Assembly (NCBI GenBank): GCA_002633005.1
Contig: NMRA01000522.1
Span: forward strand, 1 to 64,000
From: Phoronis australis
Lineage: Eukaryota; Animalia; Phoronida
Direction: 5' to 3'
Length of the DNA: 64,000 bases
The notes below the pieces were generated by a model. The model was not told the origin of the DNA and did no database searches. It saw only the letters and a list, made by a program, of their open reading frames with translations. How positions within the stretch are numbered: the stretch's first letter is position 1; each line of letters begins with the position of its first letter. This document shows positions 1-64,000 of this stretch, in pieces. The translations under genes were made by a program, and so were the position numbers.

Positions 1-1195
1 CACAGTCCCATACTGTTGTAGTTTGCTTTAAGTCATAACACAGAAGCTATTAGTCAATTGATATGGTTTATGAACTCGTGTATCTGCACACGTCATATTG
101 TAAATTGTTGAACACACTTCTCTTAAGAAGCTACACTACATCAAGTTATATGTACTATTCATGTTCATTTCATGAAACTGTCTTGAAAGGTATACACATT
201 TTAATTTGTAGAAGTCATCTCAGTTGTATTGTGTATTTATTTATGGGATGAGGGTTTGTGCATTCTATTTATTGTTTTGGATTAAAAATGCAATAAATAC
301 TGTATAAAGAAATCAATCATTGTCTTTGTATTTTACAAAGAAATATACTATTCCATTGTGCACTACCTGAGTGACCAGATGCAGTATAATTAAGCTGACA
401 TTGCTCAGCTTGTGGTGGTCATTATGCACATGGTGGCTGCAATTGACTTCACAGGTTCTGCAGAGTCATGTGGCTTAAAGACATCTGATTGGTCTGTTGG
501 TCGGACATTGTCATCGAAAACTAATCAGATATTTTAGCCGTTGACCCAACAGAAACAGCAAAATCAGACAAGTGTACCCAACATATTATTTCAAGTTGGC
601 ACTTCCTGTGACCGAGAGCCATACTGAACTATTTTTATTGACGTTGGAAGTGGCATGCATATTGCATTGAAATGTATTTGGATAATCATGCTGCCGGTAG
701 AGAGCTTGGCATGCAAAAAAGCTGACCCATAAAGGCTTATTGTGTTGAGGAATTGGGTGGCACACCACAGGGGGCCGGAGGGGGGCTATAGCCCCACATA
801 TTTCTGTGCTCCGCACCCATTGGATATGGGCGGCACACCATAGTGGGCTCATACATGTCAGAATCTTTAGTTGTATCCAACTAATCCCAATCTATCTCAA
901 CTTATCCTGCCAACGCCATGCCCTCTGTTGCCCTTCAACGTAGTTTAGTTGAAATTGGTTGTACCAACTAATCCCAAGTTATCTCCTGCCCGATTACCAC
1001 CACGCCCTCTGTCGTCCTTCAACATAGTTAAGATTAGTTGTACCATGGTGCCATCTGTTGAGTGTGGTTTGCCACACTACACCCTCTTATTTCCACCTTC
1101 ACCTCAAATGGCCTATTCAACTAATTCAACCAATTGTAGCGCCATCTGAAGTATTCAACTAATTCAACCAATTGTAGCGCCATCTGAAGTATTAC

Positions 1196-1612
1196 TAGCA
1201 TTGCATTTGTGCTAAGATATGTTGTCAAACGTTAACGGCTATCGTGTTGCCATCTGTTGTCAGAAGTTTACTTGAATCTACTCCAATTTATCCTCATCGT
1301 AGAGCAATCTTGGTGCTTTATGTACTTAAATTTTTCATAAACGTTTTTGCAAAGATGAAAAAGCATAACAAAGACTTGATTCGGCATTGACACAAATATT
1401 TTTTTGTATTCTTATATTTATCTAAACTAAACGTTTGTGCATAGCATTGCAATTGTGCTCATATATGTTGTCGAACGTTAACGGCTATTGAGTTGCCATC
1501 TGTTGTCAGAAGTTTACTTGAATCTACTCCAACTTTATCCTCATCGTAGAGCAATCTTGGTGCTTCGTGTACTTAAATTTTTCATAAATAAACGTTTTTG
1601 CAAAAATGAAAA
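1196..1612. repeat. Direct duplication of ~170 bp (1196-1365 / 1442-1612)
   Basis: tagcattgca.ttgtgct...gttaacggctat...cttgaatctactccaa...gtacttaaatttttcataaa occurs twice. Confidence 0.85.
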
Positions 1613-4600
1613 AACAACCAAAGTCAACAGATAGGCTAACTTAAGTATAACTAACCCGCCAACACAAGTATTCCACTCATGTGTTGCCCCGCCCAGATGT
1701 TTAACAGTCTTTTGTTTTTCCTTTAGTGAGTTACCCAAACTCTTCAGAGTACGAAAGGCACTTTAGTAGTCGGGATTTAGCTTTAGTCCTAAAAAGTCCA
1801 CCCATGCATACTGAGATACTCTATGAGTCTGCATATAGATTTCCTTGTGGCCACCAAAAGCTACTGAGAAGTCAAACACTCTCCTCTTGTAGCCAGATAG
1901 CTAGCTGTGGATCACAGACACGGGGACTCAGTCTACACTGTTACTGAACATTAAAACACATAGCTTTTATTCAGCTTTGCACAACGGTTTCTCCCATGGA
2001 GGCATTAGCAACATACACTGACAACTTGAACATTTAGACTACACACTGGCCTATTGAGGGCGCTATGAAGGAACATAGTTCTTTAATGAGTCCGACAGGG
2101 GAAATGATTTTCAGCAAAAGAACATCGCTCAGTAGCAAAAAGCAGTCTTTGGATGTCATTTACTTCCCTGTTTTCACAATACAATAAAAACAATCAATGG
2201 ATTTAGTTTAGGGCAAATCATATTTTTAAAAATTAGTAATTAAGGACGTAAGCGCAAAACTGTTACATCCATAAAACAAAGCGGTCTACATACTACTATT
2301 TTTGCTGATCCCATGGCGGAGTTGGACAAGAATGCGTCTTCTTTTAAAACTTTGTCCACGGGGAAAATTTCATCTGCATTTTCGCAATTAATGGAAGGTA
2401 TCAACAGTAGTTGGCCGTCTCCTGTGATTGCTCCCTCGCAAGAGACTGCAAAAGAGGAGAAACCTGTGCGAAGATATCGTCGAAGTAAGTGGTTGTTTGT
2501 CAACAAACTGTTGTAACCTCATGACCCTATTTACTTCCTGGAGAAGCAAAGTCAAAATTTAACTTCAAACTGGTACTCACTAAATTAATGCTCGTGGATC
2601 ATGGATATTTCTTTAGCATGCGTGAGGTTGACTAAATAATCCAGAGACACTTGAGACCATGGAACTTTAATTATTTCGATCTGGTCATGATAAATGATGA
2701 ACAGCACCTGCAGTACACAACATCTACTCAATTGGCCCCAGACTCAGCAGCAAGTAAGCAATTACATCGCTGTGCGCGCTACAGGCATACACAGGCGATA
2801 TTGCACCCCTGTAAAAAGCTGCTCATTTCGAAATGCTGTGGATAAATTTGAATGAAACGTGCATATCAGGGCTCGACATAACGAGCTGCAGGTCGCATTT
2901 GCGACCTGGAATTTGGAAATGCGAGCTGAGATATTTGTCAGCTCGTATCAAGTCGCAAAATGCGACCTGGAATTTCTAACGAATGCGAGCTGAGTTTTTA
3001 CACTTCTCAACAGATACCTGGCAAATACAAAGCAGCTCTTGTTAATCCGACCGTTATTTGGTTGTTGCCAAATCCAAGTTCAGAAGAACACTAACCGAGA
3101 ACAGCCCTCCCGATGACTTGTAAGCAAGTCGCGTGAACATGCGATATGCAGAATCGATCTTTGACGCGTTTCATTGGCTAACACTTTCGGTCACTTAAGT
3201 AAATTCCCGGATTCGCCGAAGAAAGTTTCGGGCCACAGCTTAACACGTGATAAAACTTCACAAAACAACGGTGTTTCTACTAATTCTTAAGCGACCAACT
3301 TACCAAACTTTGTGGCAGACAAAAATGTTTATTTTTCACATAAGATGTCCTTATTACATGAACCAAATATCCACAACAATATCCCTGATATCGCACTGCG
3401 ACACCGCCGCGCGCAAGCGGTCCCGGCAGACAATCGTGACTTAGACTGAGATGTGCTTCTCCTTTTTATCGTATTAAGACAACCAAAGTGAAAATGTCAA
3501 CCTTATTAATCGCCAAACGACGGTCACGTCTTTACTTTTAGTTGCCAAGAAATTCTCAAACCCTTTACTTGTTTCTGAGGCTACGTGCGCGAAATATGAT
3601 TTGTCTTTCACACGTTGTTGCCAACGTAAAGTGTAGGCCTACTCCAGTGATTCAAGTGCGTGAACTCATGCGTGCGCACCAATTCAAAGAACAGCGACAG
3701 TCCTAAATGAAAGCTCTGGCTCTCGTTTATTTGAAAATGAACTCAAATTCCCAGCGGTTATAAAAGACCCGATGTCCAGGACCGATATAACCCAGAACTG
3801 ACGTTTTCCTGTTCCTATGTTTCCCGAGGTCGATGTTCTGTAAACCCTGTATTCTACTGTATACCCGTAGCCAGCTATTGCAACTAAACTGGCACTAGTT
3901 GCGAAACTGTGGTTCAAGTTAGCGAACTTTTCATTCTTCTCTTTATACATCCCCCCTCCCCGGCAACTTTTCGTTCCCCGAACTACCGTCGCCGTAAAAT
4001 GTTCAGACTCCTATAGAAACAACCTTGTTCCGGCTGAAGCGGGCAGTTAAAAACAAAATCATTCCGGGTGGCTAAAAAGGGTAAAATGTAGGTGGTAACG
4101 ATATCCAGAAAGTCACCTCTACTAGATGGAGTTTGCCTCGCATAATCGTATTATTATAACGTTTCTTACCATTGCAGCGTTTTCATACCTTATTACCGCA
4201 AACACTGAGCTTAACGACTATGCTCACACACAAGCCTACTCCCTACCTTTAAAGTGTTTCATAATAAGCGCTCACTGATCTATTAAAAGTCCCCCCTTAA
4301 ATTTTGAGAATTTCCAATTAAGCGCCCACAGTTCAAGCTAGCGCCCATCATAGCGCACTACAAACGACCACGTGTGGTTTAAGATTGACACGCAGCTTAT
4401 ATGGTGTGTCACTTTCATTTTACACAACTTCAGTTTTCAAAAACGTCTTTTCACAATATGTAAAACCCAAATCCCGGCTTTGTTTTATACCTCGGAAAGA
4501 AAGTTAACACTAGTGACATGCGTGTCGTTTTGTGACTGACCAATTTTTCCCGTACTTGGAAGGTATTGAGGAGCAAACTCGTCATTACCTGAGTTAGTTT

Positions 4601-6424
4601 GAATCGTTAACGACTTTNGATCTTATTTCCTCTTCTGTGCGGTCCCGGGACATCTGGCATTGAAGTTTCCAGCGTTCATCTGCTTACGAACGTCAAACAA
4701 AGACCCAGACATGTTGGTATTCATAATATGATAACAAACAGTGAGTGAGTGGCTTGGGCTTTTTTAAAATGTATCTTAAAAACATCATATTTCACTAATC
4801 CACTGTTTTGTGCATTTTTGGGTTATATTTTCGAAAATATCCATCGTTCAGATTTACTCAAACACGCGCTCCAGGGGTAGCTTGAACAATGTATCAAAAT
4901 GTCCCAGGGTCGATCAAGCTTTGTAAGGCCAAAGCAATAAAATACAGAGAGATAATTGCAGATGCTGGGTTCTTAGCATTTTACGTGAACAACCTCTTTG
5001 AAAACATCTGTGCACATCAAAGTTGGGTGCAAAACATAACAATTTATTTCAATTGAAACTGAATTAATAAACAATGCAATGTATTTTTATGTCATCTAGA
5101 GTAACTGTAAGCACTGTAGTTGATTTGTGTGGTCTTATACTTCGTGTATTTCCGTCTAAACGAAACGGTCTCAACTTTAGGGCCTCATTCAAAATGGCCA
5201 GCGATATCAGCGACTGTTTCAAAACTCTGCTTACGGAGACAAACAAGGATTAAGATTGTCAAAACACGTATATTTGAGAAGGCTGATATATATCCATGAC
5301 ATCACATGAGCAGTTGGTAACGGACATTGGGTAGTATGACAATCAGCTGCTTATTATGCTTAATATTCACGACTTAAGGTCACGGGTGTGTATAGCCCCC
5401 CGGCTGGCTATAGATAGAGGGCCTACAATTATACTAATTACTCCCATTGCTGTAGTGGGGCGTAGACACACGTAGGTGCAGCCAACCACCTTTTGGCATT
5501 TGAACATAGCGCCTACGCACTGTAAGTTATGCTCAGTGTTCAAGATGATACGGGGGGGGGGCTCTGGGTGCCTATTTACCTCTAATTTTACCACTACAGC
5601 ACATACTGATTACTTCCCACCATTTTTTGTACTAGTTTCATCCCATGTACTTTAAAAGGGCGGTAGCCCAAATCTGCTCACTGAATAAGAGATTTTCACC
5701 CCGTCAAAAATACATTTTACACTTCAAATTACCGCTTACTTACTTCAGCGATCCTTTCTGGTTCTATACATATCTGGTGCGATAACCACAAAGTATTTCA
5801 ACGGATGTCACATGAGTTAGGCAAGCTATAGACAAGCGCGAGACTAAGCGAACCGCGTGTCCTGGCATGTGACACTTGCAAAAAATGGCATGGGAAGATA
5901 TCAGGTGGAATTTGTAAGATTTGTGTTCCTTGGACTTTTTGTTCATCAACACATGTGATTTCAAGTAACTTCCTCAAAATGGCACCCAGTGAGAGAAACT
6001 CGAGCGAACCACGACAGATTTTCATGGATATGTTCCAGTTTCTGCCTCGAGTTCTAAATATTTGTAGAGACAGAAATAATAGTTGAGACTGGAAATTTTC
6101 ACGATTTCTAATAATAGTTGAGACAGGGATATTAGTATAGACCGGATGTTTTGTTCACTAGAAAAGTAGAATAATAGTATAGACCGGAAATTTACAGAAA
6201 ATTTAATACCCAGTATTAGTGTAGAATGGAATAATGGTACAGACGGCAAATTTGTTGAAATTTAGAAATAGCATAGACTGGAATAAAAATCTTGATTACA
6301 GATTTGCTTAAAATCTAGTAATGATATAGATGGGAATAATAGTACAAAGCAGCAAATTCTGGGGAAGAGTGGCCGTATAAACGGCAAATTTGTGGAAATT
6401 GAAAAATAGTATAAACTGGAATAA

Positions 6425-7130
6425 ATGAAGAAAGCAACAATGTGGGATTAAAGATACACAAGGACAAGACAAAGTACATGACAAATTTGGAAAGAGATGA
6501 ACAATTAATGGTGGAGAACAAGATCATTGAAAAAGTCACACAATATAAATACCTGGGGCAATATACAAATGGGGAACCGTATGACCAATGAAATACAAAT
6601 CCGAATAAGAGCTGGATGAAGTTGCTTTGGAAAAAACAGAGAAATATTCCAAGATAAGAACATACCCATATCCCTGAAAAGAAAAGTATTTGACCAGTGC
6701 ATCATCCCCACAATCACCTATGGATGCCAAACATGGACCTTAACAAAACAGACAATTGCCAAGCTAAGAACAACACAGAGAGCAATGGAGAGAAAAATGC
6801 TTGGAATAAAGTTACTAGACAGGATTCCACACACAGAGATAAGAGAACAAACAAGAGTCATGGACATAATCAAGACAATTCTGAAATTGAAATGGAGGTG
6901 GCTAGAGCACAGGACAACAGATGGACAAAAAGATGTACAGAGTGGCAACCCTGATATGGAAAGAGATCAAGAGGACGGCCCCAAGCCAGATCGAGAGATG
7001 ACATCATGAAAACGATAGGCACAACATGGATGAGAGCAGCAAGAGACAGAACAAGTTGGAAGGCATTGTTGGAGGGCTACTTCCTGCAGTGGATAGACAA
7101 CACCTAGATGACACGAGATGAGATGATGAG
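6425..7130 (+). mobile_element. 5'-truncated, decayed RTE-clade LINE (end of RT/thumb region and C-terminus of the ORF)
   Basis: Broken translation: GLKIHKDKTKYM..KYLG..RIRAG..LKRKVFDQCIIPTITYGCQTW..QRAMERKMLG..LKWRW..DNRWTKRCTEWQP..RSRGRP. GATGA-type tail. Candidate 14-bp TSD ATAAACTGGAATAA (6411-6424) / ATAGACTGGAATAA (7131-7144). Confidence 0.9.
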
Positions 7131-7284
7131 ATAGACTGGAATAATGATATTGTGTGAAAGCTAATAATGATGTAGATGGGAATAATAGTGCAAAGCAGCA
7201 AATTCAGTCTTACTTAGCACCATTTTAAACAATTTTTTCAAAGAAAAACCTTTAAAATGAACATTAGCATAGTTAAATTATAAA

Positions 7285-8510
7285 AAATAAATTTCGCCAA
7301 GTATGTTGCTCTGTCGATAAGTTATTTTTTTGTGTTTCTTCGCACGATACAGGTTGTAATTTTCGTCCGATCCTCACGAAATTTACACATAACACGTAGT
7401 TTCGGAAGTACTGGAAGCCTATTGTTTTTCGTCATAATCGGATCCAAGATGGCGGCTGTGGTGGCCATTTTGTTTTCATTTAAAGGTTCAAATGCTTCTG
7501 GAGGCTACAATTTTTTATGTGCAAGGCTAAGAATCAGCATAGTAAATGGACCGGAAGTGTGCTACAAGTCTACTGGAAATTGTTTACTTCTGGTTAAAGA
7601 TGGCGGAAATATCGGCGATCGCGCATGCGCACCTCCATTTTGGCCTAAAAACGATTTCTCCTGTAGATGGCGCATTATTGGGCCAATTCCTTAGAATTTT
7701 TGCAGGTATTAGTTTCTTATGACATGTTGTTATACAGAGCTAAAAAACCGGAAGTTGCTTTCAAGATGGCGGATATGGAGCATATTGACCCATTTTCAGT
7801 CGTGCTTGAGTGCCATTTTGAACGGGAAGAGAAAAAGACGTGATTTTTTGCATGTGGATTTTCTGAGGTATACTCTTTCAAATGAACTGAAACAATTTTT
7901 CTGTCAGACTTACCGTTTTTGAGTTATTTGACTTTGAATTTCTTTAAAAAAAACGCAAAATATCATTTTTTTGAAAAATTTGCGGAATTGTCTGATACTA
8001 TCAATTTAGATAGAGTTTTAAACAGGCTTTCAGAAGATGTTTTCCATTTTTCGCTAGGACGTCTACTTTTCAAGTTATTTGAGATTTTCTGATAACGCTG
8101 TTCCTTTGTTTAGCGTTCTTGCTGCATTGATGTTAGTTTAGCTTCTATTGAACTAGACTGTAGCCTATTATTGATTTATTACATCCAAGATCATCATTTG
8201 AATGTTATGATGTGGTTCATCATCGCCACCACCATCATCGTATTCGTCATCTTCGTCATCATCTTCGACTTTGTCTTTTCTTCAGTTAATTTCGCCACGT
8301 GTTGTTCAAGACTGTAGCCTATTTCTTAGATATTTCTGACCTCTACGTTCGTCATATAAATGATATCATAACTTGTGCATTGTCCATCATCGCCACCATC
8401 GTCGTCATAGCTGTCATCTTCGTCATCAACTCTGTCGTCGTCTTTTCTGGTCATTTCTAACATGTTTTTTTGATTAATTCCGCCACGTTTCGCTCCTCGG
8501 AGCGCTTTCA
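7285..8510 (+). mobile_element. Helentron/DINE-1-like non-autonomous element, family A (5' end eroded)
   Basis: Homologous to 18010-19830. The 3' subterminal repeat TTCCGCCACGT is followed by the hairpin CGCTCC-TC-GGAGCG (8491-8504). (CAT)-rich tract before the 3' end. Confidence 0.7.
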
Positions 8511-10535
8511 TTGATTCATTGGTCAGTTTTTGTAATGGTCATGAGTTTCCCTGCTCGACATCTAGAATCATTGTTTCTTAAAACCTTTTTGTCAACAGAT
8601 TTTATAACTTCTCAAAGTTCATGTATGTAGCATTTTTTATGAGTTTGAGAAACTTTTTTATTTTTTCTCCAAGTTCAGACTGAAAACTTTATTCATAAAA
8701 AAATGATTATTAATAATCATTTTTATTAATTCTAGTATTATTAAAAATATGTGTCTAGTTATGAATCGAAATACTTTTAAAGCCCATAAAGTGCCCCATT
8801 TTGGAGGTCAAATTCAAATGGAAATATAAACACAGTTGAAAATCTGATCACAGAAACAATCGTTCAACTTCATTTTGTTCTCAGAACAGTTGTGTAAGCT
8901 TTTAAATGTTAGGTTGTTTTATTATAAAAAAACTCTTAAAAGATTCCACCTAGTTAAGCCAAATGTAACAAACAATTTTCAATCATAGCTAGCCCAAATG
9001 TTTATTAGTTCAACAGGAAATTCAGGGAGACCATTTTATTCATATATACAGCTGGACTTGTCGCAATGCCGTTCGCGGGGGAGGCGTGCAACTGACATGG
9101 CTCATGCCTGACTCAGCTGACAAGTCTTACACCACCAGTCTTACAACTTTTCATTGGGTAAGGAGGTATACATACAATACGTTTGTTGATACTAATGACA
9201 ATTTATATACTTAAGAGTTCGATTATTTAAGCTTTGAAACGCACAGTTTTATATTTTAGCGAATTCTTTTTAATGTGTATGTTATGACATATGACTTCCG
9301 TGTGTAACATGGAGTTGTATATAGCCTTTCTAAATTAGAATTTTTAAGCTGAGTGTCTTCTGGTCTTGATGTTTGGGCTGATTACTCTTAATCTTGCAGC
9401 CAGGGTTCATTACCCCTAGTCACCAATAAAGTTTTGTGTAACAAAATTGCATTCAAGAAAATGAATGTGAAATAGCCTACTTTGAATATTAGCTTGGCCA
9501 AATAATCGTGGAGAGTGGCAAAAGCATCGAAAATTCATAAATGTAGAGACCCGAATAAGCTTCGTATAGACTGGAAACGAGTCGGAAATAAATAATATGT
9601 TGACTAAATTGTCTCCATAGTCGTGGTGTTCGTTACTTATAACTCCATGTGTGTACATATGCATGTTTCATTTGATTTTATTTGCTATATTTTGAGATGA
9701 GTGTCAGAATAAAATATTGATTAAGTAATTTGTAAGAATAGATACATTTTAAGTTGCCCAAAATTTGTGCTCACTTTTAAGTCATGGGGTCAAACTTGTT
9801 GACATGTACTTTAACGTCAAAATCTATTTTTAGATGGTGTTTACAACTTTGGGTTCTGGGTTCAAAGCACTCTAGAGATTCTAGAAATTTCTGAGAATAA
9901 ATCGTAACAGCCAATGATATGATTAGATAAGATGATGTGGTTTTTATTAGCCAATCACTAAATAAGTACAATATAATAATCTGGGCTACAATCAAGAAGA
10001 TATTCAGATGCGCTATAGTAGTTGAAGCATAAAGACTTGCTACAAGGCGCGCATTTCATTCAGTTACTGAAACGTATCGAAATTGTACGACAGAACCTTC
10101 TCGTGGAAGATTCTAGAGAGGATCTTGGCAAGGGCAAGGGTTAACGAACAGGAAGTTAACTAAGAGCTTGTCACTTGTATCGTGGGTAGTAAGATACATG
10201 TACTGCCTGAAGTTTTGCATCACCAGAGACTATGAGCAGCAAGAAAAATCGTGGGTAGAAGAAACTGCCTGCAAGTGTTGCGTCACCAGAGACTGACCAG
10301 CAAGTGCACTGTCATAATACAGTGTGTGTAGTTCGAAGATTCACCAACAGGACAGTCATCCAACAAGTGGATAGCAGATAAGACATTATTTGATTATTTT
10401 GATTGATTGATTCAAGTAATCTTCAAAGAGGGCGTTACTCTTCTTTGTAGTTGATTACATAATTAACAACAGGTTTCACATTTAGTGTAATCATATAATA
10501 AATTATATACTGGATTTAATCATTCTCTCTCCGTC

Positions 10536-10685
10536 NNNNNNNNNNNNNNNNNNNNNNNNNNNNNNNNNNNNNNNNNNNNNNNNNNNNNNNNNNNNNNNNN
10601 NNNNNNNNNNNNNNNNNNNNNNNNNNNNNNNNNNNNNNNNNNNNNNNNNNNNNNNNNNNNNNNNNNNNNNNNNNNNNNNNNNNNN
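10536..10685. other. Assembly gap (150 N); other gaps at 22344-22505 and 26106-26120, single Ns at 4618 and 30583
   Basis: N runs seen directly. Confidence 1.
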
Positions 10686-12434
10686 AGCTGAGTCAGCGAC
10701 CAACCCATCCGGTGCATCCACACATGTTTTGATGATCTCTGTAGTAAACAAGATTGCGTAATGGTCATTCACAGAAACATTGCCTAAAGACAGCTGACCA
10801 TTACCATATATGGCAAACACAACAGAGTAGTTCAGATGATTGTTGTGAAAGTTTTTAGAGTTGCTTCCTGTTATTTTCCTGTAGAATATTGAATCATAAA
10901 GTTTGGTGCATGCAACCCACATATTTGTGACTTGTACATAAATCCGTTCACTTGTCTAATAAAGACAGTCCTCATCTTGCTACTGCCAGTTGCTTTACTA
11001 GTGTAATTGAGTGTTCCACACTTAGTTACTGAATACAACCATCTCACTGACAGACCGAGACTGTCCACAACACAACGCTGCTACTAAGTCGAGTTATTCT
11101 CCACTATTTTACTACAACTTCTGATTCTCAATCAACAAAATGACCTGACTTAACAAGCAAGTCTGTAAACTCGAGTACACCCGATTGTTAGACACATCCT
11201 GATAAGTATGTTTATATCATTTGATCACTTAGTTAACTATCAACTTTATAGCAACAATGTCATAGTTGAATCTCTTTATACTGAAATACCTGTGAGGATA
11301 GATGTCCATGGCTACCATAAGAGGGTTTTCAGATTTTTCACACTCGCAGTCTTACAAATACTATATGGTGTCCCGGCCAGTGCTGGCCTGGTCTGTCTTC
11401 ATTGGTTGTCCTCGGAGGTAGCACCTCTCAGCCCTCAGTACAGTTTACCGTCTTGTTCTAAAAACTTGTTTTTTGTATGGAGAATATGCGAGGCTCGCAA
11501 TAAAGGCTGCTTCATTCACTTTATCATAAGGGCAATATACATGCCAACTGGTGAAAATGCAGGAGTTTTAGACTTGTGAGGTTGTGGGTTTTATTTTCTG
11601 TTTTAAGTAGAAAAAAGTTGTTTTTTTTTCAACAAACAAACAAAATCTCAAAGGTACAAGTTTGATAAATTAGATATCTTTGCAGTGAATTTTCTGGGAG
11701 TGTCTCCGTCCGCAGTCACCATCTGGTTATATTCTTCTCTTAAGATGGAATTAGACGGCATAAAAACCAAATGAAGAAGCTATCAAGAGCTTTTATAAAA
11801 CTGCAATTCACCAGATGTTAATTCTGATGCGTGTCACCTGGTGACTAACCAGGAGGACTAGTGTCTGAAAATTAATACATTATTGCATGAAAATGATGGA
11901 AATTATGTTGTTGTACAAGCACCTTCTACAGCTCCCCCTTTTGTTTGATACAGCTAGTGTGATATGGATGTACATGTGATGCAGTTACAACAAATATGAT
12001 CATCAAATGTTGAATACAACCAGTTGCCAAAGAAGGTACATCCTCCAAAATGATATTTGACTATAGCATGCAGCTAAACAATTAAGATACCCACCCTTTT
12101 GCATGAATCAGTAAAATGGATCTTTTTGTAGAATGTCACGCTTCTATAAAAACACAATTACCAGTTTGGTGTTAAAAAATTGCCTTTCAGACGGGATACA
12201 TGATAAGAAAAGATATGGGGTTAAAGATTTAGTTTTGAAAAAAGCATCATATAAGAAATACACAATTTGACAGGTAACAAACTCGTATCACAATTGAGAT
12301 GATGCATTTCGCTAGATTGAGATCGTGTTTTGTGTAGGTTTTTTGAAATAAATGTAGTTGATATCAATGTAGACAAATTATCTCCTTTTCAGAAAATTCA
12401 ACTTTGCTGCCTTAACCATGAATTAAGTCACATA

Positions 12435-12858
12435 TAATGTCTACACTTGTGTTCATCTCTATTCTCATGTTCAGCATAATGTTTACACTTGTGTTCATGC
12501 CTTTTCTCATGTTCAGTATGATGTCTACACCTGTGTTCATGTCTATTCGCATGTTTAGTATGATGTCTACACTTGTTTTCATGTCTATTCTCATGTTTAG
12601 TATAATGTCTACACTTGTGTTCATGACTATTTTCATGTTCAGCATAATATCTACACTTGCGTTCATGTCTATTCTCATGTTTAGTATGATGTCTACACTT
12701 GTGTTCATGTTTATCTCATGTTTAGTATGATGTCTACACTGTGTTTATGTCTATTCTCATGTTTAGTATAATGTCTACACCTGTGTTCATGTCCATTCTA
12801 ATGTTTAATATGATGTCTACACTTGTGTTCATGTCTATTCATATGTTAAGTATGATGT
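12435..12858. repeat. Minisatellite, 42-bp unit, ~10 copies
   Basis: Unit atgtctacacttgtgttcatgtctattctcatgtttagtatg. Confidence 0.95.
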
Positions 12859-13014
12859 CATTATGAAATGGGATGTTGAACAGTATTATTTTAAATGGTC
12901 ATTAACACACATTCCATCACAAAAGCAACTTTTGATTTTGACCATTTACCTTTATGAGATTGGTTTCAAAATTTCCCTTAGTAAAAGTGCTTTAAAAGAA
13001 CAGAAAGTTCATTG

Positions 13015-13417
13015 TTGGTTGAGACACAGCTCTACAAGTTGGTTGAGACAAGGCTCTATAGGTTGGTTGAGACAAGGCTCTTCAAGGTGGTTGAGACAAG
13101 GCTCTACAAGTTGTGTTGAGACAAGGCTCTACAAGTTGTGTTGAGACAAGGCTCTGCAAGTTGTGTTGAGACAAGGCTCTGCAAGTTGTGTTGAGACAAG
13201 GCTCTGCAAGTTGTGTTGAGACAAGGCTCTACAAGTAGGTTGAGACAAGGCTCTACAAGTTGGTTGAGAAAAGGCTCTACAAGTTGTTGTGTTGAGACAA
13301 GGCTCTGCAAGTTGTGTTGAGACAAGGCTCTGCAAGTTGTGTTGAGACAAGGTTCTACAAGTTGTGTTGAGACAAGGCTCTACAATTTGGTTGAGACAAG
13401 GCTCTACAAGTTGGTTG
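13015..13417. repeat. Minisatellite, 24-25-bp unit, ~16 copies
   Basis: Unit gttgagacaaggctct(a/g)caagttg(t). Confidence 0.95.
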
Positions 13418-13559
13418 CTTATGAGAAGTTAGTTTATACCTGAACATGATCTCAAAAAAACACAGAAACATGTTGAGACCAGTTTTATAGTGATAAATTG
13501 TCTTAATCAAAAGTGTGCTTCTTGGATGGAATGTGGGTTTCTAGGTACTTTAAAGCTGT

Positions 13560-16178
13560 TAGTCAAGTTTGTTGTGTATTTTTTGGGGAAAGTGGAAACT
13601 ATACATTTTTGGAAACCTCATGGAATGACAAATCAGAAAATAATTGATTCCGTTAGTTTGGCGGCCATCTTGGTGGCCATCTTGGATTTTCAAAAAAGGC
13701 GCCGGTAAAATGGATTTTGCCCAATATCTCTGCTTTTGGGTCACTTAGAATGTTGGTTTTTATGGCTACACCTGCATTTCTCTGGTCAAGGAATTGGAAA
13801 TTTTAATTTTATTGGCTGCCGTCTTGGATTTTTAAAAATGGCACCCGTAAAATACATTTTCCTCTGTATCTTTGCTCTTGGGTCACTTTGAATGTTAGTT
13901 TTTTAAAACTGACTGCACCCACATTTTTGTGGTCAAGAAATCTGAAAATGCAACTTATTAATCATAATCAAAACCTCATTTATTAGCAGCCTCATTTTCT
14001 AAATACATTCTTCATGTAATCCGACACATGATCACTATCTTACTTTCTTGTATATTTTGTTTGGAGCTTGTTTCCTTCAAGACACTTAAACTAAACAATT
14101 ACCTAAACAAATTATTACGTTTGAAGAACACGGGAATATGTTTTTTGTAGTGTCAATAGTCTTTCAAAACTTTGAAATCAGTCTATAGATCATTACTATA
14201 GCCATCACCAGGAATCACATCATCATCACCATTCTGACATTCTGCACTAGACTGACATCGATCTGCGTAAGATAGGTCCTGTGATCGGCAAGAGCATCTT
14301 TGGGAAGAGGAATTGTTTTTGCACTGGCATCAAACCATCTCAATGATAGCCTCTGGCGCCGGAAGCTCCTCAGTTGTGAGGGTTTCAGCTGGTGATCTTT
14401 GTCCTTGTAAATTCATTCTGCAATGGGTCAAGGAACTCCTGTCAAGCAATGACCGCCTGGCCCCTCACTCTGGCTTGAATAAATACCCTCAGCACATGCT
14501 GTTTCAAAGCACCAGTGGTTGGTAGACGTTTGTCGCTGTCAGTTATATGTTTACAAAAGAGGTACCATCTCAGCTCTGGGATGCTATTTGTGTCTATACC
14601 CTGTGGTGAGTATGCACATGTAAAAGGGGCTAATGTGAGAAGAGGTTCGCCTGTTACTTCATAAGCAGTACAAAAAGTCTGCTGTGCATTGATATCATCG
14701 GTGTTTGCTTTCAAAATATATATTCAACCTACGGAATAGACCAGTGTTGTCTATCCATGTAAAAGCATGGAAAGCAGGAAGAGCCTTTGCCCGGACCCCA
14801 CCTAATACTGTTCGCATTGGTTTTACGTGAAGTGATGCCAGAACTGCATGATGTACAGTGTATGGGCAATATATCTGCTTTTTCGTGGTCGTTTTCTTCT
14901 ATGCGTAGATCACGTCGGTTGCTCTTTGTGCATCCTGAAGCTGAAGTAATGGCTATCTTGGCAGAGTCTATATTATATTCAAGTGTCTTTGTAGACAGAT
15001 ATTTAGTAAGTTGAGCCTTTTTTGGTCATGGGAGAGCTAGGAAACGGCTCATTGGGATGTTTCCGTACGTAAGTCTCATCTCTTATCTGGTACTGTACTT
15101 GACCCTTTCTCTGCCTCCTTTTTCTCTTGTGGCTTGTTTCAAAGAGTTGTCTTTGTGGGTGTCAAAAACCAGAATGATATTGTCATAATCTCTAGTTAAG
15201 AAAATCACTTCCATACTATTCACAAGTGCAGTTCTGTGGCTTGGGTGAACACACTCGTTGGATGTTGTTTACATGTTCTCTGAAACTAAAACCTCTCTGT
15301 TCTAAGACGCCTGCTTCGGAAAGTTTCTGCAAACAGTGGATTCTATTTGATTTGTCTGTGCATCACAGCACTGCCCCACTGGCAGCCAAGATTGCTCCTG
15401 GTATTAGGGTGAATTCATGGTGGCTGATAGCAGGTTTCTGGTCGATTTGCCCAGCAGGCTCCAACTCCTGTTGTTCTCGTCATTGATCCTCAGCCTGGTT
15501 ACTAACAAACTTATCTTCCATCCGACTGTCAAAGGCAAACTGCATTTCCATTGAGTAGAGGAGAACTGGATTCCAAAGTGAACAGTGGAAATAATATTGA
15601 AATCTTTAAAAGATATGTTTCAAATGTCTTTTCAAAAAGATATAGATATTCCTTGTAAATAAAGGTTATTATGCGTTTCTGTGATTCCTTTAAATATTCT
15701 GGGGGTTCGTAGCTGCTATTAAAATCATTTAGATTATATGTATCATTTTAGAAATAGTGTTTTTCAATTCCTTACCCCACAATATATGGGTGCAGCCATT
15801 AAAACTAACATTCTAAGTGACCCATGAGCAGAGATACTGAGAAAAAATGTATTTTACGGGCTCCATTTTTGAAATTTCAAGATGGCTGTCAAGATGGCCG
15901 CCAGTAAAATTAAAATTTCCAAGTCATTGACCTCAGAACTGCAGGTGTAGCCATAAAAACTAACATTCTCAGTGACCCAATGGCGAATACATTGGGCAAA
16001 ATCTATTTTACCATTGCCATTTTTTAAAATCCAAGATGGCCACCGAGATGGCCACAGAAAAAATGGAATCAGTTATTTTCTGATTTGTCATTCCATGAGG
16101 TTTCCAAAAATGTATAGTTTCCACTTTCCCACAAAAATTCCAACGAATGTCAAGATTTGCACATATTGAACCTGACTA
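13560..16178 (-). mobile_element. Internally deleted, decayed AcademX DNA transposon with ~400-bp TIRs
   Basis: Termini TAGTCAAGTT / AACCTGACTA and long inverted repeats (13560-~13950 vs ~15760-16178). Flanks are TGT/TAT. Minus-strand relics: HEFTLIPG, KALPAFHAFTWIDNTG (XPG-like), LPTTGALKQHVLRVFIQARV and the Cys-rich PAPEAIIEMV*CQCK..RCSC..C..ECQN. Confidence 0.82.
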
Positions 16179-17652
16179 TATAGCAAAAAAATGCAGAATC
16201 AACATTTTTAAATTAGCAATATGCTGTTTGAAATCAAAGGTGTTATTCAAATACTTTAAGAATTAGTAAATGATGTAAAACTGACTGCTTTGTACCATTC
16301 TGGTGAACACTTACTGACTTTGAATATTTCTGTCTCTGCCAGTTGACAATAGATGGCATCATTCATTTCCAAGTAGTTTCAGATCAAAAGAACTGGAAAA
16401 AAATTATTTGTCGACAGAGTTTAAGTCTTAAACTTTCATCTATGTATTAAATACATTATTCTTCCCCCAAGTTGTATTTTTGTGTGAGAAATTTACAAAT
16501 AGTGTGTACTCTTTCGCTTGTCTGTCTTTAAACTAGTATTAAAGGTATTCTAGTATTAATGATGATTCTATCAAAAATTAAATTTAGCAGCCATTATTTC
16601 CACCAAGAGATGTTTTTATTTTAATCCATCAAAGGCTATTTGTTACCATTTCAGGCATTTAGCATAATTAATTTTCATGAATTTCTCACAAGTAGGGAGT
16701 TTCTTTTCACTGCCACCATGTGGCGTGACTGCAGAAAGCCTAGGACATAGACTACAGTTGAACGGAAGAAAATTGAAAATTAGTTTGAGCTTTTTGCTAT
16801 AAATGTTAAAGCCTACAGTAAATCTGGCCTACAATCATCAAAACAAGGAAATTTATATAATGGAGATCTTTAAATGGGTTGACTGTAAATTTTGAAGTTT
16901 TAATTGTAAGTTGCTTTTTGAAAAAAATGCTGACAGTGGTCCTCTTTCTATCCCTGCAAATTTTGTGAGTTATTTCTTATGCAAAATATTGAAATTTAGA
17001 GGTTTTAGATAAAAAGATTGTATTTTCTGTTTCTGTAGCAAGTTGTGAAGAACGATGTAGAGGTGTATCTTTTGTATAAGTCAAAACTGTTTTTATGTCA
17101 GTGAAATACTTTCACCTTCACAGTAATTTACTATCTGCATAGCGAGAGTTGAGGTCTCACTCAATACATTTGCCATGGTGTCTTACTGTCTGTGAATAAT
17201 AATGAGCTATAGACTTGGATGATAATCTGGTGCATAATGTTATAACAACACCAATCAATACTGATGGAATCGGCACATTCCAGTGTTCTACATTCAGCTT
17301 GTAATGTATGAAGATTGTGAACGACTGGGTTTTGCTATAGGAATCTTTGGCCTGGCTTTTTTCTATTCTAGTATCTCTTATTATCACTGATAATGTAGTT
17401 AGTGTGATGGTTGGTAGCTATTTATGATGTCTATGGTCACACACCATCACAGCTGAATACAAGCTGCAGCTACTGTGGGTTATTCTGTGATTGTTCTGCA
17501 TAAATTATGATGCTGTGGGTGGAGGATCTTGTCTGATGGTTGCTGATCTCACAAACTTTTTGGACTGATTCCACTGGTTTGAGATGTACCTCTGGATTTT
17601 GGTAACTGGAGTTGGTTTATGAGTTGCTTATTAAACTGCATTGGATGAAGTC

Positions 17653-17785
17653 ATGGCCGAGGAAACCATATATTTATGTAATTTCCGTGTCTCTGTTGAT
17701 GGTGAATGGCTGTGCTTGCGCGAGTTGGCTGATATGCACATTGAAGTCCCTGCTATGGCTATTACGTCACCCATGTCTGAAGATG
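17653..17785 (+). CDS. RUFY2: RUFY-family (RUN and FYVE domain protein) coding exon 1: MAEETIYLCNFRVSVDGEWLCLRELADMHIEVPAMAITSPMSED(G)
   Basis: ATG at 17653 with an in-frame TAA upstream (17632). The peptide matches the recalled RUFY3 N-terminus (ETIYLCKFRVSMDGEWLCLREL). Donor G|GTAAGT at 17786 is phase 1 and joins exon 2 in frame. Confidence 0.9.
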
Positions 17786-18009
17786 GTAAGTTAAATGTCA
17801 TGTGGATGACACTTGATGTCAAAATATGAAGAAATGTGGCACATGGGTGACACTTGGCACCAAGTGTTAATGGCAGTTTCCTTGTTGAAGGTCACAGATC
17901 TTTCAATCTATAAAAAATGAAAACAACAGTGGTGGTCTGAACAAGTTGTGAATATGTCAACTGCTTCAAATATTTAACTGTGGTGACACTTTTCAGTTGT
18001 GATATTTTT

Positions 18010-19830
18010 ACTTGGCGGAAATCTTCGAATTCCGACAAGTATGTTGCTCTGTCGTCAAGTTTTTTGTTTTTTTTGTTCGCACTCTACAGGTCGCAATTTT
18101 CGTCCGATTCTCGCGAAATTTGCACACGACGTGTAGATCTTTTGTGTTTTTTTTTGTTCGCACTCTACAGGTCGCAATTTTCGTCCGATTCTCACGAAAT
18201 TTGCACACGACGTGTAGATCGGAAAGTCCTGGAAGCGTATAGTTTTTGGTCATGATCGGATTCAAAATGGCGGGCGTGGCGGCCATTTTGTTTCCGATTT
18301 CACATTCAAATGCACATAGAGGCCGCATTTTTTGATGTACAGAGCTGAAACTTGGTACGAATATTATAGAACATGTGCTACAAGTGTGCCAAAAAACGTT
18401 AACTTCCAGTTAAAGATGGCGGAAATATTGACAATGGCGCATGCGCACCTCAATATCTGGCCAAAAACGTTTTCTCCTGTAGAGGGCGCATTGGCGAACT
18501 TATCACTTTCAAACTGGTCACGTGTTTGTTGCTATTGATTAGCTTTTATAAAATTTTGTTTAACCGGAAGTCACTTTAAAGATGGCGGCTCTGGCGCACT
18601 TTCACCCATTTTCAATCGTTCTGCTGTCGCATTTTTAACGGTAAGAGTAAATGACATGAATTTTTGCATGTGGATTCCTTGAAGTATTTTCTTTCAAAAG
18701 TTTTGCGTCAACGTTTTTCTCAGACTTACCGTTTTCGAGTTATTTGACTCTGAATTTCAAAAAAAACGCAAAATTTCAATTTTTTTGAAAAATTTATGGA
18801 ATGTTGCAAAACTATCAATTTAGATAGAGTTTTGGACGGGCTTTCAGAAGATGTTTTCCATTTTTCGCTACAATGTCTACTTTTTGAATTATTCGAGATT
18901 TTCTTATAGCGCTGCTCCTTTGTTGACAGCTCTTGCTGCACTGATGTTGGTCTAGCTTCTGTTGAACAAGACCATGAAGACATTGCTCATAGAGGCCGCA
19001 TTTTTCGACGTGCAGGGCTGAACATTGGTACGATTATTATAGCACACAAGCACTACAACTGCACCATAAATCTTTAATTTCCGGTCAAAGATGGCGGAAA
19101 TATCGACAAGGGCGCATGCGCACCTCAATAACTGGCCGAAAACGTTTTCTCCTGTAGAGGGCGCATCGGTGAACCAATCATTTTCAAACTGGTCACGTGT
19201 TTGTTGCATTCAATCAGCTTTTACAAAATTTCAAACCAGAAGTCATTTTCAAGATAGCGGCTCAGGCGCATTTTCAACCGTTTTTAATGGTTCTACGGTC
19301 GCATCTTTAACGGGAAGAGCAAATGACGTGAATTTTTGCATGTGGATTCCTTGAAGTATGCTCTTTCAAAAATTCTGCGATAACGTTTTTCTCATTTTCT
19401 CAGACTTACCGTTTTCGAGTTATTTGACTTTGAATTTCAAAAAAAAACCGCCAAATTTCAATTTTTTTGAAAAAATTATGGAATGTTGCAAAACTATTGA
19501 TTTAGATAGAGTTTGGAACGCGCTTTCAGAAGATGTTTTCCATTTTTTGCTAGGACTTCTACTTTTTGAATTATTTGAGATTTTCTGATAGCGCTGTTCT
19601 TTTGTTGAGCGTTCTCACTGCATTGATGTTGGTTTAGTTTATTTGAACAAGACTGTAGCTTATTTCTTACTAATTCATGACATCTAAGTTCGTCATGTTA
19701 ATGTTATGATGTTGTTCATCATTGTCACCTTCATCATCGCAATCATCATCGTCGTTAATTTTGCCTATTGTCGCTCAAGACTGTAGGTAGCACTGAACAG
19801 TCAAGTCACGGCCACGGAGCATTTTCTAGT
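18010..19830 (+). mobile_element. Helentron/DINE-1-like family A copy with internal ~670-bp tandem units
   Basis: Starts after a T-run with ACTTGGCGGAA and an adjacent inverted copy TTCCGACAAGT. Local ~80-bp duplication at 18060-18220. Units ~18310-18980 and ~18985-19660 are direct repeats. Confidence 0.75.
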
Positions 19831-20199
19831 CCCTAGAATTTATGTTGAGGGCGTGTTTCAGGTTTGGCGGGTGGTTTGAGGAAATTGTTGACAACAATTG
19901 CCAGGAAACTTATTTACTTGTGTTTTTGAATGAGAAAAGCTGAGTTTTACCTACTTTTGATGCAAACTGGTGGCTGTCATTTGCTATCAGCCCCTGTCGT
20001 CTGCTGTCCGAGAACCCGGGTGCGATTTCAGGTGGCTGTCAGACAGATCAAATTTGCCAAAAAAAGTAGCTGGTAAGAGGCTTACTAAGACCACATAGTT
20101 AGAATCTAGTGAGGACGAGCATTCTGAATCTGTAGTCAGACTAGTCAGACTTTTTCTAGCACTTGCAGTGAAGTGGTTATTTCGGGGGGAAAATTGTCA

Positions 20200-20580
20200 A
20201 ATTTGACGTTTTTTGTAAATAGTTTTGTGTGCCGGGATTTTCGTGCCATGTATATTAACCAATGTGCAGTTCGATAGAGTTTTAACTGGCTTTCATAAGA
20301 TATTTTTCATTTTTCGCAAGGACGTCTTAACTTTTCGACTTATTCGAGATTTTCTAATAACGCTGTGCCTTTGTTGACCGATTTGCTGCACAGTGGTGGG
20401 TTTACTGAACAAGACAGTAGCCTATTTCTTACTGATTTCTGACATCTTCGCTAGTCATATGAATGTTATCGTGTTGCTCATAATCCCCACTATCATCATC
20501 ACAATCATCGTCGTCATCATCTCCATCGTCGTCTTTTCGGTTAACTTTGCCAAGTGTCGCTCCTCGGAGCACTCTCGTTG
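20200..20580 (+). mobile_element. 3' fragment of family A element
   Basis: Matches the end of the family A unit. 3' subTIR TTTGCCAAGT (20546-20555) plus hairpin GCTCC-TC-GGAGC (20559-20570). Confidence 0.7.
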
Positions 20581-21537
20581 TGCTGTCAGAGGCTCCTGAA
20601 GATTGGCTGCATATCTAGGCAATGTAAACATTTGGGAAAACACTGATAAGTGAAGTCACATTTTACCTACAGCAACGCGGCAGACACACTATGTCCCCCC
20701 ATTTGCCAATGGTCAACTTGGCTCAGTGATTGTGCGTCACTTTTTTCTCGCGAATCAGTGTGCTTGAATAAGAACATTTTGGATAAATATGCGTGATGTA
20801 GGGATTAAACGTTATTGAATTATTACCACAATGAGATTAGAGATGCACTCTGCCGATCGAGAGTGTGCGTAAGAATGTATTTCGACTAATACACTATCGA
20901 AGTGCTACTGTAAATCACTTTCAGCTGTCTTTTTGTTAGCAGCATGCCATGAATAATACGCTTACACGAAAGTCGCGCATTTCTAAAGATATGCGTGACT
21001 TTTCATGACTCGTCGTTCGGAACGGCTTTTACCGGGATCAAAGAGAGCGCGGTGCCAGTCGGATTCAGCTGCGATGACTGTATTGTCCGGTGCGAGCAAG
21101 ACCCAATTAAAAGTAATTACCCGACCATAAACTGTATGTAAACACCTCTGCCTGTACATACTGGCAAATTTTCAAAATGCATTAACCAACAGTTTTCGTT
21201 AAAAACAAATACCACAGCTGTATTCAGATGGAAAAAAACAACCAAGGTCGGTTTTCGATTTTTAAAAATCGATGAACTATTAAGCTAAAAACTACAAACA
21301 TTGGTTACGATTGAAGATAAATGACTGTGCGTATTCATATACTTGGTGATTTACAAACGCTGATCAGAGTTAATAATATCACATTAACAGCACACAGTGA
21401 GTAAATTAGATGTCAATAATTTTTAAAACATCGCTTTTGGCCCAGTGCATGCCGAACTACTTTACTCCAGTAGTAGTACACTAACCGGGAAACTGCTATT
21501 CGCGAAAATGCGCCAATTTCGATAGTTAAAGCTTGTA

Positions 21538-23031
21538 CCGTAATCGTTCGGGTTAACGCCCTGGGCGGTTAAATTGACGAATCCAAAAATTCGGGGCAGG
21601 GCGGTTAACTGAGCAGTGGGCGGTTAAATCGAAAATCCACCTAAAGTAGGGGATGGGCGGTTAACCGAACATGGGCGCTTATTACGACAGACAACCGCCC
21701 TGGGCGGTTAATCTTACCTGGCGATCTAAATCCTGACACAACAATCATACTCGGAACGCGTAGCCCTTTTCAAAGAGCTTTATCGTCACGTCGCCAAATG
21801 ACTATGAAAGCGTCATAACAGCGGATGATCCCAACAAAGGTTCTCTTGCCCTCAGATTAGTCATTCACTATTAAATTTACAAAATTGCTGAGTAATAGCC
21901 CCGTGCCGTCCTGCGGTGCGCAGACGACCAGTAACCACGCAGCCTCCACTAGAATTAAAACTGTTTCAAGATGTGACCCTGCTTAAGTGCGCGCGTCCAA
22001 GCTTCACGTGTTGCAGAGGTCAGACATCAAATTTATGGTTACAGTCTCGTACTATATGTAGCTGTCAAGTTCTGAGTCAGAGAGCAGTTTTAAAATTGGT
22101 TGTAATAAAAGTTTGAAAAACTTAATTCTGCTGTTTTTTGTGTTTGGGATGTTATAGTCGACACTCCGTGACTCAATGACATTTTCAGCGTATGGTTCTG
22201 CGGCTAGCTGTCTTATCTCGACATCCCGGCATTGCTCTCTTGCCGTTGCGCCAAACATGCTATGCAAAGAAGTAAAACAAGGATCGGGGGTGGTCGAGCC
22301 AGTCGTCGATCAAGAATAAAATTTCAAGCAACTGCATAAATATNNNNNNNNNNNNNNNNNNNNNNNNNNNNNNNNNNNNNNNNNNNNNNNNNNNNNNNNN
22401 NNNNNNNNNNNNNNNNNNNNNNNNNNNNNNNNNNNNNNNNNNNNNNNNNNNNNNNNNNNNNNNNNNNNNNNNNNNNNNNNNNNNNNNNNNNNNNNNNNNN
22501 NNNNNGCAAAACCATTGTCACATTTCTCTGGCCTGATTTTTTCGAATATATGTTTTATCTAGTGCACTGCAGACGGAAACTCAGCGCGGCAGACAAAGTC
22601 GCTGAAAGCGGAGGTTTTGACGCCGGCGGCGTTCTTAAACTTTGCAAACAAGGGAAGAAAATAAAGTGACAAAAAGGTTCAAGTATTATATTTTGAAGTG
22701 AGTTCATGACCCAAAACAATAACTCGTTACCTGTATTGTAATTCAGATTGCTAAACCACTGTCTCGGAGTCCCAGCGTCGTTGCACTCATTGTGATCATC
22801 GATCTTTTTCTAAAAGTCGGGGAATCGCGCGTTTCCTTAGCACTATGCGCTAAATCTTCATTCTTTAAAAGTCGGGGATGGGCGCTTAACCGAGAGGTGG
22901 GCGCTTAACTGGAAATCTTCAAAATTCGCAAGGGGGCGCTTAACCGAGCAGTGGGTGGTTAAATCGAAAATCCACTTAAAGTCGGGGATGGGCGGTTAAC
23001 TGAGCATGGGTGTTAACCCGAACGATTACGG
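21538..23031. mobile_element. Non-autonomous TIR element with TA flanks (Tc1/mariner-pogo-like); spans an N gap
   Basis: 24-bp TIRs CCGTAATCGTTCGGGTTAAC(G/A)CCC (23/24 match), TA on both sides, subterminal GGGCGGTTAA repeats. Confidence 0.85.
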
Positions 23032-24269
23032 TAGTTGTAATGGAACACCTGTGAAGACAACTTAAGATGGCTAGCTTTGTAGTCAACGAGAGAGAGTGTA
23101 AGCGGTGGATGAGGTTGGTCGGTGGGCAAGAGCTGTGATTTCATTTTTTATGACTGAGGAAAAGGTAGAATAGTTATGTAGTTACTGCAACCACAATTGT
23201 CCAAAGGTTCCAAATCTTTAGTTTGGCTATTACCATATTTGCACATTTGTATGTACTTTATGTTTTGAGTTCTAATAAAGATTGAACTTGAACTAATGGC
23301 ATGTGGAGTTTTGTTTGCTGTAACATGTTTGGTGTAGCTGTAATTTGGAAAATTCAGGGATTGGTTCACAATTAACTGACTTCTAAGTTGCTTTGATGCT
23401 TCGTTTAAACACAAAATAAAAAGGTAGCAACCCTAACCGGTAAGAAAAAAGCAAGTATACAGGAGAATTAAAATAAAGTAATGTAAACAGGTGTGAAACA
23501 TATTTAAAACCAACGTTCCTTTGAGAAGTGGCCCTTTGTCAAGATCAACGCAAATTAACTTTTTAGTCTTTTTGTAATATTTAAAATGTACCAAGTTAAA
23601 ACTGCTCTCCATATTGCAGGCTTTAACTCTGTGCAAATGCCAGAGAAAACAATTTGGGTGTAATAAGGACCACCATTGTTAAGAAAGTAGTGCTAGCTAT
23701 TACCTTTCCACCTCATTAGCTCAGATCTACATCAATACAAAGGGTGTGTTGAATAAATAAAAGTTGTCTGGGGATTAGGGAATCAGGAGCATTGACCAGT
23801 GTAAGGGAGAAATTCTCCAAATGAACTTATGAGGCAGCAGGAAATTGTGCTAAATTTTTCATGTATGAACTTGTGATGCAGCAGGAAATTGTGCTAAATT
23901 TTTCATGTAGTTTGGAAATTTGATAATTATGCTTGAGTCACAGTTCATTAATGACTATAAAGCAGTCTAAGTATTTCAACATTATTTACCTCAAAATGGT
24001 ATCACTGCATGAGTATTCAATTACTAATAGTGGTTAAAGTAATAATTTTAAAAAAGTGGTCTGAATATCTAGTTTAATTAATTAGTCAGTTGTTGCTCCA
24101 TACTAATTGCTTTTAGTTGATTGCTTGGTGGATGTTTTACTTTATCAAGAGTCGCCTTCAAATTACCCTCAACTTTCCTCTCCCTCAGTACCAACAATGT
24201 TGTATAGTGGGTGAGGTATTGTCATCAAATGGTTAACCATTTTTATATACTGGGTATGTGCTGTCAGTC

Positions 24270-25000
24270 ATCCCCGATTGTCTGGTTGTTACTGGGCAGA
24301 ATTCGACGTACGTTCATGAAATCATGCACAGATGTTCCTTTCATGGATGGGACAGCATGAGCCAACTTTCGGACGGATTCAACTACCGGTGTGTCCCATA
24401 GTGGCAATTATAGTTTTTTACGCTTACCTCTATCTTCAAAGGGCCTCAACATATTTTCATAAAATTTGGCATATAGGCATCTATTAGTGAGGTGACGCTA
24501 TCCTCCCGACTGAGGTGACACTATCCTCCCGACTGAGGTGACGCTATCCTCCCGTTTTCGGATGGATTCGACGTAGTTTGCCCCACCTAGTGGCTATTTT
24601 TGCTGTTTTTGATTCTGTTTTTTGGCATGCACCCCTCTATCAACCAAACCGCTCTAAGAATGATTGTGAAAATTGGCATGTATGTTCTTACTATGAAGAG
24701 GACGGCTGAAGATTGTTTTCCAACGATTTCGACTACTATGGCACCTCCTAGTGGCAGTTTTGTTTTTTTACGCCCATGACTATCTCTCAAACTGTTGGCA
24801 GGATCTTTACTAAATTTTGCAAGTGTGTTTATATGATATTGACAATGTATGACGGCGACTTTCGGACGGATCTGGCAACCGGTGTGTCCCTTAGTGGCAA
24901 TTTTAGTTTTTTACGTTTTCCTCTGTATCTTCAAAGGTCCTCAACGTATTTTCATAAAATTTGGCATATAGGCATCTGTTAGTGAGATGATGCTTTATCC
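24270..25000 (+). mobile_element. Helentron/DINE-1-like family B fragment with internal tandem units
   Basis: Near-identical blocks shared with 30112-30582 and 34379-35370 (cggacggat..ctaccggtgtg..agtggcaatt; tctatcaaccaaaccgctc). 26-bp triplication at ~24488-24555. Confidence 0.75.
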
Positions 25001-25146
25001 CATACGCATTGAATTAGTCGAGTGCAATACGGTTTGATCATCCAACCTTCCGAAAATAGTTTATAGTAATACAATTGCAGCAGTGTAAATAACACTCAAC
25101 ATGCAATCAGGTCCCAACCGTAATATCTAAAACAGGACTGTTAATT

Positions 25147-25680
25147 GCCGTATTCGCGCCCATAAGCGTCCCCCACGCGTTTTCAGACTTTGCTAAAATA
25201 AGCACTCAGTACATGCGAAAAATGCCTTACCTACAGCTCTAAACTTCTACAGTAACGTCTTCAATTTATCAATTAGATCCTACAGTCCTGAAAAAATCAT
25301 TGTGCGCGGAATTCGTAGACCACGAGCCTCGCTGCTGCTATGTCAGTATTTAGCCGTGACTATACACTTCAAACTTCCGCCGTGCCGCTTCAAAAAGAAC
25401 GCAAGTTTTGCTGATCTTGCAAAGGATGTGTCCTATTATGGTCTCGCCTTTCAGAACAGATGCAGCATACTTGTCAAAGGGCTTGTGTTGTGTCTTTCCG
25501 TACAGGAATGCAAATCTCTTTGTACACGTGAAAACCACGAATTGAAGACTAATAAAAACGTGACGTTTGTTGGGTTAAAAGCATGTGGCTGCATTCAAGA
25601 ATCTGTCATTGAAGATTAGTCTTCGGGAATTATCTATTCATGAAACAGGTTGCATAGCATTGGCAAGAAATAGATACTGG
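25147..25680 (+). mobile_element. Partial copy of the 41459-42987 TIR family
   Basis: Collinear with 41465-42030. Forms an inverted repeat with 26590-27040. Confidence 0.75.
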
Positions 25681-25686
25681 CACTTA

Positions 25687-27044
25687 CCGTATTCGCCTCA
25701 ATAACAGCCCAGGGCGCTTAGAAAAGTTCGGTTCAGGGGGGGTGCTTATTATAACCCAAGGCTGTTGAAACCCGGTCTCCGAAACTGGTGAAATCGGAAG
25801 CTAAGATTCATCAAATTTACGCTCTGTGACGTATATGTAATTTATGAAAGACTTTCAACAAAACTGTGGTGCATTGCTATCAACATTTGCTGCTAAATTA
25901 CGATCATTTTACAGAAAATTGTGCTGAAATCCCAGGGCGAAAACTCGCCGACTGACTGCCTTGAAATCGCCGTCTTCGATATGGCGATTTCAATGCTTGA
26001 ATAAAAATGGTTTCGACTCAAGCAAATTACCTGAAATCCTCATTAAGTTTTATAAGTAGCGTCTCTAAGATTTTTTAAGTTCCCTTGGAGTCTGGATTAA
26101 CGGCANNNNNNNNNNNNNNNAGTTTAAGTACAAATCTGTGCAGCATCGTGCCATCTACATGTATGATCGGCAACACGGCGAGAAAAATGTCTGGACGAAC
26201 AAACATGTTGTTGTCACGTGATGTTTGTTTTGAAGTTCGTCTGCGAATAAGCGAGCGCGTGCGTGTCACCAGAGTTCATTTGCCAAAGCAGAGACCGTCT
26301 TTTGGCCAGAGGCACGCAATCTAACTAGCTAGATGTGTCTAAAGAAATTTTCACAGGCAGTAGGCCTAAACCAGAGCATGTTTCATTCAGCACTTGCCGG
26401 TCTCGTGCTAAAAACTTTCGACATTTGTCTCGGTAAGGCCCATATTAGTCGCCGTGTAGCTGGATGCGTACGTAACTATCTGACAGTTATTTTTCGGTGT
26501 AAGGGTGTGTAAGCATTCACTGTCAGTGGTCATTTTATCGGATATTTGGCTTATAAACACCAATTATGGTTAATCAAACAATTCATGTGCTTTTAACACT
26601 GGCCAAGATTTTTATTAGTCTTCGATTCGCGGTTTTCACGTGTAGGTCTACAAAGAAATTTGGATTCCTGTTGAAAGCTGGATTAATATCAACAAAGCAA
26701 TCTCGTAGACAAGTACAATACTTCTGTTCTGAAAAGTCAGACCGTTGGTCCTCGCAATATCAGCAGATCTTTTGTGTTCGTTTTGAGGCATGGCGGAAGT
26801 ATGAAGTGTATAGTCACGGCTAAATACAGACATAGTGGCGAGGCTCGTGCTCTACAAATTCCGCGCACAATGATTTTTTCAGGATATTATTGATAAATTG
26901 AAGACGTTACTGTAGAATTTTAGGACTGTAGGTAAGGCATTTTTCGCACGTACACGTTCATGGACTGGGCGCTTATTTTAGCAAACTCTGAAAACGCTTG
27001 GGGGGTGCTTATAGGGGCATGGGCGGTTATTATGGTGAATACGG
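25687..27044 (-). mobile_element. TA-flanked TIR element, inverted copy of the 41459-42987 family
   Basis: TIRs CCGTATTCGCCTCAATAACAGCCC / CCGTATTCACCATAATAACCGCCC with TA flanks. The interior is the reverse complement of 41459-42987. Confidence 0.88.
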
Positions 27045-27449
27045 TAAAGCCAGAGAAATGTGACTGTTGTCTTGCCAACACTCCTAATTCGCTTAAGTGG
27101 GAAGCTCTTGGATTTTGAAGAATTTACCTTAACTTTGTGAATATTGTTTCCACCTACCTTTTTAGCCCTCCAGAGTAATTTTGTTTCTTCATTGGCTAGT
27201 TTCAGCTGGAACAAAATACTTCTCATTCGACGTAGGCTGACTAAAAATTGGCAGTAGTGTGGGAAGGGATGAACCCCTCGGGCCTAGGGAACATCAAGCC
27301 GCAAATGATCAGAACTGAGACTTCATGTTGCAGTTTTGGGGAACGTTGCAATCCAAGTGGAGCGCTGCATAGTCACTGGTCATCTGCGCTCTACAGGTAC
27401 AGCTCTAACAAGACTGCAGGACGGCACGGGCTATTATACTCAGCAGTTT

Positions 27450-27784
27450 TGTAAATTTAACCGAAATGATTAATCTGAGGGCAACAGAACTTTGTTGGGA
27501 TCATCCGCTGTTATCACATTTTTACTGTCATTTGGCGACGTGGCGATTATAAAGCTCTGAAAAGTGCTACGCGTTCCAGCTGCATGTAGGGCCTGTGATC
27601 ATGAGGTAAGATTAACCGCCCACCCCGGTTGTCTGTGGTACTAAGCGCCCATGTTCGGTTAACCGCCCACCCGTGATTTCCTGAAATTTGACGTTTAAGC
27701 GCCCATGTCTGTACAACTGCCCACCCGCGATTTTTTGGATTCGCCAATTTAACCGCCCAGGGCGTTAACCCGAACGTTTACGGC
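27450..27784 (-). mobile_element. One-ended fragment related to the 21538-23031 element
   Basis: Reverse complement of ~21538-21890, ending GGGCGTTAACCCGAACGTTTACGG. Confidence 0.75.
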
Positions 27785-28629
27785 ACTATTACTGCTCCCT
27801 TTAGTGGGAATATTTAAGGTAATCATGATCCCTTGTATTTGCAATGCACACATCAGGTGCATGACAACACTCTGCTGTCCTCTTTTTAAAGCTACTGATA
27901 AAGCGCCATCTTTGAACACCATGATGTTGGTTTTTGATTCTTGTTATGGTTCTTAAATATTGCAAGTTAGCATAACTGCTCAAGATTCATGCTTCATTAC
28001 CAGCTTAGTTTCAAGGTCACCAGTTGGGCTTAACCTATTATTAGCATTATGTGAGATAAGGTAGCAGCAGAATTAGTGTTGCCTCTTGCACTAAGATTCA
28101 CTGAACCAGACAGTAGTACACAGAATTTAGATTTGGCGTGATGAATGTTGTCTCTTATTTAGAATTTGGTGACAAGATTGAAACAACTTAATAGAATTCA
28201 AGTGGTGTAGTGTCCACATACATGCCATTTCCATGGCAACTTTTCTATAGTAGTTATATTTTTTGCTTAAGACCATTGTCTGTTACCATCTGTCTTAGGT
28301 CATGATGAACTCAGTGTTATGAAAGTCAGTTTGAATTAGCTATAGTTCTCAGACAGAAGTATTGATTTTTTCAGAATGACCTTGACCCAATACAGCGCAA
28401 AACACCTTTCTTTGATCTTCGATATGTTTTGCATTGAATATTTAAGAGTTGATGGCCTTGTGATATTAATAACTTAAAACAAAGAGCTTTAATCAAGTAA
28501 ATTGATGTATTTGTCAAATATTTAATGTAGAAAACCGTGTCAATAGATAGGATCATATCTGAGAGCTGGTGTTGAGTATGTAATGAGTATATCCTGTGGA
28601 CCAGCAAGATAATATACTGGTGTTAGTGC

Positions 28630-29359
28630 AGGAACTTATAGTTAAGCTGCTATGAACTCAGGCTTTGAAGCTTTGGTGTCTGAACCAAAGCTTCAGTCAA
28701 TGGGAACACTTAACTTCAGTCTTGAATCGAGTTGACTCCGGAGTAAATACTAGGTAGATTTAACTGTAAACAACTTGCTATAATGGGAACACATTACTTC
28801 GATGCCATCGTAGTTTTCGGCAGGGGTCACTGCTTGCATTTGCCAATAGCGAGCTGTGACTACATGGTTAATATTTGTTTATTATTTTTTATAATATGTA
28901 TTACTTTGTCAGTATAAGCATTCTGTTTCAATTTATCCATGCCTTTGCTGGATACTTTGCATTAAAAAATCTGAGTGTATATGGTGCAAATCGAGTTTTC
29001 GCCATACCGCCTTCGTTTGGATCTGGTGAATTGGCCTATTCGAAAGTCAATTTTTTAATGTTATCCTCTAGTATATCGCTGTCATTCCAAGGTAGCAACC
29101 GATGGCTGCCTTGTGAAGTTGACGTTTTCGTTTCCATTTGGAGAGAAGGATTGTGGTGCTTTCCATCCATGTTTGATAAGGACAAAAACACCAAAGCATG
29201 TGACCGAAGGTCATATTAGCACCTCCTTGCAATGACTTCGGTGAACTAGTTTCTGACTAACTCCGAAGTTGATGGGAACACTGACGCTTAACTTCACAGT
29301 TACCCACACTTAACATCGAAGCTTTGATAGTAACGAAGTTAACTATATGGGAAAGGCCC
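28630..29359. mobile_element. Possible PIF/Harbinger-like MITE
   Basis: The right end reads GGGCCTTTCCCATATAGTTAACTTC on the minus strand. Degenerate inverted match (tatagttaagctgcta..gctt) near 28640. Internal ATGGGAACAC repeats. Confidence 0.35.
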
Positions 29360-30111
29360 TTGCCAGCAATATCGGTCATTGACCATCACAAAATTGTTCT
29401 CAGTTCGTTCCTTAGTTAAATTAGCTAGGATTTTTGCTCTTGGGAAGAATTGAGAGTTGATATATTGAGACAAGGATCCACCAGTTAATGTGTCACGGTG
29501 GTTCATTACCTGTACTGAGTATTCTTGCTAGTAATAATGAACTTCTTTGTAAGCCCACAATGCACTTCTCGTCTGAGTAAGGAACAAGTTGAGACCAGAT
29601 TTGTAGTCATTGGTAAGAGGTCAAAATATCTCCAATTAAACATGACTTAAAGTTCAGTATTAAAGTACTTCTTTTGTTACTTACTTTCACATATTATCTT
29701 TTTGTGTTTGCAAATTATGTTTTTCCAACTGTTCAATGTCCACTTATAACTGTCCAAAGCTCATCAAAAAGATCATTAAATTTTGAATTCTCTGTACTTG
29801 AAACTATAGTCTTGGCAGTTAACAGCAACTAGCCCGTGGCAGGAAGTCAAGATAAGATTATGTAATACCTTATTGACAAGTCTCTACATTTAGCCGAATA
29901 TCAGCAAAACTATAGAATTCAACTCAGCAAAACTATTTATTTCATGAAAGCAGAAATATATTCGTAGAATTTAATTGTTGACCTATTACCAATCTGCCAT
30001 TAATGAAGTCACATGACCATGCTTTTTGGTAAAATTTAGAAAAAGAATGTTACATTCATAGCAAAACAACAGGATATAATGTAAAATCTGGAAAACGCTG
30101 TTTCACTTTTT

Positions 30112-30582
30112 ATGCGCCCACATATTTATATGTGGACGCATTATGCCGTCATCTCTGTCCGTCCGTCCGTCCGTCCGTCCGTCCGGCGTCCGGCGTCCAC
30201 TGCTCTATCTCCAAAACCCTTTGACATACGTTCATGAAATTTGACACATATGTTCCATTCATGAATGGGACGGCATGTGCGAACTTTCGGACGGATCCGA
30301 CTACCGGTGTGCCCCCTAGTGGCAATTTTAGTTTTTTACGCTTACCTTTGTATCTTCAAAAGTCCTGAACGGATTTTCATGAAATTTGGTATGTAGGCAC
30401 CTAATAGTGAGATGACGCTATCCTGCCGTTTTCGGATGGATTCGACATAGTTTGCGCCACCTAGTGGCCATTTTTACTGTTTTCGAGTCTGTTTTTGTGC
30501 TTCCACCCCTCTATCAACCAAACCGCTCAAAGGATGATTGTGAAAATTGGCATGTATGTGCTTACTATGTAGAGGACGGTTG
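30112..30582 (+). mobile_element. Family B element 5' end (young copy), cut off by a contig join
   Basis: After a T-run: ATGCGCCCACA-tatttata-TGTGGACGCAT hairpin, then a (GTCC)n microsatellite, then the core repeat. This is the DINE-1/HINE layout. Confidence 0.85.
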
Positions 30583-31199
30583 NCAACTCAGCAAAACTAT
30601 TTATTTCATGAAAGCAGAAATATATTCGTAGAATTTAATTGTTGACCTATTACCAATCTGCCATTAATGAAGTCACATGACCATGCTTTTTGGTAAAATT
30701 TAGAAAAAGAATGTTACATTCATAGCAAAATAACAGGATATAATGTAAAATCTGGAAAACGCTGTTTCACTTTTTTAAATTATCGTTTCGTTTTATGAAA
30801 GTTAAAAGTTTTTTTACAAAAATAAAATCAGTCCTGTTTTTGATAGTCCCACACGCAAAAGTGGGATATTTTAAAAACAATTCCTGCATTTCAGAGATCA
30901 CTGTGTAAAGCATTATGTCTGAAAGTTTCATATGAATCCGTCCAGCCACTTCTGTGGTATGATGTTCTAATTTTGACCAACATTTTTCTGGGGTCCTACT
31001 TTGCCTTAACAGCAACACACAAATTTAGCGTGAAATGTCATGCTGAATTTTTGTCGTAAATACATACTGTCATACAGCTAGAAGGTTTATATAGATGCTC
31101 ATCATGGATACTAACACGAGAAGCTCTACAACATTAAATCAGATATATCTCTTGTATCGAGGACACTGTAATGTTTCAAGCTGTTCTTTCTATTTACAG

Positions 31200-31370
31200 G
31201 GCGAGACCCTATCACAATTGAAAGAGCCAACCTTCTCAATGTTTGCAAACTGGTCATTAAAGAGTTGATTGATTCGTCTCTGTCCCAAGGACGGATGTTG
31301 GATGATGACTTTGTACCTCTACAGCAGTTCTTTGTGGTGTTAGAACATGTGTTCAGACATGGGCTAAGAC
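31200..31370 (+). CDS. RUFY2: RUFY exon 2: [56 protein letters not shown] (start of RUN domain)
   Basis: Acceptor tttacag and donor GTAAGT, 171 nt, phase 1-1. Closely resembles recalled human RUFY2 [56 protein letters not shown]. Confidence 0.97.
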
Positions 31371-31584
31371 GTAAGTGGGTGTGGCATTGACTTGGACTTA
31401 GGTTGAGGTACAAGTAGATATGACTGTGATTTGGATTTGGGTTGAGGCACAAATGGGTGTGGTTTGATTTGGGCATGTGTTGAAGCGCGAGTGTGTCTTT
31501 GAGTTGAGACATAGGTATCTGTTACTGACTTGGACTTGCGTTGAGACATCAGTGGGTGTGGCTTTGATTTGGACATGTTTATAT

Positions 31585-31925
31585 GTGGTGGTTGTGACAA
31601 CGCAGTATTTGACCACGCTGTGGCTCGTTTCACTTTCCTGCTGGTCATCAGAGGAGCATGAATATGGCGCAAGCTTGTAGAAGAAACTCGCGTGTTGGTA
31701 GACATGACACACTGGCACTGGGTACGTCTGTACGTCACACTCATGTCCATGGAGTTAAGAAATTTTCAATTAAAGTTGCTTTTCTTCTATTTTATCGGTT
31801 TTGGGATATTGAATTCACGGTTGTGATTTGCAATGCTATAAAGGACGGTTTAATGATGCTGACAATGTAGTCACTTGTCAAAGTTAAGTAAATGGTAGTT
31901 TTAAGCTTTGTGTTTTGACACGATG
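31585..31925 (+). repeat. Interspersed repeat; inverted copy at 63035-63345
   Basis: Both share GACATGACAC.CTGGCACTGGG.ACGT and TGCTGACAATGT.GTCACTTGTCAAA..TAAATGGTAGTTTTAAG. Confidence 0.8.
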
Positions 31926-32410
31926 CAAAAGCTAAGTAGGTGCGACTTTCACTTTAGACAGTTGTGGTCCCATAAATGGGTAAGGCAGTGAGATTAAAGA
32001 TAGGTTGACACTTACATGAGCAGGTTATGAGATTATGGTACTAGTCGGGCTTACCACCCATGGTGCTTAAATTGGACAACTCAAGAATGAGAGGGAAGGG
32101 ATTTAGGCCGAACATGGGTGCTTAAAGTTCAAATTTTATAATCGTTGGGCAACTGGTCGTGTTAGCGAAGTCTGGGTTTTTGAAAATAAAATTTTGTAAT
32201 TTTTGTAATGGGTGGTAAGCCAAGCATGGTTGTTAACATGACAAGTACTGTAATAGGAACTAAATTGTGAGTGTGGCATTGTGTTTAGTCATTGGCAAAA
32301 AGTAAGTCAGTGGGCCTCTGCGTTCAGTCATGGGGTAAAACATAAGTGACTATTGTTTTATGTTTAGACATGGGTTAACATATAATAAGACATAAGTGGC
32401 TATTGTTTTA

Positions 32411-33675
32411 CCGTACTCGTCCGGGTCACTGCCCAGGGCGCTTAAACTGGAAAAATGGGGTATGGGTGGTATGCCGAGCATGGGCGGTTAAAATCTAAAT
32501 TTTGGAAAAGTTGGGAGTGGGTGCTTACTGCACAGAGGACTGATTTCACTCTCATGGAGCTACACTGACGTCAGACTTCAAGCGTGTCAGTTAAAATATA
32601 GGTCGGCGGATTGAAGTAACGGACCTCAACGGCCTGAAGTGAAATAGCGCGCACGATACAGTGGCATCATCTTCCCGAGCATGATTGGGTTTTTACCTAC
32701 CTCAGTCGCTGTATGGTATTCCTACAGATAGGCGTGCGTTCAGTGGGGTAAGTCTCTTGGGAGTAAAGCAAAATCACGCAAGGCTCCACTAGTTCGCCAT
32801 GTATTGCTAAGGGAAGCAGGTGATTTTGTAAAGATTTGCTCCCAGCTAGATACTTTGGCAACCAAGCATGTGCTAATGATTGAAAGGTCTTTCTTTTTAA
32901 TACTTTGAACCTAATTTGAACAATGTTACATTTTACATACATTGTATATTTCTTTCTGTGTTGAACAGCCAACACCAACCTCTCAGAGTTTGTTCAAAGC
33001 ATGTGCTCAACAATGGATGATACTACTATTAGGCAATAGGGGTGGTCTGTCGGCTGCGCAAATAATGAAGGAAAAACACATCATGTAAAAAGTCATCAGG
33101 CAAATAAAGAGTTCAAAAAACTAGTTTTTGACCACATGGATGCAGACAGAATGTTTGACTTACGCTTAATGACAAGTTGATTTCTTGTGCTGTTGCTTTT
33201 GGTTGGGTGCTTCCATTTTAGTGTCAGGACCGAGTCATTAAAACATGTCTTTAACTAAGAAATTCCTGTCCAGTACCGCTTTGTTGGTTCTTCCATGGCA
33301 ATGAAATATTTTCGACAAGTACTGTCAGTGATCAGTACAAGCTGACACGAGTTCTGCGTGTGAGCCAAAGGAAACAGTTGTGTCTACCTCAGTAAAGAGC
33401 ATGAGAATATGGGTATTTTAGCGTCATAGTAAGGCAAGATCTCGGTCCCGCTAAAACTGGTTGATTGTCATTGAAAGGTAAGCGAGTTGCACATGTTTTG
33501 GAATCTTATTTTTTGCGATGAATGTTCACAAAAACAGAGACATTTTTAAGGAGGTCTCGATTATGAAAAATTGGGGGTGAGCGGTAAGCTGAGCATGGGC
33601 GCTTAAAAATGAAAAATTGAAAATTTTGGGGGTGGGCGGTTAGCCAAGCATGGGCAGTAACCCAGACGAGTGCGG
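32411..33675. mobile_element. TA-flanked TIR element
   Basis: TIRs CCGTACTCGTCCGGGTCACTGCCC / CCGCACTCGTCTGGGTTACTGCCC with TA flanks. It interrupts a local repeat unit (tattgtttta|tatttagtcat). Confidence 0.85.
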
Positions 33676-34378
33676 TATATTTAGTCATAGGTCAACATAT
33701 AACACCAGTGGCTATTGTTTTATGTTTAGACATGAGTTAACATATAATAAGTGGGTGTGGCTTGGATCCTTTGTTTTGATGTTGGGCGTGTCTTCACTGA
33801 AATCATGGATTTGGGTTGAAAGGAAGATGACATCTGCAAACTTTGATTAGTATTTTAAAACATATATGTTGTTGGTGGCTCGTGCCATTTTTGATCAGTT
33901 CACAAGTGACTTTCAAATATCTATCTTTGCCAAACTAAAACAAGGCTTGACATAACGACCTGAAATTTGGAAATTCAAGTTCAGATTTTGGCCTACTCGC
34001 ATACGTCGCACATGTGCAACTTTAGTATTCCAACTCCTGTGAGCCAAGTCACATCAACCAAAAACACTAGGGTTTTTTAGTCAAATGGGAAAATACAAGT
34101 GTCGCAACAGGGAAAATTGCCCCAACAATATTTTTGGTTGTCAAGGTTGTGCAACCTGGAATCTTTGTGCAAGCTGGATTTTGAAATTGCGATCTGAGAT
34201 TTTGGCCAGTTCGCGAACGACATCCTGGTAATTGGGGGCCCATGACCATATCTTTCATTGAAATTTAGCAATAAAATGAAAAGCAAGCTGACAGCAAAGC
34301 AATCGTATTAGTGTTGCGACCAAATTTCATTTGATATAAAAGTTCAAGAATGCTGTTGCAGTTTTCAAAGATATCATT

Positions 34379-35370
34379 ATGCGCCCACATTTTGGACTGA
34401 TCCGTCTACCTGAGTGTGCCCCCTAGTGGCAATTTTATTTTTTTTACGTTTACCTTTGTATCTTTAAAAGTCCTTTACGGAATATTCATGAAATTTAATA
34501 TGTAGGCACCTATTAGTGAGATGATGCTATCCACCCGTTTTCGGATGGATTCAACGTAGTTTGCGCCACCCAGTGGCCATTTTTACTGTTTTCGAGTCTG
34601 TATTTTTGCGTCCACCGCTCTATCGACCAAACCGCTCAAATGATGATTGTGAAAATTGGCATGTATGTGCTTACTATAAAGAGGACAGCTGGCAATGATT
34701 TTCAGGCGATTTGGACTACTGTGGCGCCTCCTAGTGGCAGTTTTGTTTTTTTGCGCCTTTGGCTGTATCTCCTAAACCGTTCACAGGATCTTTACGAAAT
34801 TTAATAAGTGTATTTATATGATGTTAACAACAGACGATGACGACTTTTGGACGGATCCGCCTACCAGTGTGCCCCCTAGTGGCAATTTTATTTTTTACGT
34901 TTACCTCTGTATCTTCACAAGTCCTTAACGGATTTTCATGAAATTTGGTATGTAGGCACCTATTAGTGCGATGACGCTATCCTCCCGTTTTCGGATGGAT
35001 TCGACTTAGTTTGTGACACCCAGTGGCCATTTTTACTGTTTTTGAGTCTGTTTTTTGGCGTCCACCCCTCTATCAACCAAACCGCTCTAAGTACGATTGT
35101 GAAAATTGGCATGTATGTTCTTACTATGAAGAGGACGGTTGACGCTGAATTTCCCATGACTTTGATTACTGTGGCGCCTCCTAGTGGCAGTTTTTTTTTT
35201 GCGCCCATGGCTGTATCTCCCAAACCGTTTGCAGGATCTTTACTAAATTTAGCAAGTGTATTTATGTGATGTTGACAACGGACGATGATGACTTTAGGAT
35301 GATTCTGACTACCGGTATGCCTCTAGTGGCAATTTTAGTATTTTACATTGACCTCTGTATTTTCATAGGT
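34379..35370 (+). mobile_element. Family B element with ~2.3 internal tandem units of ~450 bp
   Basis: Begins ATGCGCCCACA. The unit starting ~34395 repeats at ~34850 and ~35295. Confidence 0.8.
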
Positions 35371-36400
35371 CTTCAGGTGTATACTTTGTGTTACTTCGTG
35401 ACTATGAAGGAAAAGTTCCAAGTAGAAATTTGTTTCTGGCATTCTAATGCTGTGCTAATCTCGTATGTTGGTAAATTTGTTTTTAATTCTATGTTTCTGT
35501 GGTGCTTTAAGCAACTGGTGTATAGGATGTGCTTGTATTATGAAGATCACTCACATTTTGCCCCTAGCCTATTGAGGAGACAATGACCATGCCTTTCCAT
35601 TTTGCAAAGTACAATATACTACATATATGCCCTCTACTGGCCACTTTATGGTACCAATAAACAACCCTAGAAAGATACCGTATACGGTGCAGTTGTGGGC
35701 GCATTTCAACGCTCTGCGTTGCTCTTGTTTTGTTTTTGTCGTATACAATTTGTAATTTTTTCATAAAAGTCATAAAAGTTCTATTTTTGATAGCATCTCA
35801 TGCTGAAGTGGAACATCTTGAAAACAATTTTTAACTGTGTTTTGGAGAATAGAGCATAAACTATATTATCTGAAAGATTCATATGAATCTTTCAGATAAT
35901 ATGGTTTAGGTCATTTCAGAAATATGGTGTTCTGAAGTTTGTCACAATTGATCATTTTTCTAGGGTCCTACATAACTTTAAACTTCTGAATTGTTGTTGT
36001 TTGCTTGCTTTGTCACTGAATCGTCTACTATAGATTTTGTGTTTGTTCTCAAATTCTTTGTTATTAAAGGTGCTATAATCCTATGCCGATTTTGGTCATT
36101 TACTGTTATGAAATTAGAAATGGTTTTTGGGCTTGTGGAGAACCAGAAGCTTGTTGTTGAATAAGGCCATGCTTGGCGCATAAAGTGACCTGTTGGGTGA
36201 CACCAACTTGTTGAGAATGGTCTCGAGCAATAATGAATTATCAATTCTTACCAAATCCATAAATCCAAGTAATGAATGATTTGAGATTAATTTTTAGCGG
36301 TAAGTGTTTTAAAATCAAAAGTTAATTTTTGGCAAGAGGCAGCTTCACTGTAACTCTTCAAAGTGGAGCTCATGCAGTCTGCATTATTGTTGTTTTTCAG

Positions 36401-36518
36401 CCAAGAAAGGTCTGTTTGGAGATAAGAAAGACTTCTGGTGTATTTTGGAGCATATCCAGAACTTTATACCCGATGCTGTTGATATTACAACCAGTGTAAA
36501 GGATATGCCAAATGCCAA
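36401..36518 (+). CDS. RUFY2: RUFY exon 3: PKKGLFGDKKDFWCILEHIQNFIPDAVDITTSVKDMPNA(K)
   Basis: Acceptor tttttcag and donor GTAAGA, 118 nt, phase 1-2. RUN domain sequence. Confidence 0.95.
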
Positions 36519-37104
36519 GTAAGACAGGAGCCACTGTAGCCTCCTCAAGCTTTGCTTGAATGAACATGTTTTAATTTGAAATAATTGGACTTTTTACTGA
36601 AATGCAGGGAAATACTGAATAATTTAGTCATTTTTGTGTGAACTAGCTGTTCTTGTATAATCATAATACTTAGTCATCTATAACTTCACTCATCTGAAAC
36701 TATAATCATAATACGACCAATTAAACTCTTATCAGCTGGATGTTCCATGAAATGACTGTTGTAACTCATATCATGTTTTCTATTCACTGAAAGTTTTTGT
36801 TTTTACATCTGCTTATGGGTAATATCTTCAAAGCTTTGAAAGTAAGTGAGTCTGAATTTTGCAAAACCTGAGTTGTTGTCTGATAACAAGCCGGTCATCT
36901 TCCAATCCTCCTTGAAACTTGTCTGTCTTGCATCCAAAGTTCTAGTGGTTGAACAATGCTGGTGTTGGTGTCATGTCAACAGCATTGTTCATCCATTGTA
37001 TTTATAACATAGGATAGCACTATGCATTTGTTGTTAAGGAGCCTAAAATTTTCACGAAATTGTTGTGAATGTTGCATGAACAAACTGTATTCTTGTACCT
37101 TCAG

Positions 37105-37209
37105 GACTTTACTTGGTCGTTCGCGGGCCTGGCTTAGACTGGCCTTGATGCAGAAGAAACTGGCCGACTATTTCAAGGTGTTGCTGGACAACAAAGATGA
37201 ACTCATTTG
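37105..37209 (+). CDS. RUFY2: RUFY exon 4: [34 protein letters not shown](C)
   Basis: Acceptor ccttcag and donor GTACTG, 105 nt, phase 2-2. Contains the RUN hallmark [14 protein letters not shown]. Confidence 0.96.
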
Positions 37210-37482
37210 GTACTGTCATTAATGACTTATCTTGAGCAATTGTGCCTGGCTATCATTATTCAGGCAAAGGCATTGGTCCGTAATTATGTACTGGAAAATA
37301 TACAGTCTTGGGTAGTTGTACTCTAGTCCATAAAGCACTGATTGCCAAGAGTGCAATTTAGTTCAAGCTTGAAATGGAACTTTAACAAGGGGGACAACAA
37401 TTCAGTCAAATGATATGTTCTGTTGGTATTAGGTAGATAATAATTAAATTCACATGCAGTGCAGTGTGGTTGTGTGGAGGGG

Positions 37483-37648
37483 TGGTCTCCCTCATGTCTG
37501 TATACCACCAGACGCAGGTCTCCCTCATGTCTGTATACCACCAGACGCAGGTCTCCCTCATGTCTGTATACCACCAGACGCAGGTCTCCCTCATGTCTGT
37601 ATACCACCAGACGCAGGTCTCCCTCATGTCTGTATACCACCAGACGCG
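37483..37648. repeat. Minisatellite, 33-bp unit, 5 copies
   Basis: Unit ggtctccctcatgtctgtataccaccagacgca. Confidence 0.95.
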
Positions 37649-38729
37649 TCTTCTCACTCTCAGTTTGACCTCTGGCTAGTCCTTACTAAATGCAATGTTT
37701 TACTCATTCACTGTTTTGTATTTTACAGTACACGCCAAAAATAATGACATAAAGTGACTCTTAAGTCCCATCTTGCTGATTAAGTTTAAGCAGAATTCCC
37801 CACCAAAGGAGCTGAAATGATGTCTGGTCAATAACTATCATTATACCACAATATCAGCTTGGAATGGCCAATACAACCATGTAATAACCCATTTAGTTAT
37901 CTCACTAGTGAGATAACATTTTGGCGGGAATCGAGGCCGGTTTCGATCCCGGTCCGCATGAGTTTGGAGTCGTCGACTTTACCACTCAGTGGCTGAAGTC
38001 ATCGAACGTGAAAATAGAATACTTAAATGAGCACCCGCTACAATCGCATGTTCAACAAAGGGCATTGTACCGACATTTCTACGCATAATTTCCATAAAAG
38101 CGATATTTAAATTCAGTGAAATTTATCTCTCAATTTCTCTCACCTGTAAATCAACAATCTTCAATTTGAATGAGGGTATCGTGTCGTCGGGATCCTTTGA
38201 TTTGAGCATTATACTCAGTTACCAGTGGTAACCAACTTTAGCTGACAATAATTTCTCTGTCGAAGCTTAGCTTGATAAAATGTGTTGCAAGCTATAATAA
38301 TTGCTAAACTGATAGATCACCTTTCTTTCCATTTTGTTTAAATTTTCAATTGGTTTTGAGTAAAAGCATTATTTGACAAAAATAGCTCGGCTTTTGTAAA
38401 AGGTCACGACCTCTGACCCCAGGCCTCTGACAGAAAGTAGTTACAAAGCCGAGGCAATTCGAAAAAATGTAGATCGATTCATTGCAATGTTTCTCGTTCA
38501 GTATGTGGTATAAATAGATTATTACATGTTCTCAGTCATTATCCCCATTATCTAGAGCCCGAGTAAATTTTGGAGAATTATCGCCCGAGGGGCGTCACTA
38601 TATTGATGAGGAAACAGACATTTTGTGGAGTATTTTGGTGTACATTGTTAGTGGATGTTACAAATTGATGTTGCTGTGCAATGTCAACTTTTTGAGTGTT
38701 TGTACAATTAGTATTTATTGCACTTTCAG

Positions 38730-38856
38730 TGAATTTTATGAGCCCGGGTCTATCATGCTTGAGGAGGAAGGAACAATTATTGGTGGACTTCTAGTGGGAC
38801 TCAATGTCATTGACTGTAACATATGTATCAAGGAAGCTGATGACTTGGATGAACCT
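38730..38856 (+). CDS. RUFY2: RUFY exon 5: [42 protein letters not shown]
   Basis: Acceptor ctttcag and donor GTAAGT, 127 nt, phase 2-0. RUN C-terminal motif EFYE...[10 protein letters not shown]. Confidence 0.97.
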
Positions 38857-39246
38857 GTAAGTTGCACCTTACTTGACTATTAACACATTTTAGTGACAGA
38901 TAGTAGGATATGCTTCAAGAAAGTCCTCTCGACATTTTGTTAAAAATTTTGCTGATTTTTGAAGAGGATATAATTCAACAGCCTTTTGAAAACAAGATGT
39001 CGTGTTTAGTGTCGGACGCTGCTGTCTGGTTTCAGTTCTTCATAAATAGAATGCAGTTAATTATGGCCGCACATCACCTTTACTTCTGTCTTGATGGCTC
39101 ATGGATTATTAAGAAAGGTGTGAATTGGGTCCAAGTTGCTAAACTGTGAATGTAATACATAGGGTTTGGGTTCGTCAGTATTTGTTGGCTGTAACTTGCG
39201 TGGCTGGTTGAAGTCTGCTGACTTCAGTGGTTACTAACAATGTTAA

Positions 39247-39861
39247 GGTTATGTAATACCATATGGACAAGTGTGTACATTTAGCCAAATATATACAAAA
39301 CCATGCTAGAATTTAATTTGGAAAAAGTATAATATTTTTTGAAAATCGAAATTCTATAAAATTGATTTTTGACCTTATACCAATCTGCCACTAATTAAGT
39401 CATGTGACCTTGCTTTTTAGAAAAATTTAGCCAAAAAGAAAAGTGCATAGCAAAACGACAGGATCGATAATATGACAAAAGTTTACATGATATTTTTGTT
39501 CAAGGCAAAATCTAAAAACGCTTACAGTTTTCTAAATTATTGTTTTGCTTTTGTTTCATTCAACTTTTGAATTTCTTTTCATAAAATCCACAGAAGTCTT
39601 GTTTTTGTAGCCCCTCATGCAATCATGGAACATTTTAAAAACAATGCCAACTTTGTTTTGGAGAACTCTGATTAAAGCATAGTACGAGGAAGTTTCACGT
39701 GAAATCAATCGGCCATTTTTGAGGTATGATGTTGCAAACTTGGCCAAAATTGGACATTTTTGAGGTATGATGTTGCAAACTTGGCCAAAATTGGACATTT
39801 TTGAGGTATGGTGTTGCAAACTTGGCCAAAATTGGACATTTTTCTAGGATCCCACATAGAC
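39247..39861 (+). mobile_element. TTAA-flanked MITE (Kolobok/piggyBac-type target); related copies at ~29855-31000, ~35750-35980, ~56650-56850 and ~58702-59181 (inverted)
   Basis: TTAA-GGTTATGT ... ACATAGAC-TTAA. Internal blocks are shared among copies (ccaatctgcca.taat.aagtca..tgacc; catttttct.gggtcc). Internal 41-bp triplication at 39715-39843. Confidence 0.65.
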
Positions 39862-39941
39862 TTAATGGTACCTGTTTTTGTTTCTTGTGTAAAACTGTCC
39901 ATTTAAAGTTCAGCATTGAAAAGTTGCTAATCCTTTTACAG

Positions 39942-40012
39942 ATTGGTGTTATAGATTTTAGTCTTTATCTGAAAAACAATCAAGACCAGCCTGATGAGGA
40001 CGAAAGGACAAA
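39942..40012 (+). CDS. RUFY2: RUFY exon 6: IGVIDFSLYLKNNQDQPDEDERT(N)
   Basis: Acceptor ttttacag and donor GTGAGT, 71 nt, phase 0-2. Matches the RUFY motif VGVIDFSxYLK. Confidence 0.95.
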
Positions 40013-40200
40013 GTGAGTAACGTCATACAAGGTTTTACTGTTGATATATTTCTTTTCATGAATACTGTTTTTGATTATTTGTAGTTTCATTATTATCTGC
40101 ATTTCCCTTTTTTACCATTTTTAATTTTGAAAGTTAAAGCAACATTATATTTTGTATTTGATCGTTCCATAGTCCTGAAATGCTGTGACTTGCTTTTCAG

Positions 40201-40275
40201 TCCTGAAGGTGACGCCAAAATGGCAGCCATATTGGATCAGAAAAACTACTTAGAAGAACTTAACAGGCATTTGAA
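40201..40275 (+). CDS. RUFY2: RUFY exon 7: PEGDAKMAAILDQKNYLEELNRHL(N)
   Basis: Acceptor ttttcag and donor GTAAGT, 75 nt, phase 2-2. Conserved AILDQKNYxEELNRxL motif. Confidence 0.96.
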
Positions 40276-40592
40276 GTAAGTATGCTTTGCAAGGTATCTT
40301 GTTTTGTTGTTTGTCTGAACTTCCTTAAATTATTATTCATTTTCTTTGACTTGTGTGTCAGTTGTGGGACTTTAAGGGTCTTATTATTTACGTAGTTCAC
40401 AAATGAAATGGATGAAGCATATTTCTTATTCTGCACTTTTGAATCTTAATTTGAGGAGGAACTCTAAATCAGATTTACACCAATTTGTTAGTAGTGTTTC
40501 TGATAATTGTTGTACGTTCAGTTGAAAATGTTACAAATGGCTGCATGCTGCCATAAGATTATGCTTCATTGCTATCCATCAAATATTTCCAG

Positions 40593-40764
40593 TGCGACTG
40601 TAACTAACTTGCAACAGAAACTAGAAACAACAAATGCCAACAATACTCTCCTTAAGGAGGACCTGGCCATAACTAAGAACCAGCTGTTAGCCTTGCAGAC
40701 AGAGAATGCAACACTTAAACAGGAGAATGAGCTGACCGTGATGGACCATCAGAAGAAATTGGAT
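40593..40764 (+). CDS. RUFY2: RUFY exon 8 (coiled coil): ATVTNLQQKLETTNANNTLLKEDLAITKNQLLALQTENATLKQENELTVMDHQKKLD
   Basis: Acceptor tttccag and donor GTAAGA, 172 nt, phase 2-0. Heptad pattern. Confidence 0.94.
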
Positions 40765-41028
40765 GTAAGACACATTTTTCTCGTTAATTTGGAAAATTCA
40801 AGAGCTATGTGTATTTCCCTTTTCCAACAGTTTTAAAATCTTGAGACATGTACAGTAGATCCCAAAGTGGATGATGAACTCTGGGGGTTCCATTTAAGGC
40901 CATTTGGTGATTTCAGTTACTGTTTCACCAATGTACTAAACACCTATATAGTGATATCTCTTCTGCTCAGTTTGTGACTACTGACACCCTCTGTTGGTGT
41001 TATTGCATCATTTATCTCTGTCATTCAG

Positions 41029-41091
41029 TCGGCTAAACATGGCAGCCCACGTAATAGTCCGCGAAGAAGTCCTCGTCGTACAACAGTTAAG
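41029..41091 (+). CDS. RUFY2: Candidate 63-nt cassette exon of RUFY: SAKHGSPRNSPRRSPRRTTVK
   Basis: Pyrimidine tract plus cattcag acceptor and donor AAG|GTATAC. Phase 0-0 and open in the RUFY frame. Its first 11 nt are identical to the start of exon 9. Confidence 0.6.
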
Positions 41092-41458
41092 GTATACCTG
41101 ATGTTGTTACCAGGCATGCAATTAATGTGCACGTGTATGTATTAGTTGTCTTATGTATATCTCTTTTGTGTGTGTGTTATGATCAACATCCTTTCCTATG
41201 AGTGACAGAGTCCCACTTATGTTAATATTAGTACGCGTAGTTTGTGTTATATGCAATTTGTAATATTGTTAAATATTTTTAGTTTTAAACTATTTTCAAT
41301 TTAACTGAGCAGCTTTATTGCCAAAGATTGTAATTGTTTGAACACTTTAAATTATACTAAATATCAACCCATGAAACCATGCACAGTATATGGTGTAGAC
41401 CAGAGAAATGTCCCATGGCAGAATGGCTGTATTCGTGACTTTTTTCTAAATCATTATA

Positions 41459-42987
41459 CAGTATTTGCCGTAATAACCGCTTATGCCCCTATAAGCGCCC
41501 CCACGCGTTTTCAGACTTTGCTAAAATAAGCGCCCAGTCCATCTACATGTATGTTCGGAAAATGCCTTACCTACAGTCCTAAAATTCTACAGTAACGTCT
41601 TCAATTTATCAATAATATCCGACAGTCCTGAAAAAAATCACTGTGCGCAGAATTTGTAGACCACGAGCCTCGCCGCTATGTCGGTATTTAGCCGTGACTA
41701 TATACTTCAAACTTCCGCCATGCCTCAAAACGAACACAAAAGTTCTGTTGATATTGCGAGGACCAACGGTCTGGCCTTTCAGAACAGAAGTAGTGTACTT
41801 GTTTACGAGATTGCTTTGTTGATATTTCCCGCTTTCAACAGGAATCCAAATTTCTTTGTAGGCCTACATGTAAAATCGCGAATCGAAGGCTAATAAAAAG
41901 CTTGAGTGGCCAGTGTTAAAAGCACGTGGCCAGGAAGCGCGCGCTACATATATGAACCTGTCATCAAAGACATTAATTGGGAACTATCCATTCATGAAAC
42001 GGGTAGCATAGCATCGGCAAGAAATGAATATTGCCAATAATTTCAGACAGTTTCTGATACTATAAAAAATGTTTGCGTTATTTTTAAGATGAATTGTTTG
42101 ATTAACCATAATTGGTGTTTTTAAGCCAAATATCCGATAAATTGACCACTGACATTGAATGCTTACACACCCTTACACCGAAAAATAATAGTCAGATAGT
42201 CACGTACGCCGCATCCAACCACATGGCAACTAAGATGGCCTTACCAAGACAAATGTCAAACGTTTTTAGTGACATGAGACCGGCAAGTGCTGAATGAAAC
42301 ATGCTCTGGTTTAGGCCTACCGCTTGTGCAAATTTCTTTAGATACAATGCACATCTAGCTCGTTAGATTGCGTGGCTGTGGCCAAAAGACGGTATCTGCT
42401 CTGGCAAATGAACTCTGGTGACACGCACGCACTCGCTTCATTTTACTCACAAACGCAGACAACTTCAAAACAAACGTATCATGACAACAACATGTGTGTT
42501 CGTCCAGACATTTTTCTCATGTTGCTTATCATACATGTAGATGGCACAATGTAATAGCACAGATTTGTACTTAAACCTGCCGTGATCCATACTCCACGGG
42601 AACTTAAAAATATTAGGGACGCTACTTGGAAAACTTAAGGAGAATTTCAGGTAATTTGCTTGAGTTGAAACTGTATTTTTATTCAAGCATTCAAGTCACC
42701 ATATCGACGATTGCGAGGCAGGCAGTCGGCGAGTTTTCACCCTGGGATTTCAGCACAGATTTCTGTAAAATGATTGTATTTTAGCAGCAAAGTTTGATAG
42801 CAATGCACCATGGTTTTGTAGAAAGTCTTTTCGTAGATTACAGATACGTCACAGAACGTAAATATCATGAATTCCGATTTCACCCGTTTCGGAGACGGGG
42901 TTTCAACGGCCTTGGGTTATAATAAGCGCCCCCCCCCCTGAAACGAACTTTTCTAAGCGCCCTGGGCGGTTATTACGACAAATACGG
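41459..42987 (+). mobile_element. TA-flanked TIR element, ~1.5 kb
   Basis: 22-bp TIRs CAGTATTTGCCGTAATAACCGC / CCGTATTTGTCGTAATAACCGC (20/22) with TA flanks. No long ORF. Confidence 0.9.
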
Positions 42988-43617
42988 TAGTAGTTTACGG
43001 CAAATGAGATTGCTTAACTTCAGATGTTTGATAATTCCTGTTTCTGTATTCTTATACTTTCAAAAAGTTGCCAAAAACTTTTCACTGAATGTTGAACTCT
43101 TTATTTTGAGCATCCTGTTCTATGGGTAAAAAGCTTAGATAATTGTCTTGTAGCAAAAAGAACAGAAATAATAGAAAATATTTTGCATCTGAACAAACAA
43201 AAGACAATGTTTGGAATGACCTTCTGATATTGAAAAACTATGATGGAGGTTATTATTCTTCCATTGAGGTTCTTAATGCAAATAAGGTACTGTTTCCTGA
43301 GTTACAGTTACTACTTCCTAAAATCCCACCCCGTAACCCTTGGTAACAAAATCCAGCTGCTGTTTCCTTAATTTTAAAGACAAATTTTTCTTCTCCTTTT
43401 GAACCTACTAAAAACTAACTGAAATCAAAGAATGCTTTTCAAAAATTATTTTGTGACATCTGAATATTTAATAGAATGTCGAGTAATCTTAATGTCTTGA
43501 CCTCTTTATGTTCTTCTTAATTTACTCCTTAAGATTTTAGTGTTAGTACAACAACTGTACTGTATAACACCATGTTGTATTACTTTCTTTAGTTGTTGCA
43601 TGCTCTTTTGTTCATAG

Positions 43618-43734
43618 TCGGCTAAACAAGATATCGATGTGGAGCGCGAAGTGTATCAGACGTCCCGTGCAGGCCTCGATTCGTTGTATTCTGATACCAA
43701 AAAACAACTTGATGAGGAAACTCAACTGAGACTA
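43618..43734 (+). CDS. RUFY2: RUFY exon 9: SAKQDIDVEREVYQTSRAGLDSLYSDTKKQLDEETQLRL
   Basis: Acceptor ttcatag and donor GTGAGT, 117 nt, phase 0-0. Resembles the RUFY YxxSRxGLDxMY segment. Confidence 0.95.
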
Positions 43735-43778
43735 GTGAGTGTGATGATAGTTTGACCAAAGGTCACACTTTGTGCATA

Positions 43779-43978
43779 TTGGGTTATTATGGGATCTTAC
43801 CTTTAACTTATGTGTGACGCATATCTAACGTATTTATGATCACATTGGGTTATTATGGGATCTTACCTTTAACTTATGTGTGACGCATATCTAACGTATT
43901 TATGATCACATTGGGTTATTATGGGATCTTACCTTTAACTTATGTGTGACGCATATCTAACGTATTTGTGATCACTTT
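43779..43978. repeat. Tandem repeat, 66-bp unit, 3 copies
   Basis: ttgggttattatgggatcttacc... starts at 43779, 43845 and 43911. Confidence 0.95.
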
Positions 43979-44544
43979 GGAGCATTCAATATGTATGAGG
44001 TGCATATGATTTGCCTATGCAGTGTGCAACACTATTTCTTCTTACTATATATGCAGTGCATATAGTCAGTGTATTCAAAACACAGCCAAATTATGCTGAC
44101 CACAAACCTGATACCATGGCATTTGCTGTCAGTTAGCTCAGTGTATTTACACTGTAAGTACGCTAGTTATACGTCCATTACATGTGGCTCATAGCTCGTG
44201 GGAGAGATCAACCTTTTACCACGTATGAGTCACTGATTCCTCTCAAACATATGAAGTGTTCTTAACATGCTTGATTGATGCACGACCAATCCACTGCATA
44301 TTTATAACTGTGGGCTGCGTAACGCCATATGCAGTGTAGTTTTGTGCACGCCCATACCTGTCAAACGTACTGGGCCATACCGTATGCATGCTGGCAGACA
44401 TAAAATTGACACAAACAATCGAGATGCATATCAGGTACATATTGTGTGTCTGACTGATGCTTATGGATGTACAAAATATGAGGAATAAGGATTTGCACAA
44501 GTGTGACAAGGCCTTAATAAGTAATGTATACTGTATCATAAATG

Positions 44545-45820
44545 CTTTTATTGCATCCGCACATATCTGTGTCTGTCTGTCTGTGTGTCTGTCTGTCTGT
44601 GTGTCTGTGTGCGTGCGGGCGTGCGTGTGTGTGTGTTCTCAGTGACACGAAGGTGTCAGTAGAATGCTGCATGCCACTTTTGAATCTGCCCCGCCTCCAG
44701 GACCAGAGGCGATGGGAGTTTTCAGTGTTTTTAGGGATCATATCTAGAGAACCAATGGAAAGAATTCAATGAAACTTGGTACACACAGAGGTATGTGACA
44801 ACAATGCACAGGCTCCAGTTGATTTTTTTGAGCAGATTGATCACTACAGCTCCTCATACTGGTCATTTTGTTCTCAACAAGGGACTTTTTTATCAGTAGT
44901 TTTGGGGAGATGAGTGTTTCCTGAAGATTTCTTACTAGAGAACTAATTGTTAGATTTTAATCAATCGTGACACAGAGACACGTTATTACAATTCACCGGG
45001 AACCAGGTGATTTGAGACAGATTCAACCTTTATAGAATCCTCTTGTGGCCATTTTGGTCTTGACAAGATGTTTTTCACTCTTTTAGGAAAGTGGGCCAGG
45101 GTTGGGGCATTTTAGTATTTCTTTAGATGAGCTGTTCGGGGTGATATCTAGAGATCTGATTGGCGAATTTCAGTGAAACAGTGACATGCAATTATGATGT
45201 TCCATCACAAGTCAATTGTGGGATGAGTTGGACCTCTTTAGTACCACACAGTGGCTTTTTTGGTCTTGACATTGGGCTTTTTTGGTCTTGACATTGGGCT
45301 TTTTTGGTCTTGACATTGGGCTTTTTAGTATTGTTGGGAAGACGAGTGTTTCTGGTGATATCTTGAAAAGGGATTGACGGATTTCACTGGAGCTAGTTGA
45401 TTTTCAGGAGGATTTGACTACTGCAGCACCCCCTGGTGGCAGTTCTATTTTGCATGTGATGGCATCTATCAGTTTTGAACATATTCCAGTCATTGCTCTG
45501 CCTATTTTCTGTCTATCTTTGTGTCTGCCAGTAACCTCATGATTGTTCATTATGAAGTATACTAGACCTGATTTTTGGATACCCAGTGTCCCTTTGTGGC
45601 ATGTTTTATTTCTATGTTGCAAATGCCATCAACTGTTTATTTATATTTTGATTTTATGTTAGTTTTAAATGGTTATGCACCAACACTTTTTTCAATTTTG
45701 ACTTGCAGCTCACCCTTGTGTTCAAATTGTCTCCTTTTACATTTCATGAACCTGATAAGCACCCCTAGAAACATACCGTTAGTGGTACACTGTGGGCGCA
45801 TATCAATGCTTCAACTCTTT
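44545..45820 (+). mobile_element. Older DINE-1-like element related to family B
   Basis: (GTCT)n/(GT)n microsatellite near the 5' end and degenerate internal repeats. The 3' subTIR TGTGGGCGCAT (45791-45801) is the reverse complement of the family B 5' subTIR. Confidence 0.6.
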
Positions 45821-46098
45821 TGATTTTAAAAAAACTACCCAATGCAAAATGTAAGATGAATTGTTTACAAAATCAGGATAAACTCTTCCCAGTGTATTGT
45901 AGTTTTTCATGATTATGACAATTTTCTACTAATTCAGGCAAAGGTTAACTCAAAAATTTATGTGTGTTCCAAAAGTACATTGCTTGGTGATATTTTTTGT
46001 CGAATGTGGTCTTGAGTTTTCCACAATCTCCAAATGTCAATCAAGAGTAATCGATGAAGCTCTAATGTCTTGCAAATTGGGATTCTATTTGACCACAG

Positions 46099-46266
46099 GA
46101 TGTTGAAAAGGAGCTACAGCTACAGATAAGTATGAAGGCTGAGATTGAGATGGCCATGAGACTACTTGAGAAAGATATCCATGAGAAGCAAGACTCTATT
46201 GTCTCACTACGTAAGCAGCTGGACGATGTAAAGAAGATCAATATTGAAATGTACCAGAAGTTACAG
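46099..46266 (+). CDS. RUFY2: RUFY exon 10: [56 protein letters not shown]
   Basis: Acceptor ccacag and donor CAG|GTATAC, 168 nt, phase 0-0. Contains the [11 protein letters not shown] and [10 protein letters not shown] motifs of RUFY2. Confidence 0.97.
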
Positions 46267-47416
46267 GTATACTGTGAGAGTTTGTTAGTAGATTATAGCT
46301 AGAGGTGTAACTAATACACCTTTTGGCTGGAGCAACAGTCTGTTATTGTACTGCCTAAGGGGTTCTTACATGGTTAGCACATGTGTACCATTCTGCTCTG
46401 TTGGCTCTTCTTTTTTCACAGCCAGGTTGCCTACAAAACTTCAGCTGCTATTGAATTTCCTATGAAAGGGTTTATTTTATTGGTTGGAAGGTTCATATTT
46501 GCTATTTAACACCACAGAAACATTTCAGGTCTATAGTCCAATTGCTCTATTGTTATTTCAATTATTAAAAACATATTGTAGGATTTAAAACCCCTACAAA
46601 AAATTATGTTATGAGAAAATCTACAAGGGGTGACATTTTCATAGGAGCTCCCAATAAATGTGTCCGTTTGAGGTGTGCTCTTTAAAAGCATGTGGTTTAC
46701 CTTATTGACTCCTTAAAATATAGATACACTAATTCCCCAGTTGCATTATCCTGTTCAAAATATAGTGGGGTACCCTCAAGATTACCAGTTGTGAGACAGT
46801 TGTGCATTTTAACTTTGTTCCATGTGGTAATTTTGAAATTTATTCTTCCATGTTTGCACAAAGATATTTCTGCTTCTGTATGATCAGTGCAGACAAACAA
46901 GCTGAAGCCAATCTGGTAAGAGTACTACTACAACTTCAACTGATATTATATCACACTATATTAAACAATATGCCAAAACCTCTAATTTCAATTTTGTTTG
47001 TGATTGAAACACTGGAGAAACCTACAAATATACTTAATGTTATGCTTCATAGTAAAATATCCCGTTTTTTTCATGAATTGTAAAAATATTCTTCATTCTC
47101 CATTAAACTCATTTAAAGTAGCCTACATACTGTCATGAATTATTGTGGCATTCCTGGATATTGTCATTAAAAAATCACCAAAACTTATTCTCACCTGCTT
47201 ATTAGCATATGTACCTTAAATTTGCTTTGTTATCTAAACAGCCTACCTAATTCATCTTCAATTCATGTGTCGTATGTGAACTGGACATCTGGGTGAAAAT
47301 GGGTCGTTTCCTGTTTAGTTGTCTAACACTTCTCTCCACTTAGCATGGTCAGCTTATAAGGGTAGTTATGGTCATCACCAAGTGGGAATCCATTTAAAGG
47401 AATATCATCTGTATTA

Positions 47417-50119
47417 CTGTAAACTCGTGTGTCGATGACCATGCCCATGTAATTGTCCATCCCCGACTTTTGGTCAATTTTCGGTTTTAAGCACCCACTG
47501 CTTGAGTAATCACCCATCCCCTACTTTGTGCAAATTTCCCCTAAGCATCCACTGCTTGAGTATTCTCCCGTCCCCTACTTTGTTCACATTTCCCCTAAAC
47601 GCCCACCTTTCAGGTAATCCCCCATCCCCTACTTTGTTCACATTTCCCCTAAGCGCCCACCTCTCAGGTAATCGCCCATCCCCTACTTCGTTCACATTTC
47701 CCCTAAGCGCCCACCTCTCAGGTAATCACTCATCCCCAACTTACTGCTTACAGAACTTGAGCTTGAACTCAGTGGCTTTGTTCACAGCTTCGCCTCAGAC
47801 TCACACTTCCGTGTTTGCAGAAACACGGCGTGCTTATACCTGCGTACAATTGTTTCGAAAAGTGCGTTTTCAGCCAGAATTTGTTTAATAACTCAAGCGC
47901 TGCAAATACCTTTTTTTACACTAATCAACTTATCGTTTGTTAAATTAATATAGGCCTACTCCGTAGATTTTTATAGAAGTGGCGCTAGTCTACTACGAGA
48001 TTAGTCATTGTTCAGAGATTAAATGTGGACGCCCCCTTGTGATGAAATGGCATATTTTTTGCGACAAGCTCATAAATTGATATTCATAGCCTACCAGAAT
48101 GTGCTCCCATTCGTGGAACCACAACAGTCTTGGGTCACGTGTTCCAAACACTCACCCCAGGAGATTTCTTTTAAAACGTACTGATTAAGTTAACGATTTG
48201 TCACCCTGATTTTGGAAAAAAGACAATTCCCACTTACAGCTTTCTATTACCGCCCCGGTATTTTGGTTGTTTGGTGAAAGAAAAAACATGTTAAAAATCC
48301 TTACAAGCAAAAACCCACTGGAGCATTCAGGAATGTCTTTTTAACAAACTAACTTGATGGCGACCGCGGAGCTGGTATTTCGCTTTTTTCTCTGCCCTCA
48401 TCCTTGCATTGCGTCGGTAAACCCACGGTGAGAAATAATAATCTGGATCAGACTGTGAAGTTATTCGCACGTTGAAGTTGAAGGAAAACTTACATTTGAG
48501 GCCACAGGTAGGAAGGGACTGCGTGTGGATCTGCCACCTAGAGGAAGGCAAACCTTAAGATGCAAACGGTGTCAAAGTCCGTAATTGTGGCGGATGGGGG
48601 GGGACTGTTGGACACGTTCCGAGAGGACTGTGCAAATTATTTCATTCACGTAGTATGACAGAAACTCGTGCTGTGTTCTTGGGCAACACGGCGCCGCAAG
48701 ACATGGGCGGGGTGGAACCATTAGCTAGACGCAGCTAACTTTATGAAGTTTCGTGTTCAAAGGGATTTTGTTCAAATTTCACACAACATCAAATAATATG
48801 TTGACATTGACATGATATACATGTGGTTCTTTAGAGTTAGATCTTTATTTCTACACTGTTTGAAACTTGAAAGTTGATGCAAATTGTTTTATGTAAAACT
48901 GCATTCATGTTCGGATATTGTGCCCTGTGAATAGATGTTGAACAGTGTTACTGGTATTTGTATTTATGTAACGCGTCTTTCCTTTTTAGTGTACTTAATT
49001 GCCATAACAGTACATGGTGGTATTACGAACCTTAGGTCTAACAACCATGAGAAAACAGTGTTTAATGTAGGTATCCTTATTATGAAATAGAAATCAAAAC
49101 AGTTACGCTCTATGTTATGGCATACGGGACTATGCAGTCATTGGAATTTTTACAGTGGGGCTTCGGAAAGCACCTGATAGAAGCCTACTTACGACGTCCT
49201 GTTCGTCACCAAGGTAGGATTGTCTAGGTGACAAATTTTCAAATTACCTCATCTGAATTTATTTTTTGTATCAGGCACCATTTTCAATGCTTATTCGAGT
49301 TCAGTAGACCAACAAGTTTTTAGTGTTTGGCGAGAACAGGAGAAAAACTTCAAGACATCGCCATGTATTTTCAGACGATGCACGTGATTTTGCTAGTTTT
49401 CTCCTGAGTTGACCGAGATTTGAATTGAACCCCCTCTTGTTGTAGTTGCTTTTGTAGAGCACGTGAGATTTATCTCGTGGGTCAACCCAGATTTAAATTG
49501 AGCAATTATTCACACAACCCTCTCGTCGTATAATTGCAAACGGTTTGTGTCAGCCGGGAACGAATTGTTTGTGTTTTTAATCCAGTGCCAGATAAACTAA
49601 TCAGTGAATGGAAAGTTTATCGGGTTTAATACACAGGTGACATTAACAACGAGGAGACGGGAGTGTAAGAGTTCTAACCAAATACAGTCGTACGAACAAC
49701 ACTAACAATACAATGGCGCAGGTAATGAAATATAGTCCCGTTCACTGATTTGAAATAGTACTTACTGATACGGTAAGTGGACAGTCATTCAAGCTTCATA
49801 AAGCTACTTGGTATGACATTTTGCAACGTCTTAATATTTTTGAAAACATCTGAGTTTTTAACAAAGTTCTCTTGAAACCATCCTTTCAAAGTGAAAATCC
49901 TATTTCTGTTTGAGCCGTGAGAAACTTTGTGGTTGTCGGGCTCCGCTGATAAACTGAACTCAGGAGCTCCGTGCTCGAATGAAAGCCGAAAGCCCCGCGT
50001 GCTTGCCCAGTTCGGTTGAAACTTGGACGTAAGCGCCCACCTCTTGGGTAATCGCCCACTCCCCTGCCAAAAGTTTTCCCCAATTTAAGCGCCCAGGGCG
50101 TTAACCCACAAGTTTACGG
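47417..50119. mobile_element. Larger (~2.7 kb) degenerate TIR element of the same CCGTA-ended type
   Basis: Ends CTGTAAACTCGTG / CACAAGTTTACGG. Subterminal ~57-bp repeats with TAAGCGCCCAC at 47480-47740. It splits a unit of the 110-bp tandem repeat. Confidence 0.65.
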
Positions 50120-50124
50120 TTTGT

Positions 50125-50575
50125 ATCATAATTTGCATCAACACCAAGAGTATGATATTAAGCCTAGTATACTTATAAGAGTGGTTATGGTCATGGCCTA
50201 GTGGGAACCCACTTGAAGGATTATCACGTTTAGTGTCATAATTTGCATCAACACCAAGAGAATGATATTAAGCCTAGTATACTTATAAGAGTGGTTATGG
50301 TCATGGCCTGGTGGGAACCCACTTGAAGGATTATCATGTTTAGTGTCATAATTTACATCAACACCAAGAGTATGATATTATAAGAGTGGTTATGGTCATG
50401 GCCTGGTGGGAACCCACTTGAAGGATTATCACGTTTAGTGTCATAATTTGCATCACACCAAGAGAATGATATTAAGCCTAGTATACTTATAAGAGTGGTT
50501 ATGCCCATGGCCTGGTGGGAACCCACTTGAAGGATTATCACGTTTAGTGTCATAGTTTACATCAACACCAAGAGT
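50125..50575. repeat. Tandem repeat, ~110-bp unit, ~4 copies
   Basis: tcataatttgcatcaacaccaagag...gtgggaacccacttgaaggattatca repeated. Confidence 0.92.
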
Positions 50576-50736
50576 ACACTTCAGTGTACTGATTTTCAGG
50601 CGTTAATTTTCTTTAAGTTGAGCACTAGATCTAAAGATCTAACTTGAAAATGTGTTTGCTGTAAACCCCAGGCCTGTAACTGCACCAGGGTTGTTCAGAG
50701 CATGATTCCTATGGAGATAAAAATAAGTGGAAACTT

Positions 50737-50948
50737 ACTAAGCATTGTACAGGGCTACTGACTAAGCATTGTACAGGGCTACTGACTAAGCATTGTACAG
50801 GGCTACTGACTAAGCATTGTACAGGGCTACTGACTAAGCATTGTACAGGGCTACTGACTAAGCATTGTACAGGGCTACTGACTAAGCATTGTACAGAGCT
50901 ACTGACTAAGCATTGTACAGGGCTACTGACTAAGCATTGTACAGGGCT
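50737..50948. repeat. Minisatellite, 24-bp unit, ~9 copies
   Basis: Unit actaagcattgtacagggctactg. Confidence 0.95.
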
Positions 50949-52840
50949 TAACTGCCTGTAACCATAGGAGAGTGTAATCAAAAGTTGACTATTCAGTATT
51001 TCTTGTATGCAGCCAAGTGAGAAGGTGGAAAGCATGCCTTGTTTTCTGACAGATAATTAAAAAATACCATGTCACAGCACACTCAGTTCTCAGAAATCCA
51101 AGCCTGTCTCAAAATCTTGTTCAGTCTAGGGACAGGTTTAAAAGGTCAACTTGGCAAAAACTATTTTATTTGTATAAATATTTGGTGCCTTCCAAACATA
51201 AAATTTATAACGTTTTTCCCAAATACAATACCTTTGGTTCATTTGTTATATTTATTTTGTGGAATTGGTACGTCTACCACCCTCACTACTCATCTGACTG
51301 TGCTTTATTTACAATATGATGTAAACAGACTCGAGTCAGAATTGTTTGGCAAAAATCAGCAGAACAAATGCACAAACATTTTTTTGTTTATTTTCTCCTT
51401 AGGTAAGAGCTGATTGGGAAAGTTGTCATAATGCCCACAATTTATCCCCATTTTCACGTTCAATTACAGAAACAAAAAAATTTGAAAATAGATGTGGTAG
51501 ACTGTGGCCCTTCAAGCCCTTTCGCAGTTCCAGCTGACCCACTTTTTCATTTTCATATGACAACCAAGTTTTAATCAAACCCGTCCCTGGGGTTTGTGGA
51601 GGCCAGGTCGCACTTCCACAAGTTGTTGCTAAGCTAAGCGTTGGGCCCTACAGTACCAAACATGTTTGCAGGTGTTCTGGCAATATATCTATGAATTTTA
51701 CACTGTAATTCAGATATTTTTATGACTTTTTATTGTTGATCCACTAAAAGTAATCAAGCGTAATCAGGTAAACATCGGAACCAACGTTTGAAAATTACTT
51801 TCTTAAAATAGACGCCTTTGGTGTATGAACCTCATTTGCTTTTTTGCCGTGGCAACCATTAGATTACAAAAACAAGAAATTGAGCAGTTCGTAGTGTGAT
51901 GTTTCTACGTTTCCTTGAGTCGTCAAGCTACGTGAGAGGTTACATCCAGTGATTGCCTTGGTTGTGGCACTCAGTCGACTTGGTTTATGGTGTTGATCAT
52001 TGCATGCGAATATGAACAGCGTTGACGTTTGTATTCAGTAGAAATGGTTTGCTCTAAGGCTTATGGAAAATCCAGGCATGCGTTGGCAATAACGGACCTG
52101 CAACTGCCTTAGTTGGGACATTTATAAAACTGATGCCTGGCTCTGCCCCTGTTAATACTGTTGTGTAGTTGTGAAGTATTCAAATTCACGATAACATGCC
52201 AGTGCCTCTCTATGAGTTTTGCTGTAACTTTATTGCAATAGAAAAGTATTCTCGAACAACATCAATCAGTTTATTCGAATCTAATCATAATTAAAAATTA
52301 GCAGCCACTAATCAAGCATTGCCTTGCACCTAATTCCTTTTAGAAGTAATTAATAAGTTGTTAGTGTAAATTAGAAAAGAAATCATTAGACAATCATTAA
52401 AATCCGATTCAGGCTAATAACTAGTCATTTACTCTTTGAGAGTATAATGCTGAAATTGTTGAGACTTGCAATAAATACACCACCTGTTCAATTAGCTCCA
52501 TTTGTACATTAGACATCAAAAGTTAAGTTCCATTTGCTGTGGACGTAACATGACTTGCCTTTTACCACAAAGAATTTAAAGGAGGAAATGTTGTAATTGG
52601 TGCAGTAACTTTGTCATTTAATAGCTTTTTCTTTGCTTAACTTTCTGAAACAATCTGGAGATGATTGACAAAGTAAACAGTTCAACAATTAGAGTAATTG
52701 TTTATGCAACCTTTCGTTTGCATTGTATTAAAAGTGAAAAGTTTTAACAAGCTCTCTGGTGGTCACGTAACATTCATAAATGCATACATGATGTGTCATC
52801 TTAATTTTCTAACTTCGCAGAAACAGATTCCTCTGAGCAC

Positions 52841-53350
52841 ATTGCCACATGAACTACATGTGATTTGCAGATTACTACATAAACTACATGTAATCTGCAG
52901 ATTGCCACATAAACTATATGTGATTTGTAGATTACTACATAAACTACATGTAATCTGTAGATTGCCACATAAACTACATGTGATCTGCAGATTACTACAT
53001 AAACTACATGTAATCTGCAGATTGCCACATAAACTACATGTAATCTGCAGATTGCCACATAAACTACATGTAATCTGTAGATTGCCACATAAACTACATG
53101 TAATCTGTAGATTGCCACATAAACTTTATGTGATCTGCAGATTACTACATAAACTACATGTGATCTGCAGATTACTACATAAACTACATGTAATCTGTAG
53201 ATTGCCACATAAACTATATGTGATCTGCAGATTACTACATAAACTACATGTAATCTGTAGATTGCCACATAAACTATATGTGATCTGCAGATTACTACAT
53301 AAACTACATGTAATCTGTAGATTGCCACATAAACTACATGTGATCTGCGA
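52841..53350. repeat. Minisatellite, 30-bp unit, ~17 copies
   Basis: Unit att(gc/ac)(c/t)acataaactacatgt(a/g)atctg(c/t)ag. It explains the 237-aa and 175-aa ORFs. Confidence 0.96.
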
Positions 53351-54420
53351 AGACTCTCACGTCATTTCCAACCAATGCACACCAACTCCTGCCTTTATTT
53401 TTTATCTTTGATGGTATCCCTTGATCAATTTTCCTGGGCGAAGTCACTCGACAACTTGGAAGCCATCTCCTGAGAACAATTAATGAACATAGCTCAATTA
53501 TTTTGTCATTTTAGTTTTGTGAGTATGTACTTTGTTTTGTTGCCAACCATATTTATGGATATTTGCTGATTTTTGTGGTTGCAACCCAATATGAAATTAC
53601 ATTTTGTGACCATGAACAATGTGGTAGATATCACAAACCAAAAATCAGATGTTTATATAAAAATTTGATATTTCACACCTGCTATATACCTGCTTTTTGT
53701 CAGTAACACTAGGTGGAGGTACTACTTGATACACGGAGTATATGGCTTTTGACATATGTGATGGGGAGCCACATCAACACTTCTCATTGAGCTTGGTCTT
53801 AGTCAGTAAAGAATGGTCAATTCTTCTCAAGCTGAGAAATTGCGTATAATATAAGAAGGGAACAAGTTGAGACTAAGTTTATAATTATACAGAAAACTTT
53901 CCAACAAAAAGTTGTTTACCGGTACCTGTATAAAGTAGGTGCGAAGCAGTTTTACACGGTGACAGTTGTCATGGAGCAGCTGATTGCGCGTGTGTGTAAA
54001 CACTTCTCATACAGAGCAAGTTGACACCGCTGCGACCATTTTGACACCAATTTCAGAGGTAGAGCGAGTTGCACTCGATCAGTTAGAGTTTCAACTACAC
54101 GACTGTCTAAACACAATTGGGGCAGGGTGGAAGGGGATCATCTTTCAATGCATTTGTGCAATTGCGTATATATGGGTGATTTACTGACAATCCACATGGT
54201 TTGGACGTTTGCTAATTGTTAATGCGAGCATGTGCAGACAGTCTTCGTGTAAACGACTCATGCTGATCCAGTTTGCCATCTAATGTCCTGTAAATCCTAC
54301 TTAAGTGGAATAACTCACATTGCGACAACTGTTCCCATTGTAAAAACAACTTTACAAACAATTACTTGATTGTCTGGTCTTGGTCAATTAAATAGAAGTA
54401 CACTTACAAAATATGAGGTG

Positions 54421-54552
54421 TCAGTTTGGCCTTGGTGATTTAAATGAAAACACACTTACAAACAATGACTTGTCTGTTTGCTCTTGGTTATTTGAAAACC
54501 TGTCTTGGCCTCTTCTGGCACATCCTGAAATTTCCAGCCTTTGTAATTGAAA
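54421..54552 (-). CDS. Neuropeptide precursor second coding exon: FQLQRLEISGCARRGQDRFSNNQEQTDKSLF (then VSVFSFKSPRPN-stop, or a splice at 54460)
   Basis: Strong acceptor tttgtttgtttcag, phase 0 and open. It supplies the 'xxRxxxxC' second cysteine typical of the precursor-related peptide. In-frame stop at 54421-54423, with an in-phase GTAAGT donor at 54459. Confidence 0.72.
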   Translation of the reverse strand, partial: FQLQRLEISGCARRGQDRFSNNQEQTDKSLFVSVFSFKSPRPN

Positions 54553-56051
54553 CTGAAACAAACAAAGTGAGTAGTTTGTTGAACAGATAGCATTTTGTTT
54601 TTCTATGTTGTTATAAAGTTGCATTCAATGCACTTTCGCTATAATTATTTACGAACTTGGTGTCATTTTTAGTAAAGGTTTTGCTATTTCTGCCAAAAGA
54701 TCTATGGATAGCTCTTTCATTGCAGTGATATATGTGGCATGGTGGCAATACAGTGAGAGAGCACATGAAAACACTACAAACTAAACTTCTAGTTACGATA
54801 TTTATATTTCCTTTTTCTTCGGAACACCTTTTCCTACCATGAGAAGAGGGTCAAAGCTTATGGAAGAACACATAAAATGACATAATAGGAACCACAAGCA
54901 TTGAAGTGCACAGTTGTGACCACAAGTGAATTGCCTTTACTAACTTATAAAAACATTTCACTGTTATTTTTGGTAGATTTTTTTAATTTGAAAAACGTTA
55001 ATTTCACTCCAGGTTTTTGCTACGTTTGTTGGATTATAGTGCTACATCAAATTTTACAATGATGTCATACACAGACTTGTTGATAACGTCCTAAATAACA
55101 TTTAAGCCGTTAAAACATAAAACTGACATTGTGTAAATAAATGAAATTACTTAATGCTTGGCAAATGTGGTGGATGTTGTTTGCAAGTTTACAGCAGCTG
55201 AGCAGATTGTCTACAGTTTACAGCAGCTCAGCAGATTGTCTACGCTGCATTTTTGGTTATTTCAAATAACAAAACAAGCTTTGTTCACATATGTGTGAGG
55301 AGTGACAAGTTATTTCATAGCACATATGCTGTTTGGGGAAAAACTTCCACATGATTTCACATTGTTTGAAAGATTTCATAGCGTCTACCGGATTGGTGGT
55401 CCGGTGTTAAGAATTTGAAAGTGTTTTGGGTTTGCCACGAGGCCATGTTTAATTCGTCAAGTCACATTTGCTGTCATCCACATATGTTCCACTTGTTTGT
55501 ATGTTAATTTACGTTGGAGTGTAGCAAAGAAACTTAATATTTGTGAATTGTTGTGTAAGTGTATGTTTTCTCTTTATTTTGTTTGTTCAAAATCATCTCA
55601 AGCTCATTGTGTAGTTGGCTACATACTTTTACCCACTAGGGGTCAGTTTTCATTGTTCCTTCTCCTTATATCCTCGTGTATCGCTAGTGTCCCAAGGACT
55701 TTTTAAAACCATCTTTCATGCTGAAACCATGCTTGGCTGTATTATCTTGATCAACATGTTGGAAATATCAAAAATTGATTTGTAAAATTATGTGTATTGG
55801 AGAATCCAAAAGTGATGTAGCTTGAGAACAATTCAATGCATCATTGATAACCTGGGTTTGTAGCTTCAAATTGATGTTTAACATGTTAAAACAATGTATT
55901 GTGGCTACACTTAGAGAATATTGAGAAAATCTGTGGGCAAAAATGAGGATGTCCAAAGCATTTGGAAAAATTTTTGAAGAGCAATTCTGAGAATAATTTT
56001 TGTTTGAAATTGATGAAATTTTAAAGTTATCAGTTAAGAACATAATATCAC

Positions 56052-56231
56052 CTGCACAAAATTAATAAGCAGTCTCCTCATGGATGTCCTCATCACTCTA
56101 CATTGTTGTTGTGCCTGAGTTCGTTTGCCTGGGGGATGCCACCCTTTGCTGAACTGCACCTGTTGAGCCTCAGTGACCAGGAGGATGACCAGCAAAGTGG
56201 CTAAGATCTTGATGGTGTCTGGGTACTGCAT
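56052..56231 (-). CDS. GnRH/AKH/corazonin-superfamily neuropeptide precursor, first coding exon: MQYPDTIKILATLLVILLVTEA-QQVQFSKGWHPP-G-KR-TQAQQQCRVMRTSMRRLLINFVQ
   Basis: A hydrophobic signal peptide ending T-E-A is followed directly by a Gln-initiated peptide with the FSxGW core and a G-KR amidation/cleavage signal. Acceptor ttcctag is just upstream (exon starts 56243). Donor CAG|GTGATA is at 56051, phase 0. Confidence 0.92.
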
Positions 56232-59200
56232 TTGTACAGAGGCCTAGGAAGAGTTTATAGGGAATAGTGTAGAAATTGATCAACTCGCTGTTTTGTACGA
56301 GACAAAATGGTTTCAGTGATATCCTATTATTTTTCAAACAGTAGTAGAAGTAGTATGGTAAATGTTCTCCAGTTTGGAAAGTCTTGGCACACTGAAATTC
56401 TAGCTAAAATTGAGTTTTCGTGATTCTGAAGATTGGAATGTGAACGATTTGGCATTCATCATATATTACAAATATTGGACAATGTCTTTTGGGTGAACAG
56501 AGTCTGTTAATGTACTTTATTTTTGGCTGCTTTTAAAGCCATTGAAAATAGCCGCTTTGAATTTGAGAAGCCCAACATTGCCATTCTAAAATTCGGTATA
56601 AGTTCCGACCTCGAGCAAAATAATTTTTTAACAATCCCAAACTGGATGATTTCTGCCATAATAATGTTGGTAATAACGTTAGCAAGAGAATTTTTTTTCT
56701 TAAAAACCATAAAAGTTCAATCTTTTCATGAAAAAGCAGAAATTTTGAAAACACTTCCTCATAGTGTTTTGGAAAAGAATACAAGCATGTGTGAGATATG
56801 ATATTCTGAAGTTACTAAGTTTGAACATTTTTCTGGGGTCCAACGTAATCTCTAAGACCAAAAGTTTTGTGAAACAGCCCTGTAGTTACTTCCTCTAAGG
56901 TTCTGAACATCTTTAGAAAGTTCGTATAATTAGTTCAAAGAACCTCTGCTGAGTGCTCACATATTGACAAAGTGTCACATATCTTACACAACCTGGGTGA
57001 TAGATACTAATTAGACAGATAATATGGCCATTCTTAGTCTCATTAGTACCAGATTCTCTGTATGGACTTCTGCAGATGTTGGTGTTGGCGTACTTTTACG
57101 TTTTAATTGAAAAACATTGTAACCATCTCTGTCAATAGTGGCGAATCATTTATTATTTTTAACGATAAATTCTATGAAATGAAAAGTTGAATCACTGGAA
57201 TATATTGTCTGAGGAAGAAGTTTTAACCATGTGGTTTTATCTCCAATTTGTAGTGCTATCTCAGGAAGTTTTAATTATCTGGTATTATCTCGGTTACCCA
57301 TTTTCTTGGTTGCCCAGACATAGTGTTTATCCGGTTTTTCTATGTGCAGCAGCACCACATACCCATGGTAAAGACCCCCTTCAGGTTGAACCTTATAGTT
57401 TTAACTAGAACTTCCTGTTCTCTGCTTCAAAATGACATTGAATATGCTTTAGTGAGAGTTTATTGCTTTTACCTCCAAACAAACAAAGCTATTGTGAAGT
57501 TTTTAACTTAAAAACAACCAATTATTTGGTTGTTTGTTGTTCAATCCGCACTTTCTTACTTGATTTAGGCTTTGATTAATTAAAAGGAGCCATCTGTTTG
57601 TGCTGGGATAGCTCATGTATGGGAAATCCCTGCTGAAGAGGCCTGAGGGTTCTACACTATTTTTGTCAAAGGAGGGCAGATGAGAAATTAGGATACTCAA
57701 CTTCTTAAGGATTTGACATTATAAAAGGTACCTTCTTAGAGGAAACTTCTGTGTCAAAAGCAAAGTGCTTGTTTGTCAGTACCCCCAAGCACTTTCTCCG
57801 GGCATTGTAAAATTTTTGCAATTATGATAGATTATAGTGTAAAGTATGAAAAACGTGATATAGTAGGCAAAACTCATCAATTATGAATTTTTGGATAAAG
57901 TAAAATGATGTGAAAAGTGTGTGCTCCTTAAATGATAACTTAATGATGACTACTGAGAGGTGACTGCTTGCTCATCGGATTACTTGCTTCCATTCAAGTC
58001 TATTCTAACTGCATCACAACTCTTCCTCTTCCACTAACTCTTCTTTGACAGTGACACCATATTGTGTGATTGGTTTCTTGTCACAACCGTTAGAGCTTGC
58101 CTATCTGAGTGAAGTTATTGTTTCTCATTGTTAAGGAGTTGCTCAACTCAGAAAATGGTTCATTGTTATGGTAACTTTAGCGCGAAATTTCAAATTAGTT
58201 TGTCATGAAATAGACTTGGTCATTTTCAAACCTACAGGTTTAAAGCACATAGCTGATATAAATCTTGGGGAAAGTCTTGCTGGTTATGGAGTGATCTGAA
58301 CCGTTCCATTGAATATGAAGTAACTGTAGATACTTAAGTGTGACAAAGTTTAGTTTACAGTTAATACCGTCATTCTAAAGTCAATGCTTTGTATTTGGTT
58401 CTTGGTTGATAGTACTTTTAAAACAACACTGGGTGACTTTTCATACGATATTGCAAAAGGCTTTAGTTTTAACTGTACTGCGGTATCTCCAGCATTTTTG
58501 TAATATCCCAGTTCCTTCATTTTCACCTGCTGCCAATCTTTTTTAATTAGTCTTCATGTTTCCAGAACCCCTCTCACCTGTTGTGACAATATCATATAGT
58601 ATTCTGATGAAGTTACTTCAGTTTGGAACGCAATAGAGTGGACCAGTGAAATTGTATTTTGTAGCATATTTTCAACAAAAATAAGCATTTATAAAACTTA
58701 AACTTATGAAAGACCCTAGAAAAATGTTCAAATTTGGCTAAATTTGGAACATCATATTTCAGAAATGGGAGCTCAGATTCATATGAAACCTGCAGATATA
58801 CTTCATGCTCAGTTCTCCAAAACGCATCAAGGGCTATGAAGAACGGGACTTTTATGATTTTCATGAAAAGTCGATTAGGTTGCTTAAAACGAAAACGGAA
58901 GGATATTTTAGAATACTGTATCAACGTTTTTGTTATCTTGAACATACATACGAAATAAAATTTGATCATGTTATTTATTCTGTTCTTTTGCTATCAATGT
59001 GCCTTTCTTTTTTGCTAAAATTTATTTATAAGACATGATCACGTGACCAATTACTGGCGGGATGGTAAAAAGTAAAAAATCAAATTGTACAGGCTTTCTA
59101 CATTAAGAAAATATGTGCCGAGTTAAAATCTCTGGTTATTTGCCTAAATACACAGACTTTTTACTTATGCCTTGCATAACTTTAACTTGCGCAGTTTACA

Positions 59201-59324
59201 TTCTACAGTTAGCAACTAAAGTAGGATGGAATGCTGTGCATTTTCAACAATGGAATGAGCTTTGAAAAGTGAAAAATAGCACTGTTGGCCATTATTTTTA
59301 TTCAATTAAATCAGTTTTTGGCCA

Positions 59325-59418
59325 CAATAATATCAAAAACCGGACGATCGCCGCACAAATAAAAAAGTTCATGTTCAATTCAACGTTTCGTCTTTTCATT
59401 AGACATCATCAGGATCAT
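59325..59418 (-). mobile_element. Penelope-like LTR remnant with a minimal hammerhead ribozyme core
   Basis: Minus strand reads CTGATGA-T-GTCT-aatgaaa-AGAC-GAAAC-GTT. Stem II is intact and stem III is the palindrome AACGTT. Stem I pairs poorly. Confidence 0.45.
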
Positions 59419-59464
59419 ATTTAAATTTGAAGACACTTCACCATATACGTAAAAATCAACTCAC

Positions 59465-59563
59465 CTTCTTGCTTCTTAGTAATACCTGTACAAGTGAAAA
59501 ATTCAGTCAAAACTGTTTGATGTGTTATGTGTACCACCTTTTATTAGGAGACTAGCCAATCAC
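59465..59563 (-). promoter_or_regulatory. Candidate core promoter and ~50-nt non-coding first exon of the nested neuropeptide gene
   Basis: On the minus strand, TAATAAAA (59546-59539) lies ~32 nt upstream of an Inr-like ACAGTT (A at 59514), followed by donor AAG|GTGAGT at 59465/59464. AGCCAATCAC box at 59554-59563. Confidence 0.45.
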
Positions 59564-59971
59564 AAGCGTTGTCGTTGTGTGTTGGCGGATACAACTCTGC
59601 TTATACATTTCTCGTAGTCTGTAATTACCCTAATGTGGACCTAGTAATAATTGCCCTGATTTCAGGTGTATTTTTGTCTATTTAAAATTGGGGTGACACC
59701 ATCAAAGGGTGTGATGACTGTGCTCCTTAGAAGTAAATAACACCCGCTGTCACATCCGTTAATTAGCAAAAATTATAGCATAGAATTTGGTTTTGATTTA
59801 AGTTAGATTAGTTGACTTTTGTACGTCAAAGCATTAGCGTTGTATGAATTAATTAATGTGTTATACTTTATACTCGTTTTTACTATTTTTGATCATTTGC
59901 ATAAAATATTTCACAGATTTCTTTTTTCCTGAAAACAGAGCTTCAGGACAACCATGTATTATTGATATGTT

Positions 59972-59979
59972 TGACGTCA
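59972..59979. promoter_or_regulatory. Perfect CRE palindrome TGACGTCA ~460 bp upstream of the candidate neuropeptide TSS
   Basis: The sequence tttgacgtcaaa is seen directly. Function is inferred from position only. Confidence 0.3.
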
Positions 59980-61120
59980 AATTATTAAATGCATTTAGCA
60001 TATTGCACTTAACTTAATTAGTATGATAACTGTATATATTATCGGTAGTTGTGACAAGTTGACTTAAAACAAAGAAATACTGATGCAACAGTGCAGTACC
60101 TCTCATTAAATGTTCAAATATCACATCTCAGAAATGGCTAATTTGATTCATGCGAAACTTTCAAATACTCCGCTATGTGCGCTGTTCTCAAAATGTTTTT
60201 AGGAATTGTTAAAATCTGACTTTTATGATTTTTAAACTCAGAAGTTGCATAAAAGGAAAATAACAGTTTAGCGTTTTTTCAATTCAGATCTTTGGACAAA
60301 TATGACTGCCATGGCAACCCTGAAGGCTGTTTTAGTTTCCGACGAGACATTACTTGTGCATCACTTTTTTGGCAATTTTTATGAAACGTAGTACAGAGGA
60401 ACACAGTGGGAATGCACCAGCACCAGCACCAGCACCAGCACCAGTTGATTTTCAAACAAATTTGGTTGCGGTGGCACCCCTGTTGGTCCTCTTAGTTTTT
60501 GATAAGAAATTGTGGTTTTATTTTTGGAAAGAAATCTGGACGAAGTTTGCCAACTTGATGTAGAGGTATGTGGCAAGAATATGCCATCGCCAGTCAATTT
60601 TCAGGGTGATCTGACTTCCTGGTACCTCCTGTTGGCTGTTTTACTTTTTGATGACAAATTCATTTTCTACTTCATTTTTATATTCTTTTAGTTACATATT
60701 GTTTTAATGATTTGATAGATTTCGTTGAGTCTTGACACAATGGTTTATGGCTAGGATGCACTAACACCTGATTTTTGGACAATTTTACAATTGTATCACT
60801 GGTTGGCGGATTTGTTTTTGATGACAACATATTGCTTGTTGGTCAAGTACCGTCAAAAGAACTGAACAAATTTATGGAAAAATTGAACATCTGAGCCCTT
60901 GGGCGCTAGCTGCAAAATTATACGTCTACGAATGGGACTTACATGATTCTAACCTGATAGAGTTTGTTATAATGTGTGGCTGTTGGATTTACACTATGAC
61001 CTCATAGATACTCATAGTCTATGATGGCCTATGGTGCTAGTTTGGTTTCAACTAGAGTGTTGTAATAAAGTGTCTTTGATACTGAGTTTCCTCAGGTCTT
61101 ATATTTGTGTCTCATTTCAG

Positions 61121-61218
61121 ACGTGTGAAAGCTCACTAAAGCATAAAACAGAACTGGTTACCAAACTAGAGCAGAAGACTGTAGAAATGGCTTCCATGTT
61201 GAAAAATGTGGAAGAAAA
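61121..61218 (+). CDS. RUFY2: RUFY exon 11: TCESSLKHKTELVTKLEQKTVEMASMLKNVEE; gene continues past the window end
   Basis: Acceptor catttcag and donor GTAAGT, 98 nt, phase 0-2. Coiled coil collinear with recalled RUFY2 (LKEKNEIIARLEEKT). Confidence 0.9.
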
Positions 61219-63034
61219 GTAAGTTTTTCCTTTCAACTTTCTATGTTTTTGTTTTCTTAAAAAGGGTTTGTTTCATTGAACCTGCTTATTGAGGTTCACA
61301 CTACATTTGGATGTTTTATAACCTCTGTAAGCCTTCGAGTTAGTCTATTTAAATTGGTTTACTCTAAAACTTTGAGTGTGCTGTTAACGAGATATGGGTG
61401 CTTAAGTGTGAAATGTAAGAAACTAGTATAGAATGTTAATACTTGCATAGGCACTTGTCCTGGCATGGTGATGTAAATTGGAATTACACAGGGCCAAAGT
61501 TAAAAGAATAGGAGACTTTTCAAATTGGCGCTCTCTAGACTAATGAGAGCACAGATGTGATTTCGGATTGATCCTGATTGATTTGGTGGATAGAAATTCA
61601 ATTACTACATACTCAGTGGTTCATTAATTTAAAAACAGATGAATAAATTCCACTGTCAGTCCCTCCCATTGGTTGATTAGTTTAAGTTCAGTAATTTAAT
61701 GTTGCTTTTTGACATTGGCTGTGATGAAATTCTAGCATTTTATCAGCCGCAACCACTGACTTTGTCGTACGTGGATACGTCTTTGCAGTGGGAAATAGAT
61801 GGAACGTGATGTCCTTGTTCATCCGGTGACATTTCAAAAGATTATTCATAAGACATTTAGTAAATCCCTCTTCACAGCAATGGAAAACATTATAATGGCA
61901 GGAAAGATGTGAAAATGCTTATTATACCAGTAGGTTGAAATCTCCTGTCGGCATTACATTGGATTTGTAGGTTGTACTGAACACTTGTTCACCAAAGACC
62001 TGATGTTAACTGGCGAGTTAGTGAATTTCAATATGACACGGTTATTTCAAAAGTCAGCTATTAGTTACAACTTATTTATCATGGCATGTTGCCAACACGC
62101 AAGTGTTCGCTAACCAACATGTGTGTAAGTCACTAAGTGACTGGAGAAAATTGAAAAAATACCTATCAAAATTCTAGGACTGACCTGCCAAATAAATATC
62201 AAAGTCGTTGAAGATGCAAATCATTGAATTCTAAGCCTAAACCTCCTTTGTTCACAGTTTGCAAGGAATTAAAACATCTTATTACCATGTGTTACAAGGC
62301 AGTAGCTGTCATATTGATGTACTGTGATGGTGCAATGTATGTCACAAGTAAACACATTGATTTCATGAAACTTCATATTCAGTAATCAGCTGTGCATGAA
62401 ACAAAAGTCTCCAAATACATTAAATTTGTGTTGATTTCCACTAGAGGGCGTATCCTATCATTCTTTGTACGTGTACTTGTCATATGTGGATTGGGTCGTC
62501 CCAAATAGGTCATCTAGAAACATGGCAGCCACAAAAACATCATGTGACCTCTCCATGCTTGCTTGCTACTTAATTCTGAACATGTCACTACCTAGGCTGG
62601 GGCTTGGCTACTGAAACTGTAAGAAAAGGTAGATTCTTCATAAAATTAAATTTATTGCAGCACATAATGTTAGACCATGGCTGACAATGGTCTTGGTAAG
62701 TGCAAGCTAAACAACGCGACTACTTTTAAATAAATGTATTTCAGAAACTGCTAATAAGATGTTTCTGGATTCGTCTGTCCGACTAAGAATTGATCCAGTT
62801 TGCATTTAGAAAGCAGACTTTTACCAGTTTGCAATAATTGGTGAAAAACACTGCCGAGCTTAAATCAAACATTTTCAAAAGTAGGGAATGGGTACATGCA
62901 TTAGGCACTATATCCCATTGCCCAACTATGAATGCTTCTTAACAGTTGAAATTACAATAGCCACGACACACAATGCCTAGACTTTTATGTATAATAGCCA
63001 CAGGAGTAATGGATTTTGAGAACCAGTTTAGAGT

Positions 63035-63345
63035 ACTTAAAACTACCATTTATTTTGTTTTGACAAGTGACAACATTGTCAGCATCAGTGCTCTGTTATA
63101 GCACTGTACATCACGAATGTGAATACAAATATCCCAAAAAATGGAAATTGAAGAAAAGTGACTGAAAGTTTTTTATCTCCCCAGACATGAGTATGGCGTA
63201 TGAACGTGCCCAGTGCCAGAGTGTCATGTCCACCAACACAAGAGTTTCTTGTACGAAGTTTTGCCTTATCAATGCTTCTCTGGTGTCTCACAGGAATGTG
63301 ATAAAAAACACTGCATAGTCAAATAATTACCATGTTGTCACAACC
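63035..63345 (-). repeat. Interspersed repeat; inverted copy of 31585-31925
   Basis: Reverse-complement similarity over ~300 bp. Confidence 0.8.
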
Positions 63346-64000
63346 ACGGTCCATCACAAGTGTAATGCCTTGCCGCTTCTTATTATACCAACAATAACTT
63401 ACGACTTTTCACACTAAACACAATGGAGGATGACTAGAACTGTGATTGGTTGTCCCGATTTTACGTAGTATGTTTTGACCAATAAATGCTCTTACCTCAA
63501 GATCAGCTAATTATCATGTCTTCAGATAGTGTGTGTGGGTGTTCTTATTTGACAGCTGATCGACTGGTGGAGATGTTTTTTGTGTTTTGACATGAAATTG
63601 GCGATTCCAAATACTTTGATTAATTCACATTCAATTGATAAAACAGTTTGTCAACATGCAGGACTCTTGTAAGTGACTATTATCTGTTATAACTGGCTTC
63701 TTTTGTTTGATGTGTTAAATGAGATAGCCATCAGTGATAACTGCAGCCTATTGAGGACAAATTCAGGCCGTCAAGTTTTCTATTTTTTTGAGGGACTCAT
63801 ACCTGACATTTAGTTCATTGGGCTTAAAACGATTGATGCTGCTGGGTTAGGTGAACTTTTTCTTTGAGCTTCAAACATGTTACAACTGGGGGCATCTAGT
63901 TGTGTTTTTACACTCTTGAAAATCGAAGGTACAAAGAGCAATTACCTATACGACTAAACCCCCCACCTCTCATGCACATTGCTATACATGTGCAGACAGC

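Follow-up and report, generated by a model that had tools for sequence, protein, structure and literature searches.

Does the minus strand of a long RUFY intron in Phoronis australis carry a gene for a secreted peptide hormone, to which family would that hormone belong, and what does its position mean? We analysed a stretch of 64,000 nucleotides, referred to below as the window. The locus is the already published corazonin gene of P. australis, and the gene is expressed. Very probably it is a spliced minus-strand gene lying wholly in RUFY intron 10 and encoding a predicted secreted precursor of 105 residues, from which the amidated peptide pGlu-QVQFSKGWHPP-NH2 would be released to act, as is likely, via a corazonin-type G-protein-coupled receptor. 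The hormone itself adds nothing new; what is of use here is the exon structure of the gene and its position in RUFY intron 10.

Results

Gene structure and transcripts

The features of the two genes are as follows.
46099..46266 (+), RUFY exon 10: coiled coil, ends ...MYQKLQ; from reads
46267..61120 (+), RUFY intron 10, host of corazonin: 14,854 bases, GT..AG, phase 0; from reads and contig
61121..61220 (+), RUFY exon 11: begins TCESSLKHK; from tblastn, reads and contig
59465..59514 (-), corazonin exon 1, non-coding: reads reach ~59503, 37-39 letters of the joint reads fall in this exon
56052..56243 (-), corazonin exon 2: ATG at 56231, first Cys; from sequence and reads
56231-56166 (-), predicted signal peptide, in corazonin exon 2
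56165-56130 (-), 12-mer of the predicted mature peptide, QQVQFSKGWHPP, in corazonin exon 2
56129-56127 (-), Gly, followed by Lys-Arg at 56126-56121 (-), in corazonin exon 2
54460..54552 (-), corazonin exon 3: 31 codons, second Cys; from reads and sequence
52200..53469 (-), corazonin exon 4: 14 codons, stop 53427-53425, ~1.2 kb of 3' UTR; lower end approximate
52837..53348, 30-base tandem repeat, 17 copies, within the transcribed 3' UTR of corazonin

RNA evidence was taken from four runs picked by the species label, with three raw-read bulk runs that carry no tissue labels. All four joints, three of corazonin and one of RUFY, were read in each of the three raw-read runs. Joint 59465>56243 was covered by 6, 13 and 21 reads and joint 56052>54552 by 8, 29 and 37 reads, with the first mate on the plus strand; both junctions had been predicted in the first-pass annotation. 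Joint 54460>53469 was covered by 10, 24 and 28 reads and one contig. The RUFY joint 46266>61121 was covered by 10, 12 and 6 reads and one contig, with the first mates on the minus strand. The opposite mate orientation of the corazonin and RUFY joints indicates that the two genes are on opposite strands.

Sequence and reads give four corazonin exons and three GT..AG introns on the minus strand, the splice sites 59464/56244 and 56051/54553 being visible in the sequence. Two introns interrupt the coding region, in phases 0 and 0, and a phase-0 intron lies inside the associated peptide. The start of exon 1 at 59514 is the estimate of the first-pass annotation; a TATA-like word is located about 30 bases upstream of it. 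That annotation had placed the 59465 end of the first exon, exon 56243-56052 and the start of the third exon at 54552 correctly, but not the end of the third, which stops at 54460, and it had missed exon 4. Its precursor length of about 96-103 aa and its lower bound of 54421 arose because intron 3 was translated through; the real length is 105 aa, since exon 3 splices from 54460 to 53469. A 103-aa read-through product was rejected as the main form, the depth of exon 3 being accounted for by the 54460 splice. Seven reads near 54224-54233 may be unspliced. The translation of exon 4 agrees with the C-terminus of the published precursor, and read depth carries the transcript to ~52200, with AATAAA at 52275 and 52234. 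A chance open reading frame is ruled out by the spliced reads, whose joints support the original proposal of a real GnRH-superfamily hormone gene, antisense within a RUFY intron and with a non-coding first exon.

Thiel et al. 2021 (PMC8557429) list a corazonin precursor of P. australis under the transcript-assembly id TRINITY_DN207679_c0_g28_i1; its accessible text gives neither the exons nor a place in the genome. Compared by eye, 104 of the 105 residues of the spliced precursor agree with it. This is the same gene, with Ser for Leu at residue 80. The only mismatch is the allele at 54494 in exon 3, a position polymorphic for Ser/Leu in the reads; the allele was found in 8/8, 28/29 and 20/38 reads of the three RNA runs. 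The novelty of the hormone gene had been rated too high, as its precursor was published in 2021. Automated annotation may miss the gene, as first proposed; a word-index search and a full HMMER search of protein databases gave no relative of the exon-2 product.

The RUFY host gene

RUFY exons were numbered from tblastn. The RUN and coiled-coil exons of the host match named RUFY proteins, and the FYVE exons are beyond the window; exon 10 is 70-82% identical, in most of its matches, to proteins named for RUN and FYVE domains. One contig of 3,013 bases runs on past RUFY exon 11. The whole corazonin gene (~52200-59514, minus strand) lies within the single spliced RUFY intron 46267-61120 (plus strand). 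Splicing of RUFY transcripts removes the entire locus within one intron, and the mature mRNAs of the two genes therefore have no sequence in common. The first-pass annotation knew of no described RUFY-nested corazonin/GnRH locus, and this held up: a search of the text of open-access papers found no description of one. RUFY is not mentioned in the main text of Roch et al. 2014, nor is a host gene of Platynereis CRZ1 in the accessible part of PMC6969523.

The predicted precursor

The ATG at 56231 is followed by a hydrophobic leader with a 9-residue Kyte-Doolittle peak of 3.28; by hydropathy and the cleavage rule, its hydrophobic core comprises residues 9-19 and Thr-Glu-Ala stands ahead of Gln23. 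The signal peptide, as placed by hydropathy, directly abuts a single peptide, a feature of the GnRH/AKH/ACP/corazonin superfamily, and the N-terminal Gln, the aromatic-Ser-x-x-Trp core and the Gly plus dibasic site that also mark this superfamily are present as Gln23, FSKGW and Gly35-Lys36-Arg37. Two cysteines, Cys44 and Cys71, are found in the tail. Every element that had been read from the minus strand (predicted signal peptide, Gln-initiated 12-mer, GKR and two-cysteine tail) is present in its exons. A six-frame scan of the window gave one match to the peptide-GKR pattern, against an average of 0.01 over 100 dimer shuffles; this is a post hoc count, since the pattern was defined after the peptide had been seen. 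Conservation of FSxGW-G-KR in relatives, on which the proposal had been staked, was also found: in the accessible part of Thiel et al. 2021 (PMC8557429), the corazonin peptide of P. ijimai is identical to that of P. australis and that of P. psammophila has two changes, G-KR and both cysteines being kept in each species.

By the usual rules of neuropeptide processing applied to this sequence, the signal peptide would be cleaved after Ala22 and a convertase would cut at Lys36-Arg37. Gly35 would be used for amidation and Gln23 would be cyclised, and Cys44 and Cys71 would lie in the associated peptide.

Discussion

The nesting may be old, possibly common to snails and annelid worms. We think it rather probable that corazonin has occupied this RUFY intron, on the opposite strand, ever since the phoronid-annelid-mollusc ancestor, more than 500 million years ago, as an undescribed microsyntenic marker that would account for the frequent breaks of RUFY gene models at this intron in lophotrochozoans. 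RUFY models of eight lophotrochozoan species end at this intron, and in the snail Candidula the RUFY annotation is split there. A search of papers for accessions adjoining RUFY of Capitella, oysters, scallops, octopus, abalone, limpet, mussel and Biomphalaria gave nothing relevant, and the accessible part of the supplement of Thiel et al. 2021 contains no accession adjoining the RUFY accessions of those species. The JGI ids of Capitella are 90707 for RUFY and 219016 for corazonin; the ids of this species are out of scaffold order.

A recent nesting restricted to phoronids, or an assembly join, is the less likely explanation, though a serious one. In Lingula, the accession numbers of corazonin (XP_013384764) and RUFY (XP_013394068/078) lie about 9,300 apart, which speaks for this explanation. 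However, a second Lingula RUFY copy, the same in 640 of 642 residues, is on another scaffold and in a later accession series, so the Lingula distances are non-decisive. When metagenomes were scanned with RUFY exon 10, 14 loci were obtained. The next RUFY exon was placed in 6 of the 14, where the same intron has only ~200-570 bases, and a corazonin-like pattern was found in none of the 14. These results also favour a recent origin, but the loci may come from animals that are not lophotrochozoan. The single accession between the two Candidula RUFY halves argues for the older date. As to an assembly join, RUFY exons 10 and 11 are connected by reads that span the locus, and runs of N are absent from the stretch.

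Most likely, the nesting is an old, passively kept arrangement and not a regulatory device, retained because it is hard to break without damage to the host gene. Nested genes can persist for long times without any function of the nesting. It is doubtful that corazonin and RUFY transcription interfere or are co-regulated in neurosecretory cells. The head-on layout inside an actively spliced intron, the hints of the same arrangement kept in other lophotrochozoans and the joint counts (RUFY 10/12/6, corazonin 8/29/37), which in a single one of the three runs change in opposite directions, would be consistent with such a function. However, three bulk runs without tissue labels are silent on single cells, the exons of the two genes do not overlap, and a RUFY short form linked to the minus strand was absent among the joints read.

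The first-pass annotation left the family as GnRH/AKH/ACP/corazonin. The superfamily stands and can be narrowed to corazonin by the register of the 12-mer, the separate GnRH-type gene of Phoronis and the published filing. Given cleavage after Ala22, Phe5, Ser6, Gly8 and Trp9 are in the corazonin register, with two extra residues after pGlu; the corazonin pattern is 11-12 residues with an aromatic residue at 5 and Trp at 9 (Sakai et al. 2017, PMC5592718, accessible part). According to the accessible part of PMC8557429, Phoronis has a separate gene of the GnRH-2 type, corazonin receptors are reported in phoronids, and naming in the family is confused.

That the gene is real but its product is a GnRH/AKH-type ligand, with signal peptidase cutting after Gln23 and an 11-mer acting on a GnRH-type receptor, seems very improbable. 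The only Pfam match was a sub-threshold one to Adipokinetic hormone (E 0.029 and 0.0064; 15-17 bits against a cut-off of 22.9), and Corazonin PF17308 did not match the exon-2 or exon-3 product, scanned as single exons. In the Atlas embedding, recognition stayed under the Atlas threshold, and vertebrate GnRH clusters (0.92) came ahead of pro-corazonin and of an AKH cluster (0.89 each); the Atlas cluster bearing the Corazonin Pfam family is arthropod. Cleavage one residue later, which alone fits the AKH/ACP/GnRH pattern (8-11 residues, aromatic at 4, Trp at 8), would give QVQFSKGW..., resembling ACP/AKH peptides such as the ACP-type QVTFSKGWGP of Nasonia, and one Platynereis peptide is described as crossing receptor classes. 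Signal peptidase, however, prefers small residues at -3 and -1, and Thr-Glu-Ala suits this rule better than Glu-Ala-Gln. Ala-Gln-Gln stands at the cleavage region in all three Phoronis precursors, the 12-mer register agrees with known corazonins, the GnRH-2 type has another Phoronis gene, and specialists classed the precursor as corazonin (PMC8557429). In Pinctada and Tubulanus, forms that read through the intron break off at the aligned position of the associated peptide, indicating that the intron place matches that of Phoronis. A shared intron is reported for both AKH and corazonin genes and therefore cannot tell the subfamilies apart. Intron count was dropped as a subfamily test, since Tian et al. 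2016 contradict themselves on deuterostome corazonin genes, the text giving two coding introns and the Fig. S9 legend only one.

If the position of the corazonin gene is ancestral, it offers a way of testing orthology that does not depend on short peptide sequences, in a family with confused naming, and that would tell lophotrochozoan GnRH/AKH genes from true corazonin. It would also be a fixed site at which to seek missed corazonin genes in new spiralian genomes, and a warning that corazonin knock-outs and deletions fall within the intron of a trafficking gene.

Intron-nested antisense genes of animals are small, have their own promoter and lie on the opposite strand of a host gene that is broadly expressed, in one of its long introns; the Phoronis pair has the same layout. 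The Phoronis peptide shares the pGlu start, aromatic-5, Ser-6, Gly-8, Trp-9 and the amide with the molluscan 'GnRH' of corazonin type and with centipede corazonin. Its Q4-F5-S6-K7-G8-W9 is in the register of centipede pQTFQYSKGWEP, and octopus pQNYHFSNGWHPG-amide has F5-S6-x-G8-W9-H10-P11 in common with it (PMC5592718, accessible part). The Phoronis peptide differs in Gln-Val-Gln at 2-4, where octopus has Asn-Tyr-His, and in its Pro-Pro-amide end. In the accessible part of Andreatta et al. (PMC6969523), CRZ1/GnRHL1 of Platynereis dumerilii activates CrzR, and growth and maturation are delayed in the CRZ1 knockout; these receptor and knockout results are for Platynereis. By analogy with this worm, the Phoronis peptide may be released from brain neurons and couple feeding state to growth and sexual maturation. 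Like the Phoronis gene, Platynereis CRZ1/GnRHL1 has a non-coding first exon, its peptide on exon 2 and two cysteines in the associated peptide.

Results

Structure and expression of the nested gene

RUFY, which encodes a RUN and FYVE domain protein on the forward strand, has eleven exons from 17653 to 61220 in tblastn searches of the window with named RUFY proteins. The host intron of the corazonin gene (46267-61120) is therefore intron 10, the longest in the window. RNA evidence came from four runs selected by species label, three of raw reads (about one fifth of each was used) and one of contigs. In all three raw-read runs, reads crossed the joints 59465>56243 (6/13/21 reads), 56052>54552 (8/29/37) and 54460>53469 (10/24/28), with first mates all on the plus strand. 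The RUFY joint 46266>61121 (GT..AG, 14,854 bases) had 10/12/6 reads across it, whose first mates map to the minus strand. The contig run adds a 470-base contig across corazonin exons 2-4 and, for RUFY, a 3,013-base contig covering exons 10-11. Mate orientations and joints place the two genes on opposite strands, and read joints and contigs place the corazonin gene, ~52200-59514, inside a single spliced RUFY intron. The corazonin gene is thus transcribed, spliced, antisense to its host and nested within it. RUFY polymerase must traverse the locus, and the mature mRNAs do not overlap; the present data give no sign of regulation between the two genes.

On the minus strand, 56243-56052 has its ATG at 56231; translation from there gives a hydrophobic leader, then the 12-mer QQVQFSKGWHPP, then Gly-Lys-Arg, and finally the first part of the associated peptide. 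The splice sites proposed in the first-pass annotation are canonical on inspection. Its frame end at 54421 has to be replaced: according to the reads, exon 3 stops at 54460 and is followed from 53469 by exon 4, with 14 codons and a 3' UTR of ~1.2 kb containing a 30-base tandem repeat. The spliced precursor has 105 residues, with Cys 44 and Cys 71, and its two coding introns are both in phase 0. The peptide-type pattern matched once in six frames of the window against a mean of 0.01 in 100 dimer shuffles, a comparison that serves as a sanity check only because the pattern was designed after the peptide was known. Coding alleles in the reads at 56197-56196, 56119-56118, 56098 and 54494 alter residues 12, 38, 45 and 80; the mature peptide is free of coding alleles among the differences listed.

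Other features of the window

RUFY apparently has two alternative first coding exons. Sparse reads at 47472-47512 and 50108 appear to be repeat-derived.

Features of the window (coordinates, strand where assigned, description)
2403-2477, plus: candidate alternative first exon of RUFY; weak match (E 0.3-4) to the other N-terminus of Lingula, Lineus and Owenia isoforms
6415-7006, plus: broken frames resembling the terminal part of a reverse transcriptase from a retrotransposon; Pfam RVT_1 matches weakly at 6415-6588 (E 0.012) and not at 6620-7006
17653-17790, plus: RUFY first coding exon, MAEETIYLC type (tblastn)
47488-47742, 50119-50576 and 50733-50948: further tandem arrays, at lower coordinates than the corazonin gene within RUFY intron 10 (units of 54, ~100-204 and 24 bases, respectively)
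52837-53348: 30-base tandem repeat, 17 copies, transcribed in the corazonin 3' UTR; several letters polymorphic
~58700-59100: second multi-copy repeat, of like kind to the next
59305-59423: multi-copy element just within corazonin intron 1; reads derived from other loci are numerous here on both strands, and 59374/59423 forms a fold-back joint

Discussion

The spliced product agrees by eye at 104 of 105 residues with the P. australis corazonin precursor in supplement 1 of Thiel et al. 2021 (PMC8557429). The sole mismatch, Leu for Ser80, is the 54494 allele, carried by 8/8, 28/29 and 20/38 reads. The same source gives an identical corazonin peptide for P. ijimai and a two-residue variant for P. 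psammophila. It also reports corazonin receptors in phoronids and, for three Phoronis species, a further peptide of GnRH-2 type that is separate from corazonin. Some results count against a clean family call: with the exon-2 and exon-3 products, Pfam gave only a sub-threshold AKH match and its corazonin profile did not match, and Atlas, an embedding-based protein cluster resource, recognized the precursor weakly and ranked GnRH clusters (0.92) over pro-corazonin (0.89). Intron number cannot decide the subfamily, because Tian et al. 2016 (PMC4923880) disagree between main text and Supplementary Fig. S9 legend on deuterostome corazonin and GnRH precursor genes, and a shared intron is described by Li et al. 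2016 in AKH and corazonin genes alike. The locus is a real, expressed and already published corazonin gene. What is new is its four-exon structure and its antisense position in RUFY intron 10, an arrangement of a common kind. No corazonin or GnRH gene nested in, or syntenic with, RUFY was found in the searchable literature, which excludes figures and subscription journals; Roch et al. 2014 describe synteny of a GnRH/AKH-type gene with vasotocin, and RUFY is absent from their main text.

The point of interest is whether this position is ancestral for lophotrochozoans. We consider it probable that the nesting is ancient within them. The RUFY annotation of the snail Candidula unifasciata is split into two partial proteins from a single contig: CAG5132021 stops exactly at exon 10 and CAG5132023 begins exactly at exon 11. 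By their numbering, one accession lies between them, which counts indirectly for old nesting. Among 219 proteins examined, 12 multi-exon RUFY records from eight lophotrochozoan species (Capitella, Ridgeia, Biomphalaria glabrata, Bulinus, Candidula, Batillaria, Tegillarca and Crassostrea angulata) stop within 12 residues of the exon 10/11 boundary and 6 records stop elsewhere, further downstream; this count leaves out 12 single-exon frames, which end at the boundary by construction, and under-samples earlier breaks because the search began from exon 10. We take this clustering, too, as indirect evidence for old nesting; the same pattern would arise from a long intron, a gap in the assembly or a genuine short isoform. 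Four planorbid snail records from two genera share an identical two-residue ending beyond exon 10 and may represent a real short RUFY isoform lacking FYVE.

Lingula corazonin (XP_013384764) is distant by accession number from RUFY (XP_013394068/078), which is against or neutral for old nesting; this is qualified by a second, nearly identical RUFY copy on another scaffold with a later accession. Also against or neutral are 14 metagenome loci from animals that may not be lophotrochozoan, in which the intron position is kept. The intron there is ~200-570 bases in the 6 loci where it was measurable, and a corazonin-like pattern was found in none of the 14. Protein searches with the corazonin exon-2 product returned no other corazonin precursor.

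By standard processing, the signal peptide would be cleaved after Ala22, the precursor would be cut at Lys-Arg, Gly35 would supply the amide and the N-terminal Gln would cyclise to pyroglutamate, yielding pGlu-QVQFSKGWHPP-NH2, which by analogy would act on a corazonin receptor. In Platynereis, according to Andreatta et al. (PMC6969523), brain neurons produce the orthologous peptide, which activated CrzR in a calcium assay and increases with feeding and with maturity; animals that lack it are delayed in growth and maturation. The register of the Phoronis peptide is that of centipede corazonin and the octopus peptide in Sakai et al. 2017 (PMC5592718).
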